Part shown: one piece after another, positions 1 through 64,000 of the stretch | Numbering within the stretch: the first letter of the stretch is position 1 | Layout: each line of letters opens with the position of its first letter | IMG/VR virus record: IMGVR_UViG_2799112742_000018 | Span: 32,001-96,000 of that record | From: a virus | Lineage: Duplodnaviria > Caudoviricetes | Strand: one strand, 5' to 3' | DNA length: 64,000 bases | The notes under the pieces: generated by a model | What the model was told of the DNA's origin: nothing | Seen by the model: the letters and a program-made list of their open reading frames with translations, nothing else | Databases searched by the model: none | Program-made: the position numbers and the translations under genes

Positions 1-441
1 CGTATTGAAACGTATCGGAACATGTTTACCCCAGTATTTGATTTCATCAGGAAACAACTCACGAATTTTGTCCTTCACATTTGCCTCAATCACAGTTAGA
101 AGTGCGTTCAATGGGGTTGCACTAATTGGCTTCAATGAAACTCCATCATACAGATAGATGTCACTCTTAAAGCACTCAGCATCCTGATTTACAGCATACC
201 CGATTGAGAGAGAGTTTGAACCCATGAAGATAAATCTTCGGGTTTCATTCTTCTTCAGCTTCTCCACAATATCGAATATGTCAATCAGCTCCAGATGTGT
301 ATGGCTTTGTGTAACGCTCCATACGAAACAGCCATCGTAGTCTTTGAGTGTCTCCATGTCAAACTTGTAAAAGTCAGACTTGAACTGCTCCATTTTCTCC
401 TCCACAATATCTGTCATTGCATTAATTATTTTCTTATTCAT
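1..441 (-). CDS. hypothetical protein, truncated by the window edge
   Basis: ATG at 441 with GGAGG 6 nt upstream; open frame MNKKIINAMTDIVEEKMEQFKSDFY... runs to position 1; not in the ORF track. Confidence 0.75.
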   Translation of the reverse strand, partial: MNKKIINAMTDIVEEKMEQFKSDFYKFDMETLKDYDGCFVWSVTQSHTHLELIDIFDIVEKLKKNETRRFIFMGSNSLSIGYAVNQDAECFKSDIYLYDGVSLKPISATPLNALLTVIEANVKDKIRELFPDEIKYWGKHVPIRFNT

Positions 442-456
442 ATTACTCCTCCTATG

Positions 457-927
457 TTAGAAATAAACCTGTAGTGTCTGTTCACCCATTGTACAGAACA
501 CATCATCTCCTTGTGCGCAGCCTTTGTGTATAGAGTACTGATTGCCTGCAAAAACTCGCTTTATTCCAAAGCAGTCAACAAACAGCCACTCAATACGAAG
601 AAAGTGTCCATCTATCCAAATCTCATGCAGTTTTAATGAGTCCAATGCAACATGGTGTCTTCCATTGTCTTCCTGAGCCGCATACATTTCGTTTTGCTTA
701 CGAAGTGTATTAATATCGCTTATAACTGCGATGGAAAAATCAAGCTTGTATGCTTGCTCCCCACGCCGCATTGCATCTTCCCTCGGAATGAGAACCAATG
801 CCTTAACTCCGTCTCTCCATGTTCCTTTGTCACCACGAAGAAACTTCTCACTCATATAAAAGTCAACATCTGACTTTATGGGAACACAACCAACAATCGT
901 GCTGAAAGTTACTATAACTTTGTCCAT
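457..927 (-). CDS. hypothetical phage protein
   Basis: 156-aa ORF in a tightly packed minus-strand operon; AGGAGG upstream. Confidence 0.75.
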   Translation of the reverse strand: MDKVIVTFSTIVGCVPIKSDVDFYMSEKFLRGDKGTWRDGVKALVLIPREDAMRRGEQAYKLDFSIAVISDINTLRKQNEMYAAQEDNGRHHVALDSLKLHEIWIDGHFLRIEWLFVDCFGIKRVFAGNQYSIHKGCAQGDDVFCTMGEQTLQVYF

Positions 928-938
928 ACTCAGTCCTC

Positions 939-1412
939 CTATTCTTCTGGTGTATCATCAACAATTATCAGATTGTTTGGGTTAAATCGCTCATCAGCAA
1001 GATGAATGTAGGCATTGATAAAATCCTCAAGTGAATAAAACATCACTCTTGGCATATAGCCTCCAATTTGCTTGACAGAGAATGCGCTACTCCATACCAT
1101 ATTTCGCTCATGTCCATTTTCTTCTGTTATTTTGCAGAAATCAAAGGTGGTTAATAATCTGTAGAAATTGCGGCCTACCTCTTTGTGTCTCAGGGCAAAG
1201 CATGAGTGTTCATTTGAAAGCTGGCTATCCACCTCCACTCCATAGATGCTCACAACTCTCAACTCACCATTCACCTCATCAACTCTGATATGTCTTTTAA
1301 TCCAATCACCATTGTCATTCTTCACTCTTAGCATGTCAAGAGATGGGAATTGTCCGAATGTATTGTTGATTGCCTCCAACGTCTTCTTTTTAATTTCAGA
1401 AATTTCTTTCAT
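939..1412 (-). CDS. hypothetical phage protein
   Basis: 157-aa ORF; AGGAGG upstream; operon packing. Confidence 0.75.
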   Translation of the reverse strand: MKEISEIKKKTLEAINNTFGQFPSLDMLRVKNDNGDWIKRHIRVDEVNGELRVVSIYGVEVDSQLSNEHSCFALRHKEVGRNFYRLLTTFDFCKITEENGHERNMVWSSAFSVKQIGGYMPRVMFYSLEDFINAYIHLADERFNPNNLIIVDDTPEE

Positions 1413-1423
1413 TTTCAGTCCTC

Positions 1424-2077
1424 CTATCCTAAACTAAATTGCCAACTATATTCGTAATAATGTCCTTCACACTCCAGGAAAACCCTATTGTGTTTGAAGT
1501 CCCTGTCTATCACTTTGTATTTTATAACCATGTCTTCCAAATCTCCTGAGTAGAATCTCACACATCTTTCTTCAAGAAGATGAGGCTCATCAAATGAACA
1601 TCTCAACTCTGGGCGATGCTTCAATGGCTCATCGTACTCTTCTTTGGTTATAATTCTCATTTCACCAAGATGCTCATGCTTGCGGTCAACTCGCAAGTAG
1701 AACTGCTTAGTGTGTTTATATCCAAAACGTGCCTCCCATCTTTCAAAGTGGGCACATGGATTTGGAAAACCCATCCAATACAGATTATACACCGCAGCCA
1801 CCGCATATCTCGCATCTGAGTCCATTATTCTCCAACATTCAAATGGGAAATTATATATCATAGTGAAATTATGAGATGGACTCCATGACATTGCATTTGC
1901 CCCATACACATTCTTGCTCACAATGTTCAACAATGTCTTGTATGCGGTCTCGTAATCTCCAGCCATTTCTGCTTTATGGCATTTTATTACTTCCCTCATC
2001 CTTGACTTCTTGTTGTACTTGTCAGTCCTGCGTGATCCAAACAATTTGGTCACACATTGCATCAGATTATAGTTCAT
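1424..2077 (-). CDS. hypothetical phage protein
   Basis: Long ORF; the ATG at 2077 is 7 nt from GGAGG (track uses GTG at 2083). Confidence 0.75.
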   Translation of the reverse strand: MNYNLMQCVTKLFGSRRTDKYNKKSRMREVIKCHKAEMAGDYETAYKTLLNIVSKNVYGANAMSWSPSHNFTMIYNFPFECWRIMDSDARYAVAAVYNLYWMGFPNPCAHFERWEARFGYKHTKQFYLRVDRKHEHLGEMRIITKEEYDEPLKHRPELRCSFDEPHLLEERCVRFYSGDLEDMVIKYKVIDRDFKHNRVFLECEGHYYEYSWQFSLG

Positions 2078-2079
2078 AC

Positions 2080-2379
2080 TCACTCCTCCTTGATTGTTGT
2101 ATCATTTGCAAACTCCTTGTGTTCATCCATCTCAGAAATAAGATGTCTGTATGCCTCAGTAGTCTCAAAGACCTCAGCCGCTTTCAAGTCAGTTATCTCA
2201 GTCTGAGCGAGAGCCGCACGATACAGATGCAGTCTTTGTTCAGCATCAATGTGCATAGACTCCAGTCTGTCAATTCTGTCTTTAAGCTGGTCATTCTCAA
2301 AACTCAGTTCACAGATGCCACTCACTACCCATACAGCAGCAAAGAATGCCACTACACATATTGTTGCGAATTGTTTCAT
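2080..2379 (-). CDS. membrane-anchored coiled-coil protein
   Basis: N-terminal hydrophobic helix followed by a heptad-rich segment. Confidence 0.7.
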   Translation of the reverse strand: MKQFATICVVAFFAAVWVVSGICELSFENDQLKDRIDRLESMHIDAEQRLHLYRAALAQTEITDLKAAEVFETTEAYRHLISEMDEHKEFANDTTIKEE

Positions 2380-2393
2380 TGTCTGTCCTCCAG

Positions 2394-2696
2394 TTATATT
2401 CTCTTATGCAATTCACACCACTCATTCGCCTTAGTGATAGACTTGAAATGCTTGTCAATCACCTTTCCGTCAGCCTCCACTCGGAAATCACCCTTACCCA
2501 TCTTGACAATAGTAAGATTATCATACACCTCACCCTTTGGCTTGAAAACCGTTGGTGTTACAACTGCCTTTGGCTTCTCTATTGCAGACAACACAACTAC
2601 CTTTGTAGCATTCTTTACGTTTGTAGCTACTGACTTGCAGAAATTCAAAGCCTCAGCGAGTGCCTTGTCTGCCTTACGCATTTTCTTGTTGTTCAT
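2394..2696 (-). CDS. Lys-rich hypothetical protein
   Basis: 100-aa ORF with A-rich start context. Confidence 0.7.
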   Translation of the reverse strand: MNNKKMRKADKALAEALNFCKSVATNVKNATKVVVLSAIEKPKAVVTPTVFKPKGEVYDNLTIVKMGKGDFRVEADGKVIDKHFKSITKANEWCELHKRI

Positions 2697-2785
2697 ATTT
2701 TGCTCAGTTTAGTTTTAATTTCTACATTCAGTAATAGTTACGCTTTCAGTCAAATCCTTCAGCATTAACTTACTTTAACTAAAAA

Positions 2786-2811
2786 GCGCTGACAGATTAC
2801 TCCGTCAGCGC
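2786..2811 (-). terminator. intrinsic terminator
   Basis: GCGCTGAC/GTCAGCGC stem followed by a T-run on the minus strand. Confidence 0.65.
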
Positions 2812-2828
2812 CCAATTAACAACTACAA

Positions 2829-3110
2829 CTAAATGACCTTTCTTGTCCCGAATAAGCGCTCATATAACTCAGCACTCTTTTCAAGTGCAAGCGCTTTCAA
2901 CTCCCTCAGATGTTCCTCACTCATGCGCTGTTCCTCACGCTCATGACGAGCCTTAAAACGTGCAGCATACCAATTCTTGCCTCTAAATGGGCGCTTAGGC
3001 TGCTCTGGTGAAGCGCTCATTACGCGCTCCACCATACGACAGCTATGCTTACTTGTGTGGTACTCCACCTCAACAAGGCGGTGTCCTTCGATTATCAATT
3101 CTTTTCTCAT
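2829..3110 (-). CDS. basic hypothetical protein
   Basis: 93-aa ORF adjacent to the upstream gene. Confidence 0.7.
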   Translation of the reverse strand: MRKELIIEGHRLVEVEYHTSKHSCRMVERVMSASPEQPKRPFRGKNWYAARFKARHEREEQRMSEEHLRELKALALEKSAELYERLFGTRKVI

Positions 3111-3113
3111 GGC

Positions 3114-3407
3114 TTATTTCTTTATCAGGTTCTCACGTTCTGTCTTCAGTGCCATAAGGCGGTCATTTAGTATGTCGAATACCACTCCCTTGTCAGCACC
3201 CATCATCTCCTTGAGGACAATGATGATTTTCTCATTCAGCTTTTCAGCCTCCTCATTTGTCTTCTCCACTGCCATTGGTACAGGATGGATAGCTACTGGG
3301 ATTGTGTCAGGACATACACCGCCCTTGATAAGATTGTTTGATTTTGACTCAGCATTAGCGCTCATGCTAACAAGTGCAACCATTGTTGCGAGAATAAGTT
3401 TCTTCAT
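3114..3407 (-). CDS. exported hypothetical protein
   Basis: Signal peptide MKKLILATMVALVSMSANA. Confidence 0.7.
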   Translation of the reverse strand: MKKLILATMVALVSMSANAESKSNNLIKGGVCPDTIPVAIHPVPMAVEKTNEEAEKLNEKIIIVLKEMMGADKGVVFDILNDRLMALKTERENLIKK

Positions 3408-3453
3408 AATTGTTTGTTTTTGATTAATTAATTGATTGATTTGAAATTATCCC

Positions 3454-3552
3454 TCAGAAATTAGTTGAGGGTGTGTAAAAGAATGCACTCAGAACCAATA
3501 CAGCCACGAATATGACTGCGATTACCAGTGTCTCATAGTCGTTTCTGTCCAT
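3454..3552 (-). CDS. 32-aa single-TM small protein
   Basis: MDRNDYETLVIAVIFVAVLVLSAFFYTPSTNF; starts 3 nt after the upstream stop; below track cutoff. Confidence 0.5.
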   Translation of the reverse strand: MDRNDYETLVIAVIFVAVLVLSAFFYTPSTNF

Positions 3553-3555
3553 AGC

Positions 3556-3690
3556 TCAGTTCTTGTAGAAATACTGACCTTGAGTAGTTGTACAACCACC
3601 ACTCCAGCCTTGTTTGCTGTATATCTCACGCATAGGGTTCTTGAAACCCTTGATGAACACTAATTTGCTACTTATTTTACGTACTCCCAT
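3556..3690 (-). CDS. 44-aa small protein
   Basis: MGVRKISSKLVFIKGFKNPMREIYSKQGWSGGCTTTQGQYFYKN; AAGGAGG upstream; below track cutoff. Confidence 0.55.
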   Translation of the reverse strand: MGVRKISSKLVFIKGFKNPMREIYSKQGWSGGCTTTQGQYFYKN

Positions 3691-3693
3691 GAT

Positions 3694-3999
3694 TTAGTCC
3701 TCCTTAATTTTGATGTTTAGTTCCTTGCAAATCTGTGCTTTTATGTCTTTGTTCAAATACTGGCGGTAAAACTTATTGTTCTTGCTCAGCTTGCATACAT
3801 AACACGCTCCAGACTTCTTATTTACGATAATAGGATAGGAATTACCCCTTGAGTCCTCGTACTTGTACTGAGTAACCAATGTGTCACGCACATAGGTCTT
3901 CCTCTCAGCCTTAAATACGTTTCCACTCCTTGAAACACTCTGGGCACTCATGCTACATACTGCTAACAAAAGTGCGAAAATGATATATAATTTTTTCAT
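3694..3999 (-). CDS. exported hypothetical protein
   Basis: Signal peptide MKKLYIIFALLLAVCSMSA. Confidence 0.75.
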   Translation of the reverse strand: MKKLYIIFALLLAVCSMSAQSVSRSGNVFKAERKTYVRDTLVTQYKYEDSRGNSYPIIVNKKSGACYVCKLSKNNKFYRQYLNKDIKAQICKELNIKIKED

Positions 4000-4025
4000 C
4001 GTTTTGCTCAGTTTTGATATAAAAT

Positions 4026-4056
4026 GAGTGACCTACTCTCACGAGCAAGTCACCCC
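4026..4056 (-). terminator. intrinsic terminator
   Basis: GTGAC/GTCAC stem with GUGA tetraloop and T-run on the minus strand. Confidence 0.55.
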
Positions 4057-4076
4057 GAATAACAATTCTATGTTGC

Positions 4077-4514
4077 TTATGCTGCTTTTATTCCTGTCAG
4101 CTTAACGAACTCCTTGAGGTTCTTCTCAGGCACCTTGTACCCATGAACATAACCCCAGTACTTGCAGAGCTTGCTCAGCTTGCCATTCGTCAGGAGGTCA
4201 TGGAGATGCTTGGTAGCCTTCTCGTCCTTGCCTGTGAGGATGTAGAGGGTTGACTCCGTACCATCCAACTTGACGTACTTCTTGAGCTTCAGTCCGAGCT
4301 TCTTGATGATCTTTGCATCAATAGTCATGAACTGCTCGACTCCCTGGAATGTACGTGCGACTGCCTCCTTTGCCTCAGCGCTCACCTTTGTCTTGATAGT
4401 CACTTTCTTCTTGATTGTGACGTTCTTCTTTGTTGACTCACTTGCAGCCTTAGCCACGTTCTTCACACTCTTCTTCTCAGCTTTAGGTGCTGTAACCTTC
4501 TTTGTCTGTTTCAT
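4077..4514 (-). CDS. Lys/Ala-rich basic protein, possibly DNA-binding
   Basis: Histone H1-like K/A/T-rich N-terminus. Confidence 0.75.
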   Translation of the reverse strand: MKQTKKVTAPKAEKKSVKNVAKAASESTKKNVTIKKKVTIKTKVSAEAKEAVARTFQGVEQFMTIDAKIIKKLGLKLKKYVKLDGTESTLYILTGKDEKATKHLHDLLTNGKLSKLCKYWGYVHGYKVPEKNLKEFVKLTGIKAA

Positions 4515-4538
4515 AATTGTAGTTTGTTTGATTGATTG

Positions 4539-4871
4539 TTATATTAAGTTTAATAACTCACTCAGCATTTTGTCTGACAGAACCAAAACTCCATGCTTGC
4601 TCTTCTCTGCAAAGAAAAACTCAATTCTGCTCCTTGCGTCACGTTTAGCCTCCTCCAATTTGGCTTGGATATGCTCAGAACATGACTCTTGCTTTGCATA
4701 ATTGTAGCCCTCATGGATGCCAACTTTGTAGCAGTCCATTGCATGTGCCCCGAATATGCCCTCGACTTCTGGCATTCCCTCAGCTAATATTTTCTTTATG
4801 TCAGCCATATTTTTATCTCCTATGTTTTTATGCCCAGTCATCTGGAATTGTACTTTCAGTTTGCTCCTCAA
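4539..4871 (-). CDS. hypothetical protein (start uncertain)
   Basis: ORF within the operon. Confidence 0.65.
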   Translation of the reverse strand: MRSKLKVQFQMTGHKNIGDKNMADIKKILAEGMPEVEGIFGAHAMDCYKVGIHEGYNYAKQESCSEHIQAKLEEAKRDARSRIEFFFAEKSKHGVLVLSDKMLSELLNLI

Positions 4872-5262
4872 AAACTTGCATCATGTTAGTCAGTTCACCC
4901 CACTCCCATTCGCCAGTCCTCTTAATCATTTTCCACTTGTCTCTGACAGGAAAAATATACGTACACAACACTCCTCCGAATGTACCATAGTGATAGCGAC
5001 TCTCGATGTCATTGAGGTCACTTGGACTTGACTCAGGTGTTATGAACTCAGTCCCGACAGCATTCAGTAAAAATGACTGAATAGCCTCTTCCGAGAGTTT
5101 TCCACTCACAATGACTGCGGGTTCATTATCATCGCTCACACTCAGTAAGTGATTGTTACTTATGCCTTTCTTGGCAAGGTTCTCCAACAATGTCTGAAGG
5201 ATGTAGCAAGCATCTGCAAGCTCACTCCATTGCCATGCCGTATTGTCTTTACAAAGTCTCAT
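4828..5262 (-). CDS. hypothetical protein
   Basis: ATG at 5262 overlaps the upstream stop (ATGA) with GGAGG 7 nt upstream. Confidence 0.7.
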   Translation of the reverse strand: MRLCKDNTAWQWSELADACYILQTLLENLAKKGISNNHLLSVSDDNEPAVIVSGKLSEEAIQSFLLNAVGTEFITPESSPSDLNDIESRYHYGTFGGVLCTYIFPVRDKWKMIKRTGEWEWGELTNMMQVFEEQTESTIPDDWA

Positions 5263-5528
5263 TTTAAGCCCTCCCATTTCTTGATTTTCTTGTATATTTT
5301 AGTACTCCCGATAGCTGCTGCGGCAGTATCCACAACTCCAGCAAGCCACAGGATTATCATTACCATGTACACTCCAGCATCTGCCCATTTGAATCTGAAC
5401 ATCGGACTGCTCACTTCTTCCACAATTGTCTCGTAGAATGATATGGTCATCATGACTGTGAATATTCCGAATAAGATGCTCAGAGTAGCCATAAAGGCAA
5501 CTCCCCAATATTTCTTTATCTGTTTCAT
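5259..5528 (-). CDS. two-TM membrane protein
   Basis: Two hydrophobic segments; GGAGG upstream. Confidence 0.7.
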   Translation of the reverse strand: MKQIKKYWGVAFMATLSILFGIFTVMMTISFYETIVEEVSSPMFRFKWADAGVYMVMIILWLAGVVDTAAAAIGSTKIYKKIKKWEGLK

Positions 5529-5543
5529 TTTTAGTCCTCCAAT

Positions 5544-5684
5544 TTACTTGATAAAACACTCATCTTTCATGTCAGCAAAAGCTGCTCCATAACACTCTCT
5601 CATGCTCTGCACAGACTCCTTTGAGTCCATCGCATAGGCAGATGCTACTATCGCAGCAAGTGCCACCATTTCTCTTTTACTCAT
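5544..5684 (-). CDS. 46-aa small protein
   Basis: MSKREMVALAAIVASAYAMDSKESVQSMRECYGAAFADMKDECFIK fills the gap and overlaps the upstream gene end. Confidence 0.5.
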   Translation of the reverse strand: MSKREMVALAAIVASAYAMDSKESVQSMRECYGAAFADMKDECFIK

Positions 5685-6321
5685 ATCGTTTTGTATTTGA
5701 TTTTGTTGCACATGGGTTTGACTTGTAGATTACTCCGTACATGCCAGCCTTGATTGTATTTGTGAAATTCTCATCTTTCAGAGTCTGTGTCATATTCTTG
5801 CGATTAAAGGCTCTGTAATGATTTTTTTCTCCACGCTTCCACTCACGATGTTCAGCATGGTCAGGTGTAGAATATATGCCTGATAGAATGTCAAATGTCA
5901 CTCCTCCACGCTTTCCATGCTTTCTTGAACTATGTCCAAGACACTCCATAAAGATGTCCTGTGTCCTTGACTTACTCAATGGCTTACCAACAGACTCCCT
6001 ATTGTACCATTTGATACACTCTTCCATGTTATTTCCATGTGTATGATACAATGGGATACATTTCTTACCCTTGATGACATATCCATGACTCCTTGCAAGG
6101 GCAATATTCCTCTCTGTTGCATCCATTACTTGCCATTTCAGACCAAAACGTGCCACCACAATATGTTTTCTGTTGATAGAACACGCTCCAATATATGCAA
6201 TCTCACTCAGCTTGAAATTATCTGATGATATGCACATTTTTGATAGACACAATTTGCCTATCTCCATTCTGCTAAGTTGCTCACGTCTTGTCTTGACGTG
6301 TGCTGACTCACCTTTTCTCAT
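5677..6321 (-). CDS. basic hypothetical protein
   Basis: Long ORF; ATG at 6321 is 8 nt from GGAGG. Confidence 0.7.
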   Translation of the reverse strand: MRKGESAHVKTRREQLSRMEIGKLCLSKMCISSDNFKLSEIAYIGACSINRKHIVVARFGLKWQVMDATERNIALARSHGYVIKGKKCIPLYHTHGNNMEECIKWYNRESVGKPLSKSRTQDIFMECLGHSSRKHGKRGGVTFDILSGIYSTPDHAEHREWKRGEKNHYRAFNRKNMTQTLKDENFTNTIKAGMYGVIYKSNPCATKSNTKRYE

Positions 6322-6333
6322 TTTCAATTCCTC

Positions 6334-6540
6334 CTACTTCCAAGCTGTTATGAATTGATAATCCCTCCACAAAAGTGCATCAAAATCATCTTCGCACACC
6401 TTCTGAAGGTCTTCGATAAACTGCTCCACATCATGAGCGAGTACAGGGTTTTGCTCCTTCTTCGCTCCACACATCAGGGCAAACAAGTCCTCATAGTTTT
6501 TGCCTGTGCCGTACTTGTCATAAAAGTCTTGTACAGTCAT
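6334..6540 (-). CDS. small acidic protein
   Basis: 68-aa D/E-rich ORF. Confidence 0.65.
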   Translation of the reverse strand: MTVQDFYDKYGTGKNYEDLFALMCGAKKEQNPVLAHDVEQFIEDLQKVCEDDFDALLWRDYQFITAWK

Positions 6541-6654
6541 ACTGTCTCGCTCACTCAGGTAGAGCGCTCTCCATTTTTAATCCAACATTAGGGGAGTGGT
6601 GGGGCAGACGAACCCCACTCCATTTTACGTCCCAATCACTCCGATATAGTCCGC

Positions 6655-7314
6655 TTAGAACACCACGTCAGCCTTGTTAATCTTGTATGCGCGGCGCACC
6701 TTCTCCTTGCCGACTACCTTGCCGTCCCTGTCCTTGAGTTCGATGTCCACATACTTAGCGATGTAACACTCAGTCACAGACTCCCAAGACTTTGCAGCCT
6801 TGTCAGCCTTTTCCTGCTCCTTGGCATAGCTCTTGCTCTGTACGAGTCCACGCTTGATAGTCACCCAATTCCAACGGCATGGATCCACTTGGGTGAGTAC
6901 GTACATGCTGAATGACTCACCCTCTGGATCCTCAGCAGCCTCTTTAGATGTGTACACTCTGTACTTCTTCTCCTTACCATCTTCTTCGCTTGCCACATAA
7001 GTAGCTGGTACGTTCTTGAACACACATGAGCCAAGCACCTTGCCCTCGTCACTCTTCAGAGTCATGGCATCATGCCAACCCTTTGCGAGTGTAGCAGGAG
7101 TGTAGCCCATTTTCTTGCCCTTTGCGGACACGTAGCGGTTCACTCCATAGGTGGCAAGGAATGCCTCTACGGTGAGTCCGTCTGTGTCTGCCAAGACATC
7201 ATGATAACGTCCTGAGAGCTGATTGAGTACTGAAGAGAGCTGTCCTGTAATCTCAAGGAGAGCCTTCCAACCTTTGTTCTCTTGCTTACGTGTGATAGTT
7301 GTCTGCTTAGTCAT
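6655..7314 (-). CDS. first gene of the leftward block, hypothetical
   Basis: Long ORF with strongly biased codons; likely start MTKQTT at 7314 (track starts at 7350). Confidence 0.75.
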   Translation of the reverse strand: MTKQTTITRKQENKGWKALLEITGQLSSVLNQLSGRYHDVLADTDGLTVEAFLATYGVNRYVSAKGKKMGYTPATLAKGWHDAMTLKSDEGKVLGSCVFKNVPATYVASEEDGKEKKYRVYTSKEAAEDPEGESFSMYVLTQVDPCRWNWVTIKRGLVQSKSYAKEQEKADKAAKSWESVTECYIAKYVDIELKDRDGKVVGKEKVRRAYKINKADVVF

Positions 7315-7815
7315 AGCTGTAGATTTAGCGTGTTGCCACGCATGGAGCATCCTGTAGCCCCGCTTAATGAAACATTTAGTGAATGAATAAGTGGAAAAGG
7401 GCGCAGTCAGTACTACGTACCAATACCCACACCATGCAAGTGCATTTAGTGTGAGTCCCTTTTCCGAACACCACTATATGTCAAGCAATCTGCGACAATT
7501 CGGAAAACTAAGAGTTCTATTGCGACAATAACGCACCCTGTGCTTGTACGTTTTGCGTGAACCACCCACCCAGGGGGCGCTATGCTTATTGTATCAGAGC
7601 CAAACCTGATACGCATATTGCGATTTTGCTGCTATTCACGCATCTTTCGCTTGAGTTGTTTTTCGGGTAAATATTAACTCGCCCTATGGTGCAACCACCA
7701 TGCACCCCACTACAACCATTTACGAGGGTGACTAAATATGCCCACACATGTACATATCATCGGTATTTATTGACTACATACCTAACTATACACACTATCT
7801 AAAAGCATATAATTG

Positions 7816-7971
7816 TAGCATTCCACTACATAACGTTATAGCATTCCACTATTAACGTGCCACTACAAAGGTAGTGCGTATTGTGTGACAATAAAACAAG
7901 AGAACACTTTGTCATGTTAGCAACACATGACCACTACAAAGGTAGTGCGAAAATTAAGTAAGTACCACTAT
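7816..7971. repeat. cluster of direct repeats containing CCACTAY
   Basis: TAGCATTCCACTA(CA/T)TAACGT at 7816 and 7839; CCACTACAAAGGTAGTGCG at 7860 and 7931; CCACTAT at 7965. Confidence 0.85.
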
Positions 7972-8072
7972 AACAAGTGCAAAACAAAAGCACATTATCA
8001 TAATATCATATCAAGTATTGAAAGCGTCGGTACCTCGTTACAAGTGAGGTGTTATCCTTAACTTTCTGAGAG

Positions 8073-8080
8073 CAAATATA
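8073..8080 (-). promoter_or_regulatory. Bacteroidota-type -7 promoter box for the leftward block
   Basis: TATATTTG matches TAnnTTTG. Confidence 0.5.
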
Positions 8081-9106
8081 CGACATGAAAAGTTTCTCGC
8101 AATAGTTTAGGGTAACTTTTTTCAAAAAAAATTTTATATGAATGATTTTTCTTTATAAAGCATATAGGAATAGCGTGTACGCGCGAGGGTAACTAATTGA
8201 AAATAAGTGAGTTATAAGAAAATGAAAATTTTTTGCATTTTGATTGATTTTGATAGCGAAATTTTTGGAGAAAAAGCCGTTTTTGATAGTGAGTGAAGAC
8301 GATTTTGATACTTGATTTTTGTAGTTTGTGAAAATTGAGGTAGAAATAAGGGTTTTTAATATCAAAAACGATCAAAATAGGAAAAGAAAAGTTGAGGTAT
8401 GAAAACGAGATAACACACATATAAGCATAGCTTATTAAAGGGTATTTAAGGAAATAGAGGACAAAATTGATATTTTAGGGTATAGTGAAAAGCACTAAAA
8501 GCACCGAAAGACTAAAAAGTGGAAAAATAGAACAAAAGATACAGAAAAATAGAAAAGTTTCACTTATTGCAAAAGTGAAACAAGACAAGACTAAAAACCT
8601 TAATAGAATATACTGAGAGGCACATTTAACCAAAAAAAGAGGGGAGGGTGTCCCCGAAAACTGGAAGGGCACACGTAAAATTTTCCAAATTTTCAAGTCC
8701 CATTTTTCTAACCCCATCCGCACCCATCCTCACTTATAGAACCCCTCAAAAACCCACATTTTCACCATTTTTCACCCATCCGCACCTGACCACACACGCC
8801 CGATTCCCTATAAATTAGCCTCTCTGTGACGTTTTCTCGTCCTAACCCTTACAACCTCCCACCTCACCCTTAAAAAACGCCTCAAAACGCCTAATTTTTA
8901 AGCCTTTCATTTTTAGTCAATTATTAAGAAACGTTCCCGAAGGGAACAGGCACGAAGTGCATTACCAAATAAACCCCATAAAACCACCTTATTTTCCCCA
9001 AAAATCTTTTCCGAATTATAAAAAACCTTAAAAAACACACCCCAAAAATTTTTTCGGCCTCATTTTCAAGTCCGATTTTCCTATTATTTATCGGTAATAC
9101 TCATAA

Positions 9107-9199
9107 GCCAGCCCCATCCCAGACTGATGACCTAATGGTACGGTGATACATATATAGCGATGTAGGTTCGAGTCCTTCCTTTCTGGGATCGGGACTGGC
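9107..9199 (+). ncRNA. tRNA-like RNA with D and T loops, extended stem and no normal anticodon arm
   Basis: GCCAG/CTGGC and ATCCCAGA/TCTGGGAT stems enclose ACC-TAATGGTAC-GGT and GG-TTCGAGT-CC; CTATTATT motif at 9081. Confidence 0.55.
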
Positions 9200-9315
9200 A
9201 ATAAGAGACAATTCTTTCTTTACAACTCCATATTCAATCAGTGCGCTGCTCACTCACATACTGATACCCAAGCTTTATGAGAGAAACGTAAGGGCGCACT
9301 TTTCTTTTCGACATT

Positions 9316-9510
9316 ATGCAAAAAAGACTTATAATATCAATACTCTTCATTCCAGCCATTCTTATAACAATATGCTGGGAATTTCTCAGTTTCCTGTCAT
9401 ACCCGATTATAGCATGGATATACTGGATAAGAACAGGCAAGACAGATATAAGCCACATCTTCGACAAGATAGTACGTATCCCAATAGACACCTGGAAATC
9501 AATCTTATAA
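9316..9510 (+). CDS. small membrane protein
   Basis: 64-aa hydrophobic ORF, first gene of the rightward operon. Confidence 0.55.
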   Translation: MQKRLIISILFIPAILITICWEFLSFLSYPIIAWIYWIRTGKTDISHIFDKIVRIPIDTWKSIL

Positions 9511-9522
9511 AACAACAATAAT

Positions 9523-9963
9523 ATGGAACAAAGTCATTGCGAATTGCTAATCAATATCCTGATGGATAAGATAGCAGCCCTCGACTGTGAGAATAAGAAA
9601 CTCATAGAACAAAAACTGGAGTTAGAAGAAAGGATCGGCAAACCATTTGTCTTCAAAACACAAGAAGAAGAACTAACCGATCCCCAAGAAGTCCAGGAAC
9701 GCCTTATCAAGTATGAACGTAGGATCATGGAGCTTGTCAATATCGCCAACAAAGAGACCGCAAGGGCAAATAAGGCTGAAGCTGCTAACCAGTTTACAAT
9801 CGACAACAAACATACCTGTGACCACCAATACATTCAAGAGTATATCCTTGAACTGGAAAATCATGTGAAGGAACAACATACTATGCTTAACAGTAAGCAA
9901 AACCTTATCGACAAACTCGAAAGGAAAATCAACGACCTACAACAAAAACCAGAAGAAGAATGA
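9523..9963 (+). CDS. coiled-coil hypothetical protein
   Basis: E/K/L-rich heptads. Confidence 0.75.
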   Translation: MEQSHCELLINILMDKIAALDCENKKLIEQKLELEERIGKPFVFKTQEEELTDPQEVQERLIKYERRIMELVNIANKETARANKAEAANQFTIDNKHTCDHQYIQEYILELENHVKEQHTMLNSKQNLIDKLERKINDLQQKPEEE

Positions 9964-10151
9964 CAAAAGATGAATTTAACGCAATCTCATGGAACAGAAA
10001 GTCAGTAGTCTCAGATGACTACGGACATACTGGACATATACTTTCAGTGAACTTTGAGTATGGTATCATCCACTATGATGATGATATTAAGAAATGTTCA
10101 TTCGGCAGACATTACAGGGATTTAAGATACATGGGAGAACATGACAGATAG
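9960..10151 (+). CDS. hypothetical protein
   Basis: ATGA overlap with the upstream gene. Confidence 0.65.
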   Translation: MTKDEFNAISWNRKSVVSDDYGHTGHILSVNFEYGIIHYDDDIKKCSFGRHYRDLRYMGEHDR

Positions 10152-10593
10152 GGATAAGGCAATAAGGCTTGTGAACGCCTATTTCGATGGTGAGGAAATA
10201 CAGATGTTTGATCCCATACATGGAGTGGAGGAATGGGTATCAGCAGTAAACAACCCACACTACTGGAGCTATCTGGAGTCATTCTGTCAGAACGTCAACC
10301 GCTACAGGATCATCAGGGACTGCCCACCGCATAAGAAGAGATCACCGATTGTCAAACAATTAATAAAACTTACGACTATGAGCAAGAATCAGAAGAACAT
10401 GGTAAAGTTCCTAATAGCGGCAGCAGCTACAGGACTGTTACTCTATTGTGTTTCACGAGAGCCTATGAAAGTACAACACTTCATAGGAGCTGTGCTTTCA
10501 TTAATAACCTGGGGATGGTATGCCGTTCAGGTCTTCAAAGGCGATAAGGGAAACAATGAAATCTCAGAGAACAAAACGGAGGACAAGAAATGA
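10141..10593 (+). CDS. hypothetical protein with C-terminal TM segments
   Basis: 150-aa ORF overlapping its neighbours. Confidence 0.65.
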   Translation: MTDRDKAIRLVNAYFDGEEIQMFDPIHGVEEWVSAVNNPHYWSYLESFCQNVNRYRIIRDCPPHKKRSPIVKQLIKLTTMSKNQKNMVKFLIAAAATGLLLYCVSREPMKVQHFIGAVLSLITWGWYAVQVFKGDKGNNEISENKTEDKK

Positions 10594-10805
10594 ATACATG
10601 TGAGAAATGCAAGCATTGTAGTAGTATCCCGACCTACGATGGCAAGGATTTTGTCTATGAATGTCAGAAAGCATGTACCAGGGAAGTACTGAAAGGCTTT
10701 CGGGTTCCGACACCATGCAGAGAGATCAGAAATGTAGTTGGGGATAATTGTCCTGAATATGACAAAAGCCTGTGGAAAACTTTCCTACATTGGCTATTTG
10801 ATTAG
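10590..10805 (+). CDS. Cys-rich, probable Zn-binding small protein
   Basis: CEKCKHC plus further Cys residues; ATGA overlap. Confidence 0.65.
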   Translation: MNTCEKCKHCSSIPTYDGKDFVYECQKACTREVLKGFRVPTPCREIRNVVGDNCPEYDKSLWKTFLHWLFD

Positions 10806-10898
10806 TGTTTTTTGACTTTGTATAGTTAATAAGAGTTAAATTAACACATAAAATCAAAGAAAGTTGCAAAATTATTTTGTCGTTGTAAAAATAATACT

Positions 10899-11036
10899 TA
10901 CCTTTGCAATGCTTGATGATTGAGCCGCAGCTTTCTGATAGTAACGACATAGAATAGTCCCCGTAAGGGAATTAGAATACAAGAAGACTAAACGGCACTG
11001 TCTGCGACTTTTAGGTGCCTGTTTAGTCTCTTTTTT
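10899..11036 (+). promoter_or_regulatory. promoter plus leader attenuator
   Basis: TACCTTTG at 10899-10906; hairpin AGACTAAAC-GGCAC...GTGCC-T-GTTTAGTCT with T6 ending at the ATG. Confidence 0.65.
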
Positions 11037-12098
11037 ATGTCTATGATAAGACTTCGCATATCAAGATATTACCTCAATGGTATCTGTTATGGCATGGATA
11101 ATATTCTCAATGCCGTAACAGCTTCTTGTATTGCAAAAGCCGCACACTCATCATCAAGCATCCATTCCATCAGCATCAACAACCTTCAGGGCTTGCTTCA
11201 CACCAGCTTCAATACGGCTAAAAGCGTTTATGCCTCATTATTGAAACTGAGGTTTGCAAGACTGGAGGAAGTTGGTACTGATAAAAATATGATATTTTCC
11301 AGTCTTCAGAGAAAAGATAATAACGGATATGTCTATGTGTACGCACATGTAGATCATAATGGTGTGCATCTTTTCAACTATTCTGGAGAATACCCAGTTT
11401 TCGAGAATTGTCCGCAGACCTTCAAAGAAGCTAAGAATGTAATCCTTGAGCTTGCCATGTGCATGAAGACAGCCCTTTATAATCAGGCTGCTGATTCCGA
11501 AGAAGAGTGCAATGGTGAGGATCATGAAGAGGTGTCTCTGTCCGATATGGCACAGCGAGAGGGAATATATTGGAAGTTTTATGCTGGATGGTCTGAATTT
11601 TTCATAAATAAGGGATATAACCCAGATATTAAATGGAATATCTCAACCAAGACGAAAGATGATAAGGTTAAGAATGAGGAACAGAAGAACACCAGACCTA
11701 TAGCCCTGACGTTTATAGAAAAATCTTTCTTCAACAAAACTCAATCTCTCAGTACCATTAAGAGACTTATGAAGCAGGCTATTGATAATGGCTTGCTGAA
11801 GAAGTATGACAATGGCAGAATCCTTATCTACTACGAGGACACAGACACATTTACAAAACACCACGATCCTAAGACATCCTACCTCTTTGACAAGGAAGGA
11901 AAGCCAACGAAGCTTTTCTTCAGGATCAACAAGAGGGAAATGAAAATCAATGGTGATTTGAAAAAGGCACGTTCTACCCAGCCAAAAGTGACTGATGCGT
12001 GGAAGCAGCCTGGAATGAACTCGTATGCTGTCAAAGCGGTTGGAGTGCTGGACGGACTGGCCAAGCACTCTAAGTCTGCCACATTCTTCTTGTGTTGA
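11037..12098 (+). CDS. hypothetical protein, possibly a replication initiator or DNA-binding protein
   Basis: 353-aa ORF under an attenuated promoter, followed by a very AT-rich tract; function inferred from context only. Confidence 0.6.
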   Translation: MSMIRLRISRYYLNGICYGMDNILNAVTASCIAKAAHSSSSIHSISINNLQGLLHTSFNTAKSVYASLLKLRFARLEEVGTDKNMIFSSLQRKDNNGYVYVYAHVDHNGVHLFNYSGEYPVFENCPQTFKEAKNVILELAMCMKTALYNQAADSEEECNGEDHEEVSLSDMAQREGIYWKFYAGWSEFFINKGYNPDIKWNISTKTKDDKVKNEEQKNTRPIALTFIEKSFFNKTQSLSTIKRLMKQAIDNGLLKKYDNGRILIYYEDTDTFTKHHDPKTSYLFDKEGKPTKLFFRINKREMKINGDLKKARSTQPKVTDAWKQPGMNSYAVKAVGVLDGLAKHSKSATFFLC

Positions 12099-12278
12099 TT
12101 TGTACCATTTTTCTTGGTTCTTCCATTTTGAGCTATATGTAAATGATTATATCTTACGATATATTTACTGAGGATTAATGTTTATTTATAAAGTTCTTTA
12201 ATAATATTTTAAGAGTTATTTAAGGGTTTTTTAAGTTTTATTTTAATTCTCTTCAATTATAGCCAATAATAACATATA

Positions 12279-12692
12279 ATGGACAAATATTATATCTATA
12301 CTGACATCAGTAGCTGTAAATATGGAGGTTATATAGCCACATACGCAATAGCTTATAATGGCAATATGGTATATTCTGAAGGTGCATATCTTCCAAATTA
12401 CACAAGCCCTCGTAGCAGATTAGCAGTTATTGGTAGAGCAATGCAGCAAATTCCCAGTAATTCTGATGTTGTTCTTCAGACCACAGATGAATATGCAGTC
12501 TTTGCGTTTAACTTTAAGGGGTTCTTTAAGGAAAACATGAAGAATGCTGAAGAATTAAAGGTTATTTTGGAGAATAAGAGACGTATGAGGTCTTGTTATG
12601 TTCAAAAGTTAAAATTCCAGTATCTTCATGAATATTGTCAGAAGCAATGCAAAAAGATAAAGCATGATCTAAAGAAGAAAGGCTATTATTAA
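12279..12692 (+). CDS. ribonuclease H-like protein
   Basis: YIYTD N-terminal strand and TTDEY motif typical of the RNase HI fold. Confidence 0.65.
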   Translation: MDKYYIYTDISSCKYGGYIATYAIAYNGNMVYSEGAYLPNYTSPRSRLAVIGRAMQQIPSNSDVVLQTTDEYAVFAFNFKGFFKENMKNAEELKVILENKRRMRSCYVQKLKFQYLHEYCQKQCKKIKHDLKKKGYY

Positions 12693-12700
12693 TAAAAACT

Positions 12701-13246
12701 ATGGCAACAATAGATGAAATGACCACAACCATGAACAGGCTCATAGATTCTGAAGGATCTGTAAGTATTCCAGGTCTTGATTTCTCTTCAGTGGTTGACA
12801 ATCTGGTTGAGAAGAAATATGCTGATTCACTTTCAGCATGTGAAACGTCAACCGAGCGCATGGAGATGAAAGACAGGCTTTCCAAGTATTATACTGAAGG
12901 TGAAGGAAAACTGACAGTACAGACAGAGATAGCTTCTATCAAGTCTAATTTTTTAGCAGCTAAGGATCAGCTTTCCTTTGTAAGTGAGGCTGTGGTGGCT
13001 AATACGGCAAGCAATCTTCTACCCCCAATGATAGGTACGGCCTCACCTAACCCAGCTTATATTTTTGCTGAGAATAAAGTCAAGCTTAATCAGATGAAGG
13101 CGATGCTGAAGAATATCAGTGCTTGTATTGTTAATCTCCTGAAGTCTGCAATCAATCTGATGTTCCAGCTTCCAAGCTCTGTGATGGCTGTGATTGATAC
13201 TTTTGCAACGGTCAAATCAGCAGTAGAATCAATTCCAGTAGCATAG
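12701..13246 (+). CDS. helical hypothetical protein, probably late-expressed
   Basis: Preceded by CTATTATTAA at 12683. Confidence 0.75.
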   Translation: MATIDEMTTTMNRLIDSEGSVSIPGLDFSSVVDNLVEKKYADSLSACETSTERMEMKDRLSKYYTEGEGKLTVQTEIASIKSNFLAAKDQLSFVSEAVVANTASNLLPPMIGTASPNPAYIFAENKVKLNQMKAMLKNISACIVNLLKSAINLMFQLPSSVMAVIDTFATVKSAVESIPVA

Positions 13247-13277
13247 GTGTCTATTATTAAGAAAACATCATTGTGCA

Positions 13278-13667
13278 ATGGATTACACAACTATTATATC
13301 ATTCATCACTTCTGCCGCATTGATCGGCAGTCTGATATTAAATTGGGTTCAGTTTCGTGCCAGTAAAAGGGGCACACAGTTAGACAATTATGCCAAGCAG
13401 CTTGATCTGATAGTCAACCTTCAGAAGACCAAGGATCAGAAGTATCAGGAAGCCTTGAAAAATAAGGATCTTGAAATAGAGTCGTTGCGAAAGGATATGG
13501 TTAATATGCAGGAAAAGTTGGATCGTTATTCGGAACGATTAAACGTTCTGCAAAATGCAGTCAACAGACTCATAGGTGATGGATGTAAGGATTCTCAATG
13601 TCCAGCTAAGAAGCCATATACTATTGAGGATCTAACAGGAATATTGAATATAGAGCAAGGGAAATAA
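13278..13667 (+). CDS. N-terminal TM plus coiled-coil protein, holin-like
   Basis: One TM helix, a coiled coil and C-terminal CxxxxC; late motif at 13251. Confidence 0.6.
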   Translation: MDYTTIISFITSAALIGSLILNWVQFRASKRGTQLDNYAKQLDLIVNLQKTKDQKYQEALKNKDLEIESLRKDMVNMQEKLDRYSERLNVLQNAVNRLIGDGCKDSQCPAKKPYTIEDLTGILNIEQGK

Positions 13668-13714
13668 GTGTAAGGTTTTTATAAGGTAGAAAAGAAATTA
13701 GGTTTTTTATTGAC

Positions 13715-13750
13715 CAGCCGCCCATACGTGATGTACAGGCGGCTGTTTTA
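13715..13750 (+). terminator. intrinsic terminator
   Basis: CAGCCGCC/GGCGGCTG stem plus T-run. Confidence 0.7.
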
Positions 13751-13915
13751 TTGTTCCTTTTTCTTGAACCAGATACATGCTAAGTCATTCTCCTGAGCAT
13801 ACCCCTTAAAGGCTGCTGCATAGGGGCATTCATGGAAGACTTTCTTGCGTACCTTCTTGACTACATTACCCAGCCTGTCACATCTGCCACATCTTCTGAT
13901 GATTTGTTTTTCCAT
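13748..13915 (-). CDS. 55-aa Cys-containing small protein
   Basis: MEKQIIRRCGRCDRLG...ECPY...ACIWFKKKEQ; starts 1 nt after the upstream stop. Confidence 0.55.
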   Translation of the reverse strand: MEKQIIRRCGRCDRLGNVVKKVRKKVFHECPYAAAFKGYAQENDLACIWFKKKEQ

Positions 13916-13916
13916 A

Positions 13917-14468
13917 TTACACATATTCTTCTGCTTCCACCCCAGTCTTCTCAGTATATTTTATATCAAGAAGCTCAAGGGCTATTTCTTTAGGGTTGTT
14001 AATGTTCTGATCTTCCATTTCATTTCTGAAAGCTCGTGCTGCACCAGGGAGTCTGTCTTTCAGGATGTCGTTGAGTTTCTGAATGGTGTTGAAGTTAATC
14101 TTCTTCAACTTCCTTCTTCCCTCGTGATCCTGAGTTATAATACCCATGCTTTCAAGTGAATTGAGTACCGTTGTAATTGTGGTCTCAGATACCCCAAGTT
14201 CCTTTGCCAGTGTCTTTCTTCTTATCTGACAAGTAGAGTGGTTCTTTAACTGACTGAGGATTCTTGCGAATACCCTGATTTCTGAAGCAGAGAGATAATC
14301 TATCAGGACTAAGGGGATGGGTACTAAGTCACCTATAAACTGCTGCTTCTGATATATTGCTACATCAACGCAGTATTTTCTCTTAACCTGGATCTCTGAT
14401 AACGTAAGCTGCTGGTCGGTGCCGATTATATCCACCTCTCCCAGATTGATTTTATGTCTTTTTTCCAT
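13917..14468 (-). CDS. winged helix-turn-helix DNA-binding protein
   Basis: RKTLAKELGVSETTITTVLNSLESMGII. Confidence 0.75.
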   Translation of the reverse strand: MEKRHKINLGEVDIIGTDQQLTLSEIQVKRKYCVDVAIYQKQQFIGDLVPIPLVLIDYLSASEIRVFARILSQLKNHSTCQIRRKTLAKELGVSETTITTVLNSLESMGIITQDHEGRRKLKKINFNTIQKLNDILKDRLPGAARAFRNEMEDQNINNPKEIALELLDIKYTEKTGVEAEEYV

Positions 14469-14565
14469 AACTTGTTTTACCTATTTTACCAATAATAGAA
14501 AGTTTATTTGACTTTTTAGTGGGAAATAGGTAAAATTTTTGTATTTTTGTCGAAAATTTCACATT

Positions 14566-15456
14566 ATGAAGACAAAAGAACAAATAATAAGGCAGATAAA
14601 GCTATATAAGTTTACGGATGAGGAATGGCAGAAAGTCTATGCTTTTTGTAGGGATAACTATGGTACAGGCTTCAACAAACCTTTCAGGGGTAAATATGAA
14701 TGTGACTATCTCAAATTCATGGACTGGATGGATAATGGCTTTGGTTCTGGGGATCTCGTAAGGTGTGGCGATGATAGTGCCGCCATCATATCCTATGTCA
14801 TTGATGATAACGTGTACTATTGTGCGTATTTCGATATGGACGATAATCTTATAATCATGGAGGATAAACTATATAAGGCAAGGAATTTCAGTAGAGAATT
14901 GTTACCTGAGAATGAAGCCCATAAATTCTACGACATCATCAACCAGGCTGGGTATCGCATCTCGGTTATCAATGGGGTGATTTGCAAGAAATCACCTCTT
15001 AGGATAGGCGAGGCAAGGTTCTTCAGCTATCAGGGAAAATCCTTGTATGGAGTAGTTAAGGGTTATGATGATAATGGTGCTGTGTTTGGTTTCGGATATT
15101 CTGATGATACATTCATAAATAAGGAAATCAAGGTGCCAATGGAAGATGTGCATGATATTGTGAGTAGTACTGCGGAAGATAAGATGGATGAAGAGATAGC
15201 TGCCAAGTATCATGTAAGATGGCATCAGGCATTGAAGCGGCTATGCTATCTTTCTGCAAGAGCGCCTAAAGGTGGAAGGTACTATTATCTTACCGACAAA
15301 TTTACTTTTGCCGTTACAAAGGAGAATTACAGCAAAGTGTCGGATATGAGATATGAAATGGGGAACTATTTCAATTCATGGGAGGATATTACGGCATTTT
15401 TCATGAAGCTGAAGGCACTGAGAAGCGACATGATAGACAAGGGGGAAATAAAATAG
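14566..15456 (+). CDS. hypothetical phage protein
   Basis: Long ORF; ATG at 14566 downstream of a TATTTTTG box at 14542. Confidence 0.75.
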   Translation: MKTKEQIIRQIKLYKFTDEEWQKVYAFCRDNYGTGFNKPFRGKYECDYLKFMDWMDNGFGSGDLVRCGDDSAAIISYVIDDNVYYCAYFDMDDNLIIMEDKLYKARNFSRELLPENEAHKFYDIINQAGYRISVINGVICKKSPLRIGEARFFSYQGKSLYGVVKGYDDNGAVFGFGYSDDTFINKEIKVPMEDVHDIVSSTAEDKMDEEIAAKYHVRWHQALKRLCYLSARAPKGGRYYYLTDKFTFAVTKENYSKVSDMRYEMGNYFNSWEDITAFFMKLKALRSDMIDKGEIK

Positions 15457-15518
15457 GTAGGACTATCATCACTGACGATCCTACCCTACACAGTTAATTA
15501 ATGAAATTAAAACTAAAT

Positions 15519-16325
15519 CTATTGTTTCCTAACGAAGCATTTACTCAGTGTGTTGTACCAGTTGTCGTATGCTTCCATATCAGACAACTTTTCAGCCTCT
15601 GACTTTACGTTGTGGCTGTTGTTCCATTCCTTTACTTTATAATAGTCGAAAGCAAAGTATGTATTGAGCTTATTGGAATCATAAAGTTCGGTGGCAAAGC
15701 ACCCCTTAATCTCATCCAGTGGCAGCTCAAAGTATTCATATTCATGTTCCCACCATTCCTGGATCATATCATCATTGACAACGGCAGAGTAGGGGAGCTT
15801 CTTTATCCACATAGCCCAGCAGAACATGGCTATTTCCATATCCGTAAGCTTATCCCATTGTTCATCTGTACCTTTGGCATAAGTCATGACTTTCCAGAAA
15901 TAGAAGCGGTTTATCTTATATGAGTCGCTTTGTTCCTGATGGGTTTGTGCTACTTTCTTCCTGACATCAAAGACACCTTCAGCACATATTACAGAATAAT
16001 CATCCTCAGTTGGAAAACTGAACATCTGCCTTGCCTTTTCGATACTGAGGTCTTTGATTTTGCGGACTCTGTAGCCATTATCTTCAATCTTTATTGTCGT
16101 TCCCATATAGGCTGCGTTCATAAAGTCATCGTAACAGCTATCTATGTAGCGGTCTAAGATCTCCGTAGGCACCTTAGCACCCCATAGATCTTCATCCTCA
16201 TCCAGCAGTTCCTTGATACTGGAGAGAACGTATGCTATAAGGAGAGCGTGGGGATCACCAGCGTATTTTCTGGTGTTCTTCAGCATATCCTTTACTACGT
16301 CTGATGGATAATTGGGATATGTCAT
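15519..16325 (-). CDS. acidic/aromatic hypothetical protein
   Basis: 268-aa ORF in an overlapping operon. Confidence 0.75.
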   Translation of the reverse strand: MTYPNYPSDVVKDMLKNTRKYAGDPHALLIAYVLSSIKELLDEDEDLWGAKVPTEILDRYIDSCYDDFMNAAYMGTTIKIEDNGYRVRKIKDLSIEKARQMFSFPTEDDYSVICAEGVFDVRKKVAQTHQEQSDSYKINRFYFWKVMTYAKGTDEQWDKLTDMEIAMFCWAMWIKKLPYSAVVNDDMIQEWWEHEYEYFELPLDEIKGCFATELYDSNKLNTYFAFDYYKVKEWNNSHNVKSEAEKLSDMEAYDNWYNTLSKCFVRKQ

Positions 16326-16645
16326 TTTTTAATGGGGTTAAGTTGAACGTATTTGGGTTTGTTGTCATTCCCATCTCCAAGTATTGCCTGATTAAGCATT
16401 GAGAAGAATTTCTGCATATCATCCTTGTTTACTATCATCAGACCTATGACAGATGAGAACAGAATTGTTTTTGTTAGCTCATTTTGTTCCTCATTGTTGG
16501 CAGTGGCTGATGATATAATGGCTTCTATGACATCTCTGTCACCGCCATATTTTATCATGCTTACCTCATCGTTATCATCCAACATGAAACTGACACCAGC
16601 CAAATATTGTCCCATTGCCTCTTTTAATTTTTGATCCTTGCTCAT
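16322..16645 (-). CDS. hypothetical protein
   Basis: ATGA-coupled ORF. Confidence 0.7.
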   Translation of the reverse strand: MSKDQKLKEAMGQYLAGVSFMLDDNDEVSMIKYGGDRDVIEAIISSATANNEEQNELTKTILFSSVIGLMIVNKDDMQKFFSMLNQAILGDGNDNKPKYVQLNPIKK

Positions 16646-16956
16646 GACTTTAAGATTTTGTTAAGTTTCTTTATTTCTGTTATTAATGTTTCTTTCTTAC
16701 CGCCCACGCAGTTTTCCAGAAGCTTCTGCATGGTTTTGATTTCACCTATTGCCCATTCGATAACTTCTTGCTTAGTATCAAATGGAACAGCTTGAGCTTC
16801 CAGGGCTTCTATTGGAATCCACTTGTTATTGATTATATATCCCTGGTCGCTGTATAGGGTGTTCTTGATTTTTACACCAAGAGTCTCTTCTGCTTCAGAT
16901 TTCGTGGCTGGAATAGCCTCTACTATCTTGTTTACTTTGAACTTTTTATAGCGCAT
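16642..16956 (-). CDS. hypothetical protein
   Basis: ORF overlapping both neighbours. Confidence 0.7.
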   Translation of the reverse strand: MRYKKFKVNKIVEAIPATKSEAEETLGVKIKNTLYSDQGYIINNKWIPIEALEAQAVPFDTKQEVIEWAIGEIKTMQKLLENCVGGKKETLITEIKKLNKILKS

Positions 16957-17527
16957 CTTCTATGTTGAAATAGGGATAGTTTGTTATGTCTCGTATATCA
17001 ATAAATTCTTTGCAATTTTCAGAACCAGCCACATGGTCTTTAGGAAGAATATTGTAGGGGCCAATACCATATTCCTGCTTGTAATCATATCTGAAGCAGT
17101 GGTATCTGTCATAGCACATCTTTCCCTTACAATGTAGGACACCCCTTTTAAGTCTGCATAGATATTTGATGTCTATCCACCAGCCTGTATTGGGAAGAAT
17201 ATCCCGAAAGCGTTCTGGGATAGTTCCTATTGTCCATATATCATTGGAGAAACGATATGTGCCATCAGGGTGGATTATAAGTCTTTCCTTACCTTCACCG
17301 CCCAAGTGCATGCCATATTCTTTCCGAATATGTGGTAGGCATTTGTAGGCAACACCATCTATGATTTCCAGATCCTCTGGTCTGTTTCCTGATAGTTGTG
17401 CCCATTTTGCACATTCCAGACAAAGGGAATGATCCTTTGCATAGGAACCGAGTTTGGTTTTCTGCAATCCCATTGCCAGGAATTTCCTACCACATATCTG
17501 ACATTTTATGCCGTTTCTGAATAACAT
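16946..17527 (-). CDS. Zn-finger-containing hypothetical protein
   Basis: CQIC...CLEC near the N-terminus and further Cys clusters. Confidence 0.7.
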   Translation of the reverse strand: MLFRNGIKCQICGRKFLAMGLQKTKLGSYAKDHSLCLECAKWAQLSGNRPEDLEIIDGVAYKCLPHIRKEYGMHLGGEGKERLIIHPDGTYRFSNDIWTIGTIPERFRDILPNTGWWIDIKYLCRLKRGVLHCKGKMCYDRYHCFRYDYKQEYGIGPYNILPKDHVAGSENCKEFIDIRDITNYPYFNIEDAL

Positions 17528-17530
17528 ACG

Positions 17531-18112
17531 CTAACCTATGCAGTTGAATATATTGCCAATCTCATCATCACGCAATCCGAGATACACCATAGTTATTTCA
17601 GTATTGCTGTGTCTGAATATACGACAGAGAAGGATAAGAGCCTCATCAGTTCTCCCCATTTTGTCATAGATATATCTTCCGAGGGTTTTTCTGAATGTAT
17701 GGGAACTGAAGTTCTGTATCTTCAGGTCATATTTTTCCTTACATTGCTTCAACCATCTGTTGATATACTGGCGAGATATGGGCTTCCCATATTTATTAAG
17801 TGCAATTTCCTTATTGTAGTTTGGACTGCCAGCTTCATGATATAGGCGGCGTAACCTCTCTTCGGTATTCGGGCCTATGGTGATACGTTTTGTCTTCTTT
17901 GTCTTATGCTCTGTGATTACCAGATTGCGCTGCCCAAGTAGCTGACACCACCTAATAGTAAGCACATCGTGTATGCGAAGACCGAATGAGAATGAAGCTA
18001 TACAATAGGCTGCGCCTCGATAGTCACCATCTCTTTCCAAAGAATCTACCAGTCTGAGATATTCCTCGTATGGCAGATAGTCGCTTGTTGTTACTGATCC
18101 TTTCTTGCTCAT
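17531..18112 (-). CDS. tyrosine recombinase (catalytic domain only)
   Basis: GLRIHD, EHKTKK, HTFRKT and RHSNTEITMVYLG give the R-K-H-R-H-Y residues. Confidence 0.9.
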   Translation of the reverse strand: MSKKGSVTTSDYLPYEEYLRLVDSLERDGDYRGAAYCIASFSFGLRIHDVLTIRWCQLLGQRNLVITEHKTKKTKRITIGPNTEERLRRLYHEAGSPNYNKEIALNKYGKPISRQYINRWLKQCKEKYDLKIQNFSSHTFRKTLGRYIYDKMGRTDEALILLCRIFRHSNTEITMVYLGLRDDEIGNIFNCIG

Positions 18113-18137
18113 ACTCCTTTAGTTTTAATTTCGGTTG

Positions 18138-18195
18138 CAAAGATAATATGTTTTTTCTTAACCTCCAAATAATTTGTTGAATAAATAGGTTAAGA
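18138..18195 (-). promoter_or_regulatory. host-type promoter of the recombinase operon with an operator-like inverted repeat
   Basis: TATCTTTG (18138-45), TTTG (18166-69) and TCTTAACCT/AGGTTAAGA inverted repeat. Confidence 0.6.
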
Positions 18196-18328
18196 AAAGT
18201 TAATCAATACATAAAAGCTTCTTTCTGAATAAATTAAAGTATGTGCGTACATTATACATAATAAGAAAAAGCGCAGCTTATTCACATAAACTACGCTTCA
18301 CAATGAAGAAAAATGTACTTGCTGTATA

Positions 18329-18772
18329 TTACTTTGTGCCAGAATGTCCGAAGCCACCCCCACCACGCTCTGTATCATCCAGAGACTCGACCAAGCTCCA
18401 TTGAATTTGCTCGTGACGTGCAATAATCATCTGAGCTATGCGTTCTCCAGGTTTGATTTCAAATGCCTGGTCTGAGAGGTTGATGAGTAGTACCATTACT
18501 TCCCCACGATAGTCAGCATCCACCGTACCTGGAGAGTTGAGTACGGTGATACCATGCTTCAGAGCAAGACCACTACGAGGACGTATTTGTGCCTCGAAAC
18601 CTACTGGGAGAGCTATATGGAGGCCTGTTGGTACAAGCTTGCGTTCCATAGGGAACAAAATGATAGGACTTTCAATGTTAGCGCGGAGATCCATACCAGC
18701 GCTCTGAGGTGTTGCGTACATTGGCAATTCCTGATTGCCATTGTTTACTACTTTTACTAATGTTGTACTCAT
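18329..18772 (-). CDS. dut: trimeric dUTPase
   Basis: [28 protein letters not shown] and [10 protein letters not shown] motifs. Confidence 0.97.
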
Positions 18773-19101
18773 CTTTTGTATTTACTTTCTAAAATTATTT
18801 CATTCTTTTTCATATTTCTTGTGGCATAGATACGTCTGTCAATCCCCTGTTCTCTGTCAAAGTCAAGCAAGGTCAGAGTTCCCAGGTCATCACAATCCAT
18901 GATGTATTCCTTGGTATCCACTTCACGCCAATACATACCCTTTGCCGCTATAATCTTGCCGCTACACGCCTTAGCAATCATCTGATGAGAAACACCAGTT
19001 GTCTTTGCTGCCGTATAGTAGGAGCTGAACATTCCCACCAATTTAAGATTTGAGTCAAAGACTATAACGCTTTTGATATGGTCATTCTTCTTTTTGCTCA
19101 T
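18769..19101 (-). CDS. NUMOD1-like DNA-binding protein
   Basis: [25 protein letters not shown]...GMYWR. Confidence 0.7.
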
Positions 19102-19546
19102 GACGAGATTTGATTATTTCCTGAAGAGCCTCATCTGGTAGTTGAAGCGATGCCATTTGCATAACAAAGCCTTCACTAAACGCTATACCATTGGTAAGGC
19201 AAGTGATTACCATGTTGTTGAAATAGAAGCATGTTTCAGGGTTTACATACTGAATGAATATCAATGCCAACGAAACATCTATCAGTAGATGCTTGTCTGT
19301 ATTTACATAGAATAGTTCAGAGCTTTTCTTTTCTGTATTCTTGCAAATAGCATCAATATATCTATAACACTGAGTGTAGAACGCTGAGTATGGTGGTAGT
19401 TCTGCATCGACAGCTTCACAATATACCGTAGCATCGAAGACTATCTTTTCAGGATTGATATTCCCGACAAAAATATCTGGGATGTCAGGAAATATATTCT
19501 CCTGACATTCCACTATTTTTGTAAGTTGATTAAGCTTAGGCTTCAT
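19082..19546 (-). CDS. hypothetical protein, possibly KilA-N-like
   Basis: FDATVY and LLIDVSLALIFIQYVNP loosely resemble KilA-N. Confidence 0.55.
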   Translation of the reverse strand: MKPKLNQLTKIVECQENIFPDIPDIFVGNINPEKIVFDATVYCEAVDAELPPYSAFYTQCYRYIDAICKNTEKKSSELFYVNTDKHLLIDVSLALIFIQYVNPETCFYFNNMVITCLTNGIAFSEGFVMQMASLQLPDEALQEIIKSRHEQKEE

Positions 19547-20072
19547 ATCGTTCTACTATTGATGTATAAGACTCAGGGAACAGATAGATATTTTCTGCTG
19601 GATCAAGCTTAGAATCTACAATGACAAAATCAGTCATAGAACGTCTAAGATAGTTTCTTAGGGTAACAATGGCTGAATTGATAGACTCTTCAGCAACAAC
19701 AAATGCCTGAGAGGTGTACTTTTCCTTGCCAGTCTTCTCATCAATGTGTACGAACTTAACTTTGATAACAAAGAAACCATCGTTGTCCTTACTGAAATAG
19801 CACTCTACTCTTCCTTCCAGATCGTTCCCATACGTATCTTCGCATGTAACCTTGTTATCTATGAAATCCTTGACCTTGTACTTTGTCTTGATGATTTCAT
19901 ACTCAGGTAATCCAAACTGGCCCCATCCATTCTGTTCTACGATAGCATAGACAAGTTTTTCTGCATCTGTGTAGGTTTCACACTCAGCAAAGGCCTCAGT
20001 CTTGGCCTTCTTTACCTCGCCATTATCATTCTGATATTTGTAGGCGAACTTCAATCTAAAAATTGTACTCAT
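19536..20072 (-). CDS. DUF4494-like protein
   Basis: AECETYTDAEK and KVKFVHIDEKTGKEK motifs. Confidence 0.75.
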   Translation of the reverse strand: MSTIFRLKFAYKYQNDNGEVKKAKTEAFAECETYTDAEKLVYAIVEQNGWGQFGLPEYEIIKTKYKVKDFIDNKVTCEDTYGNDLEGRVECYFSKDNDGFFVIKVKFVHIDEKTGKEKYTSQAFVVAEESINSAIVTLRNYLRRSMTDFVIVDSKLDPAENIYLFPESYTSIVERYEA

Positions 20073-20296
20073 ATTAAATAATTTGTTTTGCTGTTTTAAG
20101 GATAATAGGGTTTATGCACATCATCTTGACTGTTAAAGAAAAGTTAAAATCTATAATTGTCTTATATACAGGTGTTTATATTTGAAGAAAAATTTCATGT
20201 AATAGGTGAAATATCTTTTAAGATTGGAATTATATAAGTTGGTGCTGGATGGATGTAAAAAGAAATAAGACCTATTATTAAGAAAATTACATAGTA

Positions 20297-21565
20297 ATGA
20301 AAAAGAGAAATTCAGTAGAATCGGGAGGTCAGTACTTTACAAGCAATGACCTTGTATCATACTACAACGAGACCAAGAAGACCATTCAGGACTACGTTGA
20401 TGAAATAAGAAGGCATTGTGGATACAAGACAGTCGTATCTCAAACTGCCGATGGAACTATCCTTGATGATCGAGGAAGACTGATGGATCTTTATGATTCA
20501 TGTCTCATGCAGGATGCACATCTCAGGTCTTGTATGGAAACATTGTATTCATACATTACTGGTGAAAGATATGCTCTCGGCACTATTGACGAAAGGGGTG
20601 AATTTGTCATTGATGTTGAAGAAACAAAGAAAGTACAGACACTTGATTTTGAGAAATTCATAATCGGTATTCAGGATGCTACGGCATACGGATATACATT
20701 GTTCGATATTTCCTCAAAAAGAAACCCCGCTACTGGACTTCCAGATTATATAGGTACGGTTGAGCGCCGTAATGTTCTTCCAAGTCAGAGACGAGTAGTC
20801 AAGACACAGGGACAATGGATGCCTGGTTGGGATCTTGATAGTGAGAGATATAAACACAACTATATCCTTATTGATACTTGTGGACTCGGTATGTTTGCCA
20901 CCAGTACACCTCTTGTATTGGCTAAGAAATATACCGTTTCAAACTGGGTAAATTTCAGCCATACATACGGACAGCCTATCATTCATGGCAAGACAACCGC
21001 AACCGATAATGAGAGTAGAAAGAGATTGGCGCAGAGTATTGTAAATGCAGCCCAGAATAAGGTTGTTGTTACTGGTACTGATGATGCTATTGACATCAAG
21101 ACATTTACAATGTCAAACTCTGAGAAAATATTCCAGAGCCTTATTGAGAATTATGCTAATGCCGAGATTTCAAACCTTATTCTTGGCTCTGAGTCTATGG
21201 CTGGCGCTACCCAGTCTTATGTGGGATCAACTAAGGCGCATGAGGATATTCTTAGGAGTAGAGTACGTAGGTATCGCCGTTTTATTGAGCAGACTATCAA
21301 TGAAAGAATACTTCCAGAATTGGTTTACTGGGGTTTCATCAAGCCTGGCCTTGTATTCAAGTATTCTAAGCAGCTTGATATGTCTGTTGAGGCAAAAACC
21401 GAGGTATTCAAAATGCTTACCGCAGCTTATGATGTGCCAAAGGAAACTATCAGAAATGAGTTTGGCGTTGAGGTAGGAGAGCAGATGAACCATAAGCAGC
21501 AGTTGGTAAGTAAAACCACTGGTAACGCAAATGCAAGGGTAAATTTTCTGAGGGGAAAGCAATAG
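20297..21565 (+). CDS. portal protein, DUF935/Mu gp29-like
   Basis: LMDLYD...DAHLRS, WVNFSHTYGQP and ANAEISNLILG; first gene of the head module. Confidence 0.85.
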   Translation: MKKRNSVESGGQYFTSNDLVSYYNETKKTIQDYVDEIRRHCGYKTVVSQTADGTILDDRGRLMDLYDSCLMQDAHLRSCMETLYSYITGERYALGTIDERGEFVIDVEETKKVQTLDFEKFIIGIQDATAYGYTLFDISSKRNPATGLPDYIGTVERRNVLPSQRRVVKTQGQWMPGWDLDSERYKHNYILIDTCGLGMFATSTPLVLAKKYTVSNWVNFSHTYGQPIIHGKTTATDNESRKRLAQSIVNAAQNKVVVTGTDDAIDIKTFTMSNSEKIFQSLIENYANAEISNLILGSESMAGATQSYVGSTKAHEDILRSRVRRYRRFIEQTINERILPELVYWGFIKPGLVFKYSKQLDMSVEAKTEVFKMLTAAYDVPKETIRNEFGVEVGEQMNHKQQLVSKTTGNANARVNFLRGKQ

Positions 21566-21597
21566 GCGGTACTGTTTTCCCAGACATAAAAGCCGCA

Positions 21598-22449
21598 TTG
21601 TCCGAAGATGAGGATGAGGAGAATAAGAAGAAAATGCTTGATCTTTTTATTGCCCTTATCAGATCTATGGGCAATGCAGATTCCCGCGAGGAAGCCCTGT
21701 ATCAATTAGCTGAATTGCGTACTGAGATTGCTGTGAATAGAGCTTTTGATGGATTTAATATTGAACCTGAAGATGCTCTTAGCTTGATACGTGAAATGGA
21801 TGTTACCAAGCTTTCAGAAGAAGATATTGAAAAGCGTAATGTTCTTATTGCGGCTATCAGTAATCTTATTGAATTTGCAACTTGTGAGGAATATCATCTT
21901 TATAAAGATGTAGAAGAGCAAGGCAAGGATTATACCGATGAGGACTGGATAGATGAAAATCTTGACGATCCTCTTTCGCCATTCCTCAATATTAACCATA
22001 AGTACAACGAGGTATATGCCGATGTGGAGGATTCTGATATAGAATACTCTATGGCTATGGCTTGGCTATGGGTAGTTGAGTGGGATAAGCATACTACTCT
22101 TACCTATATGACACAGAATGATGATCGTGTACGTCCCTGGCACTATGCGCTTCAGGGGTTTACGGCAAGGAGAGACGAGTTCCCAGAATGGATGATACCA
22201 CCTATTGAATGGGCTTGTCGTTGCTATCTTGTTGCTGAAACTGGAGTAAGTGCGAAGCTTGATCTTAATGTGATGGCAAAACAAAAGACACCTAAGAAAC
22301 CAAAGGAACTTGATGGTATTTTTAAGGAGTCTGTTTGTAAGTGTGGGCGTATTTTCTCTGATGAGCATCCTTATTTTCAGATTGATGATAAGGATGAAGA
22401 TATGCTGAAGGGGTTTGTTGAACGTTTAAGGCAGAAGTATTATGGCTAA
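21598..22449 (+). CDS. MuF/SPP1 gp7-like minor head protein
   Basis: YMTQNDDRVRPWH...PPIEWACRC; start ambiguous, and the frame is open back to 21526. Confidence 0.85.
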   Translation: MSEDEDEENKKKMLDLFIALIRSMGNADSREEALYQLAELRTEIAVNRAFDGFNIEPEDALSLIREMDVTKLSEEDIEKRNVLIAAISNLIEFATCEEYHLYKDVEEQGKDYTDEDWIDENLDDPLSPFLNINHKYNEVYADVEDSDIEYSMAMAWLWVVEWDKHTTLTYMTQNDDRVRPWHYALQGFTARRDEFPEWMIPPIEWACRCYLVAETGVSAKLDLNVMAKQKTPKKPKELDGIFKESVCKCGRIFSDEHPYFQIDDKDEDMLKGFVERLRQKYYG

Positions 22450-23257
22450 GAAAATATTAGGATTTAGAAGTTCTGGCCCTAATAAAAGCCCATATCTCGG
22501 ATTCTTTTCTCAGAGTAAAAACGCTATTATTAGGAGTGCTTCTTATGGGATTCATCATCCTGTTGGTAATCTGAAAATTTCAAATCAGCTTAAAGATTTT
22601 AATAGGGGTAAGCTGAGAGATGTGGGTTATATTCCTGAAAAAGGCCCAGGTAAGGGGCTTACTCAAATTAAGGGTGATCAGTTTGCGCAACATCTTAATA
22701 TACTTTCTAATCAATTTGATATTGCTACTTGGATGTTTATTCAAGCTTTAGGTTCCCACATGCTTCAATGGTTTCAAAGTAGCTTTAAGAATAAGGGGCT
22801 TACTACTGATAGATGGAAAGCGTTGTCTGATACAACAAGAAGAAAAAGAGTAAAACTCGGATTTAGTGCAATTGATACACTTGTTAGGACTGGAAGGTTA
22901 AGAGATTCATTGGAAATGTATCCGCTTCCAGGAGGAAAAAGTGTAAAAATATTAACCAAACCAAATGCGTTTAGAGGTGCATATCCTGAATTTATAGGAT
23001 CTCATAGACGTAAAACAATATATAATGGTAATGTTGGTAGATCTGGATTCTCAGTAAATGGTAGGCAATTATGGGGGCGTTTAGGAAGAATATATGCTGG
23101 ATGTCACCTTAATAAGGATAATGAGCGAATGTATCGACCATTTATGACCGAGGATATTAGAGGTAATGAAAAAAAGAAGATAATAATCCTTATGGATGAT
23201 ATTCTCTTCTATGGTGTGTTTAACAGGGTAATGGGATTCTCAATATATAAAGGTTAG
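22442..23257 (+). CDS. virion morphogenesis protein, Mu gpG-like
   Basis: WKALSDTT...TLVRTGRLRDSL and C-terminal RPFM. Confidence 0.7.
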   Translation: MAKKILGFRSSGPNKSPYLGFFSQSKNAIIRSASYGIHHPVGNLKISNQLKDFNRGKLRDVGYIPEKGPGKGLTQIKGDQFAQHLNILSNQFDIATWMFIQALGSHMLQWFQSSFKNKGLTTDRWKALSDTTRRKRVKLGFSAIDTLVRTGRLRDSLEMYPLPGGKSVKILTKPNAFRGAYPEFIGSHRRKTIYNGNVGRSGFSVNGRQLWGRLGRIYAGCHLNKDNERMYRPFMTEDIRGNEKKKIIILMDDILFYGVFNRVMGFSIYKG

Positions 23258-23259
23258 AT

Positions 23260-24015
23260 ATGATAGTTGATAAGAAAAGCAAAAATGTGATTAGTAACAA
23301 TCAGGCTAATTCACAGCACATAGAGCCATTGGGAACTGGTGACAATCTGCCACCAGAAATGCCTTATAATGGTATAATTGAGGTATTTAAGGCTATCAAG
23401 ACTATCTTGAAAGAGACAAGATGGTATTATAATGATCCTAATAGTGATTTTATATTTAAGACCGTCCAACACAATACTGGTCAGTATGAATATGAAATTA
23501 CTGGCCACATGAACACTATGGCCGAAATAGCGTACCCAGCCGCATTTATCAGCTTTATTAATATGAGGTGGATAAATGGTCAGAATACGGTTAATGAGGG
23601 TTCTGCCGAGTTACGTATCCAGTATGTTATGAACACATTGAATAATCATGATGACGATAAGGATACTGAACTTTATTATGTAGGACAGCGTATTATTCAG
23701 ACAATACAGGAAAGAAGAGGAGAGTTCCCATGTCTTCAGAAAGAATGTAAGTTGACATTCATGGATACCGCCACTTATATGCACAATGGACTTCAGGCTT
23801 GCTGGCTTACTTATTCTATCAAGTTTACCGAGGTTAGTGTGTGGGCTGAACGCAATAGGATTAGTAGGTTTATCATCACACCACCATTTACTAACCATTC
23901 AGACCAGAAAGATCCTGAATTGCAGAATCCGATGCACCATAGCGATGCTCATCATCCACGTGCCTATGATGAAGCTACGCATTTTGATAATTTGGAGGAT
24001 AAATTCAAATCATAA
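23260..24015 (+). CDS. putative tail terminator or neck protein
   Basis: YPAAFISF motif and position in the module. Confidence 0.55.
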   Translation: MIVDKKSKNVISNNQANSQHIEPLGTGDNLPPEMPYNGIIEVFKAIKTILKETRWYYNDPNSDFIFKTVQHNTGQYEYEITGHMNTMAEIAYPAAFISFINMRWINGQNTVNEGSAELRIQYVMNTLNNHDDDKDTELYYVGQRIIQTIQERRGEFPCLQKECKLTFMDTATYMHNGLQACWLTYSIKFTEVSVWAERNRISRFIITPPFTNHSDQKDPELQNPMHHSDAHHPRAYDEATHFDNLEDKFKS

Positions 24016-24050
24016 GTAATTGTGTTACTATTAATTATAAACAAATCAAT

Positions 24051-25313
24051 ATGAAACAAGAAGATTTGAAATTCGTAAAAGGAAGCGTTGAGCGTGGTAA
24101 GCCAGCTACAATATGCTTCTTCTCTGAGGTAGAGAAATGGAATGTCCAGGACTTTATCTGGGAGTTCAATTGGATTAAGGATCGCCAGCCTTCTGAGATT
24201 AAGGTTCTCATTAATTCTGTTGGCGGTAACTGCGTTGATGGTATCAGTGCTTTCTCTACTATCATCAATTGTGAAATTCCTGTTACCTGTGTCATCGAGG
24301 GTATTGCGGCTTCTATGGCTTCTATTATCTGGGCTGCTGGTAACAAGTGTCTCATGCGTGATTATGCTCTTCTTATGATCCATAATCCCTGGTCTGAGAA
24401 ATCAGATGATCCAGAAACACAGCGCACAATCGAGAATTTCACAACCCAGTTGAAGACTATTTATACCAAGCGATTCAAGATGGATGAGGAAAAAATTACA
24501 GCCATTATGAATGGTGAGGATAATTATGATGGAACATTCTTTACTGCTCAACAGGCAGTGGAGGCTGGCTTCATTACTGCTGACCAAATCATTGAGACTG
24601 GGAGTGTTAGCGCATCTATTGCAGCTAAGCTTGAAGGTGTCAGCAATTCTTCCGCTATCGTTTCTATCATGCAGGGTGCGATTGATCAAAATCTAAAAAG
24701 TATTGAGAGTCGCACTATTATGAAGAAAGAAGATAATTTGTTAAACAATAAAACAAACAACATGAATCAGGAATTTCTTACAGTAGCCGCACTTCTCGGT
24801 TTGACAGGTGAAAAGGCTAATGAGAGCGCAGTATCTGCAAAGATCCAGGATCTTGTTAAGGCTTCTAAGGAGCTTGAGACTCTGAAGGCTGAGAAGAAGG
24901 CTCTGGATGAAAAGGTATCTGCCCTCAACACTGAGCTTGCTGGTAGCAAGGCTTCAGTAGAGAATCTTACTAAGAATCTTAACGATGCTCAGGCAGCTCT
25001 TGACAAGTACAAGCAGGCTGAAGAGGCAGCACGTACAGCTTCTATCAACGCTATGATTGATGATGCTATCGCTGCTGGTAAGATCGGCAAGGATGCAAAG
25101 GACACATGGGTAGCAATGGCTGAGGAAAACTTTGACCTCGCAAAGCAGACTCTTGACTCTATCCCAGTACGTGAGGACATCTCTGCTCAGATTGCACAGG
25201 ATCCAACTAACAAACAGAAGACTGCCGAGCAGATGGCCGATGAAGAGGCTAAGGTAAAGGCACAGGTTGACGAGGTTGTTGGTAAGGATTTTGCGTTCCG
25301 TTCTCTCAAGTAA
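24051..25313 (+). CDS. ClpP-like prohead protease with C-terminal scaffold region
   Basis: INSVGG, GIAASMAS, LMIHNP and FTAQQAVEAGF; coiled-coil C-terminal half. Confidence 0.9.
   Translation: MKQEDLKFVKGSVERGKPATICFFSEVEKWNVQDFIWEFNWIKDRQPSEIKVLINSVGGNCVDGISAFSTIINCEIPVTCVIEGIAASMASIIWAAGNKCLMRDYALLMIHNPWSEKSDDPETQRTIENFTTQLKTIYTKRFKMDEEKITAIMNGEDNYDGTFFTAQQAVEAGFITADQIIETGSVSASIAAKLEGVSNSSAIVSIMQGAIDQNLKSIESRTIMKKEDNLLNNKTNNMNQEFLTVAALLGLTGEKANESAVSAKIQDLVKASKELETLKAEKKALDEKVSALNTELAGSKASVENLTKNLNDAQAALDKYKQAEEAARTASINAMIDDAIAAGKIGKDAKDTWVAMAEENFDLAKQTLDSIPVREDISAQIAQDPTNKQKTAEQMADEEAKVKAQVDEVVGKDFAFRSLK
24762..25313 (+). CDS. nested in-frame scaffolding protein
   Basis: Internal ATG after AAACAATAAAACAAACAAC, with a CTATTATG motif at 24715. 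Confidence 0.55.
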   Translation: MNQEFLTVAALLGLTGEKANESAVSAKIQDLVKASKELETLKAEKKALDEKVSALNTELAGSKASVENLTKNLNDAQAALDKYKQAEEAARTASINAMIDDAIAAGKIGKDAKDTWVAMAEENFDLAKQTLDSIPVREDISAQIAQDPTNKQKTAEQMADEEAKVKAQVDEVVGKDFAFRSLK

Positions 25314-25342
25314 TATTGAACAACTAAAAAATTATCAATAAT

Positions 25343-26443
25343 ATGGCAACAACATCATTTTCTTTCGGTGCAGGTCAGTCTAACTACACTGGTGAGGTAC
25401 TTAACGATCTGCTATCATACACAGCTCAGGAGAATGAGACCTACAAGAATGGTCTGATCCACGTTGAATCTGGCATTCAGAAGAAGCTTGCTCTTCCTCT
25501 TATTCAGCGCCAGCCATTCATTCAGTCTCGCACCCCTACACCACGCCAGGCTTCTCAGAACAATCTTTCTGCTGATAGCTACGGTGGCTTTACATTCACC
25601 GAGCGTTATCTTGAGCCACAGGACTTCATGATCTATCTTGAGTTCAATCCTCGTGACTTCGAGAGCTACTACAAGCAGTTCCAGCCAAAGGGCAACCTCG
25701 TATTCCGCGAGCTTGATCCACGTGTACAGGCAACTATGCTTCGCCTTCTCATGGAGGGTAAGGAGTCTTATATTAACAACGCTATTTGGCGTTCAGCTAA
25801 GGCTACTGATGCAGCTCATGTAAAGGACAATGCTTCTACTCCTGCTGCTCAGACAATCATCGGTGGTGACGATGCTGCTGGTCCAATGAGCTTCTTCGGT
25901 GGCGCTCTCTATCGCATTATCGCTAATGCTAATGCTACTGCTGGCTCTGAGGAGGCTAATGGTGGTAAGGTTACTGTCACTGGCAACGCAAGCTTCACAG
26001 GTAATGTGGCTACTGCTGGTGCAGCTATCGAGACTGAGATGTACAACATGTGGCAGCATCTTCCAAAGGAGCTTCGTTCTGATCCAAAGCTTGAGTTCCT
26101 TATGGACTACAACACATGGGACATCTACGATCAGTATCTTTCATCTAAGGATGTTAAGTACACTGACAACCGCGAGGAGAACCAGCGCCGCTTCAGAGGT
26201 CGCCGCGTAATCCCAATGGTTGCTCTCCCAGACAATACTATCATCCTCGGTAGGTTCACAACAGGACGCGACTCTAACCTCTGGATGGGTGTTGACTATG
26301 CTGATGCAGAGAACACAATCCAGGTTGATCGTCTTCAGAACAACTCTGAGCTTTACTTCTTCAAGGCTCTTCTCAAGATGGATGTTAATATCGTCCGTCC
26401 AAAGGAGATTGTTGCTCACCTTCCATTCACATGGTCTGCGTAA
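25343..26443 (+). CDS. major capsid protein
   Basis: 366 aa, directly after the protease, strongly biased codons, followed by a terminator. Confidence 0.85.
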   Translation: MATTSFSFGAGQSNYTGEVLNDLLSYTAQENETYKNGLIHVESGIQKKLALPLIQRQPFIQSRTPTPRQASQNNLSADSYGGFTFTERYLEPQDFMIYLEFNPRDFESYYKQFQPKGNLVFRELDPRVQATMLRLLMEGKESYINNAIWRSAKATDAAHVKDNASTPAAQTIIGGDDAAGPMSFFGGALYRIIANANATAGSEEANGGKVTVTGNASFTGNVATAGAAIETEMYNMWQHLPKELRSDPKLEFLMDYNTWDIYDQYLSSKDVKYTDNREENQRRFRGRRVIPMVALPDNTIILGRFTTGRDSNLWMGVDYADAENTIQVDRLQNNSELYFFKALLKMDVNIVRPKEIVAHLPFTWSA

Positions 26444-26467
26444 CTTTTTCTGCATAATAAAAATTGA

Positions 26468-26499
26468 GGGGTGGCGGTTCTATTCCACCACCCCTTTTT
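26468..26499 (+). terminator. intrinsic terminator
   Basis: GGGGTGG/CCACCCC stem plus T5. Confidence 0.7.
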
Positions 26500-26514
26500 C
26501 AAAACTAATACACT

Positions 26515-26901
26515 ATGGCAAGACGTATCACAAAAGAAGAAACCGAAGAGGTTGTAAAGACACAGGGAGTACAGGAAACACAGGAAACCGAGTCAAGTAC
26601 TGAAACACAGCAGGAACAGGAAACTGAGCAGAAGACCGAGACACAGGAAACTGAGCAGGAGCCTGAGACACAGGAGCCAAATCCTGATGTTGAAAAACAG
26701 GAGGAACAGGAGGATAAGCCTAAGACTGAAACCAAGAAGGGTGATAAGATCCCTGAGAATGTGGAGGCTCTTATGAAGCTTTATCCTCACATGAAGGAGA
26801 TGATCATCAACTCAAAGGGTTTCCTCTTCACACCTGGAACACCTCAGTCAATGCACAATGACGGTATTCTTTACAAGAACAAGTTTTTCAATAACAATTA
26901 A
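26515..26901 (+). CDS. acidic low-complexity protein with QETEQ repeats
   Basis: E/Q/T-rich repeats and a globular-looking C-terminus. Confidence 0.75.
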   Translation: MARRITKEETEEVVKTQGVQETQETESSTETQQEQETEQKTETQETEQEPETQEPNPDVEKQEEQEDKPKTETKKGDKIPENVEALMKLYPHMKEMIINSKGFLFTPGTPQSMHNDGILYKNKFFNNN

Positions 26902-26913
26902 AAATAAAATCAA

Positions 26914-28278
26914 ATGGCAACAACAAGACTTGGTGGTGTCTTCATGAATGACACCGATGGTAATATTGCAAAAGGCGCTGCTGTCAGCACTGAGAATGTG
27001 TGTGGTCTGATTTTTGATACTAAGGGATTTTCCAATCCTCTCGGTTCAGGAACTGCTGCTACCACATTTGCTAATGGCAATGTTGTGGAGCTGAATACCT
27101 CAAAGGATATTGCGGCTGCTGGTATTGATGAGAACGTAATGTGTGGTCTTCCTTACTACCACCTCAAGATGTTCTTTGAGCTTGCTGGCGAGAATCAGCG
27201 TATCTTCGTTTCCTTCATGGACTCTCAGGCAGATGCTAACTTCGATGCAATTCAGGTTATGCAGGCTGCTGCTGATGGTGTTATCTATCAGATTGGCGTA
27301 TGGACTGCTGAGCCAGTAGCAACAAAGAATGGTGAGAACTTCACATTCACCACTCTCTACACAAAGCTTCAGACTGCTGCCGAGGCTCTTGGTGGTAAGA
27401 TCGGTGTTCCTAACCTTGATGGTAACTCTCCAATCAACATCATCCTCAATGCACCAGTAGTTACAGACCTCGTGGTTGACTACACAAAGCTTCCTGAGAT
27501 CAGTTCTCTCAACTTGCCAAAGGTAACTCATATCCTTGGCCAGGAGGCTAACGAGACTGAGGTTCGTCCTATCCAGCTTGCCCTCATCAATGCTCTTGGT
27601 GACACTAAGGCTGTTCAGGTAGGTAACGTAGGTGCAGCTCTCGCTGTCCTCGCAGTAGCACCAGCAGACGTAAGCATCGCTTATGTTCGTGACTACAACC
27701 TCTCTGGCGCTATGCAGTCATGTGAGCTTGGTTTCGGTAGTATCATTCTTGATGGTGAGACAGCAGGCGAAAAGACATTCGCAGCAGCTTGCTCTTTCAA
27801 TAACATGAAGAGCATCACCTATCAGAAGCGTAACGAGAAGCTTCACCAGAAGGGGTATGTATTCCTCACACCAGTTGAGGGTATCCAGAATGGCGTATTC
27901 TTCAGCTCTGACATGACAATGAGTGAAGGTGATTATCGTAGCATCTCTCGCTGTCGCGTAATGCACAAGAGCCGCCGCGTTGTACGTCAGGCTCTTCTCA
28001 ACAAGATCAATGCTCCTGTAATGCTTGATGCTTCTACAGGTCAGATGAGTTCTGCTGACATCACAGAGTATCAGAACACTGTTCTTTCAGCTCTTGATCT
28101 CAACATGGTACAGCCAGGTACAGGTAACTCACAGATCAGTGGCCGTAGCTGCGCAATTGATCCTGAGCAGAACATCATCGCTAATGATGAGCTTCTGATT
28201 GAGTACTCTCTCGTACCAATCGGTTGTACAAGCGTTATCACTGTGACTGAGGGCTTCGTAGGTGCTGTTTCTGAGTAA
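26914..28278 (+). CDS. tail sheath protein, DUF2586-like
   Basis: YYHLKMFF, QIGVWT, KGYVFL and GDYRSISRCRVMHKSRR; directly before the tube gene. Confidence 0.85.
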   Translation: MATTRLGGVFMNDTDGNIAKGAAVSTENVCGLIFDTKGFSNPLGSGTAATTFANGNVVELNTSKDIAAAGIDENVMCGLPYYHLKMFFELAGENQRIFVSFMDSQADANFDAIQVMQAAADGVIYQIGVWTAEPVATKNGENFTFTTLYTKLQTAAEALGGKIGVPNLDGNSPINIILNAPVVTDLVVDYTKLPEISSLNLPKVTHILGQEANETEVRPIQLALINALGDTKAVQVGNVGAALAVLAVAPADVSIAYVRDYNLSGAMQSCELGFGSIILDGETAGEKTFAAACSFNNMKSITYQKRNEKLHQKGYVFLTPVEGIQNGVFFSSDMTMSEGDYRSISRCRVMHKSRRVVRQALLNKINAPVMLDASTGQMSSADITEYQNTVLSALDLNMVQPGTGNSQISGRSCAIDPEQNIIANDELLIEYSLVPIGCTSVITVTEGFVGAVSE

Positions 28279-28300
28279 TAACAATTAAAAGAATAAAGAC

Positions 28301-28816
28301 ATGGCAACAGTAATCAATAATGTAGTCGCAAGCTGGTCAATGATCCAGCTCAAGATGAGCAACGCCTCAAACTCTTCATTCCCAATCTCAGATCAGGGCG
28401 GTGAGAACGGTATCCTCGTTGATGCAACAAGTATCAAGTGGAATTGCTCTCGTAAGATTGAGGACATCTATGGTCTTGGTGGTCAGAGTCGCGGACGTGG
28501 TTTCGGTAATGTTACCTACACTGCCTCTATCACTCTTCCTTACCAGACACAGGCAGAACTTCAGGCTAAGGGTGGTGGTACTCTTATGGGACTCGGTGAA
28601 TTTGACATCATCGTTTCTTGGCAGAATGACCTCGCACAGAACATCTCTATGGACACAGTTACCCTCAAGGGCTGTATCTTCTCAGAGTCTGCTATGGAGG
28701 CTAACCAGGATGATACAAGCATTACCCACGAGTATGACCTTCATCCATATCGTATCTATACTTCTACGGCAGCATCTAACAATGTTAGCTGGAGTATGGA
28801 AATGTACAACAAGTAA
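28301..28816 (+). CDS. tail tube protein
   Basis: SWSMI, IYGLG...RGFGNVTYTASITL and VTLKGCIF. Confidence 0.85.
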   Translation: MATVINNVVASWSMIQLKMSNASNSSFPISDQGGENGILVDATSIKWNCSRKIEDIYGLGGQSRGRGFGNVTYTASITLPYQTQAELQAKGGGTLMGLGEFDIIVSWQNDLAQNISMDTVTLKGCIFSESAMEANQDDTSITHEYDLHPYRIYTSTAASNNVSWSMEMYNK

Positions 28817-28850
28817 GCAACGCCGTTTTGCTATACTGAACATAATTTTC

Positions 28851-28880
28851 AGGGAGGAATCGCAAGGTTCCTCTCTTTTT
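28851..28880 (+). terminator. intrinsic terminator
   Basis: AGGGAGGAATC-GCAA-GGTTCCTCTCT plus T-run. Confidence 0.7.
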
Positions 28881-28967
28881 GTCTATAATCGTTACTAATT
28901 GTATATGTTGCTGAAACTATTATCTATAAAGTAAACCATTTAGTTTTTATTTTTAATTTGTTTAATT

Positions 28968-29363
28968 ATGGCAAAACAGAAAGAAGAAGAGACACCAGTA
29001 GTAGAGACTATTGATGTAAACAACCTCTCAGAGGAACAGCTAAATGCTATCAAGGCAAAGATTGCCGAGATCAGGGAGAAGCAGCATATCAAGCGTGTAT
29101 TCGCTATCGTAGTTGAGGGCGATGAGTTTGACGAAAAGCCTATGTTTATTGGCTACTTCCGCAACCCAAGCATCATGCACTTCAGTAACTATATGGCATT
29201 CGTAACAAAGGATGCTGTACAGGCAGCTCTCAATCTCGCTAAGGCAACCTTCATTGAAGGTGATCGTGAGCTGGTTGATGATGATGACATCTTCCTTCGC
29301 GGCACATTTGATCGTTTCAGTGCGATCATGGAGCGTAGAAACTCTGAAATGGTAAAAGCATAG
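28968..29363 (+). CDS. tail assembly chaperone (gpG-like)
   Basis: Position after the tube gene; GYFRNP and IEGDRELVDDD. Confidence 0.75.
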   Translation: MAKQKEEETPVVETIDVNNLSEEQLNAIKAKIAEIREKQHIKRVFAIVVEGDEFDEKPMFIGYFRNPSIMHFSNYMAFVTKDAVQAALNLAKATFIEGDRELVDDDDIFLRGTFDRFSAIMERRNSEMVKA

Positions 29364-29569
29364 AGCGTTGTCGGATTGATAAGAAGGGATTATTCCAACA
29401 ACGCATAGCCTTAACGTTCCACTATTACCCGCAGTTCAAACTTCAGGATATGACAGACGAGGAGTTTGCATTCTGGAGTGAAAATGCCCTTTGGTTACAT
29501 GAGCAAATGTCATTACTGAAACAAGGTAATACACTCGCAGCTATGGGTGGTGCTGGAGCCAATAGATAG
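29351..29569 (+). CDS. -1 frame extension of the tail chaperone (gpGT-like)
   Basis: Open -1 frame IERCRIDKKGLFQQRIAL...DMTDEEFAFWSENALWL entered at G-GTA-AAA. Confidence 0.65.
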   Translation, partial: GKSIERCRIDKKGLFQQRIALTFHYYPQFKLQDMTDEEFAFWSENALWLHEQMSLLKQGNTLAAMGGAGANR

Positions 29570-29580
29570 ATTTTCTTTCC

Positions 29581-29629
29581 AAAGGGTGACTTTTGAGGCA
29601 AAAACCTCATCAGTCACCCTTTTATTTTT
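29581..29629 (+). terminator. intrinsic terminator
   Basis: AAAGGGTGAC/GTCACCCTTT stem plus T-rich tail. Confidence 0.7.
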
Positions 29630-29656
29630 GTCTATTATTAAGAAAAACATTACGTA

Positions 29657-30940
29657 ATGGCAACAAAGTTAGGCGGTTTTAGTACTGGCACTATGGTCAG
29701 CAAGCCAGAGATAAGGGTTCCAATAGATGAATCTGTCTGTGGCATGATATTCGACATAGCAACAAGGGATAATATATTCTCAGGATATTCTAAGGCAAAA
29801 GTATATTTTGAGGATAATCAGGTTCAATGTATCAATAATGTAGATGAAGCCATCAGTCTCGGAATTGCGAAATTCGGAGTACTGAGTGGTGTGCCTTACT
29901 ATCATATTGAGCAGTTCTATAACTATGTCGGACATGATGCTAAACTCTATATTATGTTTGCCGACATAACAAATTCAAGTGTTGAAAATTCACCACTTGA
30001 GATAATGCTTACAGAAAGTAATTGCGAGGTGTTTCAGATTGGTATCTGGACTGAAAGTAACATATTCAATAAGCAAGATGACAATATTGTGTTTTCTGAC
30101 ATAATATCAAATATCCATGCTCAATCTCAGCAAATCAAAGGTACAAGCGAAGCACCGACATCATATCCATCAGCAGTTAATGTAATTGTCTGTGGAGGTC
30201 TCGGTGCTGGGGATCTTCATAAGAGTGACATCAATTATAAGAATCTACCAGATTGTACAGATATGAACTATGAGCTTCTATCTATCATCATCGGTGAATG
30301 CACAAATACTTCTGTCTTACCAATTGCTGATGATGCACAAGTAGGCATGATTGGTCTTGTAATGGGATGTCTTGCCACATGTGGTGCTGAGAATAGTATT
30401 GCCTGTGTAAAGGACTTTAATCTTAACAGAGATGATACATTTGCCAGTGCTAAATTGGGACTGGGAAGTGACGGAACTAATATAACAAATATTAATCGTA
30501 TTCAAGCTTCCATTCTTGCTCTGAAGGGATACATATTCCCAACAACATACGACTCTAAAGAAGGAGCTATATATCTATGCAGTGATAGCACAATGTCTAT
30601 GGGCGATTATGGATCTATTAGCAGTAATCGTATAATTGACAGACTGAGAAGGATCATGCGTAGAGCATTAGTTCCTATGATTAATGGTAGAATCGTTTTT
30701 GAAAAGAGAATGGATACCATATCTCAGGCTTCAATTACTGAGATAAAAAATAACATGAAGGATGCTATTGATACATATATGATAAATACCGAGGGACAGT
30801 CTCAGTTATCTGCTTATGAAATCAATATCAATAGTTATCAGCCAAAGGCTAAGGATGATCAAATTGAAATAGAAATTGCCTTTGCATATCTTGAGAGTGA
30901 AAATGTAATTAGTTTTATTGAACGCTACAATACTAAGTAA
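29657..30940 (+). CDS. second tail sheath-like protein (DUF2586-like paralogue)
   Basis: Colinear similarity to 26914-28278: MATKLGG, VCGMIFD, PYYH, QIGIWT, KGYIF and GDYGSISSNR. Confidence 0.8.
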   Translation: MATKLGGFSTGTMVSKPEIRVPIDESVCGMIFDIATRDNIFSGYSKAKVYFEDNQVQCINNVDEAISLGIAKFGVLSGVPYYHIEQFYNYVGHDAKLYIMFADITNSSVENSPLEIMLTESNCEVFQIGIWTESNIFNKQDDNIVFSDIISNIHAQSQQIKGTSEAPTSYPSAVNVIVCGGLGAGDLHKSDINYKNLPDCTDMNYELLSIIIGECTNTSVLPIADDAQVGMIGLVMGCLATCGAENSIACVKDFNLNRDDTFASAKLGLGSDGTNITNINRIQASILALKGYIFPTTYDSKEGAIYLCSDSTMSMGDYGSISSNRIIDRLRRIMRRALVPMINGRIVFEKRMDTISQASITEIKNNMKDAIDTYMINTEGQSQLSAYEININSYQPKAKDDQIEIEIAFAYLESENVISFIERYNTK

Positions 30941-30942
30941 TT

Positions 30943-33900
30943 ATGGCTGGAATATCACAGACAAAAACATACGGAGTAAGCTATGTTATTAATGGTGATG
31001 CTTCAAAACTTACAAGCGCCTTAACAGGAGCTAAAGAACAGGCTTCCCTTCTCAGTGATGCTCTTAGTGGTGCCCGCACAAACATGCAGGCTTTGTTTGG
31101 ACATGGATCTAATTTAACTGAGTCTTTTGAAAAACTAAATAAATTTTATAGTGAGGCTATAAAAGCGCAGAAGTCAGGACAAAGTAATGCTCTTTCAACC
31201 AGCGCTAAATTATCAGAAGATTTAACTAAAAAAACAAAAGCATTACGAAAGCAACTTGAAAGTAATCCGATAATTTCAGAAAAGGGACTAATTGGTGCTA
31301 ATATTGTTAAGAGTATTCAGAGCCAATTAAATGCTCATAAGTTTGGAATAACGGTAAGTCCAATATTGTCCGCTAATGCACAGGTAACACTTCAGGAACA
31401 ACTAAGCAAGTTGAGCCTAACCGTTAATGTTCAGCCAAACTTTAATAAAGCTAAGGATACTAAAAAAGGCGCTAACGCAGTATCCCCATCTCAGAAGAGA
31501 ACCTACACGTCTCCAACAGCTAAGGCTTCCGCTAATTCTTTGGCTCAAATTAGACAGGAACTTACTCAGCTTCAGAACTACATAAAGGCAAATCCTCTTA
31601 CTGGTAACTTCCGCGTAAACTACGGAGAAAGCCGCACTCAGGTTCAGCGTATTATCGGCAATCTGAGACAATATGCTATGACCAAACCTATCAGGGTTCC
31701 TGTAGAGGTTGTATGGGGTAATGCTGGAGGTCAACTTCAGAATATATTATCAGGTCTTCAGAGTTTTGCTAATGGACATGGCATAAAGACAACGGCAAAA
31801 GTATCAGGAACTGCTACAGGAGGCAGTACAGGTACTGGATCAACACTTACTGATGAACAGAAAAAAGAGTCTGCAATAAGGTCTGCTGCCAGATCTAAAT
31901 GGTCTTCTATGTTGGATAAGCAATTGGGTAATTACTATCCAGGATGGAAAGAAGAGCAGATGGCTAAATATGATAAGTGGGCGGCAAAATTTCCAGGAAT
32001 GGCTGGAGCAGAAAGACTTCAGAATTTTTCTGAAAATTATCGTCAACGCCAACTTCGCCAGACATCATTGGATAAAGCCAACAAGCAGGCAGAAAGGATA
32101 GAAAAACAACATCAAGCAAATAAGCAGAGGGTTACTGACTCTGTAATGCGTGATATTGAGAAGAGCAACAGAGCTGAAATAAAGGAAAAAGAAAGACTTG
32201 CAAGGGAAAGCCAAAAGGCGCAGGAAAGAATTGCAAGAGAACAGGCTAAGGCTCAAGAAAGACTTATAAAGGAGCAGGAAAGGGCTGCTCAAAGACAGGC
32301 AAGAGAGCAGGCTAAGGCTCAGAGAATAGCACAACAGAGAGCCAATGCCCAGCGTTATGTTCCTGGAGGCCCTAATGGGCCTATTCCTCCTGGTAGCAGA
32401 GGTGATATATACACCAGAATGCGTAAGTCTTGGTATCCATTTACAGGAAACACCTCATTTGGCGCTCGTACCCCAATGGCTCTTGATATGGCCAAGGGTA
32501 TGGGTATGATGTTCGCTGTCAGTGGTGTAATGCAGGCTGTGACAAGCTCTTTCCATCAGGTAGCTGAATACGAGAATATGATGAAGACCGTACAAGCTAT
32601 CCTGAAGACTAATGATGGCGGCGCTAACTTTAATGGTCGTTTCAAGGCTATGGAGGAAGAGGTTCGTAGGGTAGGGCGTGAGACTAAGTTCACAGCCCCA
32701 GAGGTTGCTGGTGCTGCTCGTTTTATGGCTATGGCTGGTCTTGGTATTGAGGATATTAATGCTGCTACCAACCCTATCGCTAACCTTGCTCTTGTTGGTG
32801 ACAATGATATGAGTACAACGGCTGATAAGATGACCAATATTATGACATCTTTCGGCTTGTTGAAGGGACTTAGTGCTGCTCAGAAGAAAGCTAATATGAG
32901 GCATACTTCAGATATTTTGACAAATACTTTTACAAAGTCAAATACTGATCTTATGCAATTGGCAGAGGCTATGCAGTACGCTGGCCCTATGTCACATCTT
33001 ACAGGTACATCCCTTGAGGATGCTGCCGCTATGGTTGGTGTCATGGGTAATGCTGGTATTCAGTCTTCTATGGCTGGTACTACGTTGCGTATGATGTACC
33101 AGAATATCATCAAGCCTAACAAGAAACAGGCTGCTGAATGGAAGAGACTTGGTATCAATACTAAGGATGATCAGGGCAGGAATCGTGACATATTTGAGAT
33201 ACTGAAGGATCTCCGAGCAAAGATTACTGGTACTACGGATTTGAATAGTAAGGTTGGAGCTGACCAGTTAAAGATAATGGGTGCTGAGGTGATGTCTCTC
33301 TTCAGAACAACTGCTGGTGCTGGTACTGCTGCTTTGCTTGAGAATCTTGGTGAGGCTATCAATCTTGCACAAAGTAACCGCGAATCTAACGGTGTTGCAC
33401 AGACTATTGCCGATGAGAAGAAGAATACTATCTCAGGTCTCTGGGCACAGGTAACATCTACATTCACAGATCAGAGTGTTAATACTGTGAATGAATTTGT
33501 CGAGACTATTAAAGATATGCTTCGTAATTTGAGGGATTGGCTTGCTTCTAAGGAGGCTGCCAATACTCTCAAGGAAATTTATTCTTTGGCAAAAAGTTTA
33601 ATTGAAGTTTTCGGAAGTGTTGCTAAAATATGGTTGGGAATATATAATTTTGCACCAAGTGTTGTAAAATTCTTTATTTCTTTCCAGTTATGGGCTACAC
33701 AATTAGGCTTCCTTGCTACACCTATTATACAGGTAACTGGCGCAATAGCAACATTAAAAAATACATTATTGGGATTATTAGGAGTATCAACCACTGTATC
33801 TGGCGGTCTTGCAAGAGGTATGGGAGGATATTTGCCTATTGCGGCCAATGGTATTGGTGTCAGTAGAATTGCACAATCAAATATTGATAATGGTGGTCTT

Positions 33901-36330
33901 GTTCTTGCTAATATTCAAGGTGGAAGAAAAAGAATACCAGAAAGTATAAGACAGGATATGATGGCATATAGGGCTGCAAATTGGCCAAATAATATGTCTT
34001 CTTATGCTATGGGTAGAGATCGTGTAAGGAGTTTAACAAAAATTTATAAAAATTTTGATCCAGCAGCTTATGGAACTATGGCTGTTGGTACTGGCGCTCT
34101 TACTGCAAATAATATTGCGCGTTTTTACAATGGAAATGCAAGTCTTCCAAGCGCACAATTAGCAAGGCTTCAAATGAGAAATATGCTTGTTAAGGCAGGA
34201 AGAGAAACAAACGCATTACGTCCTTCAAATAGAATCCCAAGATATTACAATACTGCTGGTATTACAAGGGTTATGCCATTCTATCAGTATGCAAACAATA
34301 GTAATGCCGTATTGTATGGTGGTACAGCAATAACTTCATTGGCAGATACATATAGAAGAAAATCTGGCCAATATAATACATTAGCTCTTAGACTTTCTCC
34401 TGACGATAAAAGAAGAGGAGAATTGTTTGCTAAGGCAAATAAAATGATGAGAGCTGCTGATGTAGCTGAAGCTGCACAGAAAAAAGCACGTAAAGATGCA
34501 ATATTCGCAGCAGCAGCAAAAAGACACGCTACGAGAACTATTGGTAATGATGTTCTTCTTCGTGGAATGTCAAGGGGAAAATTTGGATATGGGGGAGCAT
34601 TTGGCGCTGCCTTACAATCTGGCATAGCTATGGGGGCATGGAGTGGCATTAATGGTATCAAACAAATTTTCCAATCATTAAGTCTTTATCTTGCAAAAGG
34701 AATAGGCCTATTAATGAGTCCAGTGGGTGCTGTTACCGCAGGATTAGTAACATTAGGTGTAACTTTATACAAAGTTTATGAACATGTAAAAGAAGTAAAC
34801 AGACAACATGAGGTAGCAATAATAAACTATCAGAAAATGTCAGACGCATTATCTAAAGATAGGGAAAATCTTATTAATATGGGTAATGCTATTGGTGGTT
34901 TTAGTGTAATTAATTCTGGGTATCAAAGAGAGATGTCTTCTACCCCAACATCTTATACCCTTCCAACAGAATATACAAAGGGTATATTGAATGACACAGG
35001 TAAATTATTACCAAGTGAAATTGTTAAAAGCTATGTTTCATTATATGGTAAATATTTACCAAGCGGAACAATAGAGACATTCTTGAAACGTACACCAGAT
35101 TATACATCAATGTCAAATTATGAGGATCCACATGATTTGTTTGGTGGTGCTACGGTAAAAAATGAAAAGGGCAGCAAAAATGCTCAAAGACTTGCTGTTG
35201 TTGCTCAATGGGCTAAATTTGCCACAGAGCAAGACGATGTTCAGAAAGCAGCCAGGGCTATTCTTGAGGCTCAGTCAAAGGGTGATCTGAAACAAGTTCG
35301 TGCAATTCTTGATCAGTTTAAGGTTCCAACAAATGCCAAGAGCATGTTGAGCATGAATAAGAATGCGGAGGAACTTTCAAAGCTTGAAAATGCAGACAAA
35401 ACATTTGAGTTTATGTATGCTCAGCTTAATTATCTGAAAGAAATAGCTGACAAGATGGATATTCCTATTCAGAATTACACTAAGGCAATGGAGTTAATAG
35501 ATGAGTTATCTAAACAAAAAGGAAAGATTTCCTCAGATAGCATCAAGGAACTGTCAACAACATTGTTAAAGGCACAATCTGTATCTTGGAGAGGTAAAAC
35601 AGGTTCTCTTATACTTGGTAAGGATAATAAAGTTGATTGGCTTGCAATGGCTAAACAATTTAATGAAAGTATTCCTTTTACATTGGCTGAACAACAGCAA
35701 ATCATGTATGATGCACTTGACAATATATTTGATAATGAAAATATGGATAAGATTCCTGAAATAGCAACTTTGGTAGCGAGATACCTTCCATTACTTCAGA
35801 ATCTTACACCATTTGATAGTAACGGTTTATCATATACTTCTAACTCTATCCAATCCGTAGCTAACAAAATCAAAGATTCACAAAAGCATTTTACTGGTAT
35901 GGCTTCAGAGAATGCTGATGAGCGCGAGTCAATGGTAAAGAATATAATGCAATGGATAAGATCAAGAAAAGGAGATAGGGGGCAGGATTTAACACAGCAA
36001 AATATTGACAATCTATATGCACTATTGAAAAAATGGGGATATGATAAAAAGGGACATAAAATAGTTGCTCCTGAAAAGAATACATCCATTACCCCTCCAG
36101 GCACTTCAGATCAGTCTGCATACGATTCTAAATACAACAATCATCAGGCTCGTCCAACGCAGATTATCTTTGATATTGATAATCTTGTTAAATTCGACAA
36201 TACTCAAGTCAATAGTTTGGATCAAAAGGGTATTGCAGAATCCGTTGGCAGACAGATGGCTGAAGGTCTTCATTTGATGTTTGCACAAGCAGCTTCTGAA
36301 TTTGGAATCGTCGCAGAACATAACGGATAG
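30943..36330 (+). CDS. tape measure protein, TP901-type core
   Basis: 1795 aa; TKFTAPEVA, SNTDLMQLAEAMQYAGP and GNAGIQSSMAGTTLR. Confidence 0.92.
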   Translation: MAGISQTKTYGVSYVINGDASKLTSALTGAKEQASLLSDALSGARTNMQALFGHGSNLTESFEKLNKFYSEAIKAQKSGQSNALSTSAKLSEDLTKKTKALRKQLESNPIISEKGLIGANIVKSIQSQLNAHKFGITVSPILSANAQVTLQEQLSKLSLTVNVQPNFNKAKDTKKGANAVSPSQKRTYTSPTAKASANSLAQIRQELTQLQNYIKANPLTGNFRVNYGESRTQVQRIIGNLRQYAMTKPIRVPVEVVWGNAGGQLQNILSGLQSFANGHGIKTTAKVSGTATGGSTGTGSTLTDEQKKESAIRSAARSKWSSMLDKQLGNYYPGWKEEQMAKYDKWAAKFPGMAGAERLQNFSENYRQRQLRQTSLDKANKQAERIEKQHQANKQRVTDSVMRDIEKSNRAEIKEKERLARESQKAQERIAREQAKAQERLIKEQERAAQRQAREQAKAQRIAQQRANAQRYVPGGPNGPIPPGSRGDIYTRMRKSWYPFTGNTSFGARTPMALDMAKGMGMMFAVSGVMQAVTSSFHQVAEYENMMKTVQAILKTNDGGANFNGRFKAMEEEVRRVGRETKFTAPEVAGAARFMAMAGLGIEDINAATNPIANLALVGDNDMSTTADKMTNIMTSFGLLKGLSAAQKKANMRHTSDILTNTFTKSNTDLMQLAEAMQYAGPMSHLTGTSLEDAAAMVGVMGNAGIQSSMAGTTLRMMYQNIIKPNKKQAAEWKRLGINTKDDQGRNRDIFEILKDLRAKITGTTDLNSKVGADQLKIMGAEVMSLFRTTAGAGTAALLENLGEAINLAQSNRESNGVAQTIADEKKNTISGLWAQVTSTFTDQSVNTVNEFVETIKDMLRNLRDWLASKEAANTLKEIYSLAKSLIEVFGSVAKIWLGIYNFAPSVVKFFISFQLWATQLGFLATPIIQVTGAIATLKNTLLGLLGVSTTVSGGLARGMGGYLPIAANGIGVSRIAQSNIDNGGLVLANIQGGRKRIPESIRQDMMAYRAANWPNNMSSYAMGRDRVRSLTKIYKNFDPAAYGTMAVGTGALTANNIARFYNGNASLPSAQLARLQMRNMLVKAGRETNALRPSNRIPRYYNTAGITRVMPFYQYANNSNAVLYGGTAITSLADTYRRKSGQYNTLALRLSPDDKRRGELFAKANKMMRAADVAEAAQKKARKDAIFAAAAKRHATRTIGNDVLLRGMSRGKFGYGGAFGAALQSGIAMGAWSGINGIKQIFQSLSLYLAKGIGLLMSPVGAVTAGLVTLGVTLYKVYEHVKEVNRQHEVAIINYQKMSDALSKDRENLINMGNAIGGFSVINSGYQREMSSTPTSYTLPTEYTKGILNDTGKLLPSEIVKSYVSLYGKYLPSGTIETFLKRTPDYTSMSNYEDPHDLFGGATVKNEKGSKNAQRLAVVAQWAKFATEQDDVQKAARAILEAQSKGDLKQVRAILDQFKVPTNAKSMLSMNKNAEELSKLENADKTFEFMYAQLNYLKEIADKMDIPIQNYTKAMELIDELSKQKGKISSDSIKELSTTLLKAQSVSWRGKTGSLILGKDNKVDWLAMAKQFNESIPFTLAEQQQIMYDALDNIFDNENMDKIPEIATLVARYLPLLQNLTPFDSNGLSYTSNSIQSVANKIKDSQKHFTGMASENADERESMVKNIMQWIRSRKGDRGQDLTQQNIDNLYALLKKWGYDKKGHKIVAPEKNTSITPPGTSDQSAYDSKYNNHQARPTQIIFDIDNLVKFDNTQVNSLDQKGIAESVGRQMAEGLHLMFAQAASEFGIVAEHNG

Positions 36331-36369
36331 GCTATGTAGGAAAACCTATTATTAAGAAAGATAATAATT

Positions 36370-37470
36370 ATGGCATCATTATTCCAGAACTTATCCGTAA
36401 CCGCTATACCAACTGTAAATTATGCGTATGACATAGTATCAGGCTATGCCATACGCACTCTTAGTAATAAGATGGATGAGATCATCAATGGTAAGAGGCA
36501 AGTCAGATTCTACTATAGGAGAGATAACAGATCATTCTTTCAAGTATTGGTGGATTCTGCCCTTCAGTATGCTTCTACAGAATTGAAGAATGCCATGTAC
36601 AAAGCGGTTAGGGATAAGTTTCAAAAACAAAGAAAAGAGGAATATGTCAATCTTGTTAAGGATCGTAGAAAAACCAAACTGGTAAGTAGTGGTAATCTTC
36701 AGATACGTAACTATGGTGTGATGACAGTCCCCATTGTTGATGAAAAAAATAAATTTGGAACAATTGAATGTAAGGATACTTATGGAAATAGTTGTAGTGA
36801 TGGTTTGATGTTGAAAATACCAACAAACTACAATGTCAAATACACAAGGTATCAAAATTATGTTTCACACTATGATACGGTATCAGTATCCGTAGGTAAT
36901 AATAAAGATATAGAGTCAACCTTTGAGTCTAAGTATCTTGTCTGGAGCGATGCTACCTCAATGATAACTTTTCAGAGCAATAAGAATACAATTATAACAC
37001 CAGTTGTCGGCAGAGACTATTCTCGTAAGGAGCTTGCATCTAATGGTGATATAAAGTTCTCAGTATCAGGTCATATACTTTCAGGAATGGCTGAGGTGTT
37101 TCCTACAGAACAGGTACAGAAATTCATCCAGATAATGCAGTACAAAGGACTTATTGAAATCAACAATATTCTCCTTGATCAATTTGGTATTGAAAAGATA
37201 CTTGTACTTGATTTTAGCATTACACCATTGGAAGGAACAAAGTCTCAGGTGGACTATTCATTCAATGCAATAGGTATCCAACCAAGACATGAAATTGAAA
37301 TTACCGATGATACGCTATACTTGGATGACATTATATTTAATATGCAGACATCTGATGAAGAGGATGCTTGGACTAAGTGGTTCAATGCAAAGGCTGAGGG
37401 TACTGCGTATTCTGTTATTGAAGTTCTTGATACTGGTATCAATGCCGCTATCAACAAAATCCATATCTAA
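36370..37470 (+). CDS. baseplate/tube initiator protein, DUF6046-like
   Basis: KNTIITPVVGRDYSRKELASNGD; directly after the TMP gene. Confidence 0.7.
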   Translation: MASLFQNLSVTAIPTVNYAYDIVSGYAIRTLSNKMDEIINGKRQVRFYYRRDNRSFFQVLVDSALQYASTELKNAMYKAVRDKFQKQRKEEYVNLVKDRRKTKLVSSGNLQIRNYGVMTVPIVDEKNKFGTIECKDTYGNSCSDGLMLKIPTNYNVKYTRYQNYVSHYDTVSVSVGNNKDIESTFESKYLVWSDATSMITFQSNKNTIITPVVGRDYSRKELASNGDIKFSVSGHILSGMAEVFPTEQVQKFIQIMQYKGLIEINNILLDQFGIEKILVLDFSITPLEGTKSQVDYSFNAIGIQPRHEIEITDDTLYLDDIIFNMQTSDEEDAWTKWFNAKAEGTAYSVIEVLDTGINAAINKIHI

Positions 37471-37471
37471 T

Positions 37472-39001
37472 ATGCCAGATTATAACAATATACAAACATA
37501 CGGACAGACACCGAAATATATAGTAAGGGGACACAATGATGATCTCCTTGCTATTATGTTCTGTGAGATTAAGATATGGAGAGCTACTAAGGAAGACTGG
37601 TGGACACCTAAAGACTATATTCGTCTTACCGAGGTTGAATCCATAGATATTCAGAAATCATATAAGAAAATTATCCAGAAAGCAACCGTAAAGTTTCCGC
37701 GAGGCACTGTTGTAGGACAAAGAATAAGCGATACAAAAAAAGATGAAAAGGTATCAACAGGAAACAATACGGATGCAAAAGAGGAAACATCTCTGATAGA
37801 ATCCACCAATTATGGTGAGGTTATAGTTCCAGGCTCTGCAACCAATGTAATAAATGCTTTTCGTAAGGATGATGGTATTATTATTGTTGGTAGAAATGGA
37901 GAACAGGAGTTTAAGCCTAAGATGATAAGTACAGGAGATAGGATTGAGATTCGTCTTGCTTATGCTTATTCTGAAGATGAATATACATTGTATAAGAGTG
38001 GAAAGATACAAGGACACCTGGAGTTCTCAGGTTTTGTATCTAAGTGTTCCGTAAGCACACCTCTAATTCTTCAGTGTGAGGATATGATGTCTATTCTAAA
38101 GACCTTTTCATGTCCTGATAATGTGGCTAAGAAGAACTATACCGTTAATGATTATCTTTGTGATGATGGTATATTCAAGCTGTTAAAAGGAACAGGGCTG
38201 AAGATTGACGATGATACAAAAGCAGCAAAGATAAATGTCGGCAGGGTAAATATGACAAATGACCTTGTTGTTGCTGACATTCTTGATGAGTGGTCTAAGT
38301 GTGGCTTGTATGCCTATATGAATGAAAATGATAATTTTAGAACAATCAGAGTAGGCAGAGTTTATACTTCAGGGTTTAATTTTGGTAAGAATGGAAATGT
38401 CGTTCAGGCTCAAGCTGGCGTTCATATTATTCAATTTGATTGGGATGTTGCTAATGATTCTCTTGATGTTGTTGAAAGAGATAAGCGATACCTTGCTATT
38501 GAATGTAGTGGCATGAAGGCGAATGGCACATATATTAAGTTTACTATTAGAAAGGATAAGGATGATAACTGGGATGTTATTAACGAGCGAGATAATATTC
38601 AGGCAAGGACTGGTAGAAAAACAACTGATAAGACTGCCAGTGTTCAAGGTGTAAAGATGCAACACCCACCTAAAATAGATCTTTCAGACTATAATAAAGT
38701 AAGCTATATTTCACCAACAAACCCAATAACAAAAGATAAGCTGATAAGTGAAGGCAAGGCTTATTATGAGAAGTTCAATCCTAATGGTGTATCTGGAAAG
38801 CTTACTATATTTGGTGACAGATATATAAAACCAACGGATACCGTAGGATTATTAGATATGAGACACCCAGAAAGAAATGGCTTCTATTTTGTTTCTGAGG
38901 TTAATACAAAGTTCAGTGTTTCAGGAGGTTTTAGAAGGGAATTAAGCATACCTTATAGACTTGCTAAGTTTCCAAAAGATCAACCGATAACCATTAAGTA
39001 A
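37472..39001 (+). CDS. baseplate hub protein (late control D-like)
   Basis: GDRIEIRL, EFSGFV, LQCEDMM and GVSGKLTIFG; likely start MPDY at 37472. Confidence 0.8.
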   Translation: MPDYNNIQTYGQTPKYIVRGHNDDLLAIMFCEIKIWRATKEDWWTPKDYIRLTEVESIDIQKSYKKIIQKATVKFPRGTVVGQRISDTKKDEKVSTGNNTDAKEETSLIESTNYGEVIVPGSATNVINAFRKDDGIIIVGRNGEQEFKPKMISTGDRIEIRLAYAYSEDEYTLYKSGKIQGHLEFSGFVSKCSVSTPLILQCEDMMSILKTFSCPDNVAKKNYTVNDYLCDDGIFKLLKGTGLKIDDDTKAAKINVGRVNMTNDLVVADILDEWSKCGLYAYMNENDNFRTIRVGRVYTSGFNFGKNGNVVQAQAGVHIIQFDWDVANDSLDVVERDKRYLAIECSGMKANGTYIKFTIRKDKDDNWDVINERDNIQARTGRKTTDKTASVQGVKMQHPPKIDLSDYNKVSYISPTNPITKDKLISEGKAYYEKFNPNGVSGKLTIFGDRYIKPTDTVGLLDMRHPERNGFYFVSEVNTKFSVSGGFRRELSIPYRLAKFPKDQPITIK

Positions 39002-39002
39002 T

Positions 39003-39827
39003 ATGGCAGAAAATGTATTCAAAGATGAGCTTTTGAAATATACAGATGACTTTGCAAAGGCGGTTCAAACAATAGCTCAGAAAAAGTTGTCAAATAGAAA
39101 GGGTGCCCCTATCGGTACTCAAAAAATTGATGGCTATGTTTCATATATACATGATGATCAAAATGATCCTCTTTATGGTACGGTAGATGTTCAGGAATTT
39201 GGTTATGATCCTGTAATAGATTATCCTGAAGGTTTTCATGAGGGTGTTCAAATATCTGCTGTTCCAGGCGATGATAATGGTATGTATATTGTACCAATGC
39301 TATTGTCTGATGTTGTTATTAACACAGAACCTATAAGTCCATTCAGGGAATTTATAGTGGCATATTCAAGGGCTAAGATAATGCACCTTCATAGTCATGA
39401 TAGGGTAACAATAGGCGTTGATGAAACCGCTAAAATGGCAAAACCTGAAGAGGAACTTAGCGATATAAGAATGCTGAAAAATACAGGAAATTCATCAAAT
39501 ACCTTATATGAAAAAGACAAGGTAGTTCATACTGTCGTGAGAAATGGTCAGGTATCTTGTTTTATTTCATTGGATGCTGATGGTACTGTCAGAGTAAGCG
39601 GTAAGAATATTAAAATAGATGGAGATACCGTTAAGCATAATTCTGGTGAGCAGAAAATGGTGTTGGGAGATAAGCTTATAGGTCATTTACAGGATCTTTG
39701 CCAGGCAATCGCTACTATGGCTATATCAACCCCACAAGGAGCTGGTTTTGTAGCTAATCAGGCACCATTTACAAAGATAGCCAGTCAATTAGCTAACGAC
39801 CTGTCTCAGAAGTCATATCTGGAATAA
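39003..39827 (+). CDS. baseplate central spike (gpV/gp45-like)
   Basis: OB-fold-like N-terminus (GTVDV, IVPMLLSDV), beta-rich C-terminus; after the hub gene. Confidence 0.7.
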   Translation: MAENVFKDELLKYTDDFAKAVQTIAQKKLSNRKGAPIGTQKIDGYVSYIHDDQNDPLYGTVDVQEFGYDPVIDYPEGFHEGVQISAVPGDDNGMYIVPMLLSDVVINTEPISPFREFIVAYSRAKIMHLHSHDRVTIGVDETAKMAKPEEELSDIRMLKNTGNSSNTLYEKDKVVHTVVRNGQVSCFISLDADGTVRVSGKNIKIDGDTVKHNSGEQKMVLGDKLIGHLQDLCQAIATMAISTPQGAGFVANQAPFTKIASQLANDLSQKSYLE

Positions 39828-39849
39828 GACTATTAATAATAAAGACAAT

Positions 39850-40716
39850 ATGAAAGATATATTACTCGACATACAAGAACGCGATCTGATATTATCTAAT
39901 CAGAACAAATACATAAAGTTCAGAAGAGCTTCATGGGGTTCTGACGATAATGATTATTGTTATCTAAATATAGAACCTGAAGATAATGAAAATGTTGAGA
40001 ATGTATATACAGATACAGAAGAAAGACCTTCTTATGTGTTTGCAGATTCTTCGGTATATGTTCCGTTAGAGTCATCAAATATATATTTTACAGCAAAATA
40101 TCACCCTTCTGTATTAAAGGTAAAGATTGTTTTTGATGGTGTAGAATATCCAGTCAAGACTAAATTCTGGGATGGGCAGAAACGTGACGTAAAAGCCTGT
40201 CAATTTCCAATAATAAACATTTCTGGTAAATATATGATACAGATAGCGCAAGAAGAAGACGATGAAGCTCTATATGCCTATTTGTACAATGCTGATGAGC
40301 TTGATTTTACATCTAATGAATCTCAGGATCAAGAAGCACAATTGCTTGCTCTTTGTGCCCCAGGACAAAATTATAGATACCCAACAGTCGGGATTGACGT
40401 TTCTAAGTATGTTAATTCAGTACCTTCATTAACTGATTTGGGACAGAAAATTGTCAATGAATTTAGCAATGATGGTAAGGATGTCTATAATGCTGATTTT
40501 GATGCAGATACAGGCAATATAACGGTTGAATTTAATCAAGCAAATACCACACAAGATGTATCAGAAACATTAAATGTTGAGGATTATACTGAATCTGATT
40601 TGATAGATATGGCTGAGAAGATTGCGGTGGAAACAACCGAAATAAACAATAATGGAAATGATTTTCCACAGATAAACGACAATATTTCAAGAATCCAAAA
40701 ATACTTATTGATATGA
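39850..40716 (+). CDS. putative baseplate wedge protein (gp25-like C-terminus)
   Basis: MKDILLD and APGQNYRYPTVGI; position. Confidence 0.55.
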   Translation: MKDILLDIQERDLILSNQNKYIKFRRASWGSDDNDYCYLNIEPEDNENVENVYTDTEERPSYVFADSSVYVPLESSNIYFTAKYHPSVLKVKIVFDGVEYPVKTKFWDGQKRDVKACQFPIINISGKYMIQIAQEEDDEALYAYLYNADELDFTSNESQDQEAQLLALCAPGQNYRYPTVGIDVSKYVNSVPSLTDLGQKIVNEFSNDGKDVYNADFDADTGNITVEFNQANTTQDVSETLNVEDYTESDLIDMAEKIAVETTEINNNGNDFPQINDNISRIQKYLLI

Positions 40717-40943
40717 AACATATAGATCGAAATTCATTGAAGCATTTTACAGTATGTCTTCTGCTTTCATTGATAGGCACTTATGGGGTTGCAATAGCAA
40801 TAGGCGCTTCATTTACCAAAGAATATTATGATAAGAAAAGTTACGGCCATTGGTGCTGGGTTGACCTTTTCTTTGATGGATTGGGATGTGTTGTTGGTTA
40901 TGGCTTACATATTTTGGCAGCATATCTTATTTCTCTTTTGTAG
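40713..40943 (+). CDS. small membrane protein
   Basis: KHF...KEYYD...WCWVDL..DGLG pattern with hydrophobic helices. Confidence 0.65.
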   Translation: MKHIDRNSLKHFTVCLLLSLIGTYGVAIAIGASFTKEYYDKKSYGHWCWVDLFFDGLGCVVGYGLHILAAYLISLL

Positions 40944-40972
40944 GAAACGGTTTGTTCTCATATATAGTTTTT

Positions 40973-41002
40973 AGGGCGCAGTTAATAGCTGCGCTCTTTT
41001 TT
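40973..41002 (+). terminator. intrinsic terminator ending the tail operon
   Basis: AGGGCGCAG/CTGCGCTCT stem plus T-run. Confidence 0.7.
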
Positions 41003-41012
41003 ATGTCTTTAA

Positions 41013-41044
41013 TTAGGGCGTTGGACTTGATTGTATTATATTTG
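41013..41044 (+). promoter_or_regulatory. TTAGGGC-N17-TAnnTTTG promoter 1
   Basis: TTAGGGC at 41013 and TATATTTG at 41037. Confidence 0.65.
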
Positions 41045-41073
41045 TACTCAGTATTAATTAAAAACTTAACGGT

Positions 41074-41547
41074 ATGGATTATAGAACAATAATTGAAAAC
41101 GCCAGAAATAAAGGTGTTACGAGTGAAAAGGTGATGTGGTCAAGTATCGCAAGAATAGATGGTGTTTTAGACACTATCAAGGACGAGCATCCAGATTTGT
41201 ATTGGAATTTGCTTAGAGATACACACGAGGAGCTATATGGGCCACATTACGATAAGGAATTTGCTGAGTATGATGTTAATAGTATGCACTGTACGGATAA
41301 GGATGGCAAGCTTCGTCATGGAGCCTTCTGGACTTTAGATGAGATACTGGCAGCAACAAAGAATAAAACCTTCCCAGCAGAGACTACAAATTGGGACAAG
41401 TATGTCGCTTACAATGCCTGCGCAAATGACTTTGGTAAGGCTTTTGAAGATGAGGATGTTTTGGAGATTGCCTATATGTTCTTTTTTGATGATGAGGATG
41501 CCCCTTCTGGAAAAATCTGGAAATACATCAGGGCGATGATGTACTAA
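41074..41547 (+). CDS. hypothetical phage protein of unknown function
   Basis: GPHYDKEFAEYDV, NWDKYVAYN and FFDDEDAPSGKIWKY. Confidence 0.8.
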   Translation: MDYRTIIENARNKGVTSEKVMWSSIARIDGVLDTIKDEHPDLYWNLLRDTHEELYGPHYDKEFAEYDVNSMHCTDKDGKLRHGAFWTLDEILAATKNKTFPAETTNWDKYVAYNACANDFGKAFEDEDVLEIAYMFFFDDEDAPSGKIWKYIRAMMY

Positions 41548-41566
41548 GTGTATTGGTTGCTAACAT

Positions 41567-41593
41567 GCCGCTACCTTATGGTGGCGGCTTTTT
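41567..41593 (+). terminator. intrinsic terminator
   Basis: GCCGCTACC/GGTGGCGGC stem plus T5. Confidence 0.7.
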
Positions 41594-41674
41594 ACATAAA
41601 AGATATTAAAAATACATTGGTAAAGTGATGTTTTTCGATATTTCTTTGTATATTTGCACAATAAAACTTACACA

Positions 41675-42055
41675 ATGAACATAAACAATACATACAAAAA
41701 ATTTTTGCAACTAAAACTGATAACTAAATATGGTATATTTGGTTTGGCTTTTATTTCACTTTCATATTGTGTTTTGACATTCTTAGGGTATTATGTGCCC
41801 TGGATGTTCATAGTATTTTTCAGCTTTGCATTTGTATTGAGAATCATCCTTTCTAAAGCTTTTGGATTATGTTGGATTCATAGAAGCTGTATCTTATATA
41901 ACTATTGTGTTTCTATTTGCATAGTTACAAAACCAGAAACATTATATGCTATGTTAGGTATCGGCAAACAAACAATGGTAGGTATTTTTGCAATTATAGG
42001 TATAATAATATTTAGTCTTGTAATATGGAAAATAATAGCAAAGAAGAGTTGCTAA
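41675..42055 (+). CDS. four-TM membrane protein
   Basis: Hydrophobic segments around FGLCWIHR; TATATTTG box at 41649; likely ATG at 41675. Confidence 0.7.
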   Translation: MNINNTYKKFLQLKLITKYGIFGLAFISLSYCVLTFLGYYVPWMFIVFFSFAFVLRIILSKAFGLCWIHRSCILYNYCVSICIVTKPETLYAMLGIGKQTMVGIFAIIGIIIFSLVIWKIIAKKSC

Positions 42056-42351
42056 TGGAGCTTGCCGTTGTCAATATCATGATAACGGAAAACCCTTGCG
42101 GATTAAAAGAAAGTCTTTTTAATTCCTTAAAGGACGTTATTAAATCCATTATAGGCGCACATTGCATAAAAGGTGCAACGCGTGAACAGGTAGCCAAATA
42201 CTTTCAGCGTGACGTTAGGACATTATCGCATTGGAAGGATAAATACGATGATTTTCCAGAATGCAAGAAGGACTTTGCACACAATAAGACATACAATTGG
42301 ATGGATATTATTGAATGGAAATTAAAGCATAAAGAGATATGGGAATGTTAA
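42025..42351 (+). CDS. helix-turn-helix protein (excisionase/MerR-like)
   Basis: TREQVAKYFQRDVRTLSHW...FP...YNWMDIIEW. Confidence 0.7.
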   Translation: MENNSKEELLMELAVVNIMITENPCGLKESLFNSLKDVIKSIIGAHCIKGATREQVAKYFQRDVRTLSHWKDKYDDFPECKKDFAHNKTYNWMDIIEWKLKHKEIWEC

Positions 42352-42496
42352 TCGTTCCCATATTTTTATTTCCTAAATTCAGGATATTTTTAAGATTACT
42401 AAAAATTTTTTATTGCCTATTTTTTATTTTTATCTTTTATATATAAAAACTGGTGACACAATATCATTTATAATCCATGAAAAACCATTTCCCTTT

Positions 42497-42528
42497 TTAG
42501 GGCACTCTCTCATTCAGTAGTACTTTTG
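42497..42528 (+). promoter_or_regulatory. TTAGGGC-N17-TAnnTTTG promoter 2
   Basis: TTAGGGC at 42497 and TACTTTTG at 42521. Confidence 0.65.
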
Positions 42529-42532
42529 CCTA

Positions 42533-42766
42533 CGATATTCTGTCACAGAGAGATAACTTCCAGGTGAAGCCCAAGGCTTAGAGTTTGCCTCAATCTATAT
42601 ACATAGGGATAAGCAGATCAGCCGAAGATAGGTAGGGGGCATCGTCAGGAGTAAGGTGAACGGTATGTGGCAGTTAGTAGTGTTGCAGGGCATTAAATCA
42701 TCTTAGCTGATGTAACTACATATCAAATAGGGTAGGTAAGAGTGTGCTTTTGCCTACCCATATTTT
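42533..42766 (+). ncRNA. candidate ~230-nt structured small RNA
   Basis: Lies between promoter 2 and a 13-bp terminator hairpin (42730-42759); no long ORF; several stems. Confidence 0.5.
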
Positions 42767-42779
42767 ATCAATTCCAATA

Positions 42780-42811
42780 TTAGGGCATTGTCATTTCATA
42801 AAGTATCTTTG
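42780..42811 (+). promoter_or_regulatory. TTAGGGC-N17-TAnnTTTG promoter 3
   Basis: TTAGGGC at 42780 and TATCTTTG at 42804. Confidence 0.65.
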
Positions 42812-42853
42812 TGGCAATTCCAATATCGGAAGAAACTCTAAAAACTTATCTTT

Positions 42854-43780
42854 ATGGCATTAGAAGTAGAAACTCCAGAGAAAATCTATTGTTGCGGAGG
42901 TGACAATAACAATGCTCTGATGACCGCTATGATGGCCAATGGCGGTGGTGTAAATGGTATGTGGAACAATCCTTGGGCTTACATGATGATGATGTACGTC
43001 ATGAAGAACATGAACGGTAATGGTCAGAATGGTACTGAGGTGGGTGTTGACTACAATAGTCGCGCTCTTGCAACACTTCAGGATACCGTTAATCAGAATC
43101 AGCTCAACAGCACCGTCCTTGCTGCAATTAACAACAATCAGGATGCGGTTCGTGAGCTTGCTGGTATCTTCCACACTGACATCAGTACTATCCAGCAAGG
43201 TATTGGCTTCATCAATTCATCTATCCAGCAAGTTGGTGGTCAGATTGGCCTTGGTATCGAGTCTGTTAAGAATGCTGTTGCTCTTGGTGACAATGCTGTT
43301 ATTCGCCAGCTTTGTGATTGCTGTTGCTCTATGAAGACAATGGTAATGGAAGGCTTCAATGATACTCAGCGTTCTATTCTTGAGGGCTTCAATGGAACAC
43401 AGCGTGAAATCCTGAACGGTACATATCAGGAGCAGCTTGCAACTGAGAGACAGACCAATATTCTTGGTTCTAAGATTGACATGAACCATGCAGCAGAGCA
43501 GTTACAGACATGTCAGTCCGTAAACGCTCTCCAGTCTCAACTTTCTCAGATGTATAGCGGATTGCAGGCAAGCATGACCAATCTTGGTTTCCAGACTGAG
43601 AAGAATACTGCCGCTATCGTTCAGAACAATACCGCACAGACACAGCGTATTCTTGATTCTATTTGTGAGCAGACAACCCAGTCACTTAGGGATAAGCTTG
43701 CTGACAAGGATAGGGAGATCCAGACACAAACCATTCTTGCACAGCTTAAAAGTTCAACGACTGCCGCAGTAGCTGGTTAG
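42854..43780 (+). CDS. Gln/Asn-rich coiled-coil protein with CDCCC motif, function unknown
   Basis: G/N/M-rich N-terminus, NNPWAYMMMM, QLCDCCC and an 11-aa tandem repeat. Confidence 0.85.
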   Translation: MALEVETPEKIYCCGGDNNNALMTAMMANGGGVNGMWNNPWAYMMMMYVMKNMNGNGQNGTEVGVDYNSRALATLQDTVNQNQLNSTVLAAINNNQDAVRELAGIFHTDISTIQQGIGFINSSIQQVGGQIGLGIESVKNAVALGDNAVIRQLCDCCCSMKTMVMEGFNDTQRSILEGFNGTQREILNGTYQEQLATERQTNILGSKIDMNHAAEQLQTCQSVNALQSQLSQMYSGLQASMTNLGFQTEKNTAAIVQNNTAQTQRILDSICEQTTQSLRDKLADKDREIQTQTILAQLKSSTTAAVAG

Positions 43781-43793
43781 TTTTGTCATTACT

Positions 43794-43837
43794 TGAGGGT
43801 TGGTGCGGTATTTTTATCGCATTAAACCCTCATTTTT
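43794..43837 (+). terminator. intrinsic terminator
   Basis: TGAGGGTT...AACCCTCA long hairpin plus T5. Confidence 0.7.
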
Positions 43838-43876
43838 GTAAGTTTTCTGCAAAAATCACACTTTAACGCATAAAAT

Positions 43877-44320
43877 ATGAATTTTAGAGAACTGAAACAA
43901 GGGAATGAGCTGTTTATAATGAACAGAGACACTATGGAGGTAAAGCGTGGAAACATAACACATGTTTCAGCACCACACATAGATACAAAAATAAACATGA
44001 CACCTCAGCAAGTTGTTGATGTCACCGCATTGGTTGATGGAAAAGGAATAACCTATGTTGCACCTGAAGGATCATCAGTAACATATTGTGGATCTCTGGT
44101 TATAAGTTGCTCAAAGGAATATATTCTAAATGAGGCTAAGGCTATAAAGTCTCAATGTGAACAGCTATTATCTTCTATTGATGATACAAGATCCAAACTT
44201 GAAAAGTGCAATAAGACAATCTCAGAACTTGACGATGTGTTTAGAGAAAGACAAGAAAATGATGCCAGACTTTCCAAACTTGAAAGTATGATGCAGTCTT
44301 TATTAGATAAACTTACATAG
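43877..44320 (+). CDS. hypothetical protein with beta-rich N-terminus and coiled-coil C-terminus
   Basis: MNFRELKQG...VSAPH...VVDV; C-terminal heptads. Confidence 0.8.
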   Translation: MNFRELKQGNELFIMNRDTMEVKRGNITHVSAPHIDTKINMTPQQVVDVTALVDGKGITYVAPEGSSVTYCGSLVISCSKEYILNEAKAIKSQCEQLLSSIDDTRSKLEKCNKTISELDDVFRERQENDARLSKLESMMQSLLDKLT

Positions 44321-44326
44321 TCTTAT

Positions 44327-44355
44327 AAGGGTGATAATTTATTTTATCACCCTTT
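44327..44355 (+). terminator. intrinsic terminator
   Basis: AAGGGTGATAA/TTATCACCCTT stem. Confidence 0.65.
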
Positions 44356-44412
44356 ATTGTTGTCTATAGTTACCAAAATAATCTAATATTAATAAAAACA
44401 ACATAAAATATT

Positions 44413-45336
44413 ATGGCACAGGAAAAACAACTTAGCACCATAACTGAAGGTAAGGGGGCTATACCATTTTCTCCTAAAGTCAATACATCAACAGTGTATG
44501 ATGAAAATGGACAGCCGCTAAATGTTGTTCTTCGATCCGTTGATGGTAAATTCAAAGAGTGTTCTCATTCAATAGGAGAACAAAGAGAAAAAACTGAAGG
44601 ATTGCAAGATACTATCAATGAAGCGGCTCTACACAATGGAGAAGTGCAAGCTGCTGTATTGGTTAATATTGCTTCAGGAACAGGACTTACAGCAGTTAAT
44701 GCTCAACAGGCTTTTGCGGAAATAGCAAGAGAAATATACCCAGTACAGGTAACTATTGCTGAAAGTAATGCTGGAACTTTTGAGATAGGTACTCGTAAAA
44801 CCCCACACATTGTTCTTAGTATTTTAAGAAATGGGACTGATGTGTCATCCTTAGCCGACACCACATCTTCACAAGGCGAAGTTCAATCCGACCATAAGAC
44901 GATTATTGGTTCTGAAATCACAAGTGGAACAACTACATTCCAGATTTCTGTTTCGCAAGGTGGTCAGACAGTCGATGCTCCTAATCAAGTATTCGACTTT
45001 ATGAATTATCGTTATTATGGTGTAATTAATAGCACAACCGAGCCGACAAAGGCACAGGTAAAGACATTGTGTGAAAATGGCACCTTGACTAAGCAATTAA
45101 GTCGTTCTACCAAAATGTCGGCAACTGATCTCGCAGCCAATAAATGCTATGTGTTTGTAGTTCCAAATACAAATATTAATCTCATAGTCAAAAATGCGAA
45201 ATCGGGCAATCCTATAAGTGGATGCACAGTTGATACGGTTACTATCAATCGAGTTAATGGCACTGGTACGGTAAGCTGCAAATATGTAATCGTTCCTTAT
45301 GGTGCTGCCGCATGGACATTTGAGATAACTAATTAA
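44413..45336 (+). CDS. putative virion accessory protein with Ig-like C-terminal part
   Basis: Thr/Ser-rich beta region resembling 50654-51319; late-motif variant at 44383. Confidence 0.65.
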   Translation: MAQEKQLSTITEGKGAIPFSPKVNTSTVYDENGQPLNVVLRSVDGKFKECSHSIGEQREKTEGLQDTINEAALHNGEVQAAVLVNIASGTGLTAVNAQQAFAEIAREIYPVQVTIAESNAGTFEIGTRKTPHIVLSILRNGTDVSSLADTTSSQGEVQSDHKTIIGSEITSGTTTFQISVSQGGQTVDAPNQVFDFMNYRYYGVINSTTEPTKAQVKTLCENGTLTKQLSRSTKMSATDLAANKCYVFVVPNTNINLIVKNAKSGNPISGCTVDTVTINRVNGTGTVSCKYVIVPYGAAAWTFEITN

Positions 45337-45347
45337 ATTAGACGGTT

Positions 45348-45689
45348 ATGGCAACAAAGAAAGAACAAGTGGCCTTTGAGTTAGAAAATCCTGGTGGATT
45401 TGTTACTCAAGCAAGTCAAATAGGCATGGATGGTAAACCCATCAATCAGCAAATAACTGGTAGAGACACTAAGGTTAATTATAATTCTGGCAGTATTGAG
45501 AGTAAATTAAATGCCATGATTGATTGTATGCAGTTAATGATACAAGGTGTTGTGTTTCATTCTGGCACCCCTTTTGTGTCACCAGCAGAACTTAATGATC
45601 ATCTCGAATTGTTGAGAATATCAAGCAGTTCAACTACAGCTAAGTGCGGTCAAGCAATTTGTGGTCAAGCAATATGTGGAACTAATTAA
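45348..45689 (+). CDS. hypothetical protein with C-terminal CGQAI repeats
   Basis: Ends in TAKCGQAICGQAICGTN. Confidence 0.7.
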   Translation: MATKKEQVAFELENPGGFVTQASQIGMDGKPINQQITGRDTKVNYNSGSIESKLNAMIDCMQLMIQGVVFHSGTPFVSPAELNDHLELLRISSSSTTAKCGQAICGQAICGTN

Positions 45690-45702
45690 AAAATAAGAAG
45701 AT

Positions 45703-47235
45703 ATGGCAAATATTCCAAAATTAAACTATTCGTTTACCGACAATCAAACAACGATTTCGGCTGAACACTTGAATGCTTTTGTTAATAGGATTAACTTGTT
45801 GATTGATGCGGTAGGTGAACAACCTGTTCCTACACAGACGGTTGCAACACCTACTATTTCTATAAGTGGCACAACCGCAACAATCAGTTGCTCTACAAGC
45901 GGTGCAACTATATATTACACAACTAATGGTAATACACCAACAACAAGTAGCACTCAATATAGTAGCCCTATTACATTGTCTGGTGCCTGCACAATTAAAG
46001 CTATCGCGGTTAAGAGTGGAATGAGCAATTCATCTGTTGCAAGTCAAAGCTACACACCATCCGTTGTGGCTGCGCCTGTGATAAGTATTAGCGGTAATTC
46101 TGCAACTATAACTTGCGCGACATCGGGTGCAACTATACATTACACATTAGATGGAACTACACCGACAGCAAGCAGCGCTCAATACAGCAGTCCTATCACG
46201 TTATCGGATGCTTGCACAATCAAAGCTATTGCGATGAAGAGTGGCATGACAAATTCATCTGTTGTAAGCCAGTCTTATTCGCCACCAGTAGCTCAGTATA
46301 TCACATTTACAGATTCGGCAGTCAAGGCTATTCTCGTTGCGGATGCAACCATTAATACGAGTGGTGACAGCGAAATTTCCTTTGAAGAGGCAGCAGCAGC
46401 AGAAGCATTGCCATCAGCGTTGAAGAACAATACAACTATCACTTCATTCAATGAGTTGGAAAACTTCACAGGCTTGACCTACATTTCCTCTGAACAATTT
46501 AAGGGAGACAGCAATCTTGCAAGTATCAAATTCCCTTCTACTATAACGGATATTAGAGGCTTGGCATTTACGGATTGCACAGAACTTGGTAGTATCACAT
46601 TACCTCCTAATCTAACGACATTAGGTAGCAATGTTTTCAAGAATTGCACCAAAGTCAACTTCTCATCTATACCAAACGGAGTGACAGAAATAGGTACTGC
46701 CACATTCTATGGTTGTACTGCTTTGGCACTATCCTCACTGCCGACAGGCTTGACGAGCATTGGTAGCCAAGCGTTCTATAATTGTGGAAATATCACTTGT
46801 AACACATTGCCAAGTACACTGACTTCAATCGCAGGTTCGGCATTCTATAATTGCACCAAAGTAACATTCAGCTCATTACCATCGGGAATTACGTCAATCG
46901 CCAATCTTACATTCTATGGTTGCAAACTTATCACTATATCCGCTATACCAAGCGGTGTAACATCAATTGGTGATAATGCTTTCAGAGGTTGCACAGGCTT
47001 GACTACTATGGAAATACCATCCACAGTTACGTCATTAGGAACTAAGGTATTTAATGGTTGCACTAATCTTGCTAAGGTTAAGATGCCAGCAACACCGCCT
47101 ACAATAGTAGATGATACTTTCCCATCTACAACGGTATTTTACGTTCCTGATGCAACTGCTCAAGCAGCTTATGCAGCAGCAAGTGTATGGAGTGGCATAG
47201 AATCAAGTAGAATTAAATTGTGGTCTGAATGGTAA
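45703..47235 (+). CDS. Fn3/chitobiase-C-like tandem domains plus BspA-type leucine-rich repeats
   Basis: Two copies of ATI(Y/H)YTxxGxTPT..S..YSSPITL and many LPxxLTxIGxxAFYxC repeats. Confidence 0.88.
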   Translation: MANIPKLNYSFTDNQTTISAEHLNAFVNRINLLIDAVGEQPVPTQTVATPTISISGTTATISCSTSGATIYYTTNGNTPTTSSTQYSSPITLSGACTIKAIAVKSGMSNSSVASQSYTPSVVAAPVISISGNSATITCATSGATIHYTLDGTTPTASSAQYSSPITLSDACTIKAIAMKSGMTNSSVVSQSYSPPVAQYITFTDSAVKAILVADATINTSGDSEISFEEAAAAEALPSALKNNTTITSFNELENFTGLTYISSEQFKGDSNLASIKFPSTITDIRGLAFTDCTELGSITLPPNLTTLGSNVFKNCTKVNFSSIPNGVTEIGTATFYGCTALALSSLPTGLTSIGSQAFYNCGNITCNTLPSTLTSIAGSAFYNCTKVTFSSLPSGITSIANLTFYGCKLITISAIPSGVTSIGDNAFRGCTGLTTMEIPSTVTSLGTKVFNGCTNLAKVKMPATPPTIVDDTFPSTTVFYVPDATAQAAYAAASVWSGIESSRIKLWSEW

Positions 47236-47254
47236 TTCCTAAAGATAGATAATT

Positions 47255-49075
47255 ATGGCAGACAATATTTATAGAAGTGATGGCACACCTTTACAGTTAC
47301 CCCAAGTCAATGTCAATCCGATATTGACTGAGGGTACTCCTATCGCCTCTATTAATGGTAAGGTGTTGTACGCCCCAAGTGACGGTGGAGGTGGTGAGCC
47401 TGTAGTGGTTGAAACTGTATATACTCTTGCAGATATTGCCGTAGAAGGCTCTAAGACAGGTTACTACGTACATACTGATGGAAGAATACTATCAGCAGCT
47501 AACTGTATTGTAACTAAACCATTCCTACTTAAAGTTGGTGATGTTATCACCTGTTCAACTGGAGGTACAGGTATTTCCGTTTTGTCTATGTCTAACAGCA
47601 TTACAGGCAATAGAGTAGATTCAGTCGTAGCTGCAACAACATCATTCTTAGGCACAATCGAAACAGAAGGGTATTATGTATTTAGTGGACGCATTAATAG
47701 ACAAGATGATACAAATCTTGTAGTTGAGGTGCATCGCTATACCACAGACAATCCTTTGGAAGAGCTTGAAGAAAGGGTAGATGTACTCGAACATAAAGTT
47801 AATGGAATATCTGGTGCATCATCAGCCCTTTCTCTCGGTGTCCTCAATTACATGGATGAGATACCGTCCTATTGGTTTGGTTCTGGGTATGGCAATGGAA
47901 TGTGGTACGATACCTATTTGGAGAATAAGATTCATTCTGTACCGCAAGGCAAGCATTTCATTTTCATCACAGACGTACATTACACCTTGAACAAGAAACA
48001 TTCAGCAGCACTCCTCGACTATATTAGGCGAAGAATGAACATCAAGACTATAATTCATGGTGGTGATGTAGAGAACGAGGCAACAACTAAAGAAGCGGCT
48101 GCAAAACAATGGCTTGATTTCAATGAGGATTATGTGTTCAGAATTGGTTCTGACTTCAAGCAAGTATGCGGAGACCATGACCACAATGCAAGTTCAGGAC
48201 ATGAGCCTCTTCCTTATGAGTTCGTACAGGAAGCGATGAACGGATATAATATTAATGAGCTTCATTACGATACCTTGTATGATGAAAGGATTGCCACTTA
48301 TGGTTGGTCAGCAAGTGAAATGGCCGAGTACGAAGCATGGAAGAAAATGCACTACTATTATGACGATACCACTATCTCTACAAGGTTCATAGTTCTACAT
48401 ACTGGTTGGCCAGGCGATGTAGGATTAATATACACAAAGATAGGTGAGGGCGCTCAGTCTGAAACAGGTGCGCCATACTTGCAAATGGATTTCTTGTATC
48501 ATGCACTTATGACTGTACCAAATGGATATAATGTTGTGGTGTGTGGACATAATGTAATAGGTAATAAATATTACAGGGTAGATGAGCAAACTATGTATAA
48601 CCTAACTGAGCCTGTCTGGAAGGGTTCATGGCAACAGGTTTCAAAAATGCTCAGAGCATTTATCCATAAGACTGTTTCACCATCTATAACATATCGAGAT
48701 TGGGATGGAACTGCCACCAAAACGAAGGTATATGATTACAGCGAAGCTCCAACCGCTAACATCGTATTCTGTATAGGTGGCGATGTGCATTGGGATATTA
48801 TGGCTAAAGCACAGACATCATTAGAAACATTGGCAAATGTAACTAATGGAAGTTCAATCAGTAAGACTGAGGATATTGCTCATATTGTTGTAATGACTGA
48901 CGGAGCAGATCGAGGCTACAAGAGCTATCCAAATGGAGATGCTATATGCCCATCCGCAACAGCAGGAACATTGGATGAACAGGCATTTGACATAGTTACA
49001 CTTAATGATAAGGGTATATTCTTTACAAGAATAGGCTGTGGTTCTGACAGAAGTATTTTATTCTCTAATAGTTAA
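47255..49075 (+). CDS. calcineurin-like metallophosphoesterase domain protein
   Basis: FIFITDVH, HGGD, GDHDHN, VCGH and GGDVH; C-terminal AFDIV...TRIGCG. Confidence 0.75.
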   Translation: MADNIYRSDGTPLQLPQVNVNPILTEGTPIASINGKVLYAPSDGGGGEPVVVETVYTLADIAVEGSKTGYYVHTDGRILSAANCIVTKPFLLKVGDVITCSTGGTGISVLSMSNSITGNRVDSVVAATTSFLGTIETEGYYVFSGRINRQDDTNLVVEVHRYTTDNPLEELEERVDVLEHKVNGISGASSALSLGVLNYMDEIPSYWFGSGYGNGMWYDTYLENKIHSVPQGKHFIFITDVHYTLNKKHSAALLDYIRRRMNIKTIIHGGDVENEATTKEAAAKQWLDFNEDYVFRIGSDFKQVCGDHDHNASSGHEPLPYEFVQEAMNGYNINELHYDTLYDERIATYGWSASEMAEYEAWKKMHYYYDDTTISTRFIVLHTGWPGDVGLIYTKIGEGAQSETGAPYLQMDFLYHALMTVPNGYNVVVCGHNVIGNKYYRVDEQTMYNLTEPVWKGSWQQVSKMLRAFIHKTVSPSITYRDWDGTATKTKVYDYSEAPTANIVFCIGGDVHWDIMAKAQTSLETLANVTNGSSISKTEDIAHIVVMTDGADRGYKSYPNGDAICPSATAGTLDEQAFDIVTLNDKGIFFTRIGCGSDRSILFSNS

Positions 49076-49271
49076 TATGACACACATAGACAAGAACAGC
49101 ATAAAGTACTTCTCTGTATGCCTTACAGGACAAATTTGCACAATAATCTAAATAATAAGGAGGTGTCTGATGACATCTCTTTATTGTTTTATATTGAATA
49201 CAAAGAAAATGAAACACAAATACTTGTTGAGCAGCAATTAAACAAGTGTCTATTATTTAGAAAACAGCAAT

Positions 49272-49490
49272 ATGAAAGAGTTTTTCAAATCAATGATGGG
49301 TAGGGGAGGATACAGCTCCAAACGTTTCTGCGGTTTTATGATCGTAGGAATGCTCTGTTTTGCCTATGTGTATTGCACCATTAAGCAATGTCAGATGCTT
49401 GAGGCTACTTATGGTTTCATGGCACTTGCTGGCACCTTACTTGGCATTGAAACAATATTTACTAAGGGTAGTTCAAAGAATGGGAAATAA
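49272..49490 (+). CDS. putative holin
   Basis: 72 aa, SSKRFCG followed by two TM helices; late motif at 49250. Confidence 0.6.
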   Translation: MKEFFKSMMGRGGYSSKRFCGFMIVGMLCFAYVYCTIKQCQMLEATYGFMALAGTLLGIETIFTKGSSKNGK

Positions 49491-49971
49491 GGAACGGATA
49501 ATATGGTGGCTAATATTGGTACTATTGTTAATATCAACAATAGGAGTAATTACACGTCACCTTATGCAACCTAAAAATGTCAGCGTAACTTACGATACAA
49601 TAACCGTATATGACACAATTATTTACCCTATCCCATGTGATAGCATAATCAAAAGATACGAAACTGTCAAGCTTCCAGTAACAAATACTGAAGTGAGAAC
49701 AGATACCATATATAAAATAGACTCTGTAGAAGTCTCAGTTCCAATCTCACAAAAAACATATTCGGATAGCACTTACAAAGCTGTCATCTCAGGATTCCAT
49801 ATATCCCTTGACAGCATAATTGTAAGGAACAGGGAAATAACCAAAACAATTACTGAAACCAGATACAAGCCTACGAGATGGGGGCTTGGCATATCTGCTG
49901 GGTATGATCCCATTAACAATAGCGTGGGAATAACACTCGGTGTTCAGTACAATATATTACCACTAAAGTAA
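49480..49971 (+). CDS. DUF6808-like membrane-anchored protein, spanin-like candidate
   Basis: N-terminal TM, DTI repeats, YSDSTYKAVISG and RWGLGISAGY; ATG at 49480. Confidence 0.65.
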   Translation: MGNKERIIWWLILVLLLISTIGVITRHLMQPKNVSVTYDTITVYDTIIYPIPCDSIIKRYETVKLPVTNTEVRTDTIYKIDSVEVSVPISQKTYSDSTYKAVISGFHISLDSIIVRNREITKTITETRYKPTRWGLGISAGYDPINNSVGITLGVQYNILPLK

Positions 49972-50651
49972 TGAAGACATATACAACAAGGTCAGGACAG
50001 AACATATTCGATATTTGCTTGATACTATATGGAAGTATCGAAGGCATACTGGATCTTCTGGTATGTAACACATCTATTGACATTACTGAATATGGGCCGA
50101 GTGAACTGGAAGGCAAGCAACTTACTATGGATACTAAAATATCCAGGGGTATAATATTGAAATATCATGAAGGGATCAATATTAATACCAATGTAATTGA
50201 CAATGCTTCCCAGTCAAACACACCATTTGCAAACGGAGATCACTATATAGAAATTCCAGTTATAAATCCTGAGTCTATTATAATGATTGTGGATCAAACT
50301 GGAATTATGTCAACTTTCAGGTGTCAGCTTGTTTCTGGTACAATTTATATAGACTGGGGTGACTTTAGCGATGTCGATGTTATAGAGCCTGAAGATGACA
50401 TAACAATAGAGCATGTTTATAAGTCTTCTGGCAAGCATGAGATTAAGATATACGGTGAAGGACTTATCCATTTCCATATCCTTGATATTAGGGGGATAAA
50501 TGGTATTGCATATCCAACAAGCAGGATATATGCTGATGAGTTCTACACGAACAACAATAATCCTGACCTTCAGGGGCTTATAACCTCAGAACCTATAATT
50601 GAATGGTATATTGTAGATGAGGTTCCATTGGATACAGCTAAAATTAAATAA
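49971..50651 (+). CDS. LysM-like baseplate protein with PKD-like domain
   Basis: GQNIFDICLILYGSIEG and IDWGD...HVY. Confidence 0.65.
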   Translation: MKTYTTRSGQNIFDICLILYGSIEGILDLLVCNTSIDITEYGPSELEGKQLTMDTKISRGIILKYHEGININTNVIDNASQSNTPFANGDHYIEIPVINPESIIMIVDQTGIMSTFRCQLVSGTIYIDWGDFSDVDVIEPEDDITIEHVYKSSGKHEIKIYGEGLIHFHILDIRGINGIAYPTSRIYADEFYTNNNNPDLQGLITSEPIIEWYIVDEVPLDTAKIK

Positions 50652-50653
50652 AT

Positions 50654-51319
50654 ATGGAAATAACAAGATTTGCAACTGGAGATATTGATGTATCTGAAAG
50701 ATTGAATCTTATGATAGATACAATAGATCAGAATGAAACAGATATTGTAGCGATTAAAAAGAAGATATTCCCAATGACAGCTACGGTATCCATTTCACCA
50801 ACAGGCTATAAGGAAAAGGGATCGGGATCAGTTAATGTTACTATCTCTTGGGCTAATGCTAAGGTAGATAATCAACCAGTATCCATTACAAAAGTTACAA
50901 TTAATGGTGAGGAAGTAAACGCTGCTGCTGGAAGTGTAGTAAGAAGCGTTTCAGATACCACATCATTTGCCGTTGTTGTGTATGCTGCTGGTATGTCAGA
51001 TTCTCATAGTGTTGGTATTACTTATGTATATCCAACGTACATATTCTTCTCTGTTGAGTCTAACTATCAGAATGTTACGCTTGGTGGTACAAAGCAATTA
51101 CTTGGTAATGCTACAATGAATAATAAGAGTGTTACCAATAATGCTGCTACAGATGCTTATCTATGGATTTGCACACCTTATAATGTTTCATCGGTAAAGA
51201 CATCTGGAGGTCTTGAAATTGGTGTGGCTGGTTCTATAAGGGGTACAAGAAATAATCTCAAATACTGGAGAAGCAATGATGCTCTTGCACCTGGAACATG
51301 GATATTTAATGTAAAATAA
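50654..51319 (+). CDS. putative virion accessory protein (Ig-like)
   Basis: Beta-rich sequence; located in the fibre operon. Confidence 0.6.
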   Translation: MEITRFATGDIDVSERLNLMIDTIDQNETDIVAIKKKIFPMTATVSISPTGYKEKGSGSVNVTISWANAKVDNQPVSITKVTINGEEVNAAAGSVVRSVSDTTSFAVVVYAAGMSDSHSVGITYVYPTYIFFSVESNYQNVTLGGTKQLLGNATMNNKSVTNNAATDAYLWICTPYNVSSVKTSGGLEIGVAGSIRGTRNNLKYWRSNDALAPGTWIFNVK

Positions 51320-51320
51320 T

Positions 51321-53108
51321 ATGGCAGAACAAATAAAAGTACCTGGAGTTCTCAAGCCTGGAACTGGAACCTACCATAGTTATGCCAAAGACATAATAGA
51401 TGACCAGTTAAGGAATAAGAAGCAATCTGAACTGAATACTTTGTTTAATCAGGGTAAAGGTTTGGATGCTAATGGAAATGTCGTACCTGTTGTTGGCCCT
51501 ACAAATGCCGATAACGTTCCATATACTGATAATATTCCAGCCAGTCAGCATCCATCAGGCAGTACTGGTAGGAAAATTAAGCAGCTTGAAGATCGCATAG
51601 ATAGTCTTGTGCCAGCAGAAGAACCTACTTTAGGTGAATCCATTGACTTGGTTGACTATATGATGAGCGATAATGTTGCATTGTCATTTACTTATGATGT
51701 AAATAAGAAATATGTGTATGGTGATAAAGTTACAAGCATGTGTACTTATGCCAGAAATAATACTTCTTATGCAGCATTCAAGGTTGTAGATGTTGACTTG
51801 TATATTGTATATACGATTTCAGGCAATACGTTCACATATTATGCTCAAATGGATTCTGAAACCCTTCCTAATGAAGCTCGTAGCAAGTTTGAATTAGGAA
51901 GATATGCCTTAGTAAAGCAGCTTCAGGGCGCTACTGGTGATTCTTGGGTAGATGGAACTGCTGGCGTATTTGTTGGTACTGACGAGCGCCCTATGGCTTT
52001 CAAATATGTTGCAAGTGTTGAAATAAATAGTCAGACAATCAACAATGTACTATTGGCAAGAACATCAAACGATTCACATATCTATGTTTATCGCTTACAA
52101 TCTGGATTGTTCAAATATTACACTAAAGTAGCATCCAGCAATGCCGCTTTTGCGAATTTGAATGCACTTATTGTGGGTGTAAGTGGTGGTTCTGGTGGCA
52201 CAAATGATTATGAAGAATTAATCAATAAGCCTATTTATAAGATAGAAGGGGAAGATGGATATGTTATGAATGGGGCAAGCAGTGCCATTAAAGGATTTGC
52301 AGAAGGGGTAAGGACTAAAACCCATTTGGAGGGGGCACACGCTGAAGGCTATGAGTCTGTAGCTATGGGGCGTGGTGCCCATGCAGAAGGTGGTGTTACA
52401 AAAGCGATAGGATGGTTTTCCCACGCTGAGGGTGATAGCACAATTGCAGAAGAAAGTGGCGCTCATGCGGAAGGAGATGGTATTATCTATCAAATGGCGG
52501 TTTCACGCAATTATACTCAGGGAGATACATCTTTGTATTCAGTAACCAAAATCCACTATGGCGCAGCTATAAAACAAAGTTTTTCAGATGATGTGGTTTT
52601 TGTTACAGACTGTCAAAGTAGTGGTGATGGTGATTATTGCTTAACTTTGTCTGCTCCATTGGATAGAGATATAGAGCGACAAACAATAATTAGTCATTAT
52701 GGCGCATCACGCGGAATTGGTTCTCATACAGAGGGACGTGGAACAATAGCGTTTGCTCATGGTGCCCATGCAGAGGGTTATAGAACTTGTGCGTATGGAG
52801 AAAATTCTCATGCAGAAGGCAGTAGTTCAACGGCGCAAAGCAATAATTCTCATGCAGAAGGAGTAGATACCATAACCACCAATAATGGAGAACACGCTGA
52901 AGGAAGAATGAATCTATCTACATTAAATAGAACATTAAGTTCTGTTGGTTGTGGCGATTCACGAGTTAGAAAAAATGCCTACGAAATAGATTTTGAAGGT
53001 AATTTTTATCTTTATGGTGTCGGTGGTTATAATGGAAAAAATATAACCAGCTCTAATGTCAAATCAGTACAGGAGGTAATAGCAGATCTTCTTGCAGCAT
53101 TAACTTAA
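51321..53108 (+). CDS. tail fibre/adhesin with YadA-head-like HAEG repeats
   Basis: Many (A/S)HAEG..T.A repeats. Confidence 0.8.
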   Translation: MAEQIKVPGVLKPGTGTYHSYAKDIIDDQLRNKKQSELNTLFNQGKGLDANGNVVPVVGPTNADNVPYTDNIPASQHPSGSTGRKIKQLEDRIDSLVPAEEPTLGESIDLVDYMMSDNVALSFTYDVNKKYVYGDKVTSMCTYARNNTSYAAFKVVDVDLYIVYTISGNTFTYYAQMDSETLPNEARSKFELGRYALVKQLQGATGDSWVDGTAGVFVGTDERPMAFKYVASVEINSQTINNVLLARTSNDSHIYVYRLQSGLFKYYTKVASSNAAFANLNALIVGVSGGSGGTNDYEELINKPIYKIEGEDGYVMNGASSAIKGFAEGVRTKTHLEGAHAEGYESVAMGRGAHAEGGVTKAIGWFSHAEGDSTIAEESGAHAEGDGIIYQMAVSRNYTQGDTSLYSVTKIHYGAAIKQSFSDDVVFVTDCQSSGDGDYCLTLSAPLDRDIERQTIISHYGASRGIGSHTEGRGTIAFAHGAHAEGYRTCAYGENSHAEGSSSTAQSNNSHAEGVDTITTNNGEHAEGRMNLSTLNRTLSSVGCGDSRVRKNAYEIDFEGNFYLYGVGGYNGKNITSSNVKSVQEVIADLLAALT

Positions 53109-53118
53109 TTAAAATAAT

Positions 53119-56025
53119 ATGGCAGAACAAATCAAAGTGCCAGGAGTATTAAAGCCTGGAACTGGCAACTATCATAGTATAGCCAAGGATATAATAGATG
53201 ATGAACTAAACAACAAGTCTCAGGCAGAATTGAATGCTTTGTTCAATCAAGGCAAAGGCATTGACGAACATGGCAATCCAATAGATATTGGAGGAAGAAG
53301 CTATTCTGCTGGTACAGGCTTGAAACTTGTCGGTAGTGTATTCTCCCTTAGTGATGATGCTATATCCAAGCTTAATAGTGTTGCAGTGGGAGTTAAGGCA
53401 GAGAATAATAGGGGTGTCTGGAAAGCACAGATAGCAACCATTCCAGTTACTCTTGATGTCTATACCAATTCAACGGCAACCACAAGGCCTGTTGTTGGGC
53501 AGCATTATTCAACTTTGTATGTCAAGATAAAAGCATCAGAGATAGTTTCTACGTATGAATGGAATATAGAGGACAGCAATGCTAAGATAACGATAGTAAA
53601 CGATGAGATACTATCTCAAAAGCTTCTTGATGTATTGCTTTATGAATCTTTCCATTCAGACGATATTTTCTATGAGGATGGTATATATGAGGTTGTTTCT
53701 GATACCTCAGTAGAGTTTACCTCTTCAATGAAGACTGCGTTCTACATCAATGGTGCGGCAAACACAACAGGAGGCGATATACCAAATACTGAATATGAGC
53801 CATACATGAACACAAATCTTCAGTACACAACTGTTTACCATAAGGGTACAAAATGGTTGTGTAATGCAGACGTTAATGAGGCTGTGACCACAGAGGAGCC
53901 AAACTTCAGTTCTACAAAGTGGCTTGCACTTCAGGAGGCCGTTACTGGTAAGGGTATTTCTCATATTATTGTCGAGCAAGCACTCTCCACTTCAGCCTCA
54001 TCAGTTAGCGGTTCATGGTCTCAGACACCTAAGTCGGTAACTTCACAGAAGAGATACCTTTGGGAAAGAACAACTATTGTCTTTACCGATGGAACTGAAT
54101 ACCGAATTGGCGCACATGTAGTCGGTGTATATGGCGATAAGGGTGATGATGGCACGAGTGTAACTATCAAGGGAACACTTGATGATGCTGGGGATCTTCC
54201 ATCTTCAGGCAATACGGTTGGCGATGGATATGTTATTGATGGTGATCTCTATGTGTGGACAACGGCAGACACATGGGTAAATGTCGGTAGAATTAAGGGT
54301 GACGATGGTAATGATGCTACCCAATATTATATTCATACCGCCTACGCTGATAGCAATGTATATCAGGATGAAAGCCACTGGACTACTGGTGTACCAAGTA
54401 GGGATTATGCCTACATAGGTATTTGTATCAATACATCACCAACAGATCCTTCTGGTCAGTCTGGTTTTGCCCAATACACATGGCAACTTGCTTGCGGTAT
54501 TATCTATACAATCGTATTGGGTAACAATATAGTTCCTGATGGTTCAGTATATGTACCAATGAAGTTTTTGAAGACAATCGGCAGTACCCAGAAATATCTT
54601 ACCTACAATGAAACCGTAGCAGAAGGAATTACTTTCAAGGGTGCTGATGATTTGGCAGATAATAACGTTCAGTGGTACGCAGACACATCTTTCCAGAGAT
54701 TGTATCGTTCTTCAGGCTTTACTTATGGTGCTAAATACACTGTGGTGGCATATAAGGACAATAAGGAAATCACAAGAACAACATTGGGTGTTACAAAGAA
54801 GGGTGATCCAGGCTCACCAGGCGCAGATGGAGCTGTCGGCCCAAGAGGTGCTATTCTTAGAGGCCCAACGGTATGGAAAGATGGAGTTGTATATCAAGGA
54901 GGTAATACTGGAGATGACTATCAAGACATGGTATATGTTGAGAGTGTCAATAAGATGTATCTCTGTAAATTTACCCACACGTCAAATAACAGCAATGAGC
55001 CTACCCAGCACAATGCTCAAGCGGCATGGAGTGCTTCACAACCCTGGTATGAAACAGATTTACAGGAATTTGTTGCTACTAAGGTTGTCTTCGCCGAAAG
55101 AGGCATGATAAAAGATGTAGATCTTGTTAATGCCACAATTAGAGGAACAATTACTGATGTATGTGAAGAAATGACCTCACGAGTCCATCTTGTCGGTAGT
55201 GTTGAAAATCAACTTGCATCTATCAACGTAAACACAAACGAAACACCAGACGATGAGTGTGGTCAGATAGAATTACCAAGTGGAGCTGTTCTTACTCGTT
55301 GGTCTTCTGAAGGTGGGCGTATAATACAATTGCCAACCTATAACGGATATAGCGAGTCTGGCATTTCATTTAAGGCTTATCCTTATCAGACTGCTGGAAC
55401 AAGACTATCCATATTCACAACACCAGTACCAGGATACTCAAATTGGGCTGGAGTTAGTGACTTCCCAGAAAATCAGTTAGCGGATTTGCTAAGATGTGCC
55501 GTAATGGTTAGTGCAGATCCTAAGTCATTGATTGGAGAAGCTTATGTGGATGCTAACAATAAGGTGATAAGACCAAAACACATGTGGGGTGGCGCTTCTA
55601 TATTCTCAAATGATTGGAAGCATGGAAGATTCTTGTACAAAGGCAGAACAGCAAGATTTGTAATGTTATTCCCAGGACAACATCTTGATTTGATTTCTCA
55701 AGTACAAATGATAAACGATGAGCCATGTCTTGTATGGAATATCAATAATGCTTCTGATTTTGATCCAGTAAGTATTAACATGAGAGTGGAAGATGTTCCA
55801 TTTAGTGCTTTCTCTGGCATAGAGGGTGGATATAGGAAAAATACTTCTGTATATGGTGAGTCTGGAGCTGATGGAAGCGATGCTCTTATTGCTAATCTTA
55901 TGCAATATAACTATCCAGAAGATAATCCAGTCGAGATTACCATGAGCCTTGCTGGAGTTTACACATACAATGGCGTTAATGAAACAACATTATTCCCTTC
56001 ATGGATGGTGGAAGACGTATTGTAA
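53119..56025 (+). CDS. large tail fibre or host-specificity protein with short collagen-like segments
   Basis: GDKGDDG and GDPGSPGADGAVGPRG; YLWERTTIVFTDG; N-terminus shared with the previous gene. Confidence 0.75.
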   Translation: MAEQIKVPGVLKPGTGNYHSIAKDIIDDELNNKSQAELNALFNQGKGIDEHGNPIDIGGRSYSAGTGLKLVGSVFSLSDDAISKLNSVAVGVKAENNRGVWKAQIATIPVTLDVYTNSTATTRPVVGQHYSTLYVKIKASEIVSTYEWNIEDSNAKITIVNDEILSQKLLDVLLYESFHSDDIFYEDGIYEVVSDTSVEFTSSMKTAFYINGAANTTGGDIPNTEYEPYMNTNLQYTTVYHKGTKWLCNADVNEAVTTEEPNFSSTKWLALQEAVTGKGISHIIVEQALSTSASSVSGSWSQTPKSVTSQKRYLWERTTIVFTDGTEYRIGAHVVGVYGDKGDDGTSVTIKGTLDDAGDLPSSGNTVGDGYVIDGDLYVWTTADTWVNVGRIKGDDGNDATQYYIHTAYADSNVYQDESHWTTGVPSRDYAYIGICINTSPTDPSGQSGFAQYTWQLACGIIYTIVLGNNIVPDGSVYVPMKFLKTIGSTQKYLTYNETVAEGITFKGADDLADNNVQWYADTSFQRLYRSSGFTYGAKYTVVAYKDNKEITRTTLGVTKKGDPGSPGADGAVGPRGAILRGPTVWKDGVVYQGGNTGDDYQDMVYVESVNKMYLCKFTHTSNNSNEPTQHNAQAAWSASQPWYETDLQEFVATKVVFAERGMIKDVDLVNATIRGTITDVCEEMTSRVHLVGSVENQLASINVNTNETPDDECGQIELPSGAVLTRWSSEGGRIIQLPTYNGYSESGISFKAYPYQTAGTRLSIFTTPVPGYSNWAGVSDFPENQLADLLRCAVMVSADPKSLIGEAYVDANNKVIRPKHMWGGASIFSNDWKHGRFLYKGRTARFVMLFPGQHLDLISQVQMINDEPCLVWNINNASDFDPVSINMRVEDVPFSAFSGIEGGYRKNTSVYGESGADGSDALIANLMQYNYPEDNPVEITMSLAGVYTYNGVNETTLFPSWMVEDVL

Positions 56026-56122
56026 TTAAAATCAAGCCCATAAGTTAATTCTTGTGGGTTTGATTTCTTCTTATGTATGTTACCATAAAGTCTAAACATC
56101 AGTCTATTATTAATAAAAAGAA

Positions 56123-57064
56123 ATGAGTAGAACATTATCTCAGATATATACACAGGCAACCACAGTAAGGAACAATTATTTGCAACTTACAAGCCTCAAC
56201 CCATCGGTTTTGAGTAGTAGCAAAATGTCACTTCTCAACGCACTTACCTATATAGTTTCAGCATTGATATATTCATACGAAACCATACTGGATGCGTTTG
56301 AGGTAAATTTGCTTGGTATCACGTCTCAGAGAATGCCTGGAACGGATGCTTACTATCTTAGAATGTCAAAGCTATTCCAGTATAATGAGATTACTGGTCT
56401 TGGTGATACTATGGTATTGGATGAAGAGACTTTGAACATGAAATATGAAACTGAGGATGCAGACCATAGAATAATAACACATGTAGCCTATCAGTATGAT
56501 AATGATTCAAAATATGATTTGATTCTCAAGGTTTGTAAGGATGGTGAGGAAGGTGAAGAAGGTTCATGTAAGCCGCTTTCAAACCATGAACTAACAGCAT
56601 TTAAGAAATATATTGATACCATTAAGTTCATTGGTACTGAAATTCAGTGTATTTCATGTCCTGGAGATATTCTTTATGTAAACACTATCGTCTATTATGA
56701 TGATACATATATAACAGCAGACCAGGCTTCAGAGGATGTAAGAAAAGCTCTTATTGATTATATCAATAATCTTGATTACAATTCATACGTTTATTTCCAG
56801 TCTGTTATAGATGCTATTCAGGCTGTCTCTCATATTAAATTTGTTGATGGATCTTCTACACTTCATATTAGAAAATACAATTCTAATACAAGGGAATATG
56901 GAGATCAAATACAAATTAGCGATATTTCCCAGCTTTATGCTGGATATGCCACATTTATTGATGAGAATGGTATTTCCACATTGATAATGGAAAATTGCGC
57001 TAACAAAGTAGAGGCTTTGGCTTCAACAGCAAACATTAAATTCGTACCTCAGTCAAGTCTATAA
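56123..57064 (+). CDS. baseplate wedge protein (J-like)
   Basis: MSRTLSQIY, PGTDAYY...FQY, FKKYIDTIKFIGT and VIDAIQAV. Confidence 0.75.
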   Translation: MSRTLSQIYTQATTVRNNYLQLTSLNPSVLSSSKMSLLNALTYIVSALIYSYETILDAFEVNLLGITSQRMPGTDAYYLRMSKLFQYNEITGLGDTMVLDEETLNMKYETEDADHRIITHVAYQYDNDSKYDLILKVCKDGEEGEEGSCKPLSNHELTAFKKYIDTIKFIGTEIQCISCPGDILYVNTIVYYDDTYITADQASEDVRKALIDYINNLDYNSYVYFQSVIDAIQAVSHIKFVDGSSTLHIRKYNSNTREYGDQIQISDISQLYAGYATFIDENGISTLIMENCANKVEALASTANIKFVPQSSL

Positions 57065-57065
57065 T

Positions 57066-57608
57066 ATGAACTTTGTATCACAATATAACATATCCATCAA
57101 CAAAGTGCTTGGAAGACTTATTCCATACTTTTTCAGAGGACGTAAATTGTACGCCTTAATGGTGAGCTTATTGTCTTCTCTGGAAAGTACCCATGATGGC
57201 TTTCTTAAATGGGCGCAAAAGGTAACTATAATATCTAAGCTACCATTTATCAAGGAACCTATGGAATATATGCTGAAGGATAATCTCGGTTCATATTTTG
57301 CCAATCCTGAAGATAATTTCTGCTTTGATAAATATGCCCATAAAAGATATGGAAGCTATGTTTATCCGATAACAGATGAAACACACCAGGCTGATGCACC
57401 AATTATATATCCATTCAATGAAGATGATGGTACGGCAGTTATATATGCAAGAAAAGATGTAACTGGATCAACAGCCAACAGATTTAATCTTTCAGCACCA
57501 AACATCGCAGATAATAGTAAGAAGGAAGAGTACACAACCACTATAAGATTGTTACTTTCTCAGTTTACAATAATAAAAAAATATGACATTATAATTCAAG
57601 ATTTTTAA
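57066..57608 (+). CDS. baseplate wedge protein (I-like)
   Basis: LIPYFFRG motif; position after the J-like gene. Confidence 0.55.
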   Translation: MNFVSQYNISINKVLGRLIPYFFRGRKLYALMVSLLSSLESTHDGFLKWAQKVTIISKLPFIKEPMEYMLKDNLGSYFANPEDNFCFDKYAHKRYGSYVYPITDETHQADAPIIYPFNEDDGTAVIYARKDVTGSTANRFNLSAPNIADNSKKEEYTTTIRLLLSQFTIIKKYDIIIQDF

Positions 57609-57609
57609 T

Positions 57610-59142
57610 ATGAAAGAATTAAACATGCCGAGTGGTGGAAGACCAGTCTATACTGAGGACTTCCAGACACTTCAGAATGAAATATCCGTTTTTGAAAAAA
57701 TAACAGAGCAGAATTGTAGGAATTGTGTTCTGTCAGGTTGTGTTTATACAGAAACCCCAAATCCTGATGGGGAAACGTATAATGCTAACCTTACCGAAGG
57801 CTATGCCATCATTAATGGAAAGATTTGTCATGTAGCTGCATGGCACAATGCGGCTTTCCATCATATTCAGCTTCCATTGTATATTGAGCTTGTACAATCC
57901 GATAGCGTGGAAAGAACACAGCTTGTCAATGGAGAAACCGCCCCTATGACAATCAACTATGAAGGAGAGGTTCGTACTGCTGGAAACACAATGGTAGGCC
58001 CTGCAATCTCCATGAACAGAAAGAAATCGTCATCTTCTGAAGAAAATGATAGATTTACATATTTTCATGACTTATATGAGGGTTTTGTAAGAAAAGCAGA
58101 GGTTGAGGATGTCAATAAGAGAGCCTATATAATTGATTTAGCTGATTATATAGGTGTTGATAAGGTGTTACCTACCACAAATGCTGCCTTTGTATATCAG
58201 AGCCATATTGTTCAGCCTCGTACTTTCACTATTTTTAACGCCAATGGTGAAAATTATAATAACTTGGCAAATGGCACATACTTTGCATTTTGTATTCGTC
58301 AGTTTTTCTCCCTTAATGTTACTGGCTTAGGTCATGATTATCTCCTTTATGACTGGTCACTTAGATTTGTGGGTAAATATAACGATACAAATGCACCAGA
58401 ATTTATTCGTGATCTTTATGGGGAAACTATTGCCACCACCACCAAGGATGGTCGTATGTCTAAAGAGCAAGTTAAATCCCTTAATAATAAGGCCGACAAG
58501 ACGTATGTTGATCGAGAATTAGAAAATAAAATGCCGAGCAATGGTACATATACCAGACAGGAAATAGATGATGCCTTAGCCCAGAAGTTGAATTATAGTA
58601 CTTGGCAAGACAATATGGATATTCTCTGGGGTGAGATAAAAATGTGGGCTGGAGTAACACCGCCACCTAAATATCGCCTTTGTAATGGAGATAATCTTCC
58701 TATTCCAGGCAATAATCCTTCAGATCAGTATTATGATCTCTATCAGGCTATTAAAGAGACCTTTAATGTAGTTGGAGCCAATGGTACGCCAGCTGGTTAT
58801 TTTGCTCTTCCAGATTTGAGAGGTCGTTTCATTGTTGGTATGGGCAAAGGTACAGGTGATAAGGAGTTTACATTCAAAAGTACTGGTGGTGCTTCAGAAG
58901 TAGCTCTCACAGTTGATCAAATGCCAACACATAGACATACTGTTCCTTCAGATGATTGGGATAATGGAGGTGCCCCACCATATTCACAGTATGGTATTGA
59001 AAATTATAGAGAATTAAGTTATGGTCCTGGAGAAAGTGGAGATGGTGGTGTATGTGATTCTGGTCCTGCTGGCGGCGGCGGCGCTCATAATAACCTTCCA
59101 CCATACTATACGCTCGCATATATAATAAGAGTAGCAAAATAA
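57610..59142 (+). CDS. tail fibre protein with tail collar domain
   Basis: GEIKMWAG...LCNG, FALPDLRGRFIVG, LTVDQMPTHRH and HNNLPPYYTLAYII. Confidence 0.88.
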   Translation: MKELNMPSGGRPVYTEDFQTLQNEISVFEKITEQNCRNCVLSGCVYTETPNPDGETYNANLTEGYAIINGKICHVAAWHNAAFHHIQLPLYIELVQSDSVERTQLVNGETAPMTINYEGEVRTAGNTMVGPAISMNRKKSSSSEENDRFTYFHDLYEGFVRKAEVEDVNKRAYIIDLADYIGVDKVLPTTNAAFVYQSHIVQPRTFTIFNANGENYNNLANGTYFAFCIRQFFSLNVTGLGHDYLLYDWSLRFVGKYNDTNAPEFIRDLYGETIATTTKDGRMSKEQVKSLNNKADKTYVDRELENKMPSNGTYTRQEIDDALAQKLNYSTWQDNMDILWGEIKMWAGVTPPPKYRLCNGDNLPIPGNNPSDQYYDLYQAIKETFNVVGANGTPAGYFALPDLRGRFIVGMGKGTGDKEFTFKSTGGASEVALTVDQMPTHRHTVPSDDWDNGGAPPYSQYGIENYRELSYGPGESGDGGVCDSGPAGGGGAHNNLPPYYTLAYIIRVAK

Positions 59143-59154
59143 AAATAAATTATT

Positions 59155-59373
59155 ATGAAAATTATACCAGTTGGAAACGACTACGCACTTGCAGCAAGGT
59201 TGCGTTCAGTCAAAGTAGAAAAGAGCGATGAAGTCACTAATACAGCAAACCAGTCTGAAGAGACAGGTAAGGAAGGCAATAAGGGAGAGGAGGCTTCAGT
59301 TCAATCAACAGAAGGCAAGAAGAAAGCCAGAAGATTCAAGAAAGAAGCAACCTCAGAAGAGGGAGAAGAGTGA
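59155..59373 (+). CDS. small charged hypothetical protein
   Basis: A-rich start context; E/K-rich. Confidence 0.6.
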   Translation: MKIIPVGNDYALAARLRSVKVEKSDEVTNTANQSEETGKEGNKGEEASVQSTEGKKKARRFKKEATSEEGEE

Positions 59374-59683
59374 TTTCTCCCAAACCCCATTAGGTCATTT
59401 TCTTATCCATGAATGCCCAGCAGAGTGGAAAATCCTTCAGGATGCTAAAAGAAACCTTGCGATAAGAAAATATGATCCCGACATCATCCGTAGCATGGCG
59501 TTGAAATCCGACAATCCAATGTTCAGGACTAAGGAGTTTCACGATGCTTTAAGGGACTGGGAACTATATGGGGCAAGAACACCAAACAAGGTAAAATTTG
59601 ATTTGGATGCTGAGATAGCTTTTATCCGTAAGACACAAAGTGTTAATGATGAAGAGGTTGAGGTGGAACTGTTATTGTTCTAA
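59228..59683 (+). CDS. hypothetical protein overlapping the previous ORF
   Basis: 151-aa ORF whose 3' half looks globular; 146-nt overlap. Confidence 0.6.
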   Translation: MKSLIQQTSLKRQVRKAIRERRLQFNQQKARRKPEDSRKKQPQKREKSDFSQTPLGHFLIHECPAEWKILQDAKRNLAIRKYDPDIIRSMALKSDNPMFRTKEFHDALRDWELYGARTPNKVKFDLDAEIAFIRKTQSVNDEEVEVELLLF

Positions 59684-59732
59684 CCTCAGCCTTTTGTCTA
59701 TTATTCATAAAACAACATAACAATAAACAACT

Positions 59733-60329
59733 ATGAATGTTACCCCAATAAACAAGCGTAGCGGCTTCAAAATACTTATCGCCTTAGACAATTATAGCGG
59801 TGAGGATTTTAGGCTCTCATTCTATGCTGCTGGAACCGTACAGAAGCGTTTTATATGTTCCTATATTAACGGAGCCTACACTAATTGTCAACGCATAGAT
59901 GATTATCATGTTTTATGTTCTTTCCCACCAAACACATTCAATCTCGGAATACTGAAGTGTGAGGTATGCTATGGTTTCTATGACGAACTATCAGAGTCAA
60001 ATTACTTTAAGGTAATCTCAAATGAGATTGTAACCGCAAGGGTAAATGACGAAGACAGCCATATTGAAATTACCAATGATAAGACTGGGAAGATTGTCAC
60101 ACCAGAGTTTGCTATTTACCTATTGGGGCCTGTGCTTCAGCCTAAGAGTGTAAAAATCAAGCTCAACGGCGTTATTTATGAGGCGGTGGATGGAGTTATC
60201 GACTTAGGTACAATAGAGCCTTCTGCGTTGAATAATGAGGCAAAATCGCTACTTAGGGAGATCCTTCGGGCAGCAACCTACACATCAGAACAATACGACA
60301 ACATAGAATTACTTATAAATTCGCTCTAA
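59733..60329 (+). CDS. hypothetical late protein
   Basis: 198-aa ORF; late motif at 59698. Confidence 0.7.
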   Translation: MNVTPINKRSGFKILIALDNYSGEDFRLSFYAAGTVQKRFICSYINGAYTNCQRIDDYHVLCSFPPNTFNLGILKCEVCYGFYDELSESNYFKVISNEIVTARVNDEDSHIEITNDKTGKIVTPEFAIYLLGPVLQPKSVKIKLNGVIYEAVDGVIDLGTIEPSALNNEAKSLLREILRAATYTSEQYDNIELLINSL

Positions 60330-60333
60330 AAAC

Positions 60334-60365
60334 AAAATGGCAGATCATTACGGTCTGCCATTTTT
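60334..60365. terminator. bidirectional terminator
   Basis: AAAATGGCAGA/TCTGCCATTTT between convergent genes. Confidence 0.75.
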
Positions 60366-60366
60366 A

Positions 60367-60609
60367 TTATACTTTTACATACAGATTGCAACAGCATTTA
60401 TCTTCGTTCCTGTAACCTGAGCAGGGACATTCTTTTTCCTGACTGTTGTTAGAACATGGGCATTGACCTGAACATCTTATCAAGCCCTTAAAAATACCCT
60501 CTACTACTTTTGGATTAGGATTTACTTGCCAGCCTTCCTTTGCATCTTTCTGAGCAATGCTGGTGACTGTTTTGATAACGTCTTTTGTGATGTATTTTGA
60601 TACACTCAT
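60367..60609 (-). CDS. ferredoxin-thioredoxin reductase catalytic subunit-like protein
   Basis: NPNPKVVEGIFKGL...CPC...CPC...CCCNLY. Confidence 0.8.
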   Translation of the reverse strand: MSVSKYITKDVIKTVTSIAQKDAKEGWQVNPNPKVVEGIFKGLIRCSGQCPCSNNSQEKECPCSGYRNEDKCCCNLYVKV

Positions 60610-60645
60610 ATTTAGGAAATTTATAATTTTTCCTAATAATAGTCA

Positions 60646-61368
60646 TTACGCATATTTATTTTTGTAATTAGCAACATGAGCATTTATCTTTTTGTCCTCT
60701 ATTATGTCTCTAATTTTTGACATTAATCGCCTTACCTTATAATCGTCCTTCACATCAGCATTTTTTATTCTTAATGTGATAATGTGGTATTGCGATGTGA
60801 TAAAGTCTCTTTTCTTGTCTTTTTGTTTTTGTTCTTTAGAAAAATGATATTCGCCATCAACCTCGATTGCAATATTGTATTTGGGAATAAAAAGATCAAA
60901 GAAAAAGACATTACCGCCATTAACACCATATTTGAATATATGCTGTCTTTCAATATGATAACCAAACCCAAGATATTTCATTTTTTTAAGTAACATTAAT
61001 TCATACTTGGAAGCACATTCCTTAGCCTTTTCCTGATACTCCTTTTGCCAAGCTAATTTTTGCTCAAGCTCTTCCTCAGTAAATGCCCTTTTGATCTTCT
61101 TTTTAGACTTTTTATCATATTGGCGTTGGTATTCTTCAAGAGTTATATAATGTGTCTTTTTATTTAAGGGCATATCTTTTGTATTAGGTATAAGGCAAGC
61201 GTTAGTTACCCCTTCTCTTATCAAAGCAAATTGTTTGTCTTGGGTTAAACCTACCATCTTAACATTAATACCAATCTCACCTTCCTGAATTGTATGTCTA
61301 TTGATTACATAACATTCGGGATATTGCTTTAGAAAATCTAAAATTTGAGAATGTTCAATTTTTGCCAT
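60646..61368 (-). CDS. DUF559/Vsr-like endonuclease domain protein
   Basis: FFFDLF...IAIEVDGEYH...DKKRD...LRIKN. Confidence 0.8.
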   Translation of the reverse strand: MAKIEHSQILDFLKQYPECYVINRHTIQEGEIGINVKMVGLTQDKQFALIREGVTNACLIPNTKDMPLNKKTHYITLEEYQRQYDKKSKKKIKRAFTEEELEQKLAWQKEYQEKAKECASKYELMLLKKMKYLGFGYHIERQHIFKYGVNGGNVFFFDLFIPKYNIAIEVDGEYHFSKEQKQKDKKRDFITSQYHIITLRIKNADVKDDYKVRRLMSKIRDIIEDKKINAHVANYKNKYA

Positions 61369-61404
61369 AATGATTTATTTTTTGTTAAATTTTAATATTA
61401 TATA

Positions 61405-61830
61405 CAGACCGCCCTTTATCCTCCAGAAGGAAAAGAAATTCCTTCAAAAGAGAATATGAAAAAGGAATGTATAACCTTTTTCAGGCCCAAAACATCAAAT
61501 ATTTTATTCCTCCTACGTTGCTGGGGTTTACAAGTCCCTCTGGAGTTACCTGTTGTTAGCGGTGGAACAGAGCAGGATAGTAAGCAACGGATGTTTTTAG
61601 AGTCAAGGAGCTTTTTGTATCGGAGAGACTCCCACGGTAGCTACTGATGGAACCAATTTTTCAATAAGCCGTTCTTTTGAAGTGAACGTAAGGCTATGCC
61701 TTGTATAAGACTTGCACGTCCCTAACGTCTGGCTTGATACAGTTTTGCCAGGAACCACTGTCGATGTTTGGATTACCACACCTTACCAGGTTGCCATGTC
61801 CCTTACGGACTACTATCCTAATGGCATCGG
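61405..61830 (-). ncRNA. candidate large structured non-coding RNA
   Basis: GC-richer non-coding tract with many nested stems and a long-range 9-bp pairing, downstream of a promoter/attenuator. Confidence 0.4.
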
Positions 61831-61884
61831 ATATGCTCTTTTTCTGTAGAAGAAGGATTTGATTAGAACAATAAGACCTGTAGA

Positions 61885-62014
61885 TAAAAATAGGAACAAC
61901 CAAAAGCCTAAAGTAGCACGCAGCTTTCAGTTGTTCCCTGTATCTCGTAGAAAAAACGATTCAAATATGTTTTGCTTATCAATGTGCTACTAAATCTAAG
62001 CGATGACAAAGGTA
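61885..62014 (-). promoter_or_regulatory. promoter plus leader attenuator
   Basis: TACCTTTG at 62007-62014; terminator stem GGAACAAC/GTTGTTCC competes with AGTAGCAC/GTGCTACT. Confidence 0.6.
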
Positions 62015-62228
62015 CGTACTTTATTTTAAGCTACCAAATAAAATTTCAAAAATCTTTCATTTAGGGTGTTAATTTAACCTTTATTCACAATACAAATATT
62101 AAATATATAATAATGTACATACGTGAAACATCTCAGCATTGTAGAGATTAAAAAGTGTTGTAACTTGCACAGACAGAGGGGTAAAATAATACGTAAAGAA
62201 AATTTAACATAAAAAAATCTATTAAAAA

Positions 62229-62371
62229 TTTGCACAGATAAAAATTTCTTCTTACCTTTGCACTTGGTAAGAGGAAAAAGTTTCTATTCTAAGCTTTTAG
62301 TATTTGTGAAAATATGACAAAGCTCCAGGGATGTCCCCAACTAAGCGCATGTGTAACATCCCTGGTTTTTT
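62229..62371 (+). promoter_or_regulatory. host-type promoter with leader terminator
   Basis: TTTG at 62229, TACCTTTG at 62253, CCAGGGATGT/ACATCCCTGG stem plus T6. Confidence 0.65.
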
Positions 62372-62415
62372 AGAAGTCAAAGCGTTGAATTTTCTAATTC
62401 AATTTTATATATAGT

Positions 62416-62907
62416 ATGATTAAAGGTCAAGGGGCAATCAAAAAGGTAGATGGCACTCTTTATCAAGATGAGCTTCTGTCAGCCTTACACAAACTGCCTA
62501 ATAACCGAGACTATGAGTTTCTGATTGTGGACAAAGAGAAGAACAGAACGTTGCCAGCATCAACTTATCTATTTTCAGTAGTCCTACCTCAGATTTCGGA
62601 ACAGTTACCTGATCATCCTCCAAAAGAGGCTCTTTACCGCTATTTTGAGGACATCTTCGCACCTCTTTATAGTGTGACTATCAACGGAGAAGAGTACGAG
62701 TACTCTGATTTGAAACGCGAAAAAATAATGATTATCAACGAAGTTTGTGAGAAAATCGTTGATTACGCTGAGAAGAAATGGGGTATCAAAGTAATGTCTT
62801 TGGATGACCTCAGAGATTCAAAAAACTCTCAGTTGTATAGTGTGGCTTACAAACAGAACGATGTAAGCTGGGCAAAATTCCTCTCTCATCAAAAATCAAA
62901 CAGTTAA
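62416..62907 (+). CDS. NinB/Orf-like recombination accessory protein
   Basis: KNRTLPASTYLFSVVLPQI resembles the NinB RT..QN.YLW motif; next to an SSB-like gene. Confidence 0.55.
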   Translation: MIKGQGAIKKVDGTLYQDELLSALHKLPNNRDYEFLIVDKEKNRTLPASTYLFSVVLPQISEQLPDHPPKEALYRYFEDIFAPLYSVTINGEEYEYSDLKREKIMIINEVCEKIVDYAEKKWGIKVMSLDDLRDSKNSQLYSVAYKQNDVSWAKFLSHQKSNS

Positions 62908-62916
62908 TTTAACAAG

Positions 62917-64000
62917 ATGAGCGAAGAAGTTCAGAAAATGGGTTTGTTTAATCTTTTTCAGCAAACCGCACAGACCTTAGACCAGGCAGAGGCTAAGGCA
63001 AAATCAGAGAAAGGTTTTGAGAAAATTGATCGTTTCCGCACTCCTGAAGAGGGCGAGTACGTTGTCAGGGTATTGCCTCTCGCACCTACTGGTGTGGATG
63101 CTGAGGGTAAGCCAATCATGCCAATGGATCGAAATGGTTTCGAGTTCCAGTTGTACAGCACATTCCTTGACATCGACCAGCCTGCTGATAAGAAGGGTAA
63201 AGTCAAGACCTTACACATTCCAGTAATCAAGACAACCCAGAAGGGTGTAGATAAGTCTGTTGACCTCCTTGAGAAGTACCTGGAGATCGCTAAGGATATG
63301 TATGCCGATGACGATGAGGTTATCGAGCTTCTTACAGGTCAGAACAGCCGCCATCGTATCCGTTTCAGCAACCAGCGTGTAATGTACGTTCTTGACATGA
63401 CTGATGGCACACCTAAAGGCCCTATGTTCTGGCAAGTATCAACCAGCAGCTATAAGGACATCGACAACGAGCGCCGTTCAGTATGGACTAAGGAATCTGA
63501 GAAGGCCGCTAAGAAGGGGCTTCCAAAGCCAGAGTGTCCTCTTTGTGGACTGACACAGGCATGGCCTCTTACCATCACACGTACTGGTACTAAGTTCAAT
63601 GACACCAAGTATGCGTTCAAGATTGATCGTGGTGAGGAGCAGTTGCCTCTTACTGAGGAACAGCTTCAGAAGCTTTTCGATCTCCCACGTATCCCAGATG
63701 AGATCTATCACTATACTCGCTATCAGATGGAAGCTACCATCGAGTATCTGAAGCAGTATGATGAGAAGCATGACCTTGAGGTTTGCAAGGATCAGGAGTT
63801 CCTTGATGCAATCGAGCAGTTGAAGGGTGAGCTTTCTACTGATGATAACTCTCATTTCTCATTGTCAGGTGATAATGGCTCTGATAAGGGTAATTCACGT
63901 AAGATTACTCTTGAAAGTCTTAATGAGGCTTACGACTACATTGTTGATAAGGGACTCGGCAAGGACTCTGATGAGTATGAGGAGTTGCGTGAGGACATCC
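62917..64000 (+). CDS. putative single-stranded DNA-binding protein (gp32-like), truncated by the window edge
   Basis: Open frame MSEEVQKM...EGEYVVRVLP...ITRTGTKFNDTKY; strongly biased codons; not in the track. Confidence 0.6.
   Translation, partial: MSEEVQKMGLFNLFQQTAQTLDQAEAKAKSEKGFEKIDRFRTPEEGEYVVRVLPLAPTGVDAEGKPIMPMDRNGFEFQLYSTFLDIDQPADKKGKVKTLHIPVIKTTQKGVDKSVDLLEKYLEIAKDMYADDDEVIELLTGQNSRHRIRFSNQRVMYVLDMTDGTPKGPMFWQVSTSSYKDIDNERRSVWTKESEKAAKKGLPKPECPLCGLTQAWPLTITRTGTKFNDTKYAFKIDRGEEQLPLTEEQLQKLFDLPRIPDEIYHYTRYQMEATIEYLKQYDEKHDLEVCKDQEFLDAIEQLKGELSTDDNSHFSLSGDNGSDKGNSRKITLESLNEAYDYIVDKGLGKDSDEYEELREDI

Follow-up and report, generated by a model that had tools for sequence, protein, structure and literature searches.

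Comparative evidence for a putative programmed -1 ribosomal frameshift at the portal-MuF junction of Bacteroidales phages

The window, by which we mean the whole stretch of 64,000 nucleotides that was analysed, belongs to the 114-kb genome of a Bacteroidales phage, and all the features described here lie on its plus strand. The portal gene, read in the zero frame, occupies positions 20297 to 21565 and encodes a Mu-type portal protein of 422 aa, identified from its open reading frame and from its match to Portal_Mu PF06074 (DUF935) in Pfam (residues 63-391, E 9e-51). The score of 173.6 bits against a cut-off of 23.9, over the full profile (positions 1-336), meets the criterion for that family. 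A second reading frame, -1 relative to the portal gene, runs from 21547 to 22449 (300 codons and a stop) and consists of an 18-residue disordered linker (21547-21600) followed by a MuF-like head protein. It matches Phage_Mu_F PF04233 in Pfam with 30.7 bits against a cut-off of 29.6, at profile positions 65-111 only, and PHROG 220, 'minor head protein and DNA pilot', with an E-value of 1.3e-6. It thereby passes the threshold for the PF04233 / SPP1 gp7 family, the match being marginal but consistent. The gene order in the window is portal, MuF, two unknown ORFs, a ClpP/Mu-I protease and a capsid-like protein, so that the MuF gene lies directly 3' of the portal gene in the head module, as the location criterion for the MuF family demands.

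Structure predictions for the two proteins were of unequal quality. The AlphaFold model of the portal monomer is weak (pLDDT 61.4), with residues 388-422 disordered, and was too poor to serve as a structure-search query. The trans-frame part was modelled with a pLDDT of 88.8; its residues 1-18 fall below 50 and its first helix spans residues 13-39. Sequence searches of the PDB with the portal, a portal profile and MuF gave no match, and neither did a Foldseek search of the PDB with the confident MuF model at E <= 0.001.

The portal gene ends with the codons GTA AAT TTT CTG AGG GGA AAG CAA TAG, the stop being at 21563-21565. Two heptamers in X_XXY_YYZ phase occur in these codons, A_AAT_TTT at 21541-21547 (portal codons 416-417, Asn-Phe, plus the last base of codon 415) and G_GGA_AAG at 21553-21559. 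The -1 frame carries a TAA at 21523-21525 and is then open from 21526 to its stop at 22447-22449. Its first TTG (21598-21600) corresponds to trans-frame residue 18 and its first ATG (21634-21636) to residue 30, inside the predicted helix; both are possible independent starts. The phasing of both heptamers, the identity of the -1 frame with the MuF frame, its opening at 21526 and the position of the first ATG had all been given in a preliminary description of this DNA, and the sequence bears them out. The long ORFs of the window contain 0.0017 in-phase heptamers with Y = A/T per codon, so that 0.017 would be expected by chance in the last ten codons.

Between A_AAT_TTT and a predicted stem lies a 5-nt spacer, CTGAG (21548-21552). 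The putative stimulatory hairpin itself extends from 21553 to 21581: a 5' arm, GGGAAAGCA (21553-21561), an 11-nt loop (21562-21572) that contains the portal stop, and a 3' arm, TGTTTTCCC (21573-21581), form 9 bp including one G-U, a stem common to the relatives described below. RNAfold gives it -12.2 kcal/mol (z -2.4), a value equalled by 4 of 200 shuffled sequences; it is among the weakest hairpins of the family and would be unconvincing on its own. The stimulator is a predicted structure only. An intrinsic terminator was considered for this stem and rejected, there being no U-tract 3' of it.

We compared the junction with about 200 related loci whose portal proteins are 48-62% identical to that of the window; searches of IMG/VR, GTDB genomes, metagenomes and INPHARED gave no relative with a portal identity above about 60%. 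An in-phase A_AAT_TTT, placed -22 or -25 relative to the portal stop, is present in 92 of the 93 IMG/VR and GTDB loci with a -1-frame MuF, and likewise in 51/54 metagenome loci. The exceptions form a single lineage with G_AAT_TTT, in which the hairpin is kept. Counted over unique junctions, A_AAT_TTT occurs in 64 of 65, where codon usage given Asn-Phe would predict 4.6%. The codon preceding it always ends in A, even as it encodes any of nine amino acids (V, A, E, K, T, S, G, Q, L). The constraint at the heptamer, as inferred from these alignments, is thus on the nucleotides. Together the signals recur in some 70 distinct junction sequences, which come from isolates, complete chromosomes, MAGs, viromes and one isolated plaque-forming phage.

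The hairpin is found at the same place in all 65 unique junctions, with 47 distinct stems, the pairing being kept although the sequence varies by clade. Its core stem starts 2-6 nt past the heptamer in 65/65 cases and exactly 5 nt past it in 33. The median minimum free energy at the junctions is -17.6, compared with -7.0 for background windows, 1.2% of which reach -17.6. Covariation of the paired positions was 0.31 in a first ungapped sub-alignment, against 0.18 after shuffling (0/500) and 0.06-0.13 for slid partners, and 0.38 in a second, against 0.21 (0/500). These sub-alignments were grouped by each sequence's own best stem and are to that extent biased towards structure; grouping by stem register was used instead of an ungapped MAFFT alignment of all clades, which left the 3' arms out of register. 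A covariance model built from a single clade and applied to 70 loci recovered many true junctions together with spurious minus-strand matches inside the portal gene, and its alignment was not used for pair counts. Moreover, since the 5' arm is coding sequence in two frames, some of its conservation is at the protein level.

The reading frames follow the same pattern. In all loci with MuF in the -1 frame, that frame is open from the heptamer onward; in some it opens exactly there, and in more than 13 a -1-frame stop lies directly 5' of the heptamer. Translated in the -1 frame, the segment that separates the portal stop from the first start codon can be aligned among relatives, and the trans-frame product aligns across 40 of them, linker and N-terminal domain included. 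In several clades the first ATG, GTG or TTG is 150-230 nt downstream, deep inside the conserved MuF N-terminal domain, and there a whole MuF could be made only through a shift; such a codon is lacking 5' of the conserved domain in, for example, clades L095, L076 and L077. As to the window, TTG 21598 is not conserved as a start in the protein alignment of relatives, and ATG 21634 aligns inside their conserved EY..L.AF helix, about 17 residues after the point at which the own-start MuFs of relatives begin.

Where the downstream gene has a start of its own, the signals are missing. The 29 IMG/VR and GTDB loci whose post-portal gene starts with an ATG of its own at the portal stop lack heptamer, hairpin and -1 phase alike. 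There are 18 loci that place MuF in the +1 or 0 frame and give it its own ATG, no more than 8 nt from the portal stop; A_AAT_TTT occurs in none of the 18, Asn-Phe is mostly written AAC TTC, the minimum free energy is only -0.3 to -6.4, and the full cassette is found in 0/18. It is likewise found in none of 8 further loci with a different downstream gene, from which the signals are absent. When mapped on the portal tree, the frameshift state occurs to either side of the midpoint root and encloses the non-frameshift states, and 4 changes of state suffice, compared with 18 when shuffled. The junction meets the sequence-level criteria of a canonical -1 frameshift cassette, namely an in-phase heptamer, a predicted structure about 5-9 nt downstream, an open -1 frame leading into a conserved coding sequence, and synonymous-site conservation in diverged relatives that is lost on rearrangement.

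We interpret these observations as a programmed -1 ribosomal frameshift that yields a 717-aa portal-MuF fusion co-assembling with plain portal protein, and put the probability of this reading at roughly 0.85, in the absence of any experimental proof. Most ribosomes would stop at TAG 21563 and release the 422-aa portal. A fraction would pause with Asn- and Phe-tRNAs on A_AAU_UUU (21541-21547), blocked by the hairpin 5 nt downstream, and would slip back one base into the MuF frame. The resulting product would comprise portal residues 1-417, a flexible linker of about 45 residues (the disordered portal tail plus trans-frame residues 1-18) and MuF; for a slip at A_AAT_TTT its length is 417 + 300 = 717 aa. 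Almost the whole portal is present in this fusion, which should therefore co-assemble with plain portal in the dodecameric ring; a few copies of MuF would thereby end up at the portal vertex, on the inside of the capsid.

What the comparison shows is a conserved signal that co-varies with gene phase, and many relatives in which no start codon is usable. The occurrence of the shift, its efficiency and the co-assembly of the fusion are inferred, as is the fate of the fusion, which may remain intact or be cleaved later by the ClpP/Mu-I head protease encoded at 24051-25313, just downstream. In the literature we found no direct evidence for any family member, be it a peptide, a band, a reporter assay or ribosome profiling. 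The preliminary description had proposed a frameshift of this kind with a product of about 717 aa, and on both counts the comparison supports it, the central idea strongly; its further suggestion that the shift fixes MuF stoichiometry at the portal vertex is an inference only. It had also known of no account of frameshifting at a portal-MuF junction, and our literature search found none.

The principal alternative is that no frameshift takes place, MuF being translated alone (from TTG 21598 or ATG 21634 in the window, and from unusual starts elsewhere) and the heptamer and hairpin serving mRNA stability, processing, translational coupling or attenuation. The window and some relatives do have starts soon past the portal stop, for instance an ATGA overlap in the L018 clade, and since Bacteroidota need no Shine-Dalgarno sites, such starts are hard to exclude. 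In Bacteroides phage BS-TP1 (host B. salyersiae BG8), the one isolated relative, portal and MuF are annotated as two separate genes, the latter as a Mu F-like domain protein; no virion mass spectrometry is reported in the BS-TP1 paper. We nevertheless consider this explanation unlikely. It leaves unaccounted for the in-phase heptamer kept at synonymous sites, the fixed spacing between heptamer and hairpin, the -1 frame that is open from the heptamer in every locus and the stops directly 5' of it. Nor does it explain why heptamer, hairpin and -1 phase vanish together where MuF has an ATG at the portal stop, or how MuF would be started in the three clades named above; the absence of a U-tract removes termination as a role for the hairpin.

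A frameshift could also be real in the window and yet take place mainly at G_GGA_AAG, stimulated by pairing of GCGGU with GCCGC downstream. The preliminary description had listed both heptamers as candidates and had pointed to this stem. The site is in phase and identical to that of lambda G/GT, G_GG.A_AA.G counts among the motifs listed as efficient in E. coli (PMC4066793), and the 5-bp pairing is possible 6 nt downstream once the main hairpin has melted. As a stem it is weak, at -8.4 kcal/mol (z -1.4, equalled by 22/200 shuffles), and the stem that the relatives share is the other one, 21553-21561 with 21573-21581. Aligning the junctions of relatives, the check that had been suggested, upholds A_AAT_TTT and the -1 phase and not GGGAAAG: of the two only A_AAT_TTT is conserved, GGGAAAG occurring at the junction in the window alone among 111 scored loci, with no relative closer than about 60% identity available to assess its conservation. 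By comparison with the relatives, the window's GGGAAAG is the 5' arm of the predicted hairpin that all of them share. A chance GGGAAAA is seen in the hairpin arm of locus L109. We regard a shift mainly at G_GGA_AAG as quite improbable, and A_AAT_TTT is, on present sequence evidence, the putative operative slip site. A_AA.U_UU.U belongs to the H_HH.U_UU.Y class, among the most efficient in E. coli given a stimulator (PMC4066793); as translation in Bacteroidota differs from that in E. coli, this efficiency is not transferable.

Slippage of RNA polymerase on an A/T run, giving a minority of mRNAs one base shorter or longer that encode the fusion, seems very unlikely to us. A tract of 10 A, the type on which polymerases slip, does stand at the corresponding junction of Peternella_1, another Bacteroidota phage, but the 3 A and 4 T of AAATTTT are far below known slippage lengths (established knowledge; for review see PMC5009743), and a hairpin at 5 nt combined with X_XXY_YYZ phasing is a ribosomal rather than a transcriptional signal. 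Finally, it is scarcely credible that an indel from sequencing or assembly has split a true portal-MuF fusion gene, or that a prophage is degenerating: indel errors do occur in such data, as the extra downstream frame change in metagenome contig L136 (coverage 1.0) indicates, but phase, position of the stop and signals are shared by the distinct junctions listed above, including isolates and complete genomes, for which reason an artefact was rejected, and both ORFs are otherwise intact and conserved.

A broader version of the frameshift reading, which we advance tentatively and at somewhat less than even odds, is that most lineages have no independent translation of MuF. The -1 shift would then be the sole route to the protein, every MuF would be covalently tethered to a portal subunit, and shift efficiency would set how many of the 12 subunits carry one. 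This Gag/Gag-Pol-like strategy would be ancestral to a large family of gut Bacteroidales phages and prophages, in which a separate start codon would have taken its place several times. Among tailed phages, programmed frameshifting is a textbook feature of the tail chaperones and has been described for a few capsid genes, but to our knowledge not for a portal. If the frameshift is real, a portal-MuF product of about 80 kDa is widespread and unannotated in abundant Bacteroidales phages of human and animal guts, and 'start-less' MuF genes and annotated 'intergenic' gaps of 100-230 nt are explained. It would also offer a testable mechanism by which an internal head or pilot protein is counted out in a few copies and positioned at the portal vertex, for which the lineages with their own ATG are natural comparison strains, and, with its clean covarying stimulator, a new conserved training case for gene callers and frameshift predictors.

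Among known systems, one close in mechanism is the -1 frameshift of the lambda tail chaperones gpG/gpGT (Levin et al. 1993; Xu, Hendrix and Duda 2004, as cited in PMC7302621 and PMC7911831). In both, a pair of phage structural genes carries an in-phase X_XXY_YYZ heptamer close to where the upstream ORF ends, the ORF that follows is in the -1 frame without its own start, and the signal is conserved across very divergent phages; the ratio of a short to a long product is fixed in lambda and would be fixed here. The proteins are tail chaperones there and portal and MuF head proteins here, a clear covarying hairpin is found here, and the long product should form part of the virion, whereas the G/GT chaperone is absent from the particle. 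The location criterion for the G/GT family (tail chaperone genes between the major tail or tube gene and the tape measure) is not met by a pair in the head module; the portal-MuF pair works like G/GT but is not a member of that family. Retroviral Gag/Gag-Pol frameshifting (reviewed in PMC5009743) shares the logic of a major assembling protein with a minor C-terminal extension, specified by a heptamer and a downstream structure, that enters the particle by co-assembly in a set ratio; with eukaryotic ribosomes and unrelated proteins, the analogy is one of strategy only.

Similar in the proteins concerned are the genetic portal-MuF fusions that the preliminary description had mentioned for other phages and that are indeed documented in Microbacterium phages of clusters EA3/EA5/EA8 and EB (PMC7302621). 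In them one polypeptide holds both domains, arranged as in the fusion proposed here, which shows that a portal with a C-terminal MuF is viable. There a single ORF makes every subunit a fusion, whereas here the zero-frame stop is kept and only frameshifted ribosomes would produce one. SPP1 is less infectious without its MuF-family protein, gp7. This protein is brought into the procapsid in a few copies through binding the portal gp6 (PMC6316719); the same outcome is envisaged here, but in SPP1 it depends on non-covalent binding of separately translated proteins, and here the link would be covalent, by recoding. The -1 frameshifts of T7 gene 10A/10B and of the major head protein of Lactobacillus phage A2 (as cited in PMC10885494 and PMC12846349) likewise lie near the end of a head gene and give a C-terminally extended minor head component, the extension being a short or accessory one of a capsid protein there and a whole conserved 300-aa gene product on the portal here.

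The window takes in positions 32001-96000 of one 114,064-bp contig (G+C 39.3%, three tRNA genes), and its phage is similar in gene content and size to BS-TP1, an isolated temperate Bacteroides phage of 111.7 kb (PMC12694917). Its Mu-type portal gene (20297-21565; PF06074, E 9e-51) is followed on the same strand by the MuF ORF, which matches Phage_Mu_F (PF04233, 30.7 bits against a cut-off of 29.6) as well as a PHROG whose annotation is 'minor head protein and DNA pilot'. Beyond it lie two ORFs of unknown function, a ClpP/Mu-I head protease, a capsid-like protein and a putative pair of tail-sheath paralogues. The portal is the first gene of a rightward structural operon, and the genes immediately upstream (20073-20296 region) lie on the opposite strand, so that portal and terminase are not neighbours, as in BS-TP1.

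The 3' end of the portal gene reads GTA AAT TTT CTG AGG GGA AAG CAA TAG. A preliminary description had proposed a -1 frameshift here, fusing the portal to MuF, and had pointed to two heptamers, A_AAT_TTT and GGGAAAG; both are present in X_XXY_YYZ phase, where only 0.017 would be expected within the last ten codons, given 0.0017 per codon in the window's own long ORFs. The MuF reading frame is, as had been stated, the -1 frame, closed by a TAA at 21523-21525 and open from 21526, the first TTG in it lying at 21598 and the first ATG at 21634, and a slip at A_AAT_TTT would indeed yield a fusion of about the length anticipated (417 + 300 = 717 residues). We consider a functional -1 frameshift producing a portal-MuF fusion to be probable, at roughly 85%, in the absence of protein-level evidence. 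The conserved cassette described below supports that interpretation, while the operative heptamer and the stem originally put forward had to be corrected.

Relatives of the portal were collected from IMG/VR (50 loci), from GTDB genomes (71 loci, nearly all in Bacteroidales chromosomes or MAGs, for example of Bacteroides, Alistipes, Phocaeicola, Prevotella and Muribaculaceae), from BS-TP1 and from metagenome contigs (80 loci). All of their portals are only 48-62% identical to that of the window, which forms the longest branch in the portal tree. For each locus a script recorded where the portal stops, in which phase the MuF homologue lies and whether in-phase heptamers are present. MuF lies in the -1 frame at 93 of the 122 IMG/VR, GTDB and BS-TP1 loci, and 92 of these 93 carry an in-phase A_AAT_TTT, 22 or 25 nt 5' of the portal stop, as do 51 of the 54 -1-frame loci in the metagenome set. 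All exceptions belong to one lineage with G_AAT_TTT, found on four contigs (L026:3439-3502, L178, L180 and L181), in which the U_UUU tetramer, G-U-compatible P-site re-pairing and the hairpin are kept and MuF remains in an open -1 frame; either this is a tolerated weaker slip site, or the shift depends on the U_UUU tetramer. The constraint is on nucleotides and not on protein: codon usage in these portal genes predicts the heptamer in 4.6% of Asn-Phe pairs, whatever the preceding codon, yet it occurs in 64 of 65 unique junctions, and the codon before it has A as its last base without exception, although nine different amino acids are encoded there.

A hairpin folds downstream of the heptamer in all 65 unique junctions, its core stem beginning 2-6 nt (mode 5) past the heptamer, and 47 distinct stems are used (5' arm/3' arm, for example GGAAGGAGAA/TTCTCCTTCC, CGAGGTGCGGT/ACCGTATCTCG, GGGAGCGGAA/TTCCGCTCCC and GGGGAATGGAA/TTCCATTCCCC). 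For the 45 nt past the heptamer the median MFE is -17.6 kcal/mol, compared with -7.0 in 2,600 windows drawn at random from the same genes, just 1.2% of which reach the junction median. Pairing and covariation were measured on two ungapped sub-alignments of sequences sharing a common register; as each sequence was assigned to its group by its individual best stem, these measures are biased towards structure. Paired cells amount to 84% and 83%, against 39-57% and 51-68% with slid partners, and covariation scores of 0.31 and 0.38 compare with 0.18 and 0.21 after shuffling (observed value reached in 0/500 each). In the window, GGGAAAGCA (21553-21561) pairs with TGTTTTCCC (21573-21581) around an 11-nt loop containing the portal stop; at -12.2 kcal/mol (z -2.4) this stem is weak by the standard of the family. 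GGGAAAG, offered earlier as a slip site, occurs only in the window and forms the 5' arm of this conserved stimulator. The GCGGT/GCCGC stem suggested at first, weak at -8.4 kcal/mol (z -1.4), is not what the relatives have in common.

Could MuF be translated without the shift? When -1-frame translations from the slip site were aligned across all clades, the linker and N-terminal helix proved conserved, and MuFs with their own start begin about 20-30 residues past the slip-equivalent position. In several frameshift clades of our collection (L095, L076/L086 and L077), the first ATG, GTG or TTG is 150-230 nt beyond the portal stop, well within the conserved domain, so that no canonical start there can yield a complete MuF. 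The window itself has two possible starts, TTG 21598 (trans-frame residue 18) and ATG 21634 (residue 30, within the first predicted helix, residues 13-39), and we therefore cannot exclude that free MuF is produced as well. The annotation of BS-TP1 shows portal and MuF as separate genes, 113 nt apart.

At 18 loci, where MuF occupies the +1 or 0 frame and has an ATG of its own no more than 8 nt from the portal stop, Asn-Phe is mostly AAC TTC, A_AAT_TTT is found in none of them, and the equivalent 45 nt fold at just -0.3 to -6.4 kcal/mol. In the L058 and L061 clade, with MuF in the +1 frame and an ATG overlapping the portal stop, an in-phase A_AAT_TTC without hairpin suggests a remnant of the ancestral cassette. 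Eight further loci (L060, L064-L066, L071-L073 and L120) have, in place of this MuF, a different gene after the portal, with its own ATG and a product some 195-205 aa long whose N-terminus is M(R/I)ITLE(Q/E)FC; heptamer and hairpin are absent from all eight, and their portal tail is without the Asn-Phe-Leu motif. In a maximum-likelihood portal tree (88 rows, midpoint root), the frameshift state occupies 69 rows on both sides of the root and the other states form four nested clades, requiring 4 changes against a mean of 18 in shuffles. The most parsimonious interpretation is an ancestral cassette whose place was taken on several occasions by an ordinary start, with heptamer, hairpin and -1 phase lost together each time.

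The structural model of MuF (21547-22446; 40 relatives, pLDDT 88.8, pTM 0.88) is confident except for residues 1-18 past the slip site, and comprises a long helical N-domain and a small domain with an invariant His and Cys-x-Cys (consensus IPPIEHGCRCYL). Foldseek gave no PDB match at E <= 0.001, so that no solved structure seems to exist for the modelled fold. For the portal monomer the model is poor, with residues 388-422 disordered; together with the low-confidence start of MuF, this predicts a flexible tether of about 45 residues from the last portal helix to the first MuF helix. In known portal structures the C-terminal crown faces the capsid interior. SPP1 gp7 is placed inside the capsid through portal binding (PMC6316719), and by analogy we infer that the MuF half of the fusion would lie there too.

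A_AA.U_UU.U falls in the H_HH.U_UU.Y class, whose -1 shifting in E. coli ranks among the most efficient given a downstream stimulator (PMC4066793). The cassette operates like those of lambda G/GT, dnaX and Gag/Gag-Pol, but the gene pair is new. A fused architecture is viable, since genetic portal-MuF fusions, already invoked in the preliminary description, are documented in Microbacterium phages (PMC7302621). Like that description, we found no report of frameshifting at this junction in full-text literature searches or in closer reading of the PRFect paper and the recoding review of Atkins et al. 2016; the accessible part of the latter does not contain the word 'portal'. At this junction Winogradskyella phage Peternella_1 (MT732475; L124:3536-3664), a distant marine Flavobacteriia relative, has a slip signal of another kind: its portal-like gene closes with ten A in a row and then AGT CTA AAA AAA GTG GTC TAA, and the -1 frame is open from the run into the annotated MuF/'portal' gene, whose start is 99 nt downstream. 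In Flavobacterium phages lotta8-2 and FPSV-S27 the start is an ordinary ATG.

Further along the window, two separate ORFs (26914-28278 and 29657-30940) both match tail-sheath PHROG 907, hence the phage seems, from these matches, to carry two sheath paralogues. The second is followed by a 1,795-aa ORF (30943-36330); BS-TP1-like phages are reported to have DGR target genes encoding about 2,000 aa. Two long ORFs on the same strand but in different frames, 36370-37470 and 37289-39001, share about 180 nt, which could reflect a mis-placed start or another recoding candidate.

Follow-up and report, generated by a model that had tools for sequence, protein, structure and literature searches.

A widespread three-gene cassette of gut Bacteroidales phages with clade-specific control elements in a cattle-gut prophage: a proposed accessory operon with a possible role at the end of infection

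Phage lysis accessory proteins include the two-component spanins Rz/Rz1, the unimolecular spanin T1 gp11 and the phage T4 antiholin RI/RIII, and a precedent for passage of a cytoplasmic protein through holin holes to the envelope is phiKT gp28, a cationic outer-membrane disruptor. Fibrous phage proteins and their chaperones include phage T4 fibritin (wac), phage T4 gp57A and the tail-fibre assembly proteins. Tail-fibre assembly genes usually lie just downstream of the fibre genes, and the last of the tail-fibre genes of a tailed phage also adjoin its lysis genes. The morons of lambdoid phages are reportedly promoter–gene–terminator units inside late operons. In lambda the arrangement Q–PR'–6S RNA–tR' lies upstream of the lysis genes, and lambdoid phages have cargo genes placed between Q–PR'–tR' and S–R–Rz.

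The locus compared here belongs to a cattle-gut prophage, the record being a complete provirus with integrases (114,064 bp, ~114 kb), of which the window is the 64,000-nucleotide stretch that was analysed. The block at positions 40973–44355 of the window and its neighbours include the following features:

40713–40943, + strand: tm76, a 76-aa two-TM protein just outside the block (two hydrophobic segments; weak phrog_26616 match)
40973–40997, + strand: terminator T0, left block border (11-bp stem, then T run; dG -16.3)
41013–41044, + strand: promoter P1, TTAGGGC-N17-TATATTTG, ahead of the DUF7841 gene (motif search)
41074–41547, + strand: DUF7841 protein, 157 aa, acidic, pI 4.7 (Pfam PF25223, E 3.4e-14)
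41567–41588, + strand: terminator T1 (terminator scan; dG -18.8)
41675–42055, + strand: TM4, an AT-rich small membrane protein with about four TM segments (from hydropathy only; GC 0.28)
42025–42351, + strand: HTH_A, a 108-aa HTH protein (weak matches: phrog_668, E 9.8e-5; HTH_23 18 bits, below the cut-off)
42333–42367, + strand: terminator T2, overlapping the HTH_A stop codon (15-bp stem, dG -18.5, then T run)
42497–42528, + strand: promoter P2, TTAGGGC-N17-TACTTTTG, for the RNA (motif search)
42536–42735, + strand: structured non-coding RNA of ~200 nt (74–85% nucleotide identity in L019, L017, L016, L018, L003 and L004)
42730–42759, + strand: terminator T3, end of the RNA unit (13-bp stem; dG -22)
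42780–42811, + strand: promoter P3, TTAGGGC-N17-TATCTTTG, for CC (motif search)
42818–42831, + strand: hairpin uucc-AAUAUC-ggaa, where the CC mRNA is predicted to start (recurrence upstream of CC)
42854–43780, + strand: CC, a 308-aa coiled-coil protein with CDCCC (171 homologues; all-helical)
43794–43832, + strand: very stable hairpin with T run in the CC–w147 spacer (dG -23.4)
43877–44320, + strand: w147, a 147-aa protein (phrog_28898; AF2 pLDDT 88)
44327–44354, + strand: terminator T4, right block border (terminator scan; dG -15.4)
49272–49971, + strand: a 72-aa membrane protein (tm72) and a DUF6808 protein (tblastn of relatives' genes against the genome; PF20647, E 4.4e-21)

All genes and units listed in the first-pass annotation were located: the 157-aa acidic protein, here assigned to DUF7841 (Pfam score 53.5 bits, cut-off 25.2), the AT-rich overlapping 4-TM/HTH pair, the ~200-nt non-coding unit, the CDCCC coiled-coil protein and its 147-aa partner. 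Also the claim that terminators bound the block agrees with the data, hairpins T0 and T4 lying at its borders. The terminator scan detected T0, T1, T3 and terminator T4, and with the two further stable hairpins with T runs at about 42333–42367 and at 43794–43832, six terminator-type hairpins were counted on the + strand of the block.

The best explanation, put forward tentatively, is that the block represents an accessory operon that is mobile among Bacteroidota phages and is joined in the window phage to clade-specific control elements, and that it acts at the end of infection and is not a part of the virion. Three soluble proteins make up the invariant core: CC, w147 (SH3 plus coiled coil) and DUF7841 (acidic). 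A promoter and a 5' hairpin with a conserved loop lie before CC and a strong 3' hairpin lies behind it, and in the window phage a third copy of the promoter precedes the ~200-nt RNA, with the 4-TM/HTH pair in between.

The CC–w147–DUF7841 triad is conserved in gut Bacteroidales phages. Relatives of CC were present in at least 539 IMG/VR contigs, and the counts per locus were 98 for CC, 97 of 98 for w147 and 86 of about 100 for DUF7841. In the commonest order, seen in 63 loci, CC is followed after 29–97 nt by w147 and this after -3 to +12 nt by DUF7841, while in the window phage DUF7841 is displaced upstream from this usual place and stands under the second copy of the promoter. The carriers include crAss-like phages, ~40-kb temperate phages and 60–170-kb phages that have genes for a contractile tail (sheath or T4 gp19-type tube). 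The expectation that similar gene sets recur in gut phages was thus borne out; the genes co-occur in other genomes, and none of them maps to a known structural family. The block had also been described as an insertion in the virion region, but the part that is extra in comparison to the relatives consists of the fibre genes at 44413–49075, and the block is not peculiar to the window phage. In the relatives tm72 and DUF6808 directly follow w147, sometimes with a GH108 endolysin gene in between, while in the window phage 4.7 kb of fibre genes separate them from the block. On the other side, homologues of tm76 (74–77% identical) have the same position in L019 and L017, and tm76 precedes DUF7841 also in sister phages. 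Nor is the dedicated system that had been proposed indivisible; the block is a very widespread mobile triad with clade-specific regulatory parts: the 4-TM/HTH pair is present in 7–9 of about 100 loci and restricted to the rumen/gut clade of the window phage. No paper naming DUF7841 or DUF6808 was found in the literature.

The recurrent neighbours of the triad across lineages are lysis genes, a context missing from the first-pass annotation. Within five genes upstream or eight genes downstream of CC, a lysis-type gene was present in 28 of the 41 lineages. Endolysins of six unrelated types (GH19, GH24, Amidase_2, Amidase_3, M15 and GH108) were found in 21 lineages and holin-like genes in 16, and in some lineages also an integrase lies near CC. 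From this neighbourhood, which provides the link to lysis, an end-of-infection role of a self-regulated accessory operon is the best guess; superinfection exclusion, a dormancy decision and a protective matrix, suggested earlier, are conjectural. No signal peptide, lipobox or canonical TM segment was found in CC, w147 or DUF7841, so that to act on the envelope they would have to leave through holin holes. In several lineages a unimolecular-spanin-like protein (c3) or DUF6808 is already present beside the triad, which makes a role at the outer membrane unnecessary in these lineages.

Since the last fibre genes of tailed phages adjoin lysis genes, the neighbourhood of the cassette fits a fibre equally well. 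CC would then be a virion fibre or decoration protein with a trimeric coiled-coil shaft, the optional p131 a distal knob attached via the Cys-rich tail, and w147 and DUF7841 fibre-assembly chaperones. This explanation is considered rather unlikely. It agrees with the position of the cassette among baseplate and fibre genes in the window phage, after the tail genes in the ~40-kb phages and, in L009 to L011, between the genes for head and tail; the last of these, together with the lack of any endolysin found in the genome of the window phage, goes against the end-of-infection role. In the crAss-like cr124_1 and in csAssE-Sib, however, the genes around CC are small and non-structural, and an antirepressor and a repressor lie next to it.

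The N-terminal segment of CC is aromatic and rich in Gly, Asn and Met; the protein also has Q/N-rich heptads, the CDCCC cluster and 11-residue repeats. No Pfam family was found for it and its 171 homologues, none of 89 CC proteins reached KD19 ≥1.6, and the monomer model is all-helical but poor (pLDDT 42). Its codon use (GC3 0.45, NAY-C 0.46) resembles that of the major capsid candidate (0.48 and 0.63) and the sheath (0.45 and 0.55), the neighbour genes having values of 0.24–0.30. CC thus looks highly expressed, in line with the abundant protein suggested earlier. The capsid- and sheath-like codon bias, the all-helical structure and the variable number of 11-residue repeats speak for a fibre; high abundance and variable repeat number are expected of a fibre or decoration protein and count against the best explanation. 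Furthermore, CC weakly matches phrog_23659 'tail protein' (E 3.8e-4), depositors have labelled it 'viral fiber' or 'spike' in crAss records, and its Cys-rich C-terminal tail goes together with the presence of p131 (counts 15, 1, 2 and 20 over 38 lineages). Yet the whole of CC, including the N-terminus and the end that would dock to the particle, is conserved in crAss-like, ~40-kb temperate and sheath/tube phages with different tail gene sets, and neither a receptor-binding domain nor fused longer forms of CC were found. CC also has a host-type promoter of its own, and in many lineages a dedicated small HTH gene, and the late motif found before the virion genes of the window phage is missing from it. 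From the conservation of full-length CC across differing tail gene sets, the best guess is that CC, w147 and DUF7841 are outside the virion.

Positions 58–147 of the CC profile matched the HR1 of many coronavirus spikes (E 2e-4 to 0.02). The match is weak and compositional (Q/N/A/L/S heptads) and gives no evidence of kinship; the database labels 'spike protein/glycoprotein' on relatives are probably due to this match.

The w147 model consists of an SH3/KOW-like beta-barrel, resembling EF-P/eIF5A domain I (Z 7.5), followed by two long helices, and its only clear structural matches are uncharacterised proteins of crAss-like phages. The DUF7841 family includes 848 clusters at 50% identity, all of 91–256 aa and none with a fusion.

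A hairpin with a variable stem and the conserved hexaloop RAYRKY was present upstream of CC in 14 of the 41 lineages, as against 8 of 604 other gene upstreams. The CC–w147 spacer holds a comparably stable hairpin in 26 of 28 lineages, the one at 43794–43832 being a probable attenuator or 3' stabiliser. In two cattle-gut RNA libraries contigs covered DUF7841 (41173–41518) and CC (1040 nt, 42766–43802, from hairpin to hairpin), a weak hint of expression, as neither level nor strand can be read from contigs and DNA may be present in RNA libraries.

The late motif CTATTATT has 14 copies in the window against 4.5 expected, a number reached in none of 100 shuffles, and is mostly situated 19–25 nt before the start codons of late genes. 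It is found before the neighbouring tm72 (at 49250) and GH108 genes, while the block is, as noted earlier, without it: no copy is present on the + strand of 40973–44355, and the sole one lies on the minus strand within coding sequence (42031–42038). The DUF7841, RNA and CC units share the promoter form TTAGGGC-N17-TAnnTTTG (at 41013, 42497 and 42780), of which no further copies were found on either strand of the 114,064-bp genome. Sister phages have kept it: P1 is TTTGGGC-N17-TATATTTG in L019 and L017 despite a diverged spacer, P2 has TTCGGGC, TTTTGGC or ATAGGGC-N17-TA(A/C)TTTTG in the relatives, and P3 is TTAGGGC-N17-TATTTTTG in L019. This special form common to all three units supports the earlier view of them as co-regulated. 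An exact TAnnTTTG was present 50–60 nt upstream of CC in 14 of the 41 lineages, and the TM4 gene has a TATATTTG -7 box of its own at 41649–41656.

Units with a host-type promoter and an intrinsic terminator each, in a block without the late motif, could also be moron-type cargo, that is, highly expressed proteins of the cytoplasm, produced from the prophage or upon induction, that either alter the lysogen (by superinfection exclusion, defence or counter-defence) or act extracellularly after lysis. The layout of regulator, promoter, short terminated RNA, cargo and lysis genes would suit this, as would the complete provirus with its integrases, the base composition of CC that differs from its neighbours, the absence of secretion signals, the adjoining lysis genes (and integrase in some lineages) and the RNA-library contigs over DUF7841 and CC. 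Cargo is nevertheless distinctly unlikely: conservation of the triad is just as strong in crAss-like phages, whose examined contexts show no integrase, known defence families gave no match by name, and the contigs, within the same limits of level, strand and possible DNA, do not show lysogenic expression.

The region 42352–42853 contains a promoter-like site, the conserved RNA and a terminator, and no ORF of at least 40 aa. The covariance model scored 201–216 bits in all seven loci and found no second copy. Five of the seven pairs of the outer stem have changed on both sides, with covariation higher than in 500 of 500 shuffles, and the sole small ORF within the RNA is not conserved. Rfam gave no match, and scans of IMG/VR and metagenomes gave no copies outside the clade. 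The small RNA unit claimed earlier is thus a real, previously uncatalogued conserved structured RNA. In the more distant relatives it is, judged from gene order, the leader of a second HTH gene, HTH_B, whose ORF directly follows it in four of the seven loci (L003, L004, L016 and L018). HTH_B is missing from the window phage, L019 and L017, and the RNA ends here at a terminator, so that it can act only as a free short RNA or a decoy transcript. That it is a non-working leftover leader, retained because the loss of HTH_B was recent, would fit its place before HTH_B and its confinement to one clade, but is somewhat doubtful. The three loci without HTH_B have kept the RNA (~85% identity), its outer stem shows compensatory changes, its promoter is conserved, and L019 and L017 have a terminator at the position of T3, but a different one; this argues for selection on the free RNA.

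TM4 starts at the ATG at 41675, a TTG at 41654 being possible, and its gene is overlapped by 31 nt by that of HTH_A. Homologues of TM4 were present in close relatives only (7 loci) and HTH_A in 9 loci, and hhalign showed no detectable relation of TM4 to the holin-like clusters c4 and c15. In about 19 lineages the gene immediately before CC is a small HTH gene, of one of two unrelated families, other lineages having a different, non-homologous small HTH gene in place of the pair. HTH_A and HTH_B gave an hhalign probability of 76% over 77 columns, read as distant paralogy. Conjecturally, TM4 might be a sensor, as proposed earlier, and HTH_A might control the three block promoters.

In the preferred end-of-infection model, host RNA polymerase would read the three TTnGGGC-N17-TAnnTTTG promoters, probably helped or gated by the small HTH protein encoded just upstream (HTH_A here, HTH_B or a DnaA-C-like protein elsewhere). 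The hairpins would keep the CC mRNA stable and largely monocistronic, so that CC would be made in large amounts and w147, by read-through, in smaller ones. CC would form a coiled coil, Q/N-rich and probably trimeric, whose aromatic, glycine-rich end could bind membranes or other copies of itself, and w147 and DUF7841 would be its partners or chaperones. The products would take effect on the host cell as infection ends, alongside the lysis genes; they would act on the envelope or be material released by lysis.

In comparison to known lysis cassettes, holin and endolysin genes adjoin the triad in most lineages, and it has likewise moved between phage types sharing a host group; CC also shares with Rz coiled-coil helices with conserved cysteines. 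However, the core proteins lack the N-terminal TM segment, lipobox or cationic amphipathic peptide of lysis proteins, the cassette consists of three soluble proteins with their own promoter and regulator, CC is seemingly made in capsid-like amounts, and the spanin-like c3 and DUF6808 often lie beside the cassette. With T4 fibritin-type fibres CC shares Q/N-rich heptads of the trimeric coiled-coil type, a length varying by repeats and small genes immediately downstream, and in the window phage the cassette lies in the fibre region. The differences are the lack of any sequence or fold match to fibritin, gp57A or assembly proteins, the conservation of CC across differing tail gene sets without a receptor-binding domain, and its host-type promoter without the late motif. 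As in the coronavirus spike S2 HR1 (class I fusion), where a fusion peptide precedes HR1, a hydrophobic glycine-rich segment lies ahead of the CC heptads, but CC has no membrane anchor or ectodomain.

The lambdoid morons are similar in having a promoter and terminator for each unit, and also here the block is embedded between late genes of a provirus and CC differs in composition from its neighbours. In contrast, the cassette has several genes in conserved order, is present also in crAss-like phages and includes regulator genes and RNA elements of its own. Differences from the Q region of lambda are that HTH_A does not resemble Q, that the fold of the RNA is conserved and shows covariation, and that a separate promoter for CC follows the terminator; the order is nevertheless the same, with a small regulator gene, a constitutive-type promoter, a ~200-nt terminated transcript and genes bordering the lysis genes.

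All the elements that the first-pass annotation had listed for the block at window 40973–44355 were present: terminators, genes and promoters were found, and the late motif CTATTATT was not found on the + strand of the block. The order on the + strand is portal, protease, capsid candidate, two sheath-like genes, tape measure, baseplate hub genes, the block, and then LRR and collar fibre genes. The block contains the gene of the DUF7841 protein (157 aa, pI 4.7), an overlapping gene pair for a four-TM protein (TM4) and a 108-aa HTH protein (HTH_A), a non-coding stretch of 500 nt with no ORF of at least 40 aa, and the genes of a 308-aa coiled-coil protein (CC) and a 147-aa protein (w147). CC, w147 and the DUF7841 protein are below called the triad. 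The terminator scan and the search for further hairpins gave the following features:

40973–40997, + strand, terminator
41567–41588, + strand, terminator
about 42333–42367, + strand, strong hairpin with a T run
42730–42759, + strand, terminator
43794–43832, + strand, strong hairpin with a T run
44327–44354, + strand, terminator

Promoter-like sites of the genome have the Bacteroidota −7 form TAnnTTTG. The longer element TTAGGGC-N17-TAnnTTTG was present 5' of the DUF7841 gene (P1), the non-coding unit (P2) and CC (P3), and nowhere else in the genome. Two sister phages, L019 and L017, retain TT(T/C/A)GGGC-N17-TAnnTTTG at all three places although the spacers have diverged, and the TTnGGGC-type element is therefore regarded as being under selection. 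More distant relatives have TTTTGGC, containing the canonical −33 TTTG, as the promoter of the non-coding unit, and the TTAGGGC element is read here, from sequence comparison, as a variant of the −33 box that a conserved GGC(A) extends. Sigma-54 recognition of the TTGGCAC-like promoter elements was ruled out, as there is no conserved GC at −12. The sequence CAATTCCAATAT is present twice, at window 42770–42781 just 5' of the −33 element of P3 and at 42816–42827 in the 5' hairpin of CC; relatives keep the second copy only.

The late motif CTATTATT occurs in 14 copies in the window against 4.5 expected, a number that none of the shuffles reached, and it lies 19–25 nt 5' of late-gene start codons; it is a candidate late-promoter or initiation element of the phage. 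The 14 sites span window 9081–60642 (e.g. 20272, 29632, 36346, 49250, 56104 and 59698); they precede the starts of portal, sheath-2, baseplate and fibre genes at that distance, often directly after a hairpin. Also the tm72 (72-aa membrane protein) and GH108 endolysin genes of relatives have the motif 5' of them.

The cassette was studied with locally built profiles in 80 of the positive IMG/VR loci, which number at least 539, and also in eleven encoding contigs and four annotated phage records. A scan of IMG/VR with the single CC sequence found nothing, and the positive IMG/VR loci came from the alignment-based scan. CC has 171 homologues, which belong to no Pfam family. At the nucleotide level the block had no match among GenBank phages. 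The first-pass annotation had named failure of the genes to co-occur in other genomes as evidence against a module, and the gene-neighbourhood profile search found the opposite, with the triad genes occurring together across 98 CC loci (CC in 98, w147 in 97 and DUF7841 in 86). In the prevailing order CC is followed, after a spacer of 29–97 nt, by w147 and then by DUF7841, which either overlaps w147 or lies at most 12 nt away. The pair of HTH_A and TM4 was found in only 7–9 loci, all close relatives, with an inversion in one of them (L018), and the RNA of the non-coding stretch in seven loci of the same clade. The idea of a single self-contained module thus holds for the triad, which is widespread as a unit, and fails for the pair and the RNA, which are confined to one clade. 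We conclude that the block is layered: its mobile triad, which has conserved expression signals, is very widespread, and its other control parts are specific to the clade. Few unexplained gene sets in Bacteroidales phages of gut and rumen, crAss-like phages among them, are as common as the triad, for which there are at least 539 IMG/VR contigs and 848 clusters of DUF7841. Neither DUF7841 nor DUF6808 turned up by name in a full-text search of the literature.

The suggestion that the block had been inserted into the virion region was not upheld. Relatives run from w147 straight into tm72, DUF6808 and fibre genes, and since these genes stand at window 49272 onwards, the extra DNA here is the fibre genes at 44413–49075 and not the block. 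This segment holds four genes (307, 113, 510 aa with LRR, and 606 aa) that are extra in comparison to L019, L017, L003, L016 and L018, in which w147 is followed by tm72 and DUF6808 either directly or with a GH108 endolysin gene first; it looks like a swapped-in fibre module. Genes of HNH/NUMOD homing endonucleases adjoin CC in three relatives at two different positions (L003 7961–8632, − strand; L016 4692–5339, − strand; L017 5140–5922, + strand). The closest relative, L019, has a 474-aa reverse transcriptase (RVT_1; 148–1572) three genes upstream of the block, which may be part of a diversity-generating retroelement acting on the fibre genes there.

The DUF7841 protein matched Pfam PF25223 over residues 47–152 of 157 (53.5 bits, E 3.4e-14, cut-off 25.2), and it is a stand-alone acidic protein whose family clusters include no fusions; longer fused forms were found neither for it nor for CC, although this is weak evidence. 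The predicted fold of w147 is an SH3/KOW-like barrel with two long helices (pLDDT 88). Fold searches returned a generic SH3/KOW barrel (EF-P/eIF5A domain I, Z 7.5) and generic long helices without any functional lead, the only clear structural relatives were uncharacterised crAss-like proteins, and the ESM Atlas search gave viral hypothetical clusters only. HTH_A, DUF7841 and w147 had no match in a sequence search of the PDB. CC is predicted to be all-helical, its monomer model being too poor for fold search (pLDDT 42). The CC family begins with EK-x-Y-C, a short aromatic Met-rich stretch and Gly/Asn repeats, followed by Q/N-rich heptads, the DCCC cluster and one to four 11-residue repeats. 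The heptads match coronavirus HR1 weakly, which is probably the reason for the 'spike glycoprotein' labels on CC relatives; CC had no other PDB relative.

The tail of CC has two forms, one Thr-rich and the other Cys-rich with a downstream gene for a Cys-rich beta protein (p131). Tail form and p131 agreed almost perfectly (15, 1, 2 and 20 over 38 lineages, which are not independent). The window has a Thr/Ala tail without p131 and the sister phages have the other form. Nature thus provides a genetic comparison between phages that have p131 and phages that lack it. For p131, whose gene this genome lacks, the Pfam and PHROG scans gave no match that would make it a BclA-type domain.

A virion fibre encoded together with its chaperones is one reading of the triad. 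CC has a GC3 and NAY-codon bias like that of the capsid candidate and sheath genes and unlike that of its neighbours, and among tail families it matched phrog_23659 'tail protein' only (E 3.8e-4, residues 209–281), the best match being phrog_16490, whose function is not annotated. The cassette is conserved over its full length in phages whose tail gene sets differ (crAss-like phages, temperate phages of roughly 40 kb, and phages with sheath or tube genes), which argues for a host-directed late role and leaves the fibre somewhat unlikely.

For the neighbour analysis the loci were collapsed to 41 lineages (CC less than 90% identical) and the proteins encoded within five genes upstream and eight downstream of CC were clustered. 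At least one lysis-type gene was found near CC in 28 of the 41 lineages: an endolysin in 21, of six unrelated types (GH19, GH24, Amidase_2, Amidase_3, M15 and GH108), a holin-like protein in 16, and a protein combining a lipobox with a C-terminal TM segment, the layout of a unimolecular spanin, in nine. Also annotated crAss-like and lemur-gut records have holin genes a few genes from the cassette. The proteins of spanin layout (cluster c3, e.g. L070 9896–10417) have 130–180 aa and follow holin and endolysin in nine lineages. In the present clade a similar place is taken by DUF6808 proteins, which have a TM segment at the N-terminus (window 49594–49971); hhalign linked them to c3 over 17 columns only. 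Queries with the same six endolysin types and PHROG scans of the late region and neighbours detected no endolysin in the 114-kb record, unlike in relatives of this phage, which carry GH108 beside tm72.

Inner-membrane spanins of the Rz type have an N-terminal TM helix followed by a periplasmic coiled coil, and outer-membrane and unimolecular spanins a lipobox with its Cys. None of the 89 CC members had a 19-residue mean Kyte–Doolittle hydropathy of at least 1.6 in the first 90 residues, the maximum for the CC of the window being 0.87; no lipobox was seen by eye in w147, DUF7841, CC or p131, and the triad has no signal peptide, lipobox or TM segment. Holins are small proteins with two to four TM segments encoded beside the endolysin. 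TM4 and tm76, a 76-aa two-TM protein just outside the block, carry TM segments in a genome without a detected endolysin, and in a profile comparison TM4 did not resemble the holin-like clusters c4 and c15.

The signals around CC are conserved as well. An exact −7 box lies 50–60 nt 5' of CC in 14 of the 41 lineages. Just after it there is a hairpin whose stem varies freely while the hexaloop stays RAYRKY, present in 14 of 41 lineages versus 8 of 604 other gene upstreams, and a very stable hairpin fills the spacer between CC and w147 in 26 of 28 lineages. Directly 5' of CC, about 19 lineages carry a small HTH gene from one of two unrelated families. HTH_A and HTH_B, the latter an HTH gene of relatives that is absent here, are mutually related (hhalign 76%), as are the DnaA-C-like clusters c5 and c13 (97%). 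HTH_A scored 18.2 bits with HTH_23 (cut-off 24.6) and E 9.8e-5 with phrog_668, and HTH_B 23 bits with HTH_17 (cut-off 27) and E 6.5e-9 with phrog_66.

The RNA at window 42536–42735 is 74–85% identical to stretches in six relatives, the flanking proteins being 42–79% identical, and RNAalifold predicted a multi-stem fold. In the closing stem five of the seven pairs were changed on both sides, and covariation exceeded 500 of 500 shuffles and all slid controls; with six sequences the support is moderate, not strong. Rfam gave no match at gathering thresholds in the whole window, and at E up to 1 over 42300–42900 only a terminator-shaped L20 leader match at 42300–42375. Pattern scans of IMG/VR and metagenomes gave chance matches only, none of which scored with the covariance model, and no further copies were found. 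Neither did the model find a second copy in the window, and the RNA is therefore unrelated to the other leader RNA at 61369–62038. In L003, L016, L018 and L004 the HTH_B ORF follows the RNA directly, and the RNA is thus a leader of about 200 nt. In the window, L019 and L017 this ORF is missing and a terminator takes its place, with a sequence differing between the window and the other two. The 11-bp direct repeat CTTTTGCCTAC, at 42523–42533 (start of the RNA unit) and 42747–42757 (inside its terminator), occurs in this phage only and may be a scar left when HTH_B was removed.

Public runs containing the stretch were mostly labelled bovine gut metagenomes. Two cattle-gut RNA libraries contained contigs over DUF7841 and CC, one of them covering 42766–43802 from terminator T3 to the hairpin between CC and w147; as level, strand, ends and state are unreadable and a DNA origin is possible, these give only a hint of expression. 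In the two cDNA RNA-seq libraries X17 and X19 the stretch 42514–42764, in which the RNA lies, was uncovered, and so were the flanking virion genes at 39000–40716 and most of 44413–46500, so that the gap is uninformative either way.

The window covers bases 32001–96000 of a 114,064-bp IMG/VR record, which was classed as a provirus, rated 100% complete, and carries two tyrosine recombinases. A moron has its own promoter and terminator inside a late operon, and the predicted signals (P1–P3, the TM4 promoter and six hairpin terminators) give the block this arrangement. Cargo of the moron type, or a function modifying the lysogen, is regarded as unlikely; a host-directed role at the end of infection is tentatively favoured instead, because the cassette accompanies many types of lysis genes, has host-type promoters and dedicated regulators, and is without the late motif that even the adjoining lysis-type genes carry.

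This copy offers several handles: it has a candidate regulator, a new structured RNA and three promoters that match one another, and CC is flanked on its 5' and 3' sides by conserved hairpins. To our knowledge little is established on how these phages pass the outer membrane and capsule of Bacteroidota, and for this step a cassette that is highly expressed and linked to lysis genes makes a concrete candidate. CC might be an effector made in massive amounts, a soluble coiled-coil protein that has a membrane-active end rich in glycine and aromatic residues and is held by its two partners. Only once the holin opens the inner membrane would CC gain access to the envelope, where it would break the outer membrane, or else it would remodel the material that is released. 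The dose might be set by the small HTH proteins, the special −33 element and the loop-conserved 5' hairpin, and in the present clade also by the structured leader RNA. Such a role, improbable when taken as a whole, would make the triad a so far unrecognised fourth kind of lysis-module component in Bacteroidota phages.
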